The translations under genes were made by a program, and so were the position numbers. Positions 1-64,000 of a DNA stretch of 64,000 nucleotides are shown here, piece after piece. How positions within the stretch are numbered: the stretch's first letter is position 1; every line of letters begins with the position of its first letter. Under the pieces are notes generated by a model. It was not told where the DNA came from, did no database searches, and saw only the letters and a program-made list of their open reading frames with translations. Location of the stretch: contig NC_087250.1 in assembly GCF_037042905.1 (NCBI RefSeq), forward strand, positions 26,538,001 through 26,602,000. The letters are read 5' to 3'. The DNA comes from Lytechinus pictus (lineage: Eukaryota).

Positions 1-641
1 ATATATTAGACCCTGTAAAAGGAACTCTCACCGTGATTGCACGTTTAGAAGTTCAATCACGCATTGTGTAGCTTCTGTAATGGTGCAAGGACGGTCAACA
101 GTTTCACCAGGACTGAGTTCTGCACATTGCACCGTGTTATGGCTTCCACATGCAGAGATTGTTCTTCCCGTAGAATAGTGTTCATCAGAAAGGATGAAGA
201 ATCGAGTCACGAGGGGAAGAACATTCACAAGGAAACGGCCAAAGTAGACCCTATAATCCATACATGGAGAATCTCCATTTCAGTTTGTTCATGGAGCCGA
301 GACTGCTTGCTGTAACTACCGAAGGCAAGTCATTGTTCTCTGATCGGCTCTTAACAACCTTGCAAATAATCATCTTTACGATTAGAAATTGTTTATCCAT
401 ATCTTGTGAGTCGTATATATGATAAAACGTTCTGGACCCTAATTATCTGAGCTCCAATTCAGGATCACCGTAGGGCAATAGAAGGTAGGACTATCTAAAG
501 GTTTAGATGAAGCTACCATGGCTACAAGATTGTGTAACCTGCGAACGTTGAAGTGTATGCTTCATACAATACAAATATTGTAATGTTTACTGATCGTGGA
601 ATTTGTCAATGTATTTGAGTGTTCATTGATTCTCTTTGGTT

Positions 642-727
642 TCAGAGAGGTGTCTTCACTTCGTCTTTCTCTTTGTAGCTGGTAGGTATAACGAAGAACA
701 ATTTCTGCAGAAATCTTGTCAGGGAAT
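642..727 (-). CDS. SLC7A9: SLC7A9-like terminal coding exon
   Basis: ttctcag|; [28 protein letters not shown], then TGA at 642-644. Typical LAT C-terminal T..LQ.L motif. Confidence 0.88.
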
Positions 728-3700
728 CTGAGAATTCAAGAAATAGATGAAAGGGGGATGTCATATTTAGCATTCAAGTAGGCTTTTCATTTCAAATATG
801 CCAACTAATAATGTTTGAGATTAGACGTTCAAAGTCTTACAAACAAAATCTAAATTAAAACGTTGAAAGGTTGAATGCGAATTGCAGTTCTGTCTCTGTT
901 TACTTTGTTCCTTGTTCTTCCATCATTACCCCCCCCCCTCCCTCTCTGTCTCTCTCTTTCTCTCTCTCATACTGTCTCTCCCATCCCCATTCATTCCCAA
1001 TCCCTTTTTTTGCTGTTGCTTTATTGGTTTGGTTCTGTTCATAATCGAGGGGACTCCAAGCTTCCTTTGTTGTATTTTCTTTACTAAAGTACAAGTATAT
1101 TTCAATAAAATAGGCTATACTTAAATAATGACTCTGAAAGCTCCTGGAACAAAGTCACCAAAATTCGTGAACCCCACCAGAAAATGAACAAAATTAAAGT
1201 TTTCAAGTTCTGCCATGTTTAAGTTTGTTTCTCAACATTAAACACTCAGCATGAAGAGGTACATTGTCGGGTGGGGTTCACTAACTTTTTAGCACCACGG
1301 TATAATACTCACTCATTCCTCGGAGCTGCAGCTTATGCCAGACAAAGAGGAAGTAGACTGCAATGCCTGATATGATGAAGATGAAGGCATAGAGAAACTC
1401 CAGGGCAGGTGAGTTGATGATAGGAGCGAAGATAAGATACAGAGATGCGCAGAAGAACAGGATCGGAACTACCAACGGAACCTATGAAAGAATAGAGGAA
1501 AGGATGTTACACTTTGTTTTTAAGAAATTTAGTGGGTATTCCATGGACAGTGGTTGTCTTGACAAGTTGCCGGATCTGACAATTTTCCTTGATTGTGACT
1601 GAGAAGCACTTTTAAATGACTTTCATGAAACACACCAATGGACGGTCTCAAGCTATATATGCAAGAATATGTATACGTGTGTGTATACAACAAATTAATG
1701 TATAAACTTATGAATCTCATTGGCTGAGGGCAACTATTTCAATGTAAATCGGTCAGTGACAATTATAATTATAATGAAATGCCTCTAATGAAGTATCTCA
1801 TGAAGTATCTTCAAAGAGAGAAATACAAATGACTACCAAAACGGGGCAGAATACCATACCTAACATAATTGGGAGATCTTCCTTGAGGTTAAATGTCAGA
1901 AAATAAATATTTTGTCTTATTTTGTTTCTCTCTGGGATAATCCAAGGTTGATTGTGATTGTCAAATTCATTAATTTGCTAAGCTATTACTTTAAAAAATG
2001 CTATTTTAAATGAAGAAATTAAGCATTTTTTAATCTAAAAAACACTAAATCATGATAATTAAAAAAATCACAGAATGACGAAATTGTAAATAGGCTCTTT
2101 CCAAAGAAAAATCTAACCAATGGAAATGTTAACATTGCTTCTTGTTTATTTATATTTACATTCTTTTTTGGATATTCATTTTCAGGCATGTTTTTCTTCA
2201 AAGACAAATGGTTACCATACATTTTGGAAATTTCGAGATGCATTATGATTTACATGACATACTACTTTTTATTTCCAGAAACATTAGGGTATCTTACACG
2301 TAGCAATCAATTCGTAGACGCTTACTATAACGCACATAATCTTTTATTAAAAGCCCTTCATAACGAAGCACCATTTGTCGAAAATCGGTGAATCAAAACA
2401 GCAGTGTCGTCATGGACTCTGGGCAAACAACATATTTGATATAATTTGCCCTGTTCGAATCTTCTTAAGAAGAAGATATGCTGTCCTGATCAACCAATAT
2501 TCAACAATGACCTCTTTATGTGTCCATTGTGATTTGATGGGCATTTTCAATAGATTCTGAACGTTGCAGAAAGCATGTGTGAAGTGGATGCTAACATGCG
2601 CTGATATACCTTGATGGGACGTTCCCAGCTAGCATGTGTATATCTCATTATAATCAAAGCCAATACGGTAAGACTGTAGAAAAGCCAGACAGCGAAAGTA
2701 AAGTAGTTGAGGAGACCATCGAAATCCCCAATGCATATCAGAGCCATTGCAATCGCCGACTAATGTAAAAAAAGATAAAACAAATAATGTGTAAGTCATA
2801 AAGCACATTGTGAACAGTGAATGAATCAATAACATAAAATTATAAATCGTATTTTTATGATTTAAATATTACACGAAAATGTTATAAAAGATCATGGGCA
2901 GCATTGCAATTACATAGTTTAAGTTATGCTGAAGAGCATAAATGTAGCAAGCAATAATATAAGCAATTCCTATTTGAAAGAAAAAATGAATATAAATTCA
3001 AAGAATAATAAATTAAAACGTACATATGCATGCCAATTAATACTCAATGCTTTTTTTTTTACACAAATACCGATGAATAAATTAGTGTAGTGATAGGGCC
3101 ATTCACATAAGTAGTAAATCATCGAGGAGTTTTGTGCGGGCTTTTCTGGATGAGAACATAAAAAAACCGTACAAAACTCCGCGATGGAGAACGCACGGAA
3201 ACATTGCGAGTCATCTTGCGGTTTTTCTATCATCGCGAGTTTTCTCATGTGAATCCAATGATCCGAAACTCCACGATGTTTTGTTTCAATTTCGCGGGTC
3301 CATAAAGTTCGCGATGTTTTGCTCCAGTTTAAATTAAGAGGAAGAATGATTGCGATAAGCTCACGAAAGTCAAATTATCGCTGATGGTAATGATGATAAT
3401 GACGATGATGGTAATGGCGATAATGATGGCAATGATAATTATGGCAATAATAATGATGACGATGATGATGGTGATGATGATTTTTGTAATGACGACGGCA
3501 TAATGATAATCTTGACAACAGCTGTGACGACGGTAAAAATATTAAGTATGATTATGATATTAGAAAATAACAATCGATTTTATCATTAAGTTTAGCTATT
3601 ATGAATAGGAGCAGAAGGAGAAGGAATAAAACGACATCCGAGGAAAACAGGAAGAGGACGGCGACGATTAGGAGGAAGAGGATCAGACAAGTGAGAAAAG

Positions 3701-6700
3701 GAAGTTTACTGGGAACCCCGGAAGAAGAGAATAGAAGAGATAGATATAATAAGATAAGATTGATAGGTAGAAAATGAGAAGGAATGGTTGATCAAGAAGA
3801 TAAATATGACATGAAACACGGGTGAAAAGTGAAACCCTACACTGCAAAAAAAAAACGCCAGTGTTAATTTACACCAGCCTGGTATCTACATCGGTCCACA
3901 CCAGAGACGTGTTGAAGCAACACCGGTTTTTGCGTTAGTCTAACACCAATTTGGCATTTAAGCAACACCTATTAGTGTTAAACCAATATCGATTTGACTC
4001 TTAAATGGTGTTGTTTCAACGCTTCTCTGGTGTGGGGCCCATAAAGATACCAGGCTGGTGTTCGTTTTTGCAGTGTATAGATGGATAACTTACCACCGAC
4101 ATAACGGCAGGTTGAGGGGTAAGCCTCTTAGCATGCACCATTCCTAAGATCTGGGCAACATGGCCTTCCCTTGCTGCTACGAAGGGTAACCTGTCCCAAT
4201 CAAAATTCATATAAACTTTCTCATACATGAAATAATGTATAATCCATACTTTCATTTCATTTCTTGGTTTTTGCAACATTTTTCATAACAAAATTCTGGA
4301 CAAGAAAATACATATCTGAAATTTGACATCAAGATAATGAACAATAGTTTGGTATATAAATCATTAAAATATATCATACATAAATTAACAATGTTAAGCG
4401 GTATTTTCTGTTAAACAATAAATAGGATGGTTGCAAGGGTCGTCACAAAAGCAAAGTTTGAAAACGTAACACCCCTGGAAAATAGCCCAAATAAATAATA
4501 TCTGTCATGAAACGTGCAAGACTATTCTAGAAAGTGGTCTGTCTACTCTTGACATTGTTTATTTTTGTTATAATTGACTATTATTTCATTTTTTTATTAC
4601 AGCCTTTAGGCTTGTATTTATGCATATTCCAACTGGAAGAGAGATTACATGCCGACTTGATATTAGTACGTCATTCATTTACGATAGTTGCGTATGACTT
4701 CCAAACAATAATTCTTCAAAATAATACTAGGATCGTGACACATTTTTTTTTACTTTCTGTACGCGATTCCATTAAAAAAATATGTGGGACCTTCCAAATA
4801 TTATTTGTCTCTTCTTTTTATACAGATTTCATGGAAACTTTTGAGACTCTCAAATGATTATCTCAGTGGGTAGCCCTGTCAAGAACTGCATAAACTTGAG
4901 CAGTTCATGCAGTGACAGAAAAATTGAGAAAATGGGAGTCGGATTTGAAAATAGGGTCGTTTAAAGTAGGCCTATTATGAAATCGCCTTCGTACAACTCG
5001 TACATCATCCCTTTGGAACAAACAAATTCATCCTTGATACTCTATTAAAATGGTTGGGAAATACATGTCAAGTTAGTCAACCATGATATATATCAATAAA
5101 TGTGTTATTATCATCAAGTAAATCTGCCCTCCACGTACCTGCCAGCTGTAAACAGGGTAGCGTTCGCTGCTCCAAAGGTCGACATACACACACCAAGCGG
5201 AACGATCCAAGCGAAAGATCCCATTGTGCGGTGTGCAAAAGTCTGTGAAGAGGACAATAACATGGATTTCAATTTATTTGAAGAGAATGCCCTGCACTAT
5301 TTAATGCGGTGACTCTGAAATATGTACACAATAAGCTGTATATCGACATGATAATTAGTGTAAACTTGCACCGCATTCCGACGTCGCGTCCTGGAATAGC
5401 ATTCCTTTATAAACACACACTTTTGCATTCCCTTGTCAAAATGGAATCACATTGTGTGGGGAAGCTTTGTTATGGAGACAAAAAGTGCAGTCTGGAAATG
5501 TGTATTCATTTCCTTTTCAATAAATTTGTAAATTAAGTCGATTTGGAGTTGAGGAAAAGGTAAATTATGACAAATAAGCAGAGACGGTGACTATTGTAGT
5601 TGCAGGTGTCGCCGAATAGAGAGAGACTCCCCAGAATAGCACTGTTAATGAATATAATTATGATGTGTATGTCAATACAGTGTACGGATAACATGACTTG
5701 ACTAAACGAATTCACACTGAAGTATCACAATGCCAGCGAAAAAGTGTTCCCTTGACAAATTTTATTACTCTAGAAATACACTGCGCTTGTAATTTATGAA
5801 AATATATCAACAAACAACTATGCTCAACTTGTTTTAGGATTCTAGGATTTCCAATTATCTAAATTATTTGGGGCGTACCGTTTTGTCCTACTTTTGATAT
5901 GTTGTTCAGAAACCTGGTATGTATGAAGATATCCCGTACTTTACTCATTTTTATTTTATTTTAGAAAGGTTTATTATTCATATAACAAAATAATTATTCT
6001 ATTATACATATGATCATCCAATTTTCTCCTAATCACATAAATAAATTGAATAAAATGGTCGGGATGTTCATTTTACACCAGAGCGGACGCTATATATGAA
6101 CACACCAGAGAAGTTTTAAAACAATACCATTTGGTTTTGGGCTTAAACCAGTTAAGGCCTGGTCACACCGCCCGAACTGTTTGGGAGCGTTCCTTGAACG
6201 GTAGGGAGAAAAGGCCGAATTTCGACAACCCTCCTCACCGCGCACAAAATGGAAACAAATACACGGGCGCTGCCTTAGCGGTGCATCGCTGAAGCTGGCG
6301 TTGCTTTAGCGAACGGTAGCCAGCGGTAGCTTGCGTTGGTTTAGCGATGACGCGAGCGTTGATAGATCGACGTTCTGCGCATGAGGGCGTTGGCTATGCA
6401 GGGGTTTAAAGTTGGTTTAGCGGTGACGCGAGCGTTGATAGAACGACGTTCTGCACATGAGGGTTTAAAGTTGGTTAAGCGGTATACCGCTTTTGACAAC
6501 AGAGCTGAACGAATTTCTTGATAGAAGTTCTGATACATTCAAAATGAGCTCTTGATCAATTTCTCCCCGTATTCATAGCCAAATAGTGGTCCCGCTCCTC
6601 CACACCAACGACAGAACAAAGTTCATCACCGCAATGGATCTCTACTTCAACGCCTGACACCGTTTCAGCTATCCCGTGACCGCTCGTAAAACGCTTACAA

Positions 6701-9700
6701 CCGCTCCATCAAAGTTTGGGCAACGTTTAATCACCGCCTGGCAAAGCTGGCGAAGCAGCGGTCGTCCAGCGTTCAAGATTTCTGCGTTGGCCTAGCGGAC
6801 CCAAGCGTTCACGAAATAGCGTATAGCGGTGCCAAACTTTGACAGGGCGTTGTTGGAGCGGTGGTGAACTGTGCCGGAGCGGAAAATTGCCCGCTCCTCA
6901 CCGCTCAAAATATTTTGTGCAGCTCAAAACTTTCAGAGCGGTAGGAGGGACCATCAGCGGTGGCTGATTGTACACAGTGTTAACGGGGGACAACTTCTGA
7001 TAAACGGTGGTGAACGGTAACGAGCGGTGGTGAATTTTGTTCACCGCTCCAGGAACGCTCCAGCAAATTTCTGGCGGTATGTTCAGGCCTTTAAGGTGTT
7101 TATAGAATAGTATTGAAATATCATCACTTTGATTTCCAACTGCTGTTCCAACGCTTTTCTGGTGTGGTCATATATAGATTCCGGGCTTGTGTTAAATCAA
7201 CACCGGAGTTTTTGCAGTGAAGTATACTTACGACAGCAACTGCTTTTGCTGCAAGCATCTCATCTGGAGTAATAACGGTGAAGTATGAGATATTCATGGC
7301 AATATATACAAGAGCGACGAAGGGGATGCCGACCAGCAAAGAAATCGGAAGATTTCTGAGGGGAAAAACATATCAATGGGTAATTTAAAGAATTCAGGCA
7401 AAAGGAAGGACAATTATGCAAGCAAATCGATAGTAGACCTATCCAACTCGTGGACCATTCTCCTTTAATAATATCAGAAATATATACTCTAAAATACGCT
7501 AATTTTACTGGGTGTTATATTAGAAAAAACATATCGCTTTGTATTTTATTTTACAGAGCAAGATAAATAATCAAACTATACCGCATTTTCTAAGTAGAGG
7601 TGGTGATTAAGACGTTTATCTCTAGTGGTTCTTTTCTTTATATATACTGTAAATTCGATGTAAGAACCTATGTTAAGCATAAATAAATATCTGAAGTTAT
7701 AAACAATGAAAGCTTACCTTCGTGGGTTTTTAATCTCTTCAGTCAATGAATTTAGGAAACCCCTGAATCACACAAACAAAAAAGAAACAATGAAAACAAA
7801 ATAAAACAAATATTGAGTAATAAGCTCCTACTATTGCAAATTACCAGAAAATACTGTACATGTTTGTATTCGTTCATAAAATCTTTTAGGTTAAAGTTAT
7901 TTGGATATTAAACATCACGTTTTGCGCAATGTTTCTTGATTCAAAAGTAGTTACAGCAAGGAATAAAAGTACTAGTCACTTTATAAAAAAATTAAAAATG
8001 ATACTATGCACTGCTAGCCGTTCATTATCATTATTATTCACTTTTTTGTGGTTACTTACCATCCTTCATACGCCCAAAGTCCTTGATAAAAGGCTAAGGC
8101 ATAAGACAGTCCATTGGGCGAACTATTCATGAACGACGTTTTGGGTGTAATGAACTCCGTATTGCCTGGTTATGAAATATTTTAGAGAAAAATAAAAGGA
8201 GAGACGGTGAAAAAATATATTCTTATTGTACTACATATGCATCGTCACCATTGGGCTCGATTTTAAAGCAATTCATATTCTATGCATCTATATGGAAGAA
8301 AGTCCATAATAAATCATAATCTTTTATTAATATGCCAACAGATTGGCTTTTGACGTGTTCAACTGATTCTGAGGTTTTTGGAACAGAGCATAATTCAACG
8401 ACCTATGCTTATTTTTCGCTCATGAATTTTGCATGATTTCCATACTGATATAAGCCACCTAATTAATGCATTATGATGACCACCTGCAAAAATAATATCG
8501 CATTTTCCATACAATTACTAACAGATGTCATACAAGAAAACAAATACCAAGATCCGACAACATAAATAAGATGGAATTTCATAAAAACAAAACAAATGAC
8601 AATTTATTGGATAAATAATGTTGCGTTATTTTCAAAAGAATAACGGTCTTCGTATCGACGACTGTGGTACTCACTCTATCTCCCTCTAGTAGCTTTAATT
8701 AACGAAACATAAATACGAACATACTCTACATGAGTAGCCTATACGAAACGTAATTATGAACACATACCTTTTCCAATGTTGATAAAGCCAATGACAATGA
8801 TGATTGCACACACAAGCAGCTTTGCAATGGTAAACCAGATCTGGATTTGATTGGCTGCTTTCACACTGTAGCAATTTATGAAGGTCAGGATCACTGTAAA
8901 GTTCAATGTGAATAGGACCGAAGTTAGGCATAGTACACAAGCTTTGGATTCGTCACTGCTTTCTAAATAGTATGGTGTAGCTTTTAATGTAATGACGGAA
9001 GTATTTAAATGCAATTGGAAATGTTTTATGTGATAAAAATCAATACTACATTTTGATTAATTTCATTTTTCTCCTTAACCTTCTCACCCCATCCCCATAC
9101 CTCCCCTCTCTCTATCTGCTCCATGCCTCATCTTGGGCACTATATCTATCCCTCTCCATCTTTTAGCTTCATCACTCACCTCCCTCTCTTTCCATTCATC
9201 TGTCTATCTCCCCCTCTCGGGCTATCCATCTCAACCACACCCTAAATCTATATCTCAAAATTAAATGTGTGCTAAATCTATCAATCTAAAAACTATAGAT
9301 GAAAATGATAACTACTCACATAGCGCCATCATCGCGAATATCCTTGCAACCAGGTCGTTGTCATAGCAATCGCTATTTGTGATGTACTCCGCGGTGTAGG
9401 TTCCCATGATGAGGCAGACGATGGCAACGGTTGATGGGCGTATCACCAGGATAAAAGTCCAGGAGAAAAGGAAGGCCGGTAGAGCACCCATGCACTCCAG
9501 GAGATAGGCGTACTCTCCGCCCGATTTAGGGATCATTGTGCCCAGCTCAGCGTAGCAAAGGGAACCTTGGATGATATGGGGCAAACCATGATTATAATAC
9601 TACTAATAACGATATAATGACGATGATGATATAATAACAGTGATCACACATGTATTAAGATTAATGATAATAATGATAACGACAATTAATAATAACAGTA

Positions 9701-9799
9701 AAATACTACTATTATTACTACTTCTACTACTACTACTACAACTACAGTAATAATAAATATCAAAATAATACAAATAATTATTAATAATAATAGTAGAAT

Positions 9800-9837
<38 letters not shown>

Positions 9838-11344
9838 ACGACAGTAATGGTAATAAAAATGATGTAATAATAATAAATTATATTGCATAGCACAATGTTG
9901 AGTTTGATCGAGTGTGAATATATTTATTTAACATTTTCGAATGGTTATTTTATCGGGAAGGGGGTGGGGAATCGGTAAGGATTCGTAAGGCCAGTGAGGG
10001 GCGCCGAAGCATGAGAATCACTGTGTGATTAGAGCAGGATAATGGCAGTAGCTTATCTAGGGGCGGGGGCGGGGGGGGTAGGGTTTAAACCCCCACCTCG
10101 TACACAAGGAGTATGGGATCAAACTCCCACACGACTACCTTAAGCCCCTTTCAGTGGTGCGACTGCTTACGACCGTTGCGATTCTGCGCAACATATATTG
10201 TGACCAAGTGATCGCAAACGATCGCACGAACAATTGTGAAACAGTGAAAGCCCCTTTACTTGTCGCGCAATCAGACGAGTTGGGGATCTACGGGGGGGGG
10301 GGGACGCTTAACACTTGTCAAACCCCCTATTGGCAAAATGCTGGATCCGCCACTGAATGGACGGGCGTTACGGAAAACACCAAGGAAATGTTGAAACAAC
10401 ACCAGTCTATAATAAAGTCAATTATTTAACACCGGCTTTACAGGTGGAAGTCGAATTACTATGAAGTGCAAACTAAATAAATTGGAATACGGCGAGAAAA
10501 TAAAATCTCTCCCGAGAACGAGGAAGAGAGATCTCAATATATACAGCAACATTGAAAAGGAAGATGATAGGGGAATACAATAACGTGAATGAATGCGGAA
10601 ATTGTAGTATTGGTTGGTCAGAACGGAGCAGGAATGGAGTGAAAACAATAACATAATCGGCCGTGAGAGGCTAAATGTGGGCAGGGACTTGTGAGCAGTT
10701 CATAAGCTTGTATTGAAACGTCCTCATTGATGTCGTAATGGTATGTCCAACGAAAAGCAAGATTGAACTTTTGATAAAAAATGGTTAATTTGTTAATCCC
10801 CCCCCCCTCCCTCCCAAATAATAAAATCAATAATATATTATGAACATTATTATAGTTTAAAAACAAACATGCTTAATATTATAGCTGATTGAGTATTAGA
10901 AATTAAACTTTGGTGTTTAATATTTTTAACAGTTTTAAAATAATAACTCTGATTTTTGATATTCACTTTTCGCTTATTATTAGCAAGTTTGAAAAAAATT
11001 ATGACAGCCCCTCGCATTATTCAGCTACCATTTATTCCAGACCTATGATAAAAAAGATTCATAAATTTCCCAATTTTAGGATTGAAACTTACGAATATGA
11101 AGGGCACGCACTTACCTCCAAGAGCTAGGAAACCGCAGAGAAGCCAGATGACAAGACTCATTCCGACGCTTTCGGTTTCCCGAAGAATGCCGACTGGGGA
11201 TACGAAGATTCCCGAACCGATCATCGCCCCAACGACAAAGCAGATACCGCCGAACAGTCCTACTTCGCGCTTGAGTTTGATCTCGCCGTCCATTCTACCA
11301 GAGTCGTAATCGATGCTGTGTGCTTTTGACTTTGACTTCGCCAT
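642..11344 (-). CDS. SLC7A9: SLC7 family L-type amino acid transporter light chain, b(0,+)AT/SLC7A9-like; 11 coding exons, 493 aa
   Basis: Exons (-): 11116-11344, 9320-9565, 8768-8893, 8060-8165, 7718-7762, 7232-7355, 5139-5242, 4094-4190, 2610-2759, 1313-1481, 642-727. All introns are GT-AG with compatible phases, totalling 1482 nt. LAT motifs: [54 protein letters not shown]. The orthologue label rests on motifs and exon sizes. Confidence 0.9.
1313..1481 (-). CDS. SLC7A9: SLC7A9-like coding exon 10
   Basis: [22 protein letters not shown]...[10 protein letters not shown]; tcatag| ... |GTGAGT. Confidence 0.92.
2610..2759 (-). CDS. SLC7A9: SLC7A9-like coding exon 9
   Basis: [28 protein letters not shown]...WERPIK; cattag| ... 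|GTATAT; 150 nt. Confidence 0.92.
3840..4075. mobile_element. EnSpm/CACTA-like MITE in a transporter intron
   Basis: TIRs cactgcaaaaa / tttttgcagtg, inner inverted acaccagcctggtatct, flanked by TA/TA. Confidence 0.7.
4094..4190 (-). CDS. SLC7A9: SLC7A9-like coding exon 8
   Basis: [32 protein letters not shown]; gacag| ... |GTAAGT. Confidence 0.92.
5139..5242 (-). CDS. SLC7A9: SLC7A9-like coding exon 7
   Basis: [35 protein letters not shown]; cacag| ... |GTACGT. Confidence 0.92.
6155..7090. mobile_element. PIF/Harbinger-like non-autonomous element nested in an EnSpm-like MITE (~6070-7219)
   Basis: TIRs aggcctggtcacaccgcc / ggcggtatgttcaggcct; TTA TSD at 6152-6154 and 7091-7093; many accgct/agcggt motifs. 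Confidence 0.75.
7232..7355 (-). CDS. SLC7A9: SLC7A9-like coding exon 6
   Basis: [27 protein letters not shown]...AVAV; ctcag| ... |GTAAGT. Confidence 0.92.
7718..7762 (-). CDS. SLC7A9: SLC7A9-like coding exon 5 (45 nt)
   Basis: [15 protein letters not shown]; ttcag| ... |GTAAGC; phase 2-2. Confidence 0.9.
8060..8165 (-). CDS. SLC7A9: SLC7A9-like coding exon 4
   Basis: [12 protein letters not shown]...[14 protein letters not shown]; accag| ... |GTAAGT. Confidence 0.92.
8768..8893 (-). CDS. SLC7A9: SLC7A9-like coding exon 3
   Basis: [26 protein letters not shown]; tttacag| ... |GTATGT; 126 nt. Confidence 0.92.
9320..9565 (-). CDS. SLC7A9: SLC7A9-like coding exon 2
   Basis: [22 protein letters not shown]...[19 protein letters not shown]; acceptor ccaag|, donor |GTGAGT. 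Confidence 0.92.
9595..9880. repeat. Degenerate (TAA)n/(TAG)n trinucleotide microsatellite
   Basis: Pure (TAG)n run at ~9800-9836 inside TAA/TAC-rich sequence. Confidence 0.85.
11116..11344 (-). CDS. SLC7A9: SLC7A9-like coding exon 1 (MAKSKSK...GFLALG)
   Basis: ATG at 11344; [27 protein letters not shown]; donor GAG|GTAAGT. Confidence 0.88.
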
Positions 11345-11866
11345 CTCACCGACGTCAACGATGTCCTTTGAAGAAATTATCTCCTTTTGACCGTGTTTTC
11401 GGAATGCTTTGCCCAAATATTCGATAGTTTCAAACCGGAAATAATCAGTTTTCTTAGATTTATATTAATGCAGGTAAATAATATGTAGGCCTATATCCAT
11501 AGCACAGTAAAGTATTTTTGTTTTATTCCAGTTGGCTATAGTCCAATAACTTAATATCAATAATAATGGTATCTTTGGCTCGTTTCGCAGAAAAGGGAAA
11601 TCTCACGTTGTTGTAGGAACTAGCGGTTATTAGGCGTTCCTTAGTTCAGATTACTTACTCGATGCTTTCGTTGATTGATATCACCTTCTTAATTACTTTC
11701 CGGGAAAACCCCTGTAAATTTGGCTTTTGCGCATCGTAAGTTGTTACAGTCGAGTAAGAAATAATGATTTCCGCAATGAATGGTTTGGAATATCTTCAGT
11801 CACTCTCAGTTTTGAAAGCTACAGACATGTAGAGTAGATAACATTTTGCCAGGCAGACAGACCGAC
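11345..11866 (-). other. Probable 5' UTR part of the first coding exon of the transporter gene
   Basis: Strong acceptor ctttctcttttcag| ending at 11867, with no in-frame ATG between it and 11344. A matching donor AGAG|GTGAGT at 17852/17851 may end an upstream non-coding exon. Confidence 0.45.
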
Positions 11867-13403
11867 CTGAAAAGAGAAAGGAGTGAGACATAATTGAATA
11901 AATTATACATGTAAGAACTTACAGAAAGGTACCATAATTGCTTCAAAATTATATTTTGTTAAAGACTGACATAACCTTTTTTGTTTCTGCTATTTAAATA
12001 GACAAAGCGCAATTGATTTGTCAAATTCAAGAAAAGCAAATTTACATTATTTGACAAACTCCTGTCTGCATTAATTCGGGAATAAAAGACCATAAGCAAA
12101 TGAACATGATTTGAGGGATAAAAAGAAGGTGTCCCCTTTATTGTCAAGAAGTTAAAACGAAGGGGCAAATTTGAATGGGGGAATGAAAATACAAATTACA
12201 TGCACCTTATTCCTGACTTAAGAAACAAGATGAGAAACGACGATATCACGTTTATGTCCCCTTTTTTCAATCGCCTTTTTTTAAATATACTGGCGCCGTC
12301 CGTAATTGTACCATTAAAGACAAGAGGAAACAATATGTCACATGCGTTATAGAATATCCCTCTAAAATTACCAAGCAGACGGGTTTCTTAATCATAAATC
12401 TCCAAGTTTGCGTTTGGTTAGCCGAAAACACAATCGCGGTCTCTGAATCATTCATTTTTAAACATGTCATGACCAAGAAAAGAGAGAATATGGAAGAAAA
12501 AGAAAGAGAGGAGGGTGATTATTATGTCGAAATCTATCATAAACTTGGATTTTTGTAAAAAAAGAAAAAAAAATTTCGCTCACTTCGTTCACTCACAACT
12601 TAAAAAAATGCACAATACGACAAATGTGGCCCCCTCAAAAATGTTGACTCATTACACCGTTATACACTGCAGTGTTGTATGGTTTTCTTTCAACAGGTCA
12701 AGTCCTCAGGAGCAAACATATTTGAATAAATCTTTACCACTGAAGGTCTTTAACTTATGATGCCAGGAGTTTACATGTATGACACACACCTTCGGGTGCC
12801 ATAACATCAGCGGAAAATATTAATATTATTTAACATAAGGGATTAATCCAAGATAGGAAGTATGGTGAGTGTGCGTGATGGTCTGAGAGAGATAGAGAGA
12901 GTGTGTGCGTGTGCGCGCGCTTCTATCTACATTGTAACTAAAGGCTGTACAAGAGATTTCACTAGAAATGTGTGAACAGGTGAGGGGGGGGGGGTAAGTA
13001 AGGGTGCTGGGGCCGTTGCGGATTTGGCAAGATTTTCGGAGATGAACATTGGCAGGACATCATCGAAATCTCAAACAAGCAGATCTAGAAATCACATAGT
13101 TTAGAGTGTACAATATAAAATTATTAACATTCATTATATTAGTAACATTACGATAACAGAAAGTCTGAATTGTAGTAATAATGTTTACACAATATACAAA
13201 TAAAAATATTACTATAATTAAACAATTAGAAGTTCCATCGGAATATGCACTTCACAGAAGAAATATGAGTAGAAAAAGAGAAAAAAAACAAAGGAATGGC
13301 AGATCCATGTAGAATAGAGAGTCGGGAGGGTGATCTGAGAAGAGAGTGTCAAGAGAACAGGGGGGGGGGGGCAAAGAAATAGAAACAAAATGGGGAACCA
13401 AGA

Positions 13404-13405
<2 letters not shown>

Positions 13406-13442
<37 letters not shown>
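13406..13442. repeat. (TA)n microsatellite
   Basis: Seen directly. Confidence 0.9.
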
Positions 13443-13445
<3 letters not shown>

Positions 13446-13795
13446 AGGGAATTAGACAAATGCGGATTATCTTCTACATAACTATACAGAATGCTCTGTT
13501 AAATTTTATTTTACTGATGTAAATGATGTAGGCATTGCCCGTGTTATAAAATGGTTTGTTTGGGTCTGTGTTAGGGCGTGCCTGGGCGGTGGGAGTGTGT
13601 TTGAAGGTCTATGACAGGCCTGGTCTATGGAATAGTGTGTTAACTGTGTTTGTATATTACTGTGTGTGGGGTGCAGTATGTGTGCGTGTGTGAGTAAAAG
13701 AAAAAAGAGAGAGTGACTGAGATGATGATGGTGAGGTGACAAAGAGGAAAAAGAAAGGGAAGGGAGCTTGGGAAATATTAATCATTGTCGAAGAA

Positions 13796-14059
13796 CTGGG
13801 CCCCGTCTTACAAAGAGTTGTGATTGATTCTGATCAACCACAACTATGGACGGCCAGCAATGTCAAACTCAAATGCAAATTTATTCAAAATATTTTCTAC
13901 GTATGATGTATATTCATGCATTCATCATTCTCATGAAGATTTAGTGTGATTTTTTTGTTTATTAAGGAGATTGTGCAAAATTGTTTGCGTGTGCGGATGG
14001 ATTTCCATACGATTGAGATTGATTGGGTCAATACTAACTCTTTGTAAGACGGGGTCCAG
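13796..14059. mobile_element. MITE, Harbinger-like (CWG flanks)
   Basis: TIRs ggccccgtcttacaaagagtt / aactctttgtaagacggggtc, flanked by ctg/cag. Confidence 0.65.
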
Positions 14060-14488
14060 ATTTACTGCAAGATTAAGCAAATGACGTAGATATACATTTA
14101 AACATGAACGTGGACAATGCGTATATTTCCCCTCCCGCCCTCGAAGTTGGCAGTTTGCCAGCATTCTGATCAAATTATGAAGTATTAACACAGCCGGCCA
14201 GACTTCCTATAAAACTGTACATTGCAACATTGTTATCTACACACTTGGGGGAAAAGAGGATGAACATTTTATTTTACATGTTTGCATTATTTCGGGTTTC
14301 AGCTTAGTAACTATTCCTATTCCATGTGTTTTCTTTAAATAAATAGTTTTCTGTTTTATTTTTTCGAAAGAGACTAGAAAGAGAGCATATGGGACATGTG
14401 GGAGTGGCGTAAATGGGGTGGACGCTTTAGCATTAATATAACAAGTTTTTAAAAATCAACAAAAAGAGAGAAAAATACAAAAAGTAAG

Positions 14489-15780
14489 TTGAGCATAAAA
14501 AAAACTTAACTCACTTTATATAACGCTATGCCAATTCTAGATTACTGTTGTATTGTCTGGTGGATAAATTCAAAGAAGTTACCGAAAGATTGAATAAGTT
14601 ACAGAAAAGAGCCGCAAAAATTATTTTAAGCGCCGATTTCTTTTAACCCTTCGAAATCTATTTGCCCTCTTGGGCTGGAAACGATTTGAGAATATAGTTC
14701 GTTTTTAGCTCATCCGACCTGAAGGACCAGATGAGCTTATGCCGTGGCGCGGCGTCCGTCCACAATTTCAAAATGCTTCATCTTCGCCATTTCAAGTCCG
14801 ATTTCAATTATGTTGCTTTATATGATAGCACTAGGTGGGGGATTCAAAACTTCTACACATAATTTTGAAATTCATTAAATATGCTAATTTATGCGCATTT
14901 TTCTAAATTCTCAAAAAAAACTTATTCTTATTTGTAGACCGATTTTGAATTTTTTTTCTTCCATCTGGTAGAACTTCATGAGGTTCATCCAAACTTCTAC
15001 GTACAGAATTTTGAAATTTTCAGTGGAAAATTATTTATGCTAATTTATGCGAAATTTATTCATATCATAAATCACAGAAAATGCCTCTTGTTCTTTATTT
15101 GTTGACCGATTTTGATTTTTTTTTTTCTTCAATCTGGTAGAGCTGCATGAGGTTCACCACACTTGTACACAAAAATTTGAAATTTTGTCTAGAAAATTAT
15201 TTATGCCAATTTATGCAAAATTTATTCATAAATCACAAAAAAATGTTTTTTCTTCTTCATTTGTTGATCAATTTCAATTTTGTTTGCTTTATATGATAGC
15301 TCGAGGTGGTGATACAAAATTTGAACACAGAATTTTGAAACTCATTAAATATGCTAATTTATTCATATACTTTCAAACTCACAGAAAATACTTGTTTATT
15401 TATTTGTTGATTATTTATGTTCCATCTGAGAGCTACATGAGGTTCACGAAGGTACTACACAGAGTTAAGAAATGTTGATGAAAAAAATTATTTATGCTTA
15501 ATTTATATGAAATTTATTCATAGATCACACAAAAATGCTTCTATGTCATTTCTTCATCAATTTCAATTCTATATCCTCAATTTATGTCACCAATATAATT
15601 CACTACAGTGTCAACTGGGCTGAAATTAAAATTGTGTTAAATTTCGTTGCGACATGCCGGATGTGCTAGTTTAGATTTATTTCAGTGTTCAAATGAATGA
15701 AATTAATTGATCTAACACGTTTATCTAATTCATTCAATTTTATGAAAGATATTCATTCATACTACAAATTGTTTAGTAAC
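14489..15780 (+). mobile_element. Degenerate LINE ORF2 3' remnant (CR1/L2-group), interrupted by a Helentron-like element
   Basis: Translates in pieces to PILDYCCIVW, LNKLQKRAAKIIL, LGWK, DIHSY. Confidence 0.6.
14702..15670. mobile_element. Helentron-associated non-autonomous element (HINE-like) with an internal tandem array
   Basis: Starts tttttagctcatc..gatgagct (hairpin), then cgtccgtcc, ~120-nt internal repeats and a distal sub-terminal inverted ccggatgtgct; inserted in a T run. Confidence 0.55.
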
Positions 15781-15914
15781 CTTTTCCAGACTAAGTGGGC
15801 AAATAGATTTACGAAGGGGTAAAAAAATCGGCACTTGAAATAATTTTTGCGGTTCTTTTCCGTAACTTTCAATCTTTCAGTCATCTTTGAATTTACACCC
15901 CACTAACCCCATAC

Positions 15915-16301
15915 CAGGGTGCTACATTTAAACACTTGCCCGATTGCCCAGAGCAAGTAAAAGTTAGAGTCAGGCAAGTGTTTTGAAGTAAAGACCAAAA
16001 CTACTTGCCCGAATTGGGCAAAAAAAAAATTCACAGTAGAATAACCAAAATTAGGGTCGACATGATATATTGACCCTAATTTTGGTCATGGCAGGCAAGA
16101 TAAAATCACTCATTTAAAATAAATGCAATAACGAAGTAGATCTGCTCATGTCAAACAAGAGAAAAAGGGTCAATGGTTTATAAAACCGCAAAACTCTCTT
16201 TTGAAGAGTTTTAAAACTTTTTTTTCAATGATATTTTCGGGCAAATGAATAGGCTTTTGGGCAAGTATATTCCAACTATTAAAAAGTTACGTAGCACCCT
16301 G
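15915..16301. mobile_element. hAT-like MITE
   Basis: TIRs cagggtgctac / gtagcaccctg; perfect 8-bp TSD ccccatac at 15907-15914 and 16302-16309. Confidence 0.85.
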
Positions 16302-19300
16302 CCCCATACAAGGCAACAATAATCTAGAATTGGCATAACGTTATATAAAGTGAGTTAAGATTTTGTGTATGCTCAAATTAAGTCGCACTTCCCCAAATGT
16401 CTTATTGAATCATTCAAACACTCTTTTTATCATCAAGCTGTCTCACTGTAAAATAGTCTTTAACCTGAACCTCAAAACATGAACTCTCTCTCAGTTTTTT
16501 TAAAGAAATATTTAAAAGATAACCTTTTATAAGTCCAAATGCAGCTAAATTTTCAAATGTTAAATATCTCTGATGTCCATTTCGATATGTCCTATTAAAA
16601 AATGTATACTCCCCTATTTCTGTGCCCTAATTCATTACAGTACTATTTATCTCTGACTTCAAATATTATGTTGTAGTGTATGTATATTATATTTTCATGA
16701 AAACTGTACTGTCTATGATAAATAATTTTTTTTTTTTTTTTCAATATGCAGCCATTTGTATGATGATTGGGCATCCTGTTGAAGGACTGTTATCAACTTA
16801 AAAAAAAATAATTAATAGATTATTCATATAAATAATTTTGAATAATCGAAAAGATGTCATACAAAAGTCTTATTTTTCATACTATAACCCTTTTGGAATT
16901 TTATTTTGTAAACTTCTCGAGTGAATGAAGTGAGATTACAGTTTATCAGGAAAGTAAATACCTTTTTGACAGTCTCGAATATGAATCCCCCTTCTTTTGT
17001 TTTCTGTCTGTATCTCCATCTCTCTCTCTCTCCTCTTTATTTCTTTACGTTTGTCTATGTCTACCTTTCTCTTTCTCTCTCTTTCTTTCATCCGCTCATT
17101 TTTTTTTTCAATTGTGTTGCTGCTTGTTTATGTTTAACAAAATTATTTTTTTTTTAATGAAAGAGAAGTAGGTCTATTTGATCGTAGTGTTTAAAGGTTT
17201 TGTTTCTTTTTGCAATTGTGTTGCTTCTTGTTTTTGTTTAACAAAATTAATATTTTTTTCTAAAAATGAAAGAGAGAAGTAGGTCAATTATCATTTGTAT
17301 CTCTAATTAAACACATTTGATCCTAGTGTTTAAATGGGAAATCATTAGGCCTATATTTATCATAATAAATCATCAAGAAACGTATTTTTACCACATGCCA
17401 AAAAGTGACAAATTGAGTGCATACAGGTCAAACTACTACTTTTTAGTTTACTTTACCAAAAAATGCACCCAAATAGAATTATAGAAACAATGAGTATGAT
17501 AATGATAAAGACAAATATTAATCGTTGACTGTTTCAACACAGCTCAGCCTGCATCCTAAAATTGATTATTTAATAGCATGTATATATAGTAAAAAAAATA
17601 TTCCTTGATAATTTTCGGCCACATAAATGTTTTTATCAATTGAAATATCCGATGGATATAGGTATAATATAAAGTTTTACCCGCTTTTTGCCGCGCGTCA
17701 GCATATCACATGATCTTATCGATTTGAGACTGATACCGGTATATGGTAATTATTATATACCGGCTTCTAGTTCTCGTTTCAAAACATTGCTTTTTCTTTA
17801 TTATTAGAACCGAATTATTTACAAAATATATTTCTAATTCTCTTGACTCACCTCTTGTTATCCCGTAAATATCAGATCAGAAATGAAAAAGGTGTGGTTG
17901 TGTCCAAAAAAACGGATGAAACTGATGAAATACCGTCAATGAAATGCTAGCTCGAACTATTACACTTGTGTTTGTAAACAGAGAGAGCAACGTGGTTGCG
18001 AAGATGCCGGGTCGTAGTAAACTGCAAGTTGCCAAATATGGGATGCTGACGAAGGCCGAATGAAGCCGGTGAGTTGTGACTGGTTCAAACCGGTTCCATT
18101 GACGAAGGCGGGAGTGGAAACTTAGTCTACATCAGAAGACACTTATCTTGTAACTATTGCAACAGCATTCATGTTTATGGATATTGATTCATGAAACTGA
18201 CATGAAACCAATATCTAATCATTTGCTTATTATTGCATTCATTATTATAAATATTAAAGTGATAACATGCCATATTGTACCAAAAGCTCAATGATAAGGA
18301 TCATAATGCTACCGAAAGAACAAATAGGGTATAGGTAATAAAGACTAGCATGCATAGTAAATCGCAAAAGTTCACAGACGGCGATCCAGTAAAATGGGAT
18401 TGGCATTCGTAGCGGCAGCTTTATGATCTCGATGGTATGTCTGTGCTCCAGATATGGAATTTATATTACAGGTATGATTGATCATTTAAATCATATTGGT
18501 AGACGATGGTGGATTGAGGCTTATGTATTACATAAATTACTTTTTTTAAAAAGCTAAAAATAAGTTGAAGCTCGCACTATATTGTCAACGCTGTAAATGG
18601 ATTTTTCACAGGGGGGGGGGGGGGGCAAAACCGTCCGCCAAAAAAATTGACAAGCAAAAAAAAAAAAAAAAAAAAAGGTCTTCAATCACAAATGAAGGAT
18701 TTCGTACCAGAAAAAAAAATTGACAAGCCAAAAAAAAAAAAAAAAAAAAAAAAAAAAGGTCTTCAAGCTCGTCAGGGGGGGGGGGGGGGGGCAGGGATAC
18801 GTCTTTTGCATGGGTTGTGGCTCGTCAGGGGGGGCAGACTGCACCCTCTGCCCCCCCCCCCCCCCCCCGTAGGTACGCTAGTGGCTGTAATATACATTTC
18901 GTTGACAGTATGCGAGCATAGTATAATGCGTCGGGTTTATTGATTTCTATATACAAACTCCACCCCCTCCCTTCGCGTGCAGACAATTACGTAATAGCTT
19001 GTTGAGTGTTTTGACTGACATCTTGAATGGGTCCTTGATGAATTTCTGAAAAGGCAACGAGACTAAAAGGATCGATGTATTATGGTTTAAAAATAGACAT
19101 TCGCAGTGAGGCCAAGTGACCAAGTGAACGGTTAGGGGCTTACTTTTCGAATCACTCGCATGTGTCGGTGGCTATCTATCATTTATTGTTACAAATTGGC
19201 GCATAATACTGTTTGGGTAAAAAAAAATAGTTATTCCGCATAGCCTTGGAAATTAAGTTTCCGGTAATATATTCAAACAGTAGAGAGACATTTTTTAGAC

Positions 19301-19531
19301 GTCGATCTGCTTTACCAAAAAACATAAATGAAATAATGTTTTCGTTAGTCTTACAAAGGCTTAAGACCATGGCGCGTGCGGTATTTACAATAATCAGTTT
19401 TCTGTAATAATTGTTCAGACTAAAAACAAAGTTCGAAAGGCGGATTGTTGGAAATGTATGCTATCACCCCCCCCCCCCCGACCTTGTCGATAAGATATGG
19501 ATCCAATCATCTACCCTTCGATATTTGTTAA

Positions 19532-20115
19532 AGGGATGGTCCAGGCTGGAGATATTTATATCTCAATAAATAGAGTAAAATTCACTCAGCAAATTGCTGA
19601 AAATTTGATCAAAATCGGATCTCAAATAACGAAGTTATTGAATTTTAAAGATTTGCATTATTCCGGTGAAACAGTTCTAGGCATGTCTTTATGAATGTTC
19701 ATTAGGTGGGCTGATGATGTCATATCCCAACTTGTTCTTTTGTATTTCATTATATGAAATTAGGTTTATTTAAAAAACTAACACAATTTGATTGACAACT
19801 GATTAGTGCATTAGTTATTTATTGCCGCAACTTATTTCATCATAATGGAGACACATCAATTACACATGTATGAAAAAATGAAACATTTATGATTTCATGT
19901 AATTACATAACAAAAAGAAAAGTGGAGATGTGACATCATCAGCCCACCGAATGAATATCTACGACGAAGTGCATATAACTGTTTTCACAAAATACTGATA
20001 CAATTTAAAATTCAATAACTTTGTTATCCGATTTTGAAGAATTTTTTTAGCATTTTGCTCTGTGAATTTTACTCTATTTATTTAGATCCGAATATTTTCA
20101 GCCCGGACCATCCCT
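19532..20115. mobile_element. Kolobok-like MITE; related partial copies at ~20570-21290, ~22555-23100 and ~33150-33300
   Basis: TIRs agggatggtccaggctg / cagcccggaccatccct; TTAA on both sides. Confidence 0.75.
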
Positions 20116-21487
20116 TTAACATCCTTCCTGGAAAAATCACAGTGTCCCACAGTGTGTTCACATTGTGTTACACTGTGTGAAATCACATTCACACGGCTGA
20201 ATTTAAGCGTTAACAATGTATCACATTTTCACAAATTTCGACCGTGTGAACGGTGACACTGTCGAGGTGTGCACTTTGCATAAATAAATTCACACTTTAA
20301 ACAAATTGAGCATTTTAACAGTGTGAATCACCCTTCACATAGTCGACCATGTGAACACATTATGTGACCCTTCATTTTGGGATTTTTCTGCAGGGTTATC
20401 GGTTATTGTGCTGTGCTGCACTCAACCCAGGTGAGGTAAATGGGTAATGCGTCAAAAAGCTGTGCGCATGAGAATCGGTAGACTAGCTTAGCCGGGATAA
20501 TATAGGAGCGCTTTGAGCACCTAGCAAGGTGGATAAGTGCGCTTTACAAATCCTTTATCATTTATTCATTCAAAGCCGGGGTATTCCGGCCTGAAGATAA
20601 TAGGATTTGAACAGATAGAGGAAAATCAAACAAACGAAACATTGAAAACTTGATCAAAATCAGACAACGAATAACAGTAATGACATTTTAAAATTTTCCA
20701 TTATTCCGGTGAAACAGTTCTAGCCATGTCTTCATGAATATTCAATGAGCAAAATGAAGATGTTTTATCCCCCATTGTTATTTGTATTTTATTATATGAA
20801 ATTAGGTGTTAAGTGATATAAGTGATATAAGTTTATCCAAACCATGCAATCAAGTGATATAATACAAATATTTAGTACAAAGGTTGGCAAAGAGAATATA
20901 ACATGAAAGGTTTGGGACCCCATAGAAGCAGAGCTTGTCTTGTTTCCCCCAAGAACTAAAATGTTGGATTGACAACTGATTTAGATATGCATTACTGCAA
21001 CTTATTTTATTATATGGGAGACATTATTTCCACATGTATGAATTAATAGAATAATTACGATTTCATTTAATGTCATAAGAAAAATGAAAGTGGAGCTGTG
21101 ACATTATCAGTTCACAAAATGATACGTGCATAATTATAACGTATACGCAATTTAGATCAAAATGAAATGTAAAGTGACTTTGCAAGATTTATTCTGTATA
21201 GGGTCTTTGCTAATATTATTTTGTTTATTTTTACATTTTTATTACTTTGTTTTAAATCAACCTTTGCAAAGATGACATTCCCCTTCAAGTCTAGACCATG
21301 CATGCCACATCCATCTATTGATGGGCATTAATGAAATAATTTCCGGTATAGTGTAATAAAAAGTTCGATTACTTTTTATTATATCATTACTTTCTTTGCA
21401 TACTAGTGATTTAGTTGTCATTGAAAGAATATGAATAAATGAATAATAAACCAGACTGCAAATGTATAGTTACTGTAACGACACACG

Positions 21488-21607
21488 CAGGGGCGTCGAT
21501 CAATTTTTCAGATTGGGGGGGGGGGGCGAAATCATTAACGTTCCAAAGGCGCTCGATCGTACATAACACCCACCCACACACACACACATACACATATATA
21601 TATATAT

Positions 21608-21676
<69 letters not shown>

Positions 21677-22293
21677 CTATATATATGTATGACTCATGAG
21701 ACACAGACACGTATTTCACTACACAGATAGTACGAGTGCCGAGAGTGAGCTCAAATTTCTTTATATTCTGAGCTGAAAACTTGATATTCTAAGCATTTTT
21801 GGTACCAAGGATTAAGATTTGTATCTAAAAGAGAATAGATGCGAGCGCGAAGCGCGAGCTGAAAATTTTGATATTTCGATCTGAAAAAATGACAGTTTAC
21901 TGGACGTTTTTGATAAAGAACAAGCTATATATCCAAGAAAAGATGATTGCAAATTGAAGCAGTTCTTTTGAGGCTTAGAACTGAAAATGGGACATTTACA
22001 TTCACCAATTTAATCATGAAAAGTATGGGTTTTTGCTACAGAAATGATGCGAGCGCGAAGCGCGAGCTGAAAATTTTTATATTCCAATCTGAAAAGCGGA
22101 CATTTTGAGCACGATTTTAAATAAAGAACGAGTTGTGTATCTCAATCTCGCTTGCTGAACATTACAATCTTGTTTTTTTTTAATGCATATCCGGAAGTAT
22201 TGGGGGGGCAAAATGATATGTTTGCCCCCCCAATATTTTCATTGGTGGGGCGATCGCCCCCCCCCCCTGCCCCCCCCAGGATCGACGCCTCTG
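21488..22293. mobile_element. hAT-like MITE with G/C tracts and gcgagcgcgaagcgcgagc motifs
   Basis: TIRs caggggcgtcgatc / gatcgacgcctctg; perfect 8-bp TSD gacacacg; internal (CA)n/(TA)n. Confidence 0.85.
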
Positions 22294-23099
22294 GACACAC
22301 GGACTTTTCCATGTATATTCCGCGCCAAAAATAGATTAATGCTATACGTTAATTGAAAATAAGGGCGCAAAAGACAGGTATTTGCATCTATAATACAACC
22401 TCACTGTGTCTATGTTTGCAGGTGGTATATTACATGATATCATGTTGCAGTTTAAACAGCCCTTGACTAAGTATATTATTAAATATTAGTGGAGAACGTT
22501 TCCGAATACCGGGTTAATGATTAGTGTATATTGAATACCCGCATATTGATTTATAAAGGGCTACTCGAGGCTGAAAATAATATGATTTGAGCAGATAAAG
22601 AAACAAAAATCAGGCCAAAAATAAATTTAAAAAACCACTGGAAATTCATCAAAATCAAACAAGAGAAAATTACAATTTTGCATGATTTCGGTGTAGCAGT
22701 TCTATGCATGTATTCATAGATATGAAATGAGCAAGTTAGTGGCGTCATATTGCAATTTTTTTTTTTTTTTTTAATTCTACCATATTGAATCTTATTTTAT
22801 TCTCAAATTTCGTCCACCAAGAATAGAGTGGGGGATAAAATGACAACAGAGATTCTACTACCGATTATTTTGTTACAAGGGAGACGTATCATACACACGT
22901 TTATGACAAGATTTCATGTAATAAGAAAATGGAAAGTGGGGACACGCCATATCCTACCTAATTTATATTCATGGCCGCGTGCATGCGTATAGCTGTTTCC
23001 GCAAAATATTACTGAAATTTCAAGAACTAATTTCTTTATTATTTGTTATCAGATGTTTTAAAGAAATGTTCAGTGTTTTGCTGTGTTAATTTTACTGTA

Positions 23100-23146
<47 letters not shown>

Positions 23147-25639
23147 GTGAATGAAAAAGGAATAAATTGAACATGATCGGAAAAGGTGGTGCCGCTGTCT
23201 GATATCAAATGATTTGCAATTTATACCTCTTGAGATTCAACCATATTGTAAGCACTGGCGTACAGATGGGGGAGGGGCTTGGAGGGATCTTGCCCCCTCA
23301 AACAAATAATAATAAATCATAACCAAGAGAAAAAGAGAGAAGGGTAAAATGTTGTACCATCTTTTTAATATTATGTCAAAATCTATCACAAAATTTGATT
23401 TTTGTAATAAAAACATCGAATTTTTGTCTTGCAAGATTGATTTTGGTTTAGATTTTACGCGATGCGCCATATTCTTTCATGTTCATTTTATTTGCTTGGA
23501 ATTTAGATCTGTTGTATTCCCTTTCATCGTGGCGAGTGTGTTAATACGGATATAATTTCTTTATGGCGATCACATAAAATGCGATAATGGGGTATTTGAC
23601 CGTGATTGGACCATGGACCTAGAGTAGGTCAATGATTGGACTAACTTCTTTTGACATGTTTTGAAAATTGGAGCAGTTCTTTAGAGCAGTGCAGTGCCCC
23701 GCCTCCTCCGTATATCATGTATGTCTTGGCATGGGCAGACCAGGATTAAAGGCAGCAAAAGCGTGTTCTAAAACATGTCAAAATTAACATGTCGCGCTAT
23801 TCACCCCTTTATGATCACCATAGTCCTACTATTACATATATCTATTGCTATTCAGCCTCACTACTGTGATTAGTTACCTCTACAGACAGTACAAGGCTCC
23901 CGAATGGGTGAAACGTGCGGTTTCCAAAGTGAGGGCAAAATACTGGTCCATAGAATAAGGCCCATTATGTGTGTGTGTGTTTGGGGGGGGGGGTGTCTGT
24001 GATTGTAATCGTTTTCCAATCGTTAGTTTCTTTTTCTAGCTAAAGAATATATTTTAAAAGACGCATGCGTGCTTCAGATTTTGTAGGGGAAGGCGGGGTA
24101 AGTTGTGACACTTTTTGTTTTTTGTATGTTAGAATTGATATGATTAATAATCTTGCAGAAATAAGTACCTTGCCTTATAATCTAATTCTCCTGAAATATG
24201 TTTCACCTATATTTACCTTTCTACCCCCATACTGAAAGTCACTATCAGCCAAACAAACTATGTAGAAAATGTATGGGGGAAGAATCAGCATGTCATTTTT
24301 TTTTATTTAAAGTATTTTCACTTGCTAATTCGCTATATAACTACTAACATCCTCTAAGATAAACACAACAGTCATGTAAATTTGCTCCTTTCTGATTGCA
24401 TATATCGATGGCTTGTTAAGGTTTGTTTGTTTTTTATATACATTACCATAAGAAATGCCATGGCTCAACCTGCCCATGTTGGCTGGCTCAACTTACCCCA
24501 GTCCTAACTTAATATGATAATTTCATATCCACACATTTCTTATGCATCCATTATGTAAAAAACTATGACAAGAATGAAGATCCATACCTGGACTAACAAT
24601 GTTGTTCGCATGTCTTTATTGTATTTAAAGACGTGTGCGTGTATAAAGCACTTATCAATTTCACACCCTTTTTTACTTTTTTGGCTGAAATCTGTATTTT
24701 TCCCTCCAAAAAGTACTTTTTGTTTCAAAGTTGAAAACAATGTGGTGGGGGTAGGGGTTATGCAATGGGTCATCAATACATGGCACCACCACAATGTCTG
24801 ACTCATTCATTATTGGCCTGAGGGTGGTGGCTCAACTTGCCCCTATGCTCAACTTATAGTCCGGTCAATCTAGCTAGAATAGGGGGTAACCCACCACTTA
24901 TTGCAACACGAGATATTCCACTGAAATGCTTTCCAGGAAGGTCCCCTAAACAACATACTAAAAGTCCCAAGAAATCCAAGCATTGGAAATTTATGAAATT
25001 TGCATATTATGCAAATTAGCCATGACATTTAGAAAAAGAAGGGAAATAATCCAAAGATTACAAATTAAATGTCCAAAACAATTTAATTTGAATGGAAATT
25101 CATGATAAATACCAAAATTCAATGCCTTTAATCAAAAGTGCAAAAATGTCTACCTCATTTGCATATTATGCAAATAAGTATCCTTATATGGAAAAAATGT
25201 CAAGATATTGTGATTTTTCTCATATAGACTGCTAAAAAAAATTTCATTAATGTTGACATTAATATGCTACTATATCACTAAGCATGAGAATTCATCCCAA
25301 TGCCTGAAAATTAATTTGCATATTATGCAAATTAGCCATAAAATAAATAGAAAATGAGGAAATTTATCCAAAGATTACAAATTAAATGTCCACAGCAAGT
25401 AAATTTGTACAAAAGTTCATGATGAATAAATAAGTTCAATGTCTTTATTAAAAAAAACTAGCAAATCTGCCTCATTTGCATATTATGCAAATAAGTATCC
25501 TTATATGGCAAATGTCAAGAAAATTTGATTTTTATCACATTGACTGCAGTGAAAACGTTTCAGTTTTTCAAATTAATATACTGCTATCACTAAGCATTCA
25601 AATATATCCTTATTATGATTTATATTCAAGGAAAAATAC

Positions 25640-26800
25640 TGGAAATATGTTTTTCGCTTCCTAAGCCGCGTTGTTAGTCTGACAAGATGATGGGATTGGC
25701 AAGAACAAAAGCACAGTATTTGAATTGGTGTGTAGTCTGTAAGAGTTGACAACCCTTTCTTATATGGATGGGAACGACTTAGACTTTCTTGAAATTTCAG
25801 CGTATAAACATGATAAAGGGAGGCCAGGAAAAGCAAACTTATGGCAGGTAAGATCTGATGAGTAGTCTCATTAAGAAGTGTAGCAGAGATTCCGTCTGGC
25901 CTAGTAGCTTCATGCAGGTTGTTTTCTTTAACAATTTCTTCAGTAGTCTGGCTACACCTGCTTGACTAAACAATATGTTATCTTGCCATATCTGGGTCAG
26001 GGCTGGGTCCCAGGACTTGTAGATCAGCGTCATCATCATCATCATCAGTGGTGAATATTAAGACTAAAAATCTTTGCCTTCCTTTAATAATGCTATTCTA
26101 ATGTAGTCATAGCTATTGATATTAAGGGCTCCCAACATGTTAATTGTTACAGCCTGGATCATTGTCAATCCCGTCAACAAATTATGTATTATAGGCTTTT
26201 CTACAAAGTACAAACCCTCTAATTGTCCTCTTTAATGCATTGTAGCAATTCTGAGCTTTACCTTACTGATGCTTTTGGAGCTCTAAAATGTGCAAGCCTT
26301 CCTAGCCTTTCTCTAAAACTCTTGACATCTTCCAACACAACTTATGTCCATTTTCTCATTGAGGCAACTTGTGTCGGAAGAAGACATGGTTAACGGTGTG
26401 TTCTTTTTAAAGTCCTCTTGATTGGCATTCAGTCTCCTATGCTCGACTTGTCGGATTTCAGTACTGAGAGTTGTATGATTGTCCAAAGTACATCTGCATG
26501 ACACTATTAAAGTCAGCATTCCTCCAGATAATTACTAAAAGGTTTATTCCTCTGGATAACCTCACAGTATACCCATGAGTAACACATTGTGGCAAATAAA
26601 TCCTGGAAGTAGTACACACTGTCTAATCAATGTTAGATGGTATTTGATTGTGATGTTCAGGGTGTTCCATTATGTTGTGTCCTCTTGTTGGAAAGGCAAT
26701 AATCTGGCTTATAACCTCCATCTTGTTTGTTCATTGTCTCACTGAGGAATTTCTGTGTACCATAAATATCAGGAAATTAATATTATTATTTGCATACGAC
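25640..26800 (-). mobile_element. Decayed CR1-like LINE fragment
   Basis: Minus-strand pieces GVARLLKKL and ATRPDGISATLLNE resemble the CR1 GV.KLL..L...KA.GPD.I...LLKE segment. Confidence 0.5.
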
Positions 26801-27104
26801 TTACTTAGAAACTAGAGCTTTAATATTTGGAGATGGTTGCCATAGGAGATTTATCAAAGAGGAAAGAAAAGAAAATGGATGCTTCATCATGAAGCAGCAA
26901 CTGGATTCAGCAAGAACGTCTAACTGTCTAATCACGATTCCTGTATCTGAGAAAGATGCCTATAATGCACTTTAATTAAGCCTTCATCATGAATTTATGA
27001 ATGGCCTTCATGTCGCTCGTATAGGCAAATGTCCATTGCTACTCTTATTAAGCATGCCCAGAGATCTTGTGATCCAAGCAAGTACTCATATTCACCACCA
27101 AGAC

Positions 27105-27860
27105 AAGTGATGATGATGAAGATGATGATGGGTTCTTGTAAAGCGCCGGTATCCGCCTCAGCTGGGCGCTCATGGCGCTTGCTCAAAAATAGGAAATATC
27201 TCACAAATTTCAATGTCTTCAAACAGTGCTTAGGGTCATCATTCAGTTCAAGTACCGTCCTAGAAATGCTCCAATTGAGTTATTATTGGGATAATGTTGG
27301 AGTGGGGAACAGAAGGTCTTCAGGTAAGACTCAAAAGTTGATTGGGTCTCTGCTCTCCTGATAAATTGGGAAGGCTACAGTATTCCACAGCTTTGGTCCA
27401 GAGATGTAGAAGGCTCTGTCACCCTAGGTTGTGTGGCTGAGAGATTCCCTCAGCAATGCTTGATCTGCTGATCTGAGACTGTGTGTTGGTCTATGCTGAG
27501 ATAAGAGCTCTGATATGTAGGGTGGAGATTTATCATTAAGCGCTTTAAATACAAGGACCCCAAGTTTATAAGCTAAGTGGTGTGCTACAAGGACCAAATA
27601 ATCGAAGCTAATGGGCTTTTATTTATACGGGTGTGACATCTTGTGCTGATCACTTGGCAATCCAGGAACTTGCTAGCGTGGACTATACTCGCAAGAAACG
27701 CAAAGTCTCTACAACGTCAAGAAGAGAGCAAGACTTGGATGGAAATAATGAAGCATTCAAGCAGTGGGATCCATGTAGAATGGACTCATCATTGTACAAT
27801 ATGAGTGGGGTAACTGCTCGTGACAAAAGTCAATATCAACCAAGCAAAAAGTGTAGGGAA
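27105..27860 (-). mobile_element. L2-like LINE 3' end
   Basis: Minus strand YKLGVLVFKALNDKSPPYISELL..SLRS...GDRAFYISGPKLWN, followed by a 3' UTR and a (CAT)n-like tail. Confidence 0.75.
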
Positions 27861-30800
27861 TGTCATCATGGTTAATACACATAATCTACCTGGAATTTTA
27901 GAGGAAAGTATCACGTATGTTTTTTCTTGAATATTTATAACATGTCGGATGCTTATTTGCATAATATGTAAATTACACTTCAGATATTAAGCTGATTATT
28001 AATTTATTTGCCATTCTTAGTGATCACATCATATTGATCTAGACTGTAATGTTTTCATAACTGGTTTTGGGAGAAAAATCAAAATTTCTGGATTTTTTTC
28101 CATATGAAGATGCTCATATAATATATGCAAATGAGGTAGATTTATTTAAGATTTTTTATTTAAAAAATAAATAAATTTGTTAAACTTATCATGGGCTTCA
28201 GTTCAATTTGTATTGTTTTCTGCACTTGATTTCCAATATTTGGATTATTTTCCTTATTTGTAATTTATTATGGCTAATTTGAATAAAATGCAAATTTTAT
28301 GATTTTCCTATATGCTTGTATATTTAAGGACTTTTAATATGGTGTTTAGGAAACCTTCCTGTAAGGTATTGCCATATTCCAATTTCAATAGATAATCTAC
28401 TTGCAATTTATGAGGGATGTATCAACAGTGAGTTTTCTTGAATATTTATAACATGTTAGATACTTTTATTTGCATAATATGCAAATTACACTACATACAC
28501 TAAGCTGAATACAAATGTATTCAACGTCCTTAGTGATAGCAGCATGTAATTTTCAACATTAATGAAATTTCCAAGCAGTTAATGAGAGAAAAATCACAAT
28601 ACCTTGACATTTTTCCATATAAGGATGCTTATTTGCATATTATGCAAATGAGGTAGATTTTTTTGCACTTTTGACAAAAAACATTTAATACAGTTATTTA
28701 TCATGAATTTTCGCTCAAATTGAGTTGTTTTGGACACTCAATTTGTAATCTTTGGGCTATTTTCCTTATTTTTCTAACTTTTTATGGCTAATTTGCATAA
28801 TATGCAAATTTCATAAATTTCCACTGCTTGGATTTCTTGGGACTTTTAGTATGTTGTTTAGGGGACCTTCCTTGAAAGCATTGCAGTGGAATATCTCGTG
28901 TTGCAATTAGTGGTGGGTCAAACCCTATATTGACTGGACTATTACCCCGCCTTCCCCTATTCATCATGTTCCGCTTAAAAATGGGAACTTGTAGAGCTTA
29001 TATTTCTTATTGGGCATTTGGGATCTGCTCGAACACTGACGCCATTTTTTTTATCGTAACGTATCTATTAGTAGATGGATTTTCAACAAACTTTTTTCCA
29101 ATATTTTAATTCTACTTCTGTTTTTATTTAAACCACCTAATTGCCGTGATAAACATCCCTTCAGAAAATAAAATGTGACAGATGTTTTATTTGTCTCACG
29201 CGTTTTTCCACTTAAATGCCAAATTGAAACAATTTCAGTTAAAAAAAAAATTGTTTTGGAATTGGGGATAACCATGATGGTTAGTGCTCGAGTAGAATCA
29301 GCAAAGCATTAAAAAAACATGGAGGTATGGTTGTAGCGGAGTCCTGAGTAAAAACTACAAACAAATGATCAAATAACAAGAAATGTGACTTGTTTTGTTA
29401 TGAAATTATCGTATAACGAACTCTGGACTCTGGTCTACTGGAAGTGTAAACAATTGATTTTGTTTATTTGACAGACTGACGCCGGGTTTGCTTCATTTTA
29501 CGTGACAAAGTTGATCAATAGATACATTAACATGATTGATAAAGAACTTATCATACCTATTTCATATTTTTTTTGAAATTTTAGAGCGTTCTTTTCCCCA
29601 TCTTTAAGGCTTTATGCCAGTGACTGATTCATGTCACATGTAATGAGAAATGTTACCAATTATGTTTGGATGCTGTTGTGTGGTCATTTCTAACAGAGAC
29701 GGGGGAGGGGGTGGGGTTCAAGTGCGCCTAACAAACGATGAATTATGCAATGACGTAGTAGAGCGCTTGGTAAAATCTATAGAAACGTTTATGTGGAATA
29801 CTTGTCTTATTTTTCATGAAAGCCACTTTCGCACATCCATACACAACGACACACATCGATGAAACAGTACACCGCATCCAATTATGATTCTCAAGGCAAA
29901 ATTAAAAACGATATCATCCCACAATTTGCTTTCCCGTCATTCCACAAACCAAATCAAATCTGACAAACCACACACAAGGAAATGCACAAACACGCACACC
30001 CTCACACACCTCTACAATCCACGCACATCATCTGTGATACTGTGACGCCATGGTACCAATCAATATGGAATTTATACTCGTATTTTTCGAGGTCATTAAA
30101 ATAAGGTGATACAGTTATGATTCCAGCAATCAGGTGAATGTTTCTGCGCTCTTCAGTTTCAAACGTGAAAATAGGTTCCCCTCTGTGTATTATCTCATTT
30201 AAACAACTTTTATGATCGCTTGAAGAAAAACAAATCAATATTGTGATTTTTTCTGCGTGTGTTTAGATTCCATAAATTGTGTGAAATCAGAACACCACCC
30301 TTTGTATTATTGTCATTATTACTACTATCATTATTATTATTATCATTATAACTTTTTCTTTTCCTTTGGGGCTGTTTTTTTTTTTTTTTGGGGGGGGGGG
30401 GGTACTTCAAGTGTGTTGTCATTGAATCTGATAAAATGGGCCATTTGTTATTTGGTCATTGAAATAGAGGAAGCTATCCTCACTGTCGGTTTGTCTTTAA
30501 AACCACATTTAACTGGTATTGATTTTGTGTTGCTGGTAATGATTTTGAATCTCAAACCAAATTGTAAACATTACAATTATATTATAAATATCGCATGCTT
30601 CTAAACATGCTGAACGTGACTAGATTTTCTTTCACAGCTAAAATCTCCTCCGTCTGTAGTTAAATACAATGAATCAGTAAGAATGACCCCCCCCCCCCCC
30701 CCCACCCGCGGAACATTTGTGCATCTTGTCACGTAGGCCTTCCACAAAATGGCGAAAGAAAAAACATATAAGAATGGTCTAAGAGCAAATGTATTCACAA

Positions 30801-33624
30801 TCATGGTTTATTCGAACGATAAACACATTCGCACCTCGATCAACATAATTTTATAGACCAAGAATTTCCTGCGTTACTTTGAAACCATGCGTGCCCTAAG
30901 TAAACATTTCCCCCAAATCAGAGGATAGAGTATCCTCGTTCAATCGAGTCCTAAACACCGAGACTATACGCTCATGAATGTGAACGTCTCTGTTGACGAC
31001 AGTTGCAGGCGCTGTGACGTCATAGCTACCTAAGATGACACCGCGAAACCTCCCAGTGGCGCCTCGATTTAGACATCGTTCAAGTTCGACAAACTTTCCA
31101 TCGTAGCTTCTGGTGTTGTGATTGTGGACATCATGGCGTAAACTCGGCATTTCTTAGTCCTCAGGCGAGAGGACAAGAGCAATCTGACGTCAATTATCTA
31201 ATTAATAATGGTTGAAGCGTTTTATAACTTGAAAGTGATAGATAACTCCTATTTCATATGTGCAAGGGAGAGATTAATATGATGTGATATTCATAGGATA
31301 CGATAACACGCTTTATACTAGACTGATGTGTAGGCCATACTTACTGATCAAGTATTTGCTTTTATTTCATGCAAAATGTTGAAGATTCAAATTCATTTTC
31401 AAATTAGTATTTACCAGTTTCCACATAAAATTGTGCAAAATGATTACATGTGATGCATTCATTTCAGTATCATAATTGAAAAAACCGTAAGTGTATATAA
31501 AAACTGATAAATGAATATTAAAATGTAAGACGCAATTCGATGTGAAAAGAATATTTATGTAATGGGCTATGGGAATAGTAAATGTGGTAAAGGAATCCCT
31601 GAAAAGTTTTACTTGCACATACCATGGTGCAAGATGTGAAACCCCTTAATACAAACGTAATTATTATTTGTTTAATATTATTTGTTTGGATATTGAACAT
31701 AATATACCTAACGAATTTTCATGATAATAAAACTAAACGATAATGATCATGATATATAATGCCAATAACAATGGCGACACTAGGCCAAATTTATACCTTT
31801 TATATGATTTTTGCTAAGTGATAATATTCTCATTGTCATTTTTTGCGGGTACTACGCCATCTTTGCTCCTGAATTAATTCGTTGTTAATTTATCGGGGTG
31901 TTTGTGTTGATTTGATTGTTTTTGTTATTGAAGGCCGTGCGTGCTAAATTAGAGGGAATCGCGAGGTTAGTATCAAACGATATATTTTGAAGGTTGTTAA
32001 ATCAATCTATAGCCTAATTCATATTTTTTTTTCTCTTTCAGTGATTTTTTTTTCATAACTTCATATACATATAACAAACATAATCATTATACATTATACA
32101 TGTTTTATACAAAATACAAAATGAAATAAAATACAAAACAAAGCATAATAAACAAGGAAAACAAAAAAAAAGATCATTAAACATAATGGTTCAGTCACTG
32201 ATATACATCTTGAGACATGTACGCTTTTGACCCCCCCCCCCCCCACACACACACACACACACGCACACACAAAATCACGATCAAGAAAAAAATAGGAAAG
32301 GAAAAATGTATGGGTTAATTTTTTGCTCGAACGGTTCGCGTTCTAGGAATCCACTAGAGCAATTTTGCCAATGACCGGCGCGAAATTAAGACTGTCCCGC
32401 CCTTTCACACGGTAAAAAAAAATCGTAATTTGAATGATGATTCCAGTGAAAAATAAGGCTAATGACGAAATTTTAGCACGTGTGATACCAAACTAGAACA
32501 TGATTCGAATCACGAACAACGATGATTCAAAATTCACGCGTGAAAAGGCCCCATGACACTCAATATGTGACCCCGTTTGTGGCACATAACGCCACTGGTT
32601 AAAAATTAACATTGTCATATCATAAGCACCACTTAAGAAACATAAAGGACTAAATTTACTAAACATAAAGGACATATGTAGAAGTGCATGATGAAATAAC
32701 AATGAAAAGGCGGTTACCATTCTGTGTATACATGTCATGTACATACAAAGAAAGTGCGAAAATATGTCACCAACGTGTTATTGTTCACGCTCGGTACTCC
32801 GCGGGAAACCTACGCGTTCAATCTGGACTCCTGCATGGGTGTGTGAGGGGAGTGTACAAGGCAGCTAAGATCTGTTTGGCTTTTTGCCAGTCTTTACTTC
32901 GTAGTCGGTCGTCCACGCATTTATCATCGCACTGACTTCCCCCGTTCAAAAATTAAATATGCAGGCGGTAGGCTCACAAATCGTTATACCACGATATGGA
33001 TTGTAGGTCATGTGGCAAGGGACGCGGAACGGTTTTCAAAGTGACGGGGGGGGGGGGCTTGCCATGCAAAAAATCACAATCCTATTGTAATTTTTACGTT
33101 TTTGTATACGGTTTTGGAAAAAAAAGAGGGGGGGGGGGGCTGAAGCCCGAAAATATGACATGAACTGAGCCCACCTAAGAAATATCCATGGAGATAATAA
33201 ATAACCGGTTTCACAAAATATTGCTAAAAATTGAAATTTAATAACTTCATTATTTGCTATCAGATTTTTGGAAGGGTTAATATTCTGCTTTGTGAATTAC
33301 CCGATTAACATCTCTAGTTTTGATGTACTGTTCATTGCAACTAATATCAGTGAATTAACGCAAAATCTATCGTGGATTGACTTTTAATGAGCTACGATTT
33401 AACAAGTGAGTGAATGTGGTCTGTAATCCTCGTATATGCCCACGAGAACGTTTTCCCCAACGAACGTAGAAGGCGCGAACGTCACTGCGCTATTCATTCA
33501 CATTGATCATGTTGATACAGAAGAAAGAGAAAGTTGAAAATTGTCATATAATACCATTAGAATCCGATGTATCATGAAATATCAAATTCATTGAAAGTGA
33601 TTTGTCATTGAATAAAGGACCGGA

Positions 33625-33863
33625 CACAGTAAAAACTGTGGTGTTAACCGGTGTACATAGAGGATCACACCAGTTGTTTTACTCCGGTGTAAAATTGGTG
33701 GTGTTAGTTTTACACCCAAAGGTGTTATTACAACACCTTTGGTTGTTACATTTACACTCTTTGGTGTTATGTTCAATCTCTAAGGTGTAATTTTAACACC
33801 TCAGAGTGTGGTCTTCTATTAACACCAACTGGTGTCAGTCTTAACACCACAGTTTTTACAGTG
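33625..33863. mobile_element. EnSpm/CACTA-like MITE
   Basis: TIRs cacagtaaaaactgtggtgttaa / ttaacaccacagtttttacagtg; internal acacc/ggtgt motifs. Confidence 0.7.
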
Positions 33864-34177
33864 TATTAACAAATAAACCATCATTTTAAATCTATTCTTT
33901 AAATCTGGGTTGTTCTTGTAAACTTGTCGAGTCAACAGCATTACCAAAAGAATATCAACCAAGTAAACTGACTATCAACATGATCAAAATAATATAGCTA
34001 TGAAAATTAATCGTCTAATTTTTCTATGTATAGGTATGACTTCAATGTTTTAGGTATATTTGTTTATAGCCATCTTTTATTAATTAAAAAAGGTGGAAAT
34101 CATAATAATACGCCAATTTTGAACCTAAACGAACATGATACAGCATATACAGTGCAACAGAAAATGAATTTCTTAGA

Positions 34178-34740
34178 TTTTCGGACTAACGAACTTTCGG
34201 ATTAACGAACCTTATTTCGCTTTCGGACCAACGAACCTTCGGATTAAAGAACCTTATTTCGTTTTCGGATTAACGTGCCTTCGGAATGACGAGCCTTATT
34301 TTGTTTTCAGATTGAGGAACGTTCGGAATAACGCCACAAATGTTCGGTTTAACGGACTTTTTTTTCTTTTTCGGATTAAGGAACATCGAGGTATAGGAAA
34401 TTTCATGATCTCGTAACTCGTCGTGTCTACATCTTTTAGAGTTGATCAGATGACATGATCATGCATCCAAGATCTTGTCATCCGACCATCTCCTCCACTG
34501 AGGAAGTAGACTTGGCGAGATCAAAGCTATTGTCATTTGATCATCTCTCCCATTGGATGTAGACATGACGAGACCCAAGATCTTGGATCCATGGTAACTC
34601 GTCATATCTACATCTTTTAGAGAGAGATGATCAGATGACATGATCATGGATCCAAGATCTTGTCATCCGATCATCTCTCCCACGAGATGCAGATGATGAG
34701 ATCCAAGATATTGTCATCTCATTATCTCTCCCACAGGGTG
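34178..34740. repeat. Two adjacent minisatellite blocks
   Basis: 34178-34390: repeats of ttcggattaacgaacct. 34405-34740: repeats containing gatccaagatcttgtcatc and atcatctctccca. Confidence 0.7.
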
Positions 34741-36697
34741 AAGAAGAAAATGGAAGAGTGAATAATTTGAAAGTATGTTTCACACTGGTGTTATCTAAAA
34801 CGAGTAAGCACCTTGGAAGTGTAGGGTTATTTTTTAAGTACGATAAAATTATTTTGTCGATATGTTATCAATTTGTCAAAATGCAGAATAGCAGAAATGA
34901 GAGGTGAAATCGTAGGGATTCTTAAACAAGAATAAGGTAGTTTTGTTGTTAAAATAAAAGTTTGTATTTTCCTGGCATCTTTTTATTATGAATCCGACAA
35001 ATCGAAACACTCAGTGAACTTTTAAACCTTTTCTTCAGCGGTAGCGTCCCTTTCATCACAGTGGGATTGACTCATGTTTTGTGTATGTCTGGTTTATTAA
35101 TAAGTTCGTTCGGTTTAATATGAAGCACTGAATGTTCTATATAAACTTATTTGTTTTTTTTTTTCTTTTTTAAGATGTCCGTAAGCCAGTTTGACTCTTA
35201 AAAAAATCAGAAAATATTACAAAGAACATGCTACAAATACAGGAATCTCAAATTGTATATTTCCCAATGTAAAAAAAAGCAGCTTATTATTGAGATACAT
35301 ATAACACGTTATTTACTGTGAGTATGAATAGACTAAACAGAGTTAAAGCTTACATTATTGTTTAAGCTTCTCCATTCTACATATAACAACTTATGAAAAA
35401 AAAAATCTTGGAGAACTTGTTTTAATTACTACATTCACTCGAATCACTATGTTTTTTGTATGATCTAAAAAGACTCCTATAACCTCATGTAATTTCATTG
35501 TCATAAGTATACTTAGACAAATAAAATCTTGAAGTAACTTAAAACAACTTCAAGAGCACAAAAGCAAATAAATTCAAACAACACCGAAAATACAACTGAA
35601 AACAACTTCATACAAGTTGTACACCAATGTCAAAAGTTTATACAGACAAATTCGACAATAAAGTACGTGCATTTGTAAACAAAATGAAATCGACATCATT
35701 TTTATTTATTGTAACTATATACAGGCTAGTTATCGGAGGAACTTTCACAAACTTAAATTGCATGAAAGTCATGCTGTATTTGCTTTTCTATCTAAATATT
35801 AATATACCAATGTATTTTCACAATTGATTATCAATAGACAGATGTATTTGGTTTTGATTATCGACTGTCAACTTCTTCTTTAATGTATAACATACATGTG
35901 GGATGCATTATGAAAAACGTATAACTATATAATACACTGTATACACGGTATCACATGAATAATAATGAGCAAATTAGACGATGCACGACTGTACATGTAA
36001 GTCCCTTCAACGTCTCTGTTACTATTTTTAACAAATTATTTTAACTTAATTACCATGATACTGTTATGGTGTGGATTTTACAAATTAGAAGGAGTGCTCC
36101 TGTGGACATATATACTTTTGAGAAATGCTTGATCATGCATAAAATGGATATTTCATCCTCCTCTTCTTTTTTATATAAAATGACTTCATGGAATTTCTTG
36201 AAAATATTTGAAGTTTATAGCTTCCTGATATGGTACCATTAAATTATTAAGAATATATTGAAAATTTTCAATGAAATATTTGCAAAGAAACAAGAGGTTT
36301 GAAAACGAACCGTTTTCGGTAAGATTGCCGTTTGCGCCGATACATCAATGTTATTCACATGTTTTTTTTTTTTTTTTTTTTATCAAAACCTTATAAATGT
36401 AAGATGACCTTCAACATGTTCAAATTTATATTAAATGCACTTACAAAAACGCATACGTACAGCTTCAAACAAGTATATTACAATAAACTGCTAAGGTAAT
36501 ATACATCCAGCTGACAAGAAATTACTGGAAAGCTTAAGAAACAGGACCAAAATTATTACTTACAAAAAAATCGCAAATATGTATTTACAAACATAGGAAA
36601 TCACATATAATTGTATCATACACGGTTAGTTTATAAGAGAATGGTGCTTGGTTTTTTAGATGATCGTCAGTGCATTATTTTATATTTTATTTTGCGT

Positions 36698-37542
36698 CAG
36701 GGGTGGCGGAAATTATTATTATTTTTTTTTTTTGGGGGGGGCAAAGCCATAAAAGGGCACTAATATCGGATATTTTCACCATGAGAATATCATCTCCGTT
36801 AGAGAGTTTTGTGTTTTGTAGTGATTACATTGAGCAAAGCCCTTTTTCAAGTGATTTCTGATTGATAAAATATAGATTAGTGCTTTGGTTGTCCACGAGC
36901 AAGCGTAGCGAAGGAGAGGTTTGGAGAAAAAAGAATTAGTAAGAAGTTGTGATACTTGCTTTTTTATTATCGCGCAAATTACTGTTAAAAGGGAATTTTA
37001 GCGAGATGTTGCGAGCGCGAATCGCGAGCTTACACTTTTGGACATTTCATGTACTACAAGACCTGAAAACTCAACATTCTGAACAGTTTATATGATACAT
37101 ATCTCACCGATCGAATAATGCAAGCGCGAAGCGCGGGCTGAACATTTATAATATTCCAAACTCAAACTGGCCGTTCTTAACACTTTTTGTAACCAAGACA
37201 GAATTAGTACTTGACTAAACAATAGTTGATGGGAGCGCGAAGTGCGAGCTGAAAATTTGTGATATCCCAAGCTAAACACACTTTTTGTAACCAAGAACAG
37301 ATTGAGTAGGTTACTTACTAAACAATAATTGATGCGAGCGCAAAGCGCGAGTCAACATAAAAAACATAAAAAAATTTCTAGCCTGAAATAAATTGTGTTT
37401 TACTTTGAAAAAGGTGTTTTATATTGGAAATGGGCACATTTCATTTAGAAAATAGGGCACTTTCCATTAAAAAAAAACATTTTTCCTACCTTGATTCTTA
37501 TTGAGCAAGTGCCCCTACTGCCCTCCGGTTCCGTCGCCCCTT
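36698..37542. mobile_element. hAT-like MITE of the gcgcgaagcgcg family
   Basis: Ends caggggtggcggaa / ttccgtcgcccct; 7/8 TSD ttttgcgt / ttttgcgc. Confidence 0.65.
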
Positions 37543-37941
37543 TTTTGCGCATATATGGCCGCCGACATACATACCTTTTTTAATCTAAAACGATCTTTTG
37601 AACTGTAGCTCTGATAACAGTGGCTTTGTTTACACAGGTCAAACAAGTGGAAAAGCATGATAGTGATATACATAAATGCATGGTAATTTTTTTATTACAT
37701 CGTTATTTTTTTCATTTTGATCGTCAATTTAGTTTTGACATAGAATATAGAAACTTTAAGCCGATTTAGACTTTACTCGGAAAATAGGGCTTGCCGCCTA
37801 ACAGAATCTTGATTTTATTATTCCTAAAATTATGCCGACCTTCAAATAAAATAATTTTGCTTCTTTGGCATGTCGCATTTAATGCGAAATTCGATATATT
37901 AAAAAAATGTGTCGCATAGGACCACAGATTGTGACCCGGGC

Positions 37942-38239
37942 TTAAGTTTCGTGAAAAAGGATTTCAGCGACATGACTTAACCCAGCCTCCCCGAGAGCGA
38001 GTCGAAGTTTCCCGACCTGCTCATTCGGTCGGACACACCGTCTCCAGTTCTCAATCATCTCCCTAAGACCCGATCTTGAGACACTCCTAGCCGAAGAGTC
38101 AGCTCTGACCAAGTATTTCTCCACCGTTGAGTAAGAGAAACCAAGTTTGTAGCCAAGTTCCCGAGCATCCTTGATCTCACATACCAAATCGGACAGGACA
38201 TGTAGCATGTTGTTGGATACAAACCTCTTTCGGTCTCGT
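37942..38239 (-). CDS. Terminal death domain exon
   Basis: cttgcag|; FVSNNMLHVLSDLVCEIKDARELGYKLGFSYSTVEKYL...REMIENWRR...LRLALGEAGLSHVAEILF, then TAA. Confidence 0.85.
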
Positions 38240-39433
38240 CTGCAAGAGAGGAGAGGGGTGAGGGAACATACTAACAATTATAATCTTGACCGTGTCCACA
38301 TGAGTAGCAAAGATTACGAGGGAAATTGCAGTTGACATATGTTTTCTTTAACCATTACTTTTAAATCACATACCAAAGGTCACCATAAACAAAATCTACC
38401 AAGGACAAAAATAAAAAAAATGAAGATTGAAATATGTATTTTTTTTATTATAGAATAACGAGCGAATAAAAGTTGAGGAGTCCTTTACCATTTATACATT
38501 TAAGGTGAGCACCAACTTAAAAGAAGAATAATCTAGAACTGACACAAGAAACATTGAAAGCCAGCGTTCCGAATGTTCGCACTGTCTCCGAGAGGTAGGA
38601 ATAGAGCGTTTATGCACTTACCTGATAGGAACTCCATAATCTGGTTCAACTGTTTTAATAGAATAAACGTAGAAAACATAAACTTACACGATAATTTAGA
38701 TTTAAGAAATATATATGCACAGTAATTATGTAAATTGCTAGGTCACAAAGACATACCTGTCATGAGCGCATTCGGGAATATACAATTTATTTGTTATTCT
38801 TAACATGTCTCTGCTATTTAAAAGCAAAACACTATGCCCAGATTCTGCGGGTGATATGCTAGGGTTTCAAACACAATGAGTCGGGCCAGCATTGGCGTAG
38901 TTAGGCATCAACACTAGCAAACATTACATATGCCATGTTTGTAAATTTGGTAAAGATGGTTTGTCAGACGTAACAAGAATAATAATTTTAAGGTACAGAG
39001 TTCTAGTCCCGTCTTCAATTGGTTTAGCAAACATTGACGATGTAAGAGTTTATTCTAGGTAGGGGCTTCACCAGTTTCCCTAATTTATTTCGCATCTCAA
39101 TTCAATAAATAAGTTGTGCGCTCTTGTAAACTGATAATTATCACTTGCATTTCAACCTGAGGGACGTGGGTTTTATTCCCAGCCGTGACATATTTTTTTT
39201 AGCAGGAAATTTACCCACATTCTGCTGCACCCAACCAAAGTGATATGGAAAATTCCCTGAATGCTTCAGCGCCTATATTAGAGCACATCTTTGACGTAAT
39301 AATAGCAGCGCTTTTTATTCTCAGGAAAAAAAAACGCTTAATAATTTTAGCGATTATTATTAGTAATAGTGAATTTGCTTCGTTTTTAGTTTGATATTAT
39401 TACAAACCATGATTATTTAACAAATGTTGCTAC

Positions 39434-41418
39434 CTTGTTTGATGATTGTAATGTGTTGTTCTGATAGTATTGTACCCTGTTCAATGCGGAGACATACACT
39501 CATCTTTTCATTCGCAGAGGGCGCTAGTAGATCGAATGTGAAGGTATTGCATCCTCCAGCTAGAAGGTGACGAGCATGAACCTTTATGGAGAATATAATG
39601 AAATATTAATGACACAAAAGTCAATGAAATGATGTCACCGTAATGTAGACTTAGTCTTTCATTCCAATGACATAAATGAGTGATTTTTAAGCCCGGGGGG
39701 GGGGGGAGACACTTCAATTGACGCAACTATAGGGTCTCGAAAAGCACCCTAAACAAGTATTTTCCATATTCTGAAAATGCACCCCTTAACAAGTATTGGC
39801 GCGTAAAACCCTGCCCTTAACAAGCATTGGAAACAAAACAATACCCTTGGCAAGTATTCCCTGAATTGAACCCCTAAACAAGTAAAGCGATATTTTAATT
39901 ATGTCACAGACGTCGGTCGCCGGTTTTATCTTTACCTACATCATTGGGTTTAGTCCGGCCCTACCTCCCACACCTCGCGCAAATCGGACTCTAAACACGT
40001 AGTATTGACTGTTTGGGCAGTAGCTCTCCTAGCGAAATAAATATCCTTTTTTCATTATTTTAGGGTTTTTGACACCCTTACTACGTTACGTACGTAACGT
40101 GCCCTATCTTGAAAAGACAACATTTTTACGTGCTATTTTTGTCGCGCATGGTATTCACTCGTCAGTGTAAGTGCCCCTCGGGTTTTGACCAAAAAAAATA
40201 ATAATTGCGCGACTTTTTTTCAAACAGGGGCAGGTGGACGATAAAGTACCAAAAAGAATAGTTCATTTCATCACACTAACTCTGCTTTTTTAAAAGCATC
40301 GTCACAACGTATTTGTGTGTGGTGGGGGCATACGAATAATAAATAAAGACATGCCCACACTCATCAAATGCATAGCCGCACACCCACGCAACGACATCCT
40401 AATTTACACGCACAAAAGTACGCAAACCGTGCACAAATAAATTAATTTAACGGAAATTATGGGTGCGTTGTTATGCGCTCCCTCACATTTTACAACGTAA
40501 CTATCACAAAACATGAACAAAAATTCATCAGGAAATGAATCCTGTGGGAACTGCTTAGACAGGCATAAACTATAAGGTGCTTACTGTATACTGGAGCTGC
40601 TCTGATTCGGTCATACACCAAAGCTTTATATCATTATCCGCTGAGTCAAGATTAAAGTTGATCACCGTTGTCTCGTGGTATGTCCCTTCTGATACTAGAG
40701 TTTCATGACGTTTGCTGAGTTCCTGAAAAAAAAATTGAAAACGAAACATGAATAAAACAAACCTATGATGTGACGTCGGAGGCAGGTATGAGATCAACTT
40801 TGCCCCGTATATGGAAAAAAACAATCAAAATGAAAAAAAAATGGGGACAAAAAATAAGCTTTCAATAAATAATGAATACTGTCGGTTCCCATTCGGATAC
40901 ATTTTAGAATATCATCATCGACATAAGATATAACGATACATGTGTTGGTTGGCTAGTGGAATAGTTGGCACATCTCAGCCAAAGCGGATGGGGCAATTAA
41001 CAAGTATAGGTAAATAATAAAGAATTAGATCTGTCCAACACTTTTTTGTTTTTGAATCCTTACATTCAGTAATTCTTTAAATCCATGATTTTTGGGTAGC
41101 AACAAGGTTGACTTTTTTCGTTCTAGAACTGTAGTAATTTGATGTAGGCATATATTTGATTATTATAATTCAATATAAAAGAATGTTCATATATACATAC
41201 TGTGAGGTAACCATTGTAGGGATGAGCTACACGAGCACGGAGTGTTGGTTTATTGGAAGAGTAACTATGAGACACCTCACATGCAAATTGAACGTTGTGA
41301 ATATCTCTTGATGACATTGCACACATTTGAACGTGACGCGTGGAGAAGGCAATCTTGTCTTCCGAAATCTGGAAACTTCTTGATGTTTCAGGGGAGAAAG
41401 TCCTGTGACCAAATTCTC
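39434..41418 (-). CDS. Three exons (41201-41418, 40585-40722, 39434-39581) encoding the end of ZU5 and a UPA-like beta-rich region
   Basis: Open frames with compatible phases (1-0, 0-0, 0-1); FSTRH, KPTLRARVAHP, TVINFNL, VCLRIEQ; lies between ZU5 and the last death domain. Confidence 0.7.
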
Positions 41419-41514
41419 CTATAAAGAATAAAGGAAGAAAGAGGAAAAGAAAAGCTGAACCCGATATAAACGTGCATGAATATTTTAATTAGAAAGGATA
41501 ATCGATATATTTAC

Positions 41515-41809
41515 CGGGTCCTAATTTGGTGTAAAGTTTAATGCACATCTCTCCCGTGTCCCAATCACACTGGTCTGGAGTAAAATTGTAGCAGGTTTGA
41601 TGAGTTCTTCAGAAATGGAACATTGGATGACAGGTGTTATGAGAACCTCTCCATTTTCTATGGGGATCTTCGATGAACTTCGCCTTTGGGGATCGCTCCA
41701 GGAGGAATGGATATTCTGATGTCAGGTTCGTCAAGTTTTAGCTCACCAACATGGTGATCAATCATACTGTGCCAAAGCGGATTTAGAAAGCCTGGGTGGT
41801 GTTCCATTC
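41515..41809 (-). pseudogene. ZU5 domain exon with frameshifts
   Basis: MIDHHVGELKLDEPDIRISIPPGAIPKG, then KIPIENGEVLITPVIQCSISEELIKPATILL, then CDWDTGEMCIKLYTK, in three different frames. Exon length of 295 nt is incompatible with phase 1-1. Confidence 0.78.
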
Positions 41810-41935
41810 CTACCAATAGAAAACAAACGGGTCAATGTCAAACAGAGGCTATGAAACGAACATGCGAAGGAACACACAGCTTTTGTCAACATGAGTTTAC
41901 CTTTATTATTTAAACATTTCAATGAATTGACTTAC

Positions 41936-42184
41936 CTGTTGCTACGTGTCTAACAGCATCGTTAAAATTAAAAGCTTGAAGAATCTCAAGCAACCTCAAC
42001 CTTGTTCCTCCTTGTTTGACCCATCTCTGAAGCATTTGCAAGATCGCCAGACGTATCAAGTCAGGTTCAAAGGTCACAAATGATGACATCACTTGAAGAA
42101 TTTCAGAAGCTGATAGATCGAGGCTTTTGGCGAGGTACATGAGATCTTGGGTTGTGCATGTGTCTCTAGAGATTTCATCAAGAC
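41936..42184 (-). CDS. Death domain exon 4
   Basis: GLDEISRD...DLMYLAKSLDLSASEILQV...ILQMLQRWVKQGGTRLRLLEILQAFNFNDAV; |GTAAGT. Confidence 0.8.
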
Positions 42185-42745
42185 CTTATAAGTTGAAACA
42201 CGAAAGGCGAGTTTAACTGGCTGTCAATCACAGACAGTTCCTTGTGTGTTTCCAAGAATCTTAGTTTTTTTCTTGCCAATTCTTCATTATTAAAACGGAA
42301 AAAAAGGAAATGTTGTTTGGGCATTACAAAGTTTTTATTACAAATTTTGGAAACGATCGCACTTTTTTTTGTATTAAGGACAACGTTCTCCTCCCACAGG
42401 AGAAAGAAAAACGAGAAAAAAAAATAAGAAAAACAAAACAGTATGATGATATTAATTTTTTATTAAAGTGTTCGCTTTTTCTTGCTTATTTCTTTTATAT
42501 CACAATACTCGTTCATAATCACCCTAAACGCTGTTTCGTCATATAAACTGTCTAGAAAACATGTACGTTGCCTTAACTAAATCAGATGTTGCTGTTGCTT
42601 TCCTAGAGTTGCAACGATGTTATATTTCCCCCTTGGGTATTTTTACCAGAGATGTATACATGTACATTTTCGATATTTCGATGTTCTTGTTACGACCGCT
42701 TATTCAAAGTTCTTTCTACCACACTACAAAAAAAAACCATAAAAC

Positions 42746-43018
42746 CTGCACTGGGGTCCTTGATGTTATAATCCCGAAATATCTTCGTCAGTTTATCTTC
42801 CCTCTCCGTGCTTTCTAAACGTTTGCCCCAACTGTGTACGAGTTGCCTTGCTAGTTTATTCATTGCTGCAGTGTTAGACGGAGCCATGTCCATGCGTAGA
42901 GCTTTACACAGATCCAACGCCAAAAACGTACTTTTTATGGGCAGAGCTACGTGGCATTGTTCTTCAATATTCGATGAGCCACCACAAAGGTCTACATCAT
43001 CTCCTTTGTCCTCATCAT
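42746..43018 (-). CDS. Divergent death-domain-like exon 3
   Basis: atcatag|DDEDKGDD...LALDLCKALRMD...LARQLVHSWGKRLESTEREDKLTKIFRDY...|GTTTT; phase 1-1, open. Confidence 0.65.
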
Positions 43019-43390
43019 CTATGATATTAATTGTTTAAATAAAATTATATAACATTATATCAAACACAGCGATGGGATCATTCATTAATCAGTTTTCATA
43101 TTATGTTCCACTCCTACATGTATCTCATGGTCTTTGTTAGTTAATTCTTCTTCATTTCATCCTTGGAAGTACAAGCTATGATAAGTATTCCACATGCTGA
43201 GTCACCCCCCCCCCCTCCTTTTTGACTGTCCCGCTCGTGTAAAAATAAGTGTAAGAATATGTCCAGATACCTGACTCTGCATGTGTGATGACTTCAAAGG
43301 CTTCTGGAACTTCACATTTCATTTTGTCTGTACTTTGTTCAGCTGAGGTAGTAGAACCAACTTCCAGTTCTTCTTCCTCGACATTTATAT

Positions 43391-43733
43391 TTATTTTATT
43401 TATTTATTTATTATTTATTCGGCACTTCAAACATATTTAAGATAATTTACAAAGCAATATCGAACATTACATAAAATGACATAAAAATCATACAGGTACG
43501 TGCAATATTTGATAGCAGTTTGTCCAGTGCATCAGTTGGTGGCCAGGGAAGAGGAGAGCAAACTTAATCACTGTGACCTAATGGTCCCTCCGCCCAACCA
43601 ACCGATGCACTGGATATACTGGTAAAATTTGCATGAAAATAATCGCATCAGAAAATGAATAGGGATTATCAAACTGAAAATGATTGCACTAAATGTAAAT
43701 GTAGATGTCCAATTTCAACTAAATGTTATATAT
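43391..43733 (-). mobile_element. 5'-truncated retroposon (LINE/SINE 3' end) inserted in a coding exon
   Basis: (TAAA)n-like tail at 43391-43420, internal stem 43523-43542 / 43594-43614, TATAT on both sides; removal restores the reading frame. Confidence 0.75.
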
Positions 43734-44444
43734 CTTCTTGCTCTTCTTCTTCTTCTCCCCCTTCTCCTCCTCCTCCTTCTTCTTCCTCGCCATATCCATC
43801 TTGTTCTTCATCTTCTTCTTTTTGTGTTCCATCTTCAGTTTCCCTCCCTGGTCTCTCACCTACACCAGTTTTAAATTTAACGGTATAGTCAAAATATGTA
43901 ATGTTATTATTTGCACTAACATCATTGCATTTTTTTTTAAGAGAGCAAACCCAGTTGCAATGGCCGTGCAAGGTGTGATATGATTTTCTCTTCATAAGGA
44001 AAATGCTGTCTGTGTCCATCAAATTCGACCCCTAAGGAAATATACATGAAATCTTGCGTGACAATTGAGAGATTTAGTATAACTCATCACCAATAAAAAA
44101 AAATCTTAGAAACATTCGTATTGCAGATGGCATGACTGAAAATCCAAAAGTAAAAATAATATCGTTTACATGTAATAGTTTTACCATAGAAATCGTTTAT
44201 CCATAATTTTTTTTGTAAATAGTTGATAATCTGTCCAGATTTTGGGTTGTTGTAGGCCTCGACCACGTCGACAATTATTTTCTTTTTAAGACAGAATATA
44301 TTATAAACTGATGCAAGCTGTTCAAATATAATAAATGTTCTAAATGTTGTTGTTTTCATTATAAATCAATCGTTTACAATTTTATTCAAAAATTATTCTT
44401 TAGACTTTGGCAGAGCTTTTTATCTTATAGCAATAAATGCTAAC

Positions 44445-44704
44445 CATTCCAGTCTTGTGCTATGGAAACATCTTTCACCGACTCCCAAACAATGTTTAAT
44501 GTCTCTTCAGCTTTATCGAATGATGTCTGGGATGCCTTCCAGCTCGAGAGCATTTGGATGTTAGCATCTTTTCTATTGAACAATGTCCGATGTTCGATGT
44601 GCTGTAACTCCGTTTTGTCAAATCCTAGTTTATCGCCGACCTCATAGAACTGCTCTGCGCTGATATGACGGGCGAATACCAGTAGTGTGGTGTCGGTAAT
44701 CTCT
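44445..44704 (-). CDS. Death domain exon 2 of the DD/ZU5 gene
   Basis: EITDTTLLVFARHISAEQFYEVGDKLGFDKTELQHIEHRTLFNRKDANIQMLSSWK; aligns by eye with DD1; not in the ORF track in this frame. Confidence 0.85.
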
Positions 44705-44990
44705 CTGTGTCAAAGGAGGGTTTTCATAATAAAGTTTTTTTGAAAATGAAAATCTGACTGGAATTAGCTTTGATGTAAAGGGTATTCTTTGATTTTTATG
44801 AACAAAGTAGATTGCCAATATTGGGAAAAACCTGAGCAGATAAATCAAAGGTTATCGAAAATGAATAGGTTAAAATTTAGGTTATTCCTGTTGTTATCTG
44901 TTAACCTAGCAGCGGCTTTTAGGCTTTTCTACTGTTTACTTAACAATTTGCATACAATAATACTGAATGACTGGAATCTTTTACTCATAA

Positions 44991-47142
44991 CCCTTTGCGT
45001 GCGGACCAGCGAAACCGGATACCTCTCTCTGCGGCGGAGCCGTTTTGGTACATTGCTGGTATTTGGATCTGTGGTGGTGTTTTTCTAAATATTTGCTAAT
45101 TGCGCCAAACTGAAGTATTTTCAGGATTTTTAGTAAATGTAAAGATGAAAGATCAGACATTTTTCTTTCTAGAAATGAAGGTTTCGCTTCTCAAATCAAC
45201 AGAATAGTTAAGAAATTCACTAGGAAATATTCGTGTTATTTTGTCAAATCTTCGCCTTTTCCCCAAGTCAATAGGCACTGTGTACAAAAATGCGTAAGGG
45301 TAATCAGCACGCGCGGACAGGTCGGGTTCGATCGATACCGCTTTGTTGTCTGCTCTAGCGCTTTTGTCATTGCCTATTGTCACGCTTCTCATGAATGGTC
45401 TCTTTAGCCCCTTGTATAGAGATCATTTGCAAAGTGTATAATTACGGCGATAATCCGTTTTGGGTGAAATCACAGAATACCAAATACCTTTATTTTCCAG
45501 AATGAATAAAAAATGGTAAATATTCCTTTGCAAGTACAATGATGATGCTGCGCAACGAAAGTCCGAAACTAATCTGTGATTTGTGGCTTCTGGGCTTCAA
45601 GACAGTGGCCTCAATGTTTCACTAAAAATCGCCTTTGGTTTCTTCTTTTCATGAATTATTGTTTGTAATAAAAATAATTTTGTTCCTGAAGATTGCATAT
45701 CAGTTTTCGATCTGTTTTCCTGTTGCAATCTCAAAGAGTGAAAGGGATAAATGTGACTCGAATAGTGGATCTGAAATCATACCTCCCAACGCTCTCCTCG
45801 TCTCGTTCTACGTTTCATTTTTTTCTATCTCCCTTTTCCCTCCAAAAATAACCATGCTACCGATTACTGTTCGTCACAATGAGAGAAAGTAAATTATTTC
45901 TATCTATTGAAATTGTAGCATCTAAATTAAAGATATTTTATTTTGTTCTTTCATTTTATTCATTTTTTAACCGTTCTGGGATTTTCACAACCGAAAACAA
46001 AAGTAATAAATAAATCATGAAAGATTTATATCCCCTTTTGTCTCTATCTTTTAATCGTTCAATCAAATAGTACAGAGGCGTATAATTTCCCTAAATGACT
46101 CTTCTTTCATCCTTATATGCATCATCACCCAGGGGAAGCACTTTTATGCAATATGAATCACAGACCAATGTCATAAGCACCTGTGTTGTCGGTATTTGAA
46201 ACATTTTTTCTTCTTTTATTTTAGATACGGTATGTTGGTCGAAAAAAAAGGTATTCATAAAAACTTTTTGTATTGCTAAGTACGAAGAGCATTCAATAGG
46301 TAATCCTGCCGATAAACATTAATCTTCCTTTTGTTCGGGGCGTTGACCATCTGTATCCTGCTCTTTTCGGAAGGAATTTGTTTGAGTGGCCGCCCAGACA
46401 TTCTTTTGTTTGGGTAGTGCCGATATCATGAACTACATGGACGTTTCCCTTTTGAAAAGAGCATAAGATAAATGGTGTGCTTAACTGCTTTCTTCTCTCT
46501 TTTTTTCAGAAAAGTAGACAAAAATAATGAGAAGATGGATGATGGGGAGGGAAAAAGTTCAAAAGTGCACCGAGATAAGCTCAAAGTACTAAGACATTAC
46601 AAGCCTTTTGTTTTTTCTGAAACTTTTTGTTTTTCTGAAAATACAATCGATCGATGAAACCAAGGAGATATCATTCTATCTAGAGTGATATCTCCTTGAT
46701 GAAACAAATAAGACGAGAATGGTGAATAAACGCGTAGCTTATTACGAGACGATCTTGCAGAAACGATTTTTTTTATCTATCACAACGATATGGATCAAAT
46801 CACCTGATCAGAACAAATCACGTGATCAGGTCTAGTGCGCGCGCGTACGTGCACGTCACAAAATTTTTCCTCCCCGTCTGACTCCAACGAAAAATTCGGG
46901 TAAATTTGAAATGATTTCCTATTTTGGGAATTTTTCCCCACGTAGCTGTATATTTGTTTCATTTGGTCATCGAAATAGGTTTATAAAGGAAATAGTGGCA
47001 GAGGTTCTAGTACATAACAATTACGAAAAAGCTGAAAAACTTCATCGAATTAAACCAAACAAATATCGGCTTCTGTAGAAGCCCGTCGTAGCTAAGTAAA
47101 TGACTCGCTGGGCTTCTGTGGAAGCCCGTCGCACGCAAAGGG
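44991..47142. mobile_element. Non-autonomous TIR element with piggyBac-like CCC..GGG ends
   Basis: 13-bp perfect TIR ccctttgcgtgcg / cgcacgcaaaggg; flanked by the direct repeat ctcataa. Confidence 0.65.
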
Positions 47143-47695
47143 CTCATAATTATACATTTGATATCCACTTTAAGTTGAATAGACGTTCAAGACAATAGGG
47201 ATAAATGTAAAGTGAGCATAAGCAAGTGCTAACTGGATCTTTACTGCCTATTTAGGCAAATGCAACCAACAACTTACTCAGTAGCTCTGATATCTTTGAA
47301 GGATGTTAAAACCAAGTCAAGCACCGGATGAGAAACAAACGAAAATGAAATTTATGTTAGAATGTAACATTGGAAGAGGATTATGAAGTACACATTACAT
47401 GAAAGTTTATTACAACACAGTTATTAAGGATGAGATAGTCAAAAACTGTTATTCTTGAAAAAATCGCGTCATGTTTCATATTAAAATCGTAATTTTCTTT
47501 CTTTTAACGGGATAATTTTTGCACAGAATTAGACCACGGTCTAAGTTAAACCGGAGTTCAGAAACCGGGCCTATGTATATATTTCTGCCTTTTTCAATTT
47601 CTCCCTTTTCCCATTCTTGAAAAAAATACAATACTGGAGCTTATCTAAGAATGATTCATTTTTGTATTCACTTTTTAATGAAATAACTTCAAGTG

Positions 47696-48103
47696 CAGTG
47701 CGTCCCAGAAAAAAAAAGAAAAGCGCTATTCAGTGTAAATATTTCTTACTATAATCATGAATTTGCTTCATGAAAGGTTCATGAATAGCAAAATATTCTT
47801 CTCTTCTTTCATTTGAGACCAATCTCAAAGTTCATAATGCATGCATGACTCAGTTAGAACAAGAGAAATGGTGCTACCAAATTTCCATTTGCGCAAAGAA
47901 ATTACGATCTTTTAAGGGAAATTTACTATCACTTCTTTCCAATGTTCTAACTCAGTCATTCGTGCATTATAAAAATTGAGACGGGTTTCAGATGAAAGAG
48001 GTGAAGCATATATTGGTATTGATGTACATCTCATGAGGCAAAATTAGTATCATGATGTCAAAGAGTTACACTGTTTTACAATCTCCTTTTCGGGGACGCA
48101 CTG
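47696..48103. mobile_element. Tc1/mariner-like palindromic MITE
   Basis: TIRs cagtgcgtccc / gggacgcactg; the internal halves are loosely inverted. Confidence 0.65.
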
Positions 48104-48182
48104 TATTTCAATTAAATCCTACGGTCTTTCTTCTCACACCAAGGCGGCTTTAATAGTTGTATATACAATTTGAAAGCAAAAC

Positions 48183-48469
48183 CTGAAAGATATATTTGTC
48201 CTGCTGATGAATCCAACGATTCCATGAGTAAGATAAGCTTGCTCTTTGCTTCATGAACAGTTGGTTGCCTCTCTCTCCATGTTAGAAGCATGTCATAGAT
48301 GGCCTGTTGTCTGTCCTTGAATCTCCTGTACTCAATGCAATCCAACTCAGCAATGGTGAAACCAAGAGCTATGCCCAAATCATAGAACTGGTTGACGGTC
48401 TTTGTTTGGGCTATTGTAAGGACATCAGCGTCTGACTGGAAATCACTATTCTTGGCTTCCTCCACTGCC
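48183..48469 (-). CDS. Death domain exon 1 of the DD/ZU5 gene
   Basis: SDADVLTIAQTKTVNQFYDLGIALGFTIAELDCIEYRRFKDRQQAIYDMLLTWRERQ; ctttgtag| ... |GTTTTG. Confidence 0.85.
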
Positions 48470-48561
48470 CTACAAAGTTGATACAAGTATTGTTGTACCG
48501 CTAAATATCCACATAAATCACTGTTAATGTAGCATGCCACTACTAATCTGGTGAAATCCCT

Positions 48562-48813
48562 TTAATAATATAATAAAATAAAAATTATTTAGGATTTTTA
48601 TAGCGCACGTATCCACCTTGCTAAGTGCTCAAGGCGCTCCTATATTACCCCGGCTATGCTAGTCTACCGATTCTGGTGCGCACAGCCTTTTGAGGAATTA
48701 CTTCCTGCCGGTACCCATGTCTTACTGAAGGAAAACACGCCATAGCTAGGATTCGAACCCACGACCCTCTGTGTGAAAGGCGAGAGTCAGAACCACTAGA
48801 CCACGACGCGCCC
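48562..48813 (-). mobile_element. tRNA-derived SINE; related partial copies at ~20400-20565 and ~39140-39365 (+)
   Basis: Minus strand gggcgcgtcgtggtctagtgg (A box) ... gggttcgaatcc (B box), followed by a body shared with the other copies and an AT-rich tail. Confidence 0.8.
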
Positions 48814-51800
48814 ATAATGGGATTGTTATACCCATAATGCATATTTTCCCCCTTTTAGCACTTATCTCTGAGTGTTTGGACAAAATATAATTTAGAGTTT
48901 TATTCAGGTATATTCCTTACAAAAAATGACCTGATCATTGTGATCTCATATTGAATAAAGCAAGATTATGAATTTTATGTCTTTCTCCTTAGTTTGCATT
49001 TCAAGCAAGTTCATTTTGTCTCCAAGTCCATGCATTTTATTTTCCAAACTCAATATCTACTTCCAACCTATGAATGAAAAACAAAGTCATTATGATGAAT
49101 CATGACACTTACCTATTAAATGATAGGGTTTCAGGAAGAAGGCAGTCAGGCCCACCTGGTAAAATGGTAGTTAGTTGGTTAATAAAATTTAAATGATAAA
49201 AAAAGGAAATTGAAGTCTATCGATTAAACATTAAGTCTAAAAAGAAAATGTACTTTGTCTTACTCCTAAAGGTTTATGCATTTCACCCGTTGCTCAGTAC
49301 TTAAAAGATTAATGAAAGTCTTGAAGTGAAAGATAGATAAAATAGATAAAATAATGATATTTCATATATTGAAGTATCGAATATGAATATACAATTTAGA
49401 AAACTATTGTTAATGGAATTTTTCATCTCCCCAATATTTCTTTTTCAGCTTTATTATCTTATCTTTCTTAAAGTCCGAAAGAACATAATTACGAGAAAAT
49501 TACTTGTGTATCTGATGACAAAGCTGATAGATTGTGACATCCCAAACTTTCCAGCCTGTGTTATCCTTATGGTGATTACTGTGAAGTGTTCATCGTCCCC
49601 ATTAGAAGGAATTGCAAATATTAAACTTTGACTCATCTTATTACGAATATCCTTCAGGGAAAGGACCTGTCACAAAGATATGAATAAGGATAAAATTATG
49701 AGCTTGCTGCTAGTTTTAAACTGGAATCAAGTGAAATATACAAAGTCATACAATTGCAAATTTTGCAGAATACACAATGAATTCATTTTCAATAATGAAA
49801 CCAAATATTTATAAAATAGCTTTACAACGTTTTGTTTACAGCAGTTCTTACACGCCCAATGCATAGCAGAGCTTTGACTGTTTCGAAGATAACGAGTTTG
49901 TTGAGTATTTTATGATATAGTAATGTTTATCCCTGTTATTTGATAAACTCTCCGTCCTTCATTGTAAATATTTATTATTATATCCCTTACTTAATATTGT
50001 GGATTTGAGAGTGTTCACAAGTAAAATGATTAGTTTTACGACAAAAAACAAAAAAAAAAACCAAAAAACGTTTACCATGAAATAGTTCATTTCCCTTGCT
50101 GACGTCACACATAGTCATTTTTTTCCCCGAGTAACCTTGATACATTTAATTTCGATCCCCACCCCCGCCCCTCGATTTGCGAACTGTGCGACGCAAAGCG
50201 GTATGGCTAACAGAGCTGCGACGCGAAGCAGTATAGCTAACAGAGGTAGATAGCTGACCGCGTACCGGTAGTCTCCACTGCATGCCACGGTAACGTTTCG
50301 GCGAGCTGCGTAGGGTATGTACTGATAAAGTGCGCTTGCTCTTGCAGTAACTGCCATATTTTGATCGAGAGTTTTGGGTCGCTTTATTCTCTAACTTCAT
50401 GCAGGGTAATTAATTTGTGAAGAAGCATAACAAGCCAACAAGGTGAGTCAGTTAAGATCCTATGTAACTATATTTAGCCGGCTAGTACGTCGTAATTTGG
50501 CGTGAATGAAACTGCAGCAGGAGCGCAGCGCAGCGTATCCGTCATTAACCGGAGACGGGTAGAAGCCGCTCACAGCCTACCCAGAAGCTGGTTAGCAATA
50601 GCTCATGCGTTAGGTCGAGACCGTCTGTTTTTGTTCTCCTTTTTTTTTCTTATGTCAGGACCATCAAACGGGTTAGCCTACAAGAGTTCTCACTTAAAGA
50701 AGGGATATAAAACAAACATATCACGCATTCCCTTCGAAAGCATACTGGGAATGATTGGTTTTCGGTTGGAATGGCAATATTAACATTTTAATAGTAATTG
50801 TAATAGTAATTGCCAGACCAGCCTCTGATAAATATTTCCTCACTATACTTTCTCAAAGCCTGATATATTTGTATAGTATCAGTCAATGGTAATTTTTTGT
50901 TAGCCAATATACCTCACGCAATATGAGTCGGCTAATAATTGATTAGAATCCATATCATCGTCTTATAAAACACAGTAATGAATAATTAATGGGTTGGGTG
51001 TTTCACAGAGACTCAAGAATGAGTAGTGCGCGTCCGCTTGGCATGATCTGACCAATGGGGTCATGCCTCTTATACCACAAACAACTAGGCATTTAAGCGC
51101 CACTCTAGGTCATACTTTAATCTTTGTGAAACACCCCCCCCCCTCCCCCGGGTCTGATAATACCTTTCTTTCATATTGCTTTTCCTCATGATAGCACGTC
51201 ACTTTTACGTCACCAGATTTGGTTTCAATTGTGAATGGAACAGAGCGATGCCCCTCTCTCAATGATTGTTGTTTTGTCTCCTCTTGTATATCCTATTAAA
51301 AATAAAAGCAATATAACCGTATAAATATATAACCAGATAAAACAACATAAATTTGAGATATGTTGAAGTCTGAATGATTCCTTTTCATAACTATAAATCA
51401 GGGGCGGATCCAGGATTTTCCAGGGGGGGGGGCGGCATACTTTCCCGAGCAAAAATATAATAAGCAAAAAAAACAAAATTCCACAGAAAATAAGGACACT
51501 TCGTTCATGAGAAAAGGTTTTCAACAAAACATAAGTGCATCTATGTACATTTCGTCCACGAAAAATAATTGACAAGCAAAAAGAAACAAGAAATCTCTTG
51601 ACTTTTAAAGGGGGGGGGGGTCATACTTCTGTTTTAACGGCATTTATACATTTAAAAAAAATCTTATTTTGCCTCTCAAAGGGGAGGGGGGCATGGGCCG
51701 GCTTTTTTCCTTAGTTGGTCCGGCAATGTTACTATCTTCCCTCGGGGTTCGCACCCCTCGGGAAAAATAGTAATTGCCGAATACCTCGGACAAAAATATT

Positions 51801-54096
51801 TCCACTATACTTTCTCAAACCCGGAATATTTTGTATAATAGATCGATATGCATTTTTTTTTTACAAATTATTAAGTTTTTAATTTCCCGTGTTCGCAATC
51901 GACAATTGTGTTACTAGTTCCATATACAGACAAGACCTATTAAACCAAGGCTACCAAGCTCATTGGTCTAACGTAAGTAAACGCAAAGTTCGCAATTAAA
52001 TAGTCCTAAATCAACCACGGCATTAGTCGGCATAAGGCATTAGACAGGTTCAAATTAATTTTGAGATGAAGTTGATGCTCGAGCCGATATGCTAGCCCTA
52101 GTCTAGCCTAGCACTTTGTCTTGTCACTTATCATGCTAATGGCACTTTGATCAGTGTTTACGAATCGGATAATTTGAGTGTGCAGATTAATTACATTCTT
52201 GGCAACGTTAACGTGAACGGCCATAATTGTCCATGGGCATGCGTACTCATGCGTAAGACGCAAGTCGTCAATATTCATATTCCCCACTTTTCTCTGGAGA
52301 ACGCGAGCACACATTTACGATTTTGGAAGAGACTTTTTGGCCCGTCGTAAATGACTGTCCTGCAATTTAAATTGTGTGACTCGAGGATTTTGTTTAGCTT
52401 TTGCATCTGCAGCAGAAACATCAATCTGCTGTTCGTGTGCAGAATACTAGTACTATAGTAACATCGAGATATTTAGGACGACTTTCCAGAGCCACATTTG
52501 GTTTCTCCCTGAGCTCGAGAGGCCGCCCGGGGGGCGAAATTATTTTTCCCACTGAGTTCTGGACCAACATATGAATATTCATGACTTGCGTCTTCGGATT
52601 AAGAGTACGCATGCGCGTGGACCGTGACGGTCGTAAGCATTCACGTTCAGTTGTTCAGAATTAATTAGCATCGTCAAATTACCGGTACCCTTACATAGTT
52701 ATATAGGCCTTACAGGCTTATATATATATATATATATCCAATTCTTAAACACTTATCAAACTAGCTGCCATTAATGGCAAGACATGTGCTAGGCTAGGGC
52801 TCGCTTAGGCTAGCGCATTAACTTTTCCTCAAATCTGGACTTGTCTAGTACTAATCAGTGTTGTAGTGCCTTGATGCTCGGCCTTGGCCTTAAGGCGCCT
52901 AAAGGCCTACTTTTTCAAAGCCTTGGCCTTGAGGATTTTGAGCCTTGAAATTTCAAGGCATTTTCAAGGCCTTTTCAAGGCATTTTGTATTTTGTACTTT
53001 CATTTGTTTTAAATAAGTAATTATAAATGTTTCAATTGTTTTGTTTAATATTTAATGACACTAATGGTCAATACTACCAGTCACCAGTAACATTAGCAGC
53101 AGCAGTAGTAAGTGTACTAGCAGTGTCATCAATTGTAATGGTCACCATTATTAAGAATTTTCAAACAAAGAATACATCAGTTACGAAAAATAGCATTATG
53201 TATTCGTAATGTGTTGTAATCATGATTAATTATGATAATGACAGTAAATAATAATGATCATGATCAACATAATAGTGCTTTGATGACAAGAATAAATTTG
53301 ACATCTGACTGCAATTTTGACAACAATTTTCATACTTTAAACATAGCTAACTCTAAAGAACGATAACAAGGTTGATTTCTATTCCATTAGGATTTTCCTT
53401 TTATTATTTTCTTTGGCCAACAAGAATGTTTTAAGTCTTAATGATATTCTGAAAAGATTTGGTAAACTTGAACACAGTCTTCAATTTTGTCATATCCAAA
53501 TGGGTTATGTCAATGGCATGATGAGCCAGACACTTTGAGGGGCCAAGCATGGCATATAGAGCAAAATTTCTGTCAAAAAAAGGAAGAAAGCGATTGAAGC
53601 GAGCGAGTGAACAAAATTTGTCCCCCTCTTTCTATAGGAAAGCTAATTTTGCGATAGATTGTTTAAAAAATAATATCACATTTACTTCTTTTTTTTCCTT
53701 TCCCTTCCCCCCCTTGTCTAAGTTTATTATTGGTGGTGGAACTTCTTCTTCTCTCTATCTCTTTTCTAAATTGTATATTTGTTTTGGGTCAGAATGACAA
53801 AACAAAGGGGAAAAAATGTTTACTTCTTTTTAATCATATATAATCTTTCAACAGTGAATTTCATTTCTCTACAGTGTCAAGGAAATAAACAACGTATTTG
53901 TTTTTGTGTCAATATGGTTTCAAGAAATAATAATTAATAAAAAATAATAATTGAATAATTAATAATTATTAATATTATCAATACGTATTAATAAGTAATG
54001 ATTGATTAACTATTTAAAGAAATAATTAAGATTTACCCTCTCCCAACTAAGGGTATGGGGTGCGCCCTGTTTATTTTATATCCTTTTGAATATAAC

Positions 54097-55553
54097 CACT
54101 GGCGTAAATCCGTGTTGATGGGTGGGGGGAATGACTGAAATATTTTTGGATTTTTTGCAATCGTGTTTTTAGATATGCAAGGAATTGTCATTGATATGTC
54201 CACAGTGACGTACCGTGGGTCACGGCATTGTGGAGGGGCGGGCACCAGCAAAATTTTTGAATCACTAAGTGAGTGCGCTAAGTTGCCAGTTATACTGACC
54301 TAATAGAGACATTTTAAAGACAATGTCATTAAACGGATATGTAGCTCACTGATCAAATAATGCGAGCGCGAAGCGCGAGCTGAAATTTTTTTATATTCAC
54401 ACCTAAAAAGGGACAATATAATCAAATTTGTGTAATCATGATAGGTACCTGTCTCGCTAAACAATGCGAGCGCGAAGCGCGAGCTGAACACTTAGATAAT
54501 TCAGACCTGAAGTGGGGCATTCTAAGGTTTCTTTGTAGGAATTAACTAGGACCATACGTATTTCATTAACCAAATGATGCGAGCGCGAAGCGCGAGCTGA
54601 AAATTTTTGATATTCAGATCAGAAGAAGGGACATTTTAAGGACTGATTTTAGGAATTCATGAAGAGCAGACATATCTCACCAATCCACTAATGCAAACGT
54701 AATCACGGACAGGAAATGTTTCATATATACGAAGACCTTAACATAGGGCAATAACTTTTGAGTCATGAAAAAGAAGCATATGTCACTACATAAAACAATG
54801 ATAACTCAAGTGCTAGGAAATATATTTGGTTTATATTGACTTGAAAACGGTATGTTACAGGATTATATATCTCGTTAAACTGACAATGCGAGCACCAGGA
54901 ACAATAAAAATAGACGTAGGCCCTGGGCAAATTATGTTTCATAAAGTTGTAATGTAACATAACATAATTATAATATAATATAACATTATGATGAATAATA
55001 TAACATTATAATGAATAATATTTTTTTCTTTCCCACTACGTTTCTCTTCCTTTCTCCCTCTTTTCTCCTTTTCCCCCTTTCCTCGTTTTTGTTTTTGGTC
55101 AGCCGATAAAGGGGGGTGATGTGCCCCCCATGTCCCCCGTAGTTACGCCACTGTATGTCCATATGGCAAATACCCCTCCAATATTATTATCTTTTTTTAC
55201 CCCATGATGGTATAATGGTTTTATTAGAGATTACATTACATTACTTCCCAAAGACCCAACATTGATGAATTGGAAGAAACAGGGGTTTCTCTTCAATGTT
55301 ATAATAAGGACATAAGTATTTCGTTTGGAAATGGTGAAATGGCTCTTTATTTGCATTTTATGATTTAATAATATTGTTTTATTTGTTAAGCGGTATTTTA
55401 GGAAGAATTTTCACCAATAAAACAATTATCTCTTGTGATTTTTTTTTCATTTCTTTCGTAAAAAGTGGGGGGGATGTTTGTACAGGCCATCCCCCCCTCC
55501 TCGAAAAGTGGGGGGGATATATCCCCCCCATCCCCCCGGGATTTACGCCAGTG
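54097..55553. mobile_element. hAT-like MITE (nested)
   Basis: TIRs cactggcgtaaatcc / ggatttacgccagtg; perfect 8-bp TSD aatataac. Confidence 0.85.
54203..55153. mobile_element. hAT-like MITE nested inside 54097-55553
   Basis: Ends cagtgacgta / tacgccactg; perfect 8-bp TSD tatgtcca; gcgagcgcgaagcgcgagc repeats. Confidence 0.82.
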
Positions 55554-58187
55554 AATATAACTCTATTTTGTTAGTATTCTTTATTCTGTTTTTTAAGGTG
55601 AAATAAGTGTAGAAGATACAATAAATGAGAATTGAAATTTAAAAGTGGTTGTAAGCAGAAAAAAATATGAAAACTGACAAGAGTCATAAAAACGACTCAT
55701 TTGCAGTTTAAGCATTTGAAAATTTTAGCTTGCGCTTTGTGCTCTCTTGCCTCCCCCCCAAAAAAAAAATCCCTGTAGGATTTTTTTTTTTCAAAATGAA
55801 ATATGCCCTTTTTAAAAAAGAAATATACCTTCTTTAATAATAAAACATAATACATTTTAGGTTCGAAAATCACAGATTTTGAATCGTGCTTGCATCAATT
55901 ATTGTTTAGTACAGTACTAATCCTGCTCATGATTACAAAAATGTATAGAATGTTGCTTTATGGTTGGAATATCACAAATTTTTGGCTCGCTTCCTGCACT
56001 CGCATCAATTATTCTACTCGTTCTCTTCCCGTTCACAAAAAAAAATGCCTTGAATGTCCAGTTTTCAGGTTGGAATATCACAATTTTTTTAGCTCGCGCT
56101 TTGCGCTCGCATTATTTTTATTGGTGAGTTATGTATCCTATTTAAAATGCAGTAATTAACTGCTTCCTTTACTGGTCAGTATATAAAAAAAAAGTTAGCG
56201 GGCGTAAAGTTATTTTTAAGTTAGATACACATCTTTTTCATGATTACAAAACCAGCTCAGAATATTTAATTTCCATATCTTATTACACGACATGTCAAGA
56301 AGTTTGAGCTGGTGGTTCGCGCTGGCAACATTGCGCAAGGATGCCCTTTTAACAATGATTAACCCCATAATTGACCATAAATCAAGTTTTACAACTTCAC
56401 ATTTTTTTTTAAACCGCTTGCTCGCTATGCTTTGTCGCTGAGAAATAAAACCTAAATCAAAATATCTATCTTATAATTAAAAATCACTTTAGAAAGCCTT
56501 TGCTCAACTTAATTTCTACAAAACACAAAATTACTTTACACAATGATCTCATTGTGAAAATACATGTATCTGTTTGCACAAAAAACTCATTTTGATAAAT
56601 GAGTGCCTTTTTGGCGTTGACCCCCCCCCCCATAATAATTTTCTGCTGCCCCTGTCCCAGGGAGTGGAGAAAAACATACGTTGAGAATGCCAGGATCAGA
56701 TGACCGTGGTAATAATAATTATTGCAATGTAAATCGCCTAGAAAAATGTTGGATTATGTGCACACAGGTAACTATATCATTATTTTAATGTGTCTCTATC
56801 ATGAAATTATTTTTGTTTTAAATGTACATAGGTTAATTTTTTTTCTCGCTCAGTTCGCTCGCTCACATACATTTTACCATGTGTTATGTCTGCCGCCTAA
56901 GTATTGTTAGTTCATTGTTCTGTATATCGTAAGTTTGAAATGCCTTGGCCTTGAGGTTTTCAGGCCTTGGCCTTGGGTTTCAATGCCTTGGCCTTGGCCT
57001 TTGGTATTGAAGCATTGGCCTTGAGGTTTTCAGGCCTTGGCCTTGGGTTTCCATGCCTTGACCTTGGCCTTTGGTATTGAAGCCTTGGCCTTGGAGGTTT
57101 GAGCCTTGACTACAACACTGAATAGCCGACTAATGCCATGGTTAACTTCGAACTTTACGTTTAATTAGGTTTAGACAAATGTTAGCTTATTTGCCATGGT
57201 TTGTCTAGTCCGTATACAAAACCAGTCCTAGATCTAAAAAAGATATCTTAGTTCGAGTCTAGTCTCTAGATCTAGACTCCGATCTACGCTGTATCAGCAT
57301 GGAACCACTAGTGTACCAAAGGGGGGGGGGGGCAGACTGCCCCTCCGACGAGTCACAACTGATTCAGGGGACGTGCCCCCCCCCCCTTTGAGAAGCCAAA
57401 TTGATAATTTGTAATGTAAAAATGCAATGAAAAAGACGTATGTCCCCTCTTTTGAACGTGAACATTTTTTTTTTGTGGGGGGGGGGGGGGCTTGTCACAT
57501 TTTTTCGTGGACGAAATATCCTCCAAAAATTTGCCCTCCTTTTGGAAAATCCTAGGTACGCCAGTGCATCAGTAGCGTAGCTACGGGGGGGGGGGGGGCT
57601 GGGGGCATGTGCCCCCCTGAGATTTGATGTGCCCCCTCCCCAGGTGCCCCCCCCAGAAAAAAATTGGTTGAGCAAAAAAAAAAGGGGAGAAAGAAGAAAA
57701 GAAAAAGGAAAAGAAGAATAAAGACAGAAGAAAAAAAAAAAGAAGAGGAAAAAAAAAGGGAAGGCGAGTGAATGAAATAATGTGAGGTGAAGACTTAAAA
57801 AAAAAATTTCATGTTACTATATTAAATTTTTGCTTGCGCTTCGCGCCAGAATTGCCTGTTCGATGAGATTCATATCTTGCTCAATAGGCTGATATGGAGC
57901 AAGTTTTGAAGTCAATATACAAAACATATTTTAGCTCGGACTTCGTTCGAGCTTTCATTATTATTTTTTTTTATTTACAAATTTAAGTGCTCTGTAAAAT
58001 GTCCGTTTTATGGTCTACATATCAGCATTTTAAGCTCACGCTGCGTGGTCAAATTGTTTGATTTGCCAAGTTCATAATGTCTACGTGTATTCCATAATAC
58101 CTCTTAACGCGCGAAGCGAGTTAATGAGAGGTTATCTCAGGTCAGACTAGCTGGACAACAACATAGCCCGCCAGCGGTACGTAACAG

Positions 58188-59243
58188 GTGTTTTACAAGG
58201 ATGCCGCCAGCCAGCCTTCTCCTGTCGACCTCGAGACAGACGTCGGCCAAGTTATTAGTTCTACGCAGAGCCCAGCTGCTGGAAGTTCGGCGTCGACAAC
58301 CAGCGGTGAGTTCGGGACAATGGGGGGCTCCTTGCCTCTTGTGACTTCTCCACAAGATCCGGTCATTCCCCAAATTCAATCCCAATCTCCCCCTTCTATC
58401 CCTCCTGCCCCTGTATTTGAGGGGCTTAATAGTCATAATTTTACACCAGCCCCCAACCCTCCTTTTCCTACGCTGTCTGCGCAGCCAGATATGCTTAGCT
58501 GTGTGTGTGATGATTTGGGCGGGGAGGTGCCTTCCAGTGTTAAGGAGAAGATTTGGAAAGGTGAATTTGTAGAGTTAGGTGGATTATTAAAAAGGGAAAG
58601 CTTAAGTGAGGAAAGTTCCCAGTTGCAGGCCTTCAGCCTTTGTGCCACCGGGTCCGCTTGAATGCTTCGCCCCCAAAGCAAGGCTCCGGTGATCGCCAGC
58701 ATAGAACAGTGGACATATGCGTTTCTTATTTACGCGTCTATATACTTGGAGCGACACTGTATGCGTGCGCGCGAGCTCCTCAAGTATATGGATATCGTTC
58801 GCTCTATTGTGCGTTTTGGGGGTTTCAATTGGCGGGCCTATGACATTCAATTTCGGTTACGTCAGGCCCGTCATCCACATCGTTCCTGGGCTGTCATAGA
58901 CACCGAGCTATGGCTGACAGTAGCTTTGACGCCCGGTCGAGCAGCGTTTTCGTCTTTTGGGGGTAACCAGCCCTTTCGGCCATACGACCGGTCGTTTCGG
59001 CGGGGTAGTTTCCCATCCTCAGGATATGCCAACAGACAAGGGGCAATTCGGGCCCCTGGCGCTGCGCCTGCCCCCTTCCGCTCCTCACCAGTCTGTTTCG
59101 CCTTTAACGCTGGGTCATGCCAACGCACCGCCTGTCGTTATGCTCACCGGTGCGGAAAATGCTCCTCAGCAGCGCATGGCTCACACGCCTGCAACTCTGC
59201 CGCTGCAATTGCCAAACAGAAGCCTAGCTCCAACTCCAATTAA
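58188..59243 (+). pseudogene. gag-like ORF1 of the YR retrotransposon, with an in-frame stop
   Basis: VKEKIWKGEFVELGGLL, SIEQWTYAFLIYASIY, WRAYDIQFR and a C-terminal Cys/His finger CFAFNAGSCQRTACRYAHRCGKCSSAAHGSHAC. A single TGA at 58659-58661 splits the frame. Confidence 0.85.
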
Positions 59244-60813
59244 ACTTGGCAGCATGCTCCCATTTCTTAGACGGCACCATAATCAACATAATGCAGCTTT
59301 TCTGATTTCTGGTTTTAGGTTGGGTTTTTCATTGGGTTTCACAGGCGAGCGTCGCTCTGTGTTCTCGCGTAATTTGAAATCTGCTAGGGAGCATAGGGAC
59401 ATGCTGTTGGAGAAAGTTGGTAAGGAAGTTAGTTTAGGGAGAATGTCAGGTCCTTTCCAAGACCCGCCTTTCGATAACTTTCGCTGCTCCCCGGTAGGGC
59501 TCGTCCCCAAGCGAAATCCGGGAGAATTCCGTCTAATTCAGCATTTATCTTCTCCTCGGGGGGCTTCGGTTAATGACCACATTGATTCCGATTTATGTTC
59601 CGTGAATTACACTTCATTTGACAAGGCGGTTGATCTCGTTGCTCGCTTGGGAGCTAGTGCTCTCATGGGAAAAACAGATATAAAATCCGCTTTACGCTTA
59701 CTACCAGTGAATCCCTCCGAATTTGACCTTCTGGGGTTTTGCATTGATGGCGCGTATTACTTTGATAAATGCTTGCCAATGGGCTGCTCAATTTCATGTG
59801 CCCATTTTGAGCGTTTTAGCACTTTTCTTGAGTCATGTTGCCGTGAAATTGCGAATTCAGAGCAAATTTTGCATTATTTGGATGATTTCTTTTTCGTTGG
59901 CGCAACACGGCAGGAATGTCGTTCCTTGATGTATCATTTTAAGGCAATGTGCGAGGTTTTTGGCGTCCCGATAGTGGAGGAGAAGACTGAGGGGCCCGTT
60001 CCCACTATCATATTTTTAGGGCTTGAAATCGAGGCGGCTGAGCAGAGAGTTCGGGTACCCAAGGAGAAAGTAGACGTGTTACAGGCAATGCTCATTGATT
60101 TTGTTAAGAAAGATAAGCATTCGTTGTGGCAGTTGCAGTCGCTAATTGGCAGCCTTAATTTCGTGTGTAAAGCCGTGGCTCCCGGAAGAGCCTTCCTAAG
60201 GAGACTTATCGATCTTACTAAAGGGGTCCGCACCCCAAACCACCGGATAAGGCTTTCACGCGGCGCAAAAGAGGACATGCAGGCCTGGCTTGCGTTTCTG
60301 TCCGATTTCAATGGCACAGTTATGTTTTTTACACTCAACATGGGTAACTAATGCTCATTTTCAGTTCTTTACTGACGCTGCGGGTAGCATTGGCTTTGGT
60401 ATATCCTTCCAGGATAAGTGGGCTCAAGGGAGATGGCCAGCTGAAATACTGGAGAAGAATTATTCCATCGCTTTTCTAGAGCTTTTCCCAATAGTAGTCG
60501 GTATACGTATGTGGGGGGCAGCGCTCTTCTAGCTAATTCTAAGGTCTTATTTTGGTCAGATAATCAAACAGTTGTTCATGTTGTTAATTCCTTAACTTCG
60601 AAATGTCCTAGTGTAATGAAACTGGTTCCTTTGATTGTAGTTCTTTGTTTGGAACATAATATTATGTTCAAAGCACGTTACGTGCCAGGCTCTCGCAATG
60701 AAAAGGCTGATGCCCTCTCTCGTTTTCAGATGGACATGTTTCGCAGGTTAGCACCAGGCGCAGATCTGGCTGGCAGCAAGCTTCCCGCCCATCTTTGGAG
60801 CAGCTTCATATAG
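58957..60813 (+). pseudogene. Reverse transcriptase/RNase H ORF, with two frameshifts in the RNase H part
   Basis: RT motifs SPVGLVPK, FRLIQHLS, KTDIKSA, LPMG, HYLDDF; RNase H motifs FTDAAGSIGFG, LELFPI, SDNQTVV, NEKADALSR. Frame changes near 60325 (T run) and near 60528. Confidence 0.9.
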
Positions 60814-61715
60814 AGAGAGAGCATCTGTTGTTTTCTTCGCGGGCGCCCGGCACTCATCATACTTATAGGAACGCTTGGTCTGTGTTTAAGCAGTTTCGGC
60901 AGCAATATCATTATGATATAAGTATACGTCCTGACATTGAGCAGGTCGCTCAATTTATTGCTTATCTCTCCTGGAATGGGTATGCGGGGGCAACAATAAG
61001 TACATATATATCAGGCCTGGCTTTTACGATGCAAACATTGGGTTGGCCTGATGTGACTGACGCGTTTGTAATCCGGCGGCTGGTAGACGGGTGCAGGCGG
61101 AAAAATGGTCGCCGTGATACACGGTGTCCCATAACCCTCCCTATTCTCAAATCCATCATAAATTCATTGACTCACGTATGCATTAATACGTATGATCTGA
61201 CATTGTTTCGGGCTGCCTTTCTAATCGCTTTCTTTGGTTTTCTTCGAGTAGGGGAGTTCACGTCTCGATCTAGACATGAACCCGTTCCTTTATCAGAAAA
61301 AGATGTTATTATTCAAGGGATGGGTAATCAAGCAAAATTGCGCATTGTGATTGCGAGGTCTAAAACAGATCAAACTGGACGTGGATGCTCGATTTTAATT
61401 CCACAGAATGTTGTTTCGTATTTATGCCCACTTCGCGCTGTAAATGATTACCTCGCTCTGCGGAGCTCGGTCGGCTCTGCCTTTTTCCGTCACTTTGACT
61501 CGTCACCCCTAACGAGGCACCAATTTGGCCAAGTTTTAAAGCGTGCCATTAGTTTTTGCGGGCTACCCGTTGCTCATTTCTCTTCCCATTCTTTCCGTAT
61601 TGGGGCGGCAACTTCTGCAGCCATGGCAGGTGTTCCCGATGTTTGCATTCAAAATATGGGGCGCTGGGCTTCCAACACACACAGATTGTATATTCGACAA
61701 CCTCTCCCCCCTTAA
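60795..61715 (+). CDS. Tyrosine recombinase (phage integrase family) of the retrotransposon
   Basis: Intact ~306-codon frame with catalytic R (GFLRVGEF), K (SKTDQ), HxxR (HSFRIGAAT), GRW and Y (LYIR). Confidence 0.93.
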   Translation: MEQLHIEREHLLFSSRAPGTHHTYRNAWSVFKQFRQQYHYDISIRPDIEQVAQFIAYLSWNGYAGATISTYISGLAFTMQTLGWPDVTDAFVIRRLVDGCRRKNGRRDTRCPITLPILKSIINSLTHVCINTYDLTLFRAAFLIAFFGFLRVGEFTSRSRHEPVPLSEKDVIIQGMGNQAKLRIVIARSKTDQTGRGCSILIPQNVVSYLCPLRAVNDYLALRSSVGSAFFRHFDSSPLTRHQFGQVLKRAISFCGLPVAHFSSHSFRIGAATSAAMAGVPDVCIQNMGRWASNTHRLYIRQPLPP

Positions 61716-64000
61716 TTTAAGCAGTTTTGCCAGTATGTTTATCACCCTTCCATGTTTAATACCAGTTTGTGCACAATTTAATATCGACCTAATGTTTATT
61801 TGTTTTTGTTTTTTGACAACCCCTAACGAGCAGTAAATATTAACCTTACTCTCTCTCTCTCTCTCTCTCGCTTGTTGCCATGGTGACGGCGATGGTTATC
61901 TTACCCGTTAATAGTTCCATGGGCGCAGGCAGACTTGCTCGCCCACTGTTAGTAGATTGTGGTCTTTGCTACACTTATCGTGTTTATGGTAACTATGTAC
62001 CCCCCCCCCTTTTTTTAGAATGTACAATTGGTGCCGCTGTTTCTTTCCTTTTCTCTCTTCCATGTGCAGTTATTTGGAGTCTCAACGTGGGTTGTGTCAG
62101 CATTCCACGGAATCGTACGAGAGGAAGGGGACAATTCACGTTTCGCTGACGCAGGCAGTCCCGCTCTAGTTGGGGGCGGGCCCTCACCACTCGGCACGTG
62201 GCCGGGTCCTAAAACTCAATACATCCGCGAACAGGAGAACACTTGATTTCTTTGTCGCGGAGCGAAATCACTATAGTAACAGCTGTTTTACCTCCGTCGA
62301 GTACTCGCTGGCTCGGACGTCGCGAACGGTTGGAACTTTTTTATGAGCAGATGTTATGACCTGAATACCTTATCCAGAACTCACACGTGGTATCATCAGA
62401 TCTCAAGTCCTTACTACAAACTTCACTATTTAGTTACCAAGCCCCGCTCCCCCCCCCCCCGCCTCTCCTTTATCTTAGGGCACTAGACTCTTCGCAAGTG
62501 GACTGAATGAGCATGAATCATCCTAGATGGTTTAATTGTGCGTCCCTGTTCGTTTAATGCACCCCCCCTTTACCCAGCTTCTTAGCGTGGACCTTGTAAA
62601 TACAGCATGGTTTGAACTATTGGCATCATATTGTGTTGTGGCGGCGGGCTGACGATGAGTCATCCCGTTTGGCGGCATTCCATTTTTTGCCACAACACAT
62701 TATGATTCTTCACTTATTTTGGGCTTCCTGAGATAATATTTTTCATTTATTTAGACCAATTTCGTATATTCCACTCCTCCTGTTATAATGTGAACGGGGT
62801 TTGGTTCGTCACCCGATTTGGACGAGGCCACCGGCGAATTCCATTTCGGACCGAACATTAACGTTGCCTCGTTCACATTCTAGTTCAGGGCCGTTGGTGG
62901 GGCTTCTGAGCACTAGTTTATGGTTTAAAAGTTTTCCTGCATAAGCTCGTGTTGCAAACGGGAATCTTTGCTTCGTAGCTTTGCAGATGGAATTTTACGT
63001 TGCCCACATTTGGCCAACATGACAAACTGGTGTCTTTGTCATGAATGTGGATGGACTGTTTTAATTGTCAATTGAGGAGATTGGTTTAATAACTTTAATT
63101 TTTCGCATATGACACATCTCAGGAGGCTTTACGTTTATGTTATGTTTTGATTGTTGCATTATATTATGTTGGCTTTATTTGACAACACATCATTTTACAT
63201 TTTGGTATACATCATTTGGAAGATGCTTTTCAGAAACAATTTTTATTAAACTCCACGGAAAATGCATTAACTCGCCTCTCGTGTATTTGTATTTGTATTA
63301 TCTGGGTTGAGATAATGTTCCATTAAACAAATGTATTCAGAATGCCCAGATTCTAGGTCTAAATCTAAAACATGCGCGATAGCCTGCATCACGGTTCTTT
63401 ATTTAAAATGTACTTAAATTATCCAGTTTCACATCAGAATATCAATAATTGTCTGCTCACGCTTCACGATCGCATTATTAATGATACCCAATTAACTATA
63501 TCCTATTTATGATTACAAAAATGAATAGAGTGTCCTGCTTTTAGGTCTAAAATCTCAATTTTCTTCCTCTCGCGCTTCGCGCTCGCATCAATTGTTTAGT
63601 TACATACCTATCCCATTTATTAATACAAAAAGTGCTTAGAATGACAATTTTTTAGATCGGAATGTCAAAAATTGCTCGCGCTTCGCGCTCGCATTATTGA
63701 AATATATACCGTCTTCGTGGGTAACTGAAAGTTAGTCCTTAACAGGTCCCTTTTCGATAATGCTAGAACAGTTAATACAAATTTCTGCTCTTGCTTGGCG
63801 TTTGCAGTAACCATCTAGTTACATACGAATCTTGTTCAAGATCACACATACCATCGCCCATAATATTTTTTTTTTAAATCGCTCGCGCTTCGCGCTCACA
63901 CTTTTTATAAGGCTTATGAGATTATTTCATGTCTATGGTGTTTTATAAGAATAAAACTAAGAAGTGAGTGATGGGGGAAAATATAGGTAAATATAATTTC

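What the first reader, a model, noticed from the sequence alone, without database searches (positions are those of the whole stretch)
61870..63080. Long, densely structured non-coding RNA domain at the 3' end of the YR retrotransposon
Seen: no credible ORF follows the recombinase stop, but there is a run of closely packed stems. Examples are 62093-62101/62145-62153, 62160-62167/62173-62180, 62189-62195/62201-62207 and 62224-62230/62255-62261. A 17-of-18-bp stem at 62625-62642/62689-62706 encloses a second hairpin (62643-62669). A 13-bp stem at 62787-62799/62867-62879 encloses further helices. Stacked stems lie at 63004-63010/63044-63050 and 63018-63026/63035-63043. Many imperfections are G-U pairs on the + strand, which points to selection on the sense RNA rather than DNA palindromes. 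Known: some Ngaro elements carry a hydrolase ORF at this position. Inference: this lineage carries a multi-domain structured RNA instead, which could be a packaging or priming scaffold, a ribozyme or a translation element. I do not recognise it as a described family.
Basis: partly seen in the sequence, partly recalled or inferred. Interest (0 to 1): 0.8.

Follow-up and report, generated by a model that had tools for sequence, protein, structure and literature searches.

The report
Conserved stem marks Ngaro repeat boundary
Most of this stretch is ordinary spacer and end-repeat DNA of a sea-urchin jumping gene, but a short stem-loop in it recurs in distant relatives where the end repeat begins and may be the so far unidentified place where these elements start copying themselves.

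Summary
The stretch is the 3' end of a decayed Ngaro retrotransposon of a sea urchin: a spacer (61716-62615), then terminal repeat B1 (62696-63316). All 8 listed stems exist. The spacer folds no better than shuffles (z +0.8), drifts between subfamilies and sits where relatives carry the hydrolase exon, so a 1.2-kb structured domain is not supported. What is conserved is an 82-nt bulged stem (62625-62706): outer stem, side hairpin, exposed UGGCG, U-tract. It recurs with covarying stems in two other Ngaro families of this genome, one of which has the hydrolase. A hairpin followed by UGGCG occurs in 21 of 60 metagenomic relatives. A TGG lies at the B1 start in 11 of 13 lineages against 2.1 expected (window chosen after looking; this family is an exception). 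Best reading (0.55): the minus-strand priming and strong-stop signal, possibly a 3-5-nt site for a CCA-ended primer. No biochemistry or usable RNA data. Earlier scan notes saw hairpins in Ngaro B repeats on other DNA, but their summaries do not mention this motif.

The parts
58094..58201 (+). Remnant (first 108 nt) of terminal repeat A1; the rest of A1 and the leader are deleted in this copy
   Evidence: Matches the stretch right after B1 in 15 of 30 loci and both 407-nt A repeats of full-length copy L045
58185..59243 (+). gag-like ORF, interrupted by a stop in this copy; weak CCCH zinc finger near its end
   Evidence: PF22628 E 0.008, below cut-off
58930..60813 (+). Reverse transcriptase / RNase H, frameshifted in this copy
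   Evidence: RVT_1 E 3.6e-10; one 630-aa frame in L045
60711..61715 (+). Tyrosine recombinase ORF, open; overlaps the RNase H end, leaving no room for a methyltransferase
   Evidence: PF00589 E 3.1e-7; 98% identical to a protein labelled Lytechinus pictus
61716..62615 (+). Spacer: non-coding, not significantly structured, fast-drifting; occupies the slot of the hydrolase exon of relatives
   Evidence: no hydrolase remnant detectable
62040..62069 (+). Polypyrimidine tract plus CAG, like the splice-acceptor-like sites that precede the hydrolase ORF in three hydrolase-bearing families (by eye; splicing not shown)
62625..62706 (+). Conserved bulged stem. P1 62625-62642/62689-62706; side hairpin P2 62643-62669; 3' bulge 62670-62688 with TGGCG at 62670-62674 and a U-tract
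   Evidence: families A and B; family C; metagenome relatives
62696..63316 (+). Terminal repeat B1; its start lies in the 3' arm of P1; this copy ends here and lacks A2 and B2
   Evidence: Second copy about 1.28 kb downstream in 15 of 30 loci; exact start
62787..62879 (+). Multibranched local fold inside B1; significant energy, but no cross-family conservation or covariation shown
   Evidence: z -4.0 (+) and -3.0 (-); does not align to family B
62954..63043 (+). Two small hairpins (62954-62971, 63018-63043) that resemble, by eye, the repeated hairpins in the B repeat of family B
   Evidence: window z only -0.75

Best explanation
The functional part is the 82-nt bulged stem at the 5' edge of repeat B1. 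It is a cis-acting replication signal of Ngaro elements, most likely the site where minus-strand cDNA synthesis starts and later stops. Shown: the motif's conservation, stem covariation and position. Inferred: (1) The sense RNA runs from within A1 to within B2 (recalled model for split-repeat elements). (2) Reverse transcriptase binds the stem. A primer ending in CCA, such as a tRNA ending CG-CCA and pairing over only 3-5 nt, anneals to the bulged UGG(CG); alternatively the enzyme starts on the bulge by itself. (3) Synthesis runs towards the genes, and RNase H destroys the template 5' of the start. (4) After a jump from A1 to A2 the enzyme copies A2 and B1 and runs off at that same point, which therefore fixes where B begins. 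(5) A jump to B2 and copying of the rest completes a circle that the recombinase inserts at the B/A junction. The spacer before the motif is most likely the decayed slot of a lost hydrolase exon, and the rest is repeat B1 with a few local hairpins.
For: Island of conservation in an otherwise unalignable 3' region of family B (67% nt identity in the genes). Across 8 family A and B sequences, 88.5% of cells pair, 4 pairs change on both sides, and slid controls give 28-61%. Family C (46% aa over 103 recombinase residues) keeps the core letters while the outer stem is rewritten on both sides (22 copies among 59 pattern matches, 10 in the reversed control). A descriptor taken from these families hits 15 of 67 metagenome loci downstream of the recombinase, against 2 antisense, 3 coding and 1-6 in 8 shuffles. 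TGGCG is the top-ranked 5-mer right after a hairpin (22 of 66 occurrences, 21 of 60 loci, p 2.4e-5, about 0.025 after correction for 1024 words; 1 of 35 antisense). A TGG lies within -1..+7 of the B1 start in 11 of 13 lineages (2.1 expected) and at B2 starts in 5 of 13. In motif-bearing lineages with a B2, B begins 1 (L116), 3 (L111) and 4-7 nt (family C) after the U. The motif and 5' part of B carry 6 shared variable sites in 500 nt against 90 in 900 nt of spacer. The primer of DIRS-1 is stated to be unknown (PMC7192593, passage).
Against: In this family B starts 26 nt after the U, not at it. The -1..+7 window was chosen after seeing the data, and the lineages are related. Only 5 letters are fixed and the next ones vary, so no particular tRNA is implied; the one tRNA type inspected pairs over 5 nt only. 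In one search other words also hit many loci (TGGTG 15, TGGCA 11, TGGGG 10, from more occurrences). The UGGCG is predicted only about 35-50% unpaired on average, and the median z of 24 instances is only -1.6. The motif is absent from families L049/L050/L051, which have a poly(A) tract there, from 3 of 3 further decayed elements fetched as a check (short stretches), and in strict form from a 29-row clade. The strand is undecided. No compensatory change occurs within family A. No biochemical or cDNA-end data.
Confidence: 0.55

Rival explanations
1. The bulged stem is a packaging signal: the Gag zinc finger binds the exposed UGGCG to select the element's RNA, and its place at the B1 edge is secondary (the stem merely stalls reverse transcriptase).
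For: A short fixed purine-rich word on a variable stem is typical of nucleocapsid sites (recalled). Gag has a weak CCCH finger match. The motif occurs once per element, since B2 lacks its 5' half.
Against: Does not by itself explain a TGG at B1 starts in lineages without the full motif, such as L109, L124 and L132.
Confidence: 0.17
2. The structure acts in the single-stranded minus cDNA, not in RNA: a DNA hairpin with an exposed CGCCA used for plus-strand priming, circle closure or recombinase loading.
For: The minus strand folds as well (z -5.3 against -4.9). DIRS-1 cDNA is mostly linear, single-stranded and antisense (PMC7192593, passages). The strand-symmetric count gave 1 G-U against 3 A-C.
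Against: The + strand folds lower in 19 of 24 instances against 37 of 63 controls. The two one-sided stem changes in P1 are G-U-tolerant on +.
Confidence: 0.13
3. It is an mRNA-level element (3' end formation, stability or translation of the last ORF) that lies near B1 only because that is the 3' untranslated region.
For: It follows the last ORF by about 50-120 nt in several hydrolase-bearing relatives. A U-tract is present, and two other families have an internal poly(A) tract there.
Against: Nucleotide-level coincidence with the B start in three lineages.
Confidence: 0.08
4. One reading: a 1.2-kb multi-domain structured RNA or ribozyme that replaces the hydrolase gene.
For: The stems exist. 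62616-63080 folds better than shuffles. No hydrolase remnant is detectable.
Against: Spacer z +0.77. Near-neutral drift. One listed stem is broken at two positions in several copies. The spacer does not align to family B. The motif coexists with the hydrolase. No Rfam match.
Confidence: 0.04

Closest known systems
Ngaro superfamily of tyrosine-recombinase retrotransposons (order DIRS)
   Same: gag, RT/RNase H and recombinase without methyltransferase; split direct repeats A1-ORFs-B1-A2-B2 (definition from passages of PMC9210276, PMC8547959, PMC4157794); all seen here.
   Different: This family has lost the hydrolase ORF of its relatives. I found no description of a conserved stem or of a TGG at the B1 start in the papers I could search; the founding papers were not held.
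tRNA primer-binding site of LTR retrotransposons and retroviruses (recalled)
   Same: Begins with TGG, complementary to a CCA end, directly at a terminal-repeat boundary.
   Different: Here only 3-5 letters are fixed rather than 10-18, the site lies 3' of the genes at B1 rather than after the 5' LTR, and it is held in a bulge.
Hepadnavirus epsilon stem-loop
   Same: Lower stem, bulge and upper stem; the bulge templates the first nucleotides and the structure also serves packaging (PMC8812780, passages).
   Different: The bulge here is on the 3' side and 12-20 nt long, there is no sequence likeness and no Rfam match, and no terminal-protein domain was looked for in this RT.
Hairpin self-priming of Tf1-type elements, and the stem-loop priming postulated for DIRS
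   Same: Structure-guided priming without a long tRNA site; PMC3601003 (passages) says stem-loop priming was postulated for DIRS RNA.
   Different: No conserved internal complement to the bulge exists in these elements, so a Tf1-like self-primer is not supported.

Membership tests
Ngaro retrotransposon | RT/RNase H plus tyrosine recombinase, with a gag-like ORF | tested here: met
Ngaro retrotransposon | Split direct repeats A1...B1-A2-B2 | tested here: met
   Full set in L045; B1-A2-B2 in 15 of 30 loci; the window copy keeps only part of A1 and B1
Ngaro retrotransposon | No methyltransferase domain (separates it from PAT/DIRS) | tested here: met
   RNase H end abuts the recombinase; no such Pfam hit
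Hydrolase-bearing Ngaro | SGNH hydrolase ORF after the recombinase | tested here: not met
   Frameshift-tolerant profile score 13.7, 32 of 60 shuffles as high; positive control 232
Known RNA families including ribozymes (Rfam 15) | Match at the gathering score | tested here: not met
   Window 57500-64000 and 11 related loci: no match near a gathering score, none on the motif
tRNA primer-binding site | TGG at a repeat boundary | tested here: inconclusive
   11 of 13 lineages, but 26 nt away in this family
tRNA primer-binding site | 8-18 nt complementarity to a host tRNA 3' end | tested here: inconclusive
   Only 5 letters conserved; the host tRNA set could not be listed, and 8 of 8 genes inspected were Lys
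tRNA primer-binding site | Primer covalently attached to minus-strand cDNA at this site | not testable with these tools
   Needs cDNA end mapping
Epsilon-like priming and packaging signal | RT binds the stem and copies the bulge by protein priming | not testable with these tools
   Only the topology is alike
Tf1-type self-priming | Conserved complement of the site elsewhere in the RNA | tested here: not met
   25 elements scanned; no conserved match; an 11-bp match in decayed copy L046 is absent from intact L045

The most novel reading that the evidence does not exclude
Ngaro retrotransposons prime reverse transcription at an internal site 3' of their genes. A primer ending in CCA pairs with only 3-5 nucleotides displayed in the bulge of a conserved stem, and this start point is what sets the 5' edge of repeat B. 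This would be the first identified priming signal in the DIRS order, intermediate between tRNA primer-binding sites and epsilon-type signals.
Probability: 0.3. Interest if true: 0.85.

Novelty: new variant of a known kind. Interest (0 to 1): 0.62.

Why it matters
How tyrosine-recombinase retrotransposons start reverse transcription is an open question: the DIRS-1 primer is stated to be unknown (PMC7192593). A short motif shared by elements whose recombinases are only 30-45% identical, tied to the B repeat edge, names a precise site to mutate and a precise place where cDNA ends should map. It also gives a marker for finding B1 in fragmented copies. The finding as first written, a long structured RNA replacing a gene, is mostly ordinary.

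Tried and rejected
Decayed hydrolase in the spacer: a few words looked like it by eye, but tblastn gave at best E 0.11 and a 24-sequence profile scored at shuffle level in 4 of 4 copies (32, 9, 45 and 3 of 60 shuffles as high). It remains an inference from position only. Novel ORF in the spacer: frames differ between copies and there is no Pfam match. Rfam: nothing. Internal self-primer: rejected. A pairing between the bulge and the stretch before B2, seen by eye in families A and B, was not seen in family C. tRNA identity: the Rfam scan scored 63 of 73,101 candidates and the 8 fetched were Lys. A pattern scan returned mostly SINE heads; one ends in letters that would pair over 9 nt only if it had a CCA end, and ARAGORN does not call it a tRNA, so it was not used. 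Expression: no RNA holder listed. Three RNA runs gave 34, 53 and 22 reads on 6,049 nt, depth at most 1.4 over the region and no start, end or splice signal; no verdict. The single-protein metagenome scan and the viral scan found no relatives. A MAFFT alignment with family C misaligned the motif and was not used for counts. The covariance model from families A and B found family C only at E 0.32 and none of the metagenome instances. The first loose descriptor was at chance level (101 sense, 102 antisense). The check on 3 further decayed elements found no motif. The careful tree did not finish; the quick tree was used.

Full report
Setting. Window 58094-63316 is a decayed copy of a tyrosine-recombinase retrotransposon. 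It has gag-like, RT/RNase H and recombinase ORFs, and the recombinase is 98% identical to a protein labelled Lytechinus pictus. A DNA search of the genome listed 40 matches, 27 of them nearly full length at 85-100%. In 15 of 30 fetched loci the part from 62696 on is repeated about 1.28 kb further on, with the element's first letters in between. Copy L045 shows the whole layout A1 (407 nt), three open ORFs, spacer, B1, A2, a 261-nt unique piece and B2. With no room for a methyltransferase, this is a Ngaro element. The finder's stretch is therefore a spacer (to 62615), a short motif, and the first 385 nt of repeat B1. The window copy ends at the end of B1, as do 13 of the 30 loci.

Observation. 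All 8 listed stems are present. The spacer 61870-62615 folds no better than shuffles (z +0.77), and its stems give z -0.9 and -1.9 on the + strand. Of 21 sliding windows over the stretch only 62620-62739 stands out (z -6.0). 62616-63080 is significant (z -5.8), with two strong local folds. In an alignment of 27 copies the spacer has 90 shared variable sites in 900 nt and 62616-63115 has 6 in 500 nt. Between two subfamilies the spacer differs at 65 of 862 positions, the motif at 1 of 94, the 5' part of B at 5 of 399 and the recombinase gene at 18 of 1,002. No compensatory change was found within the family; of 9 inherited changes at predicted pairs in 62616-63080, 2 kept and 7 broke the pair. 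Rfam has nothing here.

The hydrolase question. Other Ngaro families of this genome carry an SGNH hydrolase ORF about 500-600 nt after the recombinase, as do 19 of 80 metagenome loci. In a quick recombinase tree of 84 rows, this family (A) and its sister (B) are nested in the hydrolase-bearing clade, so the gene was probably lost. A profile of 24 hydrolases finds no remnant in the spacer. A splice-acceptor-like site at 62040-62069 resembles those before the hydrolase in three other families (by eye), and the 555 nt from it to the motif are about the length of the exon. That the spacer is a decayed exon slot is an inference from position only.

The conserved motif. Family B (67% nt identity in the genes) has an unalignable 3' region except for an island at 62630-62705. 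The fold is an outer stem P1, a side hairpin P2 of variable length, and a 3' bulge starting UGGCG followed by a U-tract. Over 8 sequences of A and B, 88.5% of cells pair and 4 pairs change on both sides, against 28-61% paired in slid controls; these are two lineages, not eight independent events. A covariance model from them, run on 96 sources, gave a weak hit (E 0.32) in a third family, C. That family keeps the core letters, has a rewritten but still pairing outer stem, occurs in 22 copies and carries a hydrolase exon. So the motif is not a substitute for the hydrolase.

Beyond this genome. A descriptor fixed on UGGCG hit 15 of 67 metagenome loci with at least 300 nt downstream (13 of 80 were dropped as too short), against 2 antisense, 3 coding and 1-6 in 8 shuffles; other 5-mers also hit 2-15 loci, so this count alone is not word-specific. 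A ranking of all 5-mers that follow a hairpin, on 60 of the 80 loci (short ones and near-duplicates removed by hand), put TGGCG first: 22 of 66 occurrences, 21 loci, p 2.4e-5 uncorrected, against 1 of 35 on the antisense strand. Instances, several picked by eye, lie in both the hydrolase-bearing and hydrolase-free subclades of a 55-row clade, and none in strict form in the other 29 rows. Their recombinases are 30-44% identical to the window's. The folds are modest (median z -1.6 of 24). The motif is missing in families L049, L050 and L051, which have a poly(A) tract just before B1, and in 3 of 3 further decayed elements checked on short stretches.

Link to the B boundary. Where a motif-bearing element also has B2, B starts 1 nt (L116), 3 nt (L111) and 4-7 nt (family C) after the U of UGGCG, and 26 nt after it in family A. 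More widely, a TGG lies within -1..+7 of the B1 start in 11 of 13 lineages, 2.1 expected from local background; at B2 starts it is 5 of 13. L111 was scored as a miss by the script because of a mismatch, and family A is a true exception. The window was chosen after looking and the lineages are related, so the nominal P of 4e-8 overstates the case. For 7 of the 13 lineages the repeat was taken as B from its position alone. A contig from a second organism's run begins at the same B edge, and part of the spacer is not covered there at 85% likeness.

Mechanism. In a split-repeat element the missing ends must be rebuilt by template jumps between A1 and A2 and between B1 and B2 (recalled model). If synthesis starts just at the B1 edge and RNase H removes the template already copied, the second pass through A2 and B1 must end at the start point, which then defines where B begins. 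TGG is the complement of a CCA end, and UGGCG of a tRNA ending CG-CCA. I therefore read the motif as the priming and strong-stop signal (0.55), with a CCA-ended primer on a 3-5-nt site as the boldest form (0.3). All biochemical steps are inferred. Only five letters are fixed, so no tRNA can be named. An internal self-primer was tested and rejected. The strand is not decided. RNA runs gave no usable coverage. Packaging, a DNA-level role and an mRNA-level role remain open.

What is known. Literature searches (listings and abstract starts) showed no description of this motif or of a Ngaro primer site. I saw passages only of PMC9210276 (Ngaro layout and hydrolase), PMC7192593 (DIRS-1 primer unknown, cDNA single-stranded), PMC8547959, PMC6681497, PMC3783388, PMC4157794, PMC3601003 (stem-loop priming postulated for DIRS) and PMC8812780 (epsilon). 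No supplements were opened. The founding Ngaro papers are not held, so an earlier mention cannot be excluded. Earlier scan notes dealt with hairpins inside B repeats; their summaries do not mention this motif.

Verdict. The long structured domain is not supported. The element and its repeat are known kinds. The 82-nt bulged stem is a real, deeply conserved cis-element (my estimate 0.85) with a testable role in an unsolved step of DIRS-order replication. Interest 0.62; new variant of a known kind.

Noticed in passing
L049:6020-6056, L050:5697-5717, L051 before 6489: Three hydrolase-bearing Ngaro elements have an internal poly(A) tract of about 15-33 nt shortly before the B1 start, where other families have the bulged stem.
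   Followed up: partly
window 62040-62069; L043:5205-5231; L049, L050 and L139 before their hydrolase ORFs: Splice-acceptor-like tracts precede the hydrolase ORF in three families and persist in two families that lack it, suggesting the hydrolase is made from a spliced RNA.
   Followed up: partly
L028 and L029, at window position 62633-62634: Two neighbouring copies in opposite orientation carry an insertion of about 1.2 kb inside the 5' arm of the conserved stem.
   Followed up: no
L045 B1/A2 junction; window 63310-63316: B end and A start share about 5-6 letters that also flank both ends of the insertion, set in a small imperfect inverted repeat: the likely recombinase crossover core.
   Followed up: no
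L045 unique piece before B2; L057: A short stretch just upstream of B2 is alike in families A and B, although the surroundings differ; not seen in family C.
   Followed up: partly
L001, L002, L006, L011-L015, L017, L018, L022, L025, L027: 13 of 30 loci end at B1 without A2-B2. This could be B1-B2 recombination or early circle closure after one jump.
   Followed up: no
L117, L127, L093, L138, L119: Elements of the other clade show, by eye, a similar bulged stem with the G-rich and C-rich arms swapped and TGGCG or TGGTG in the bulge.
   Followed up: no
L139:1955-2090: Repeat B of family C holds two tandem copies of a long hairpin unit.
   Followed up: no
G000:C16:22259825-22359133: A tandem array with a period of about 2.8 kb, each unit holding an SGNH-hydrolase-like frame, over about 100 kb.
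   Followed up: no
L045:1195-1800 and 6043-7041: The few RNA reads fall on repeat A and the gag start, with first mates mostly on the element's sense strand, which in common stranded libraries means antisense RNA; several run on into unrelated flanks.
   Followed up: no
window 54328-54661, 55855-56330, 63406-63907; 56926-57102: Dispersed short repeats with a palindromic core, and a 21-28-nt tandem array, lie on both sides of the element.
   Followed up: no
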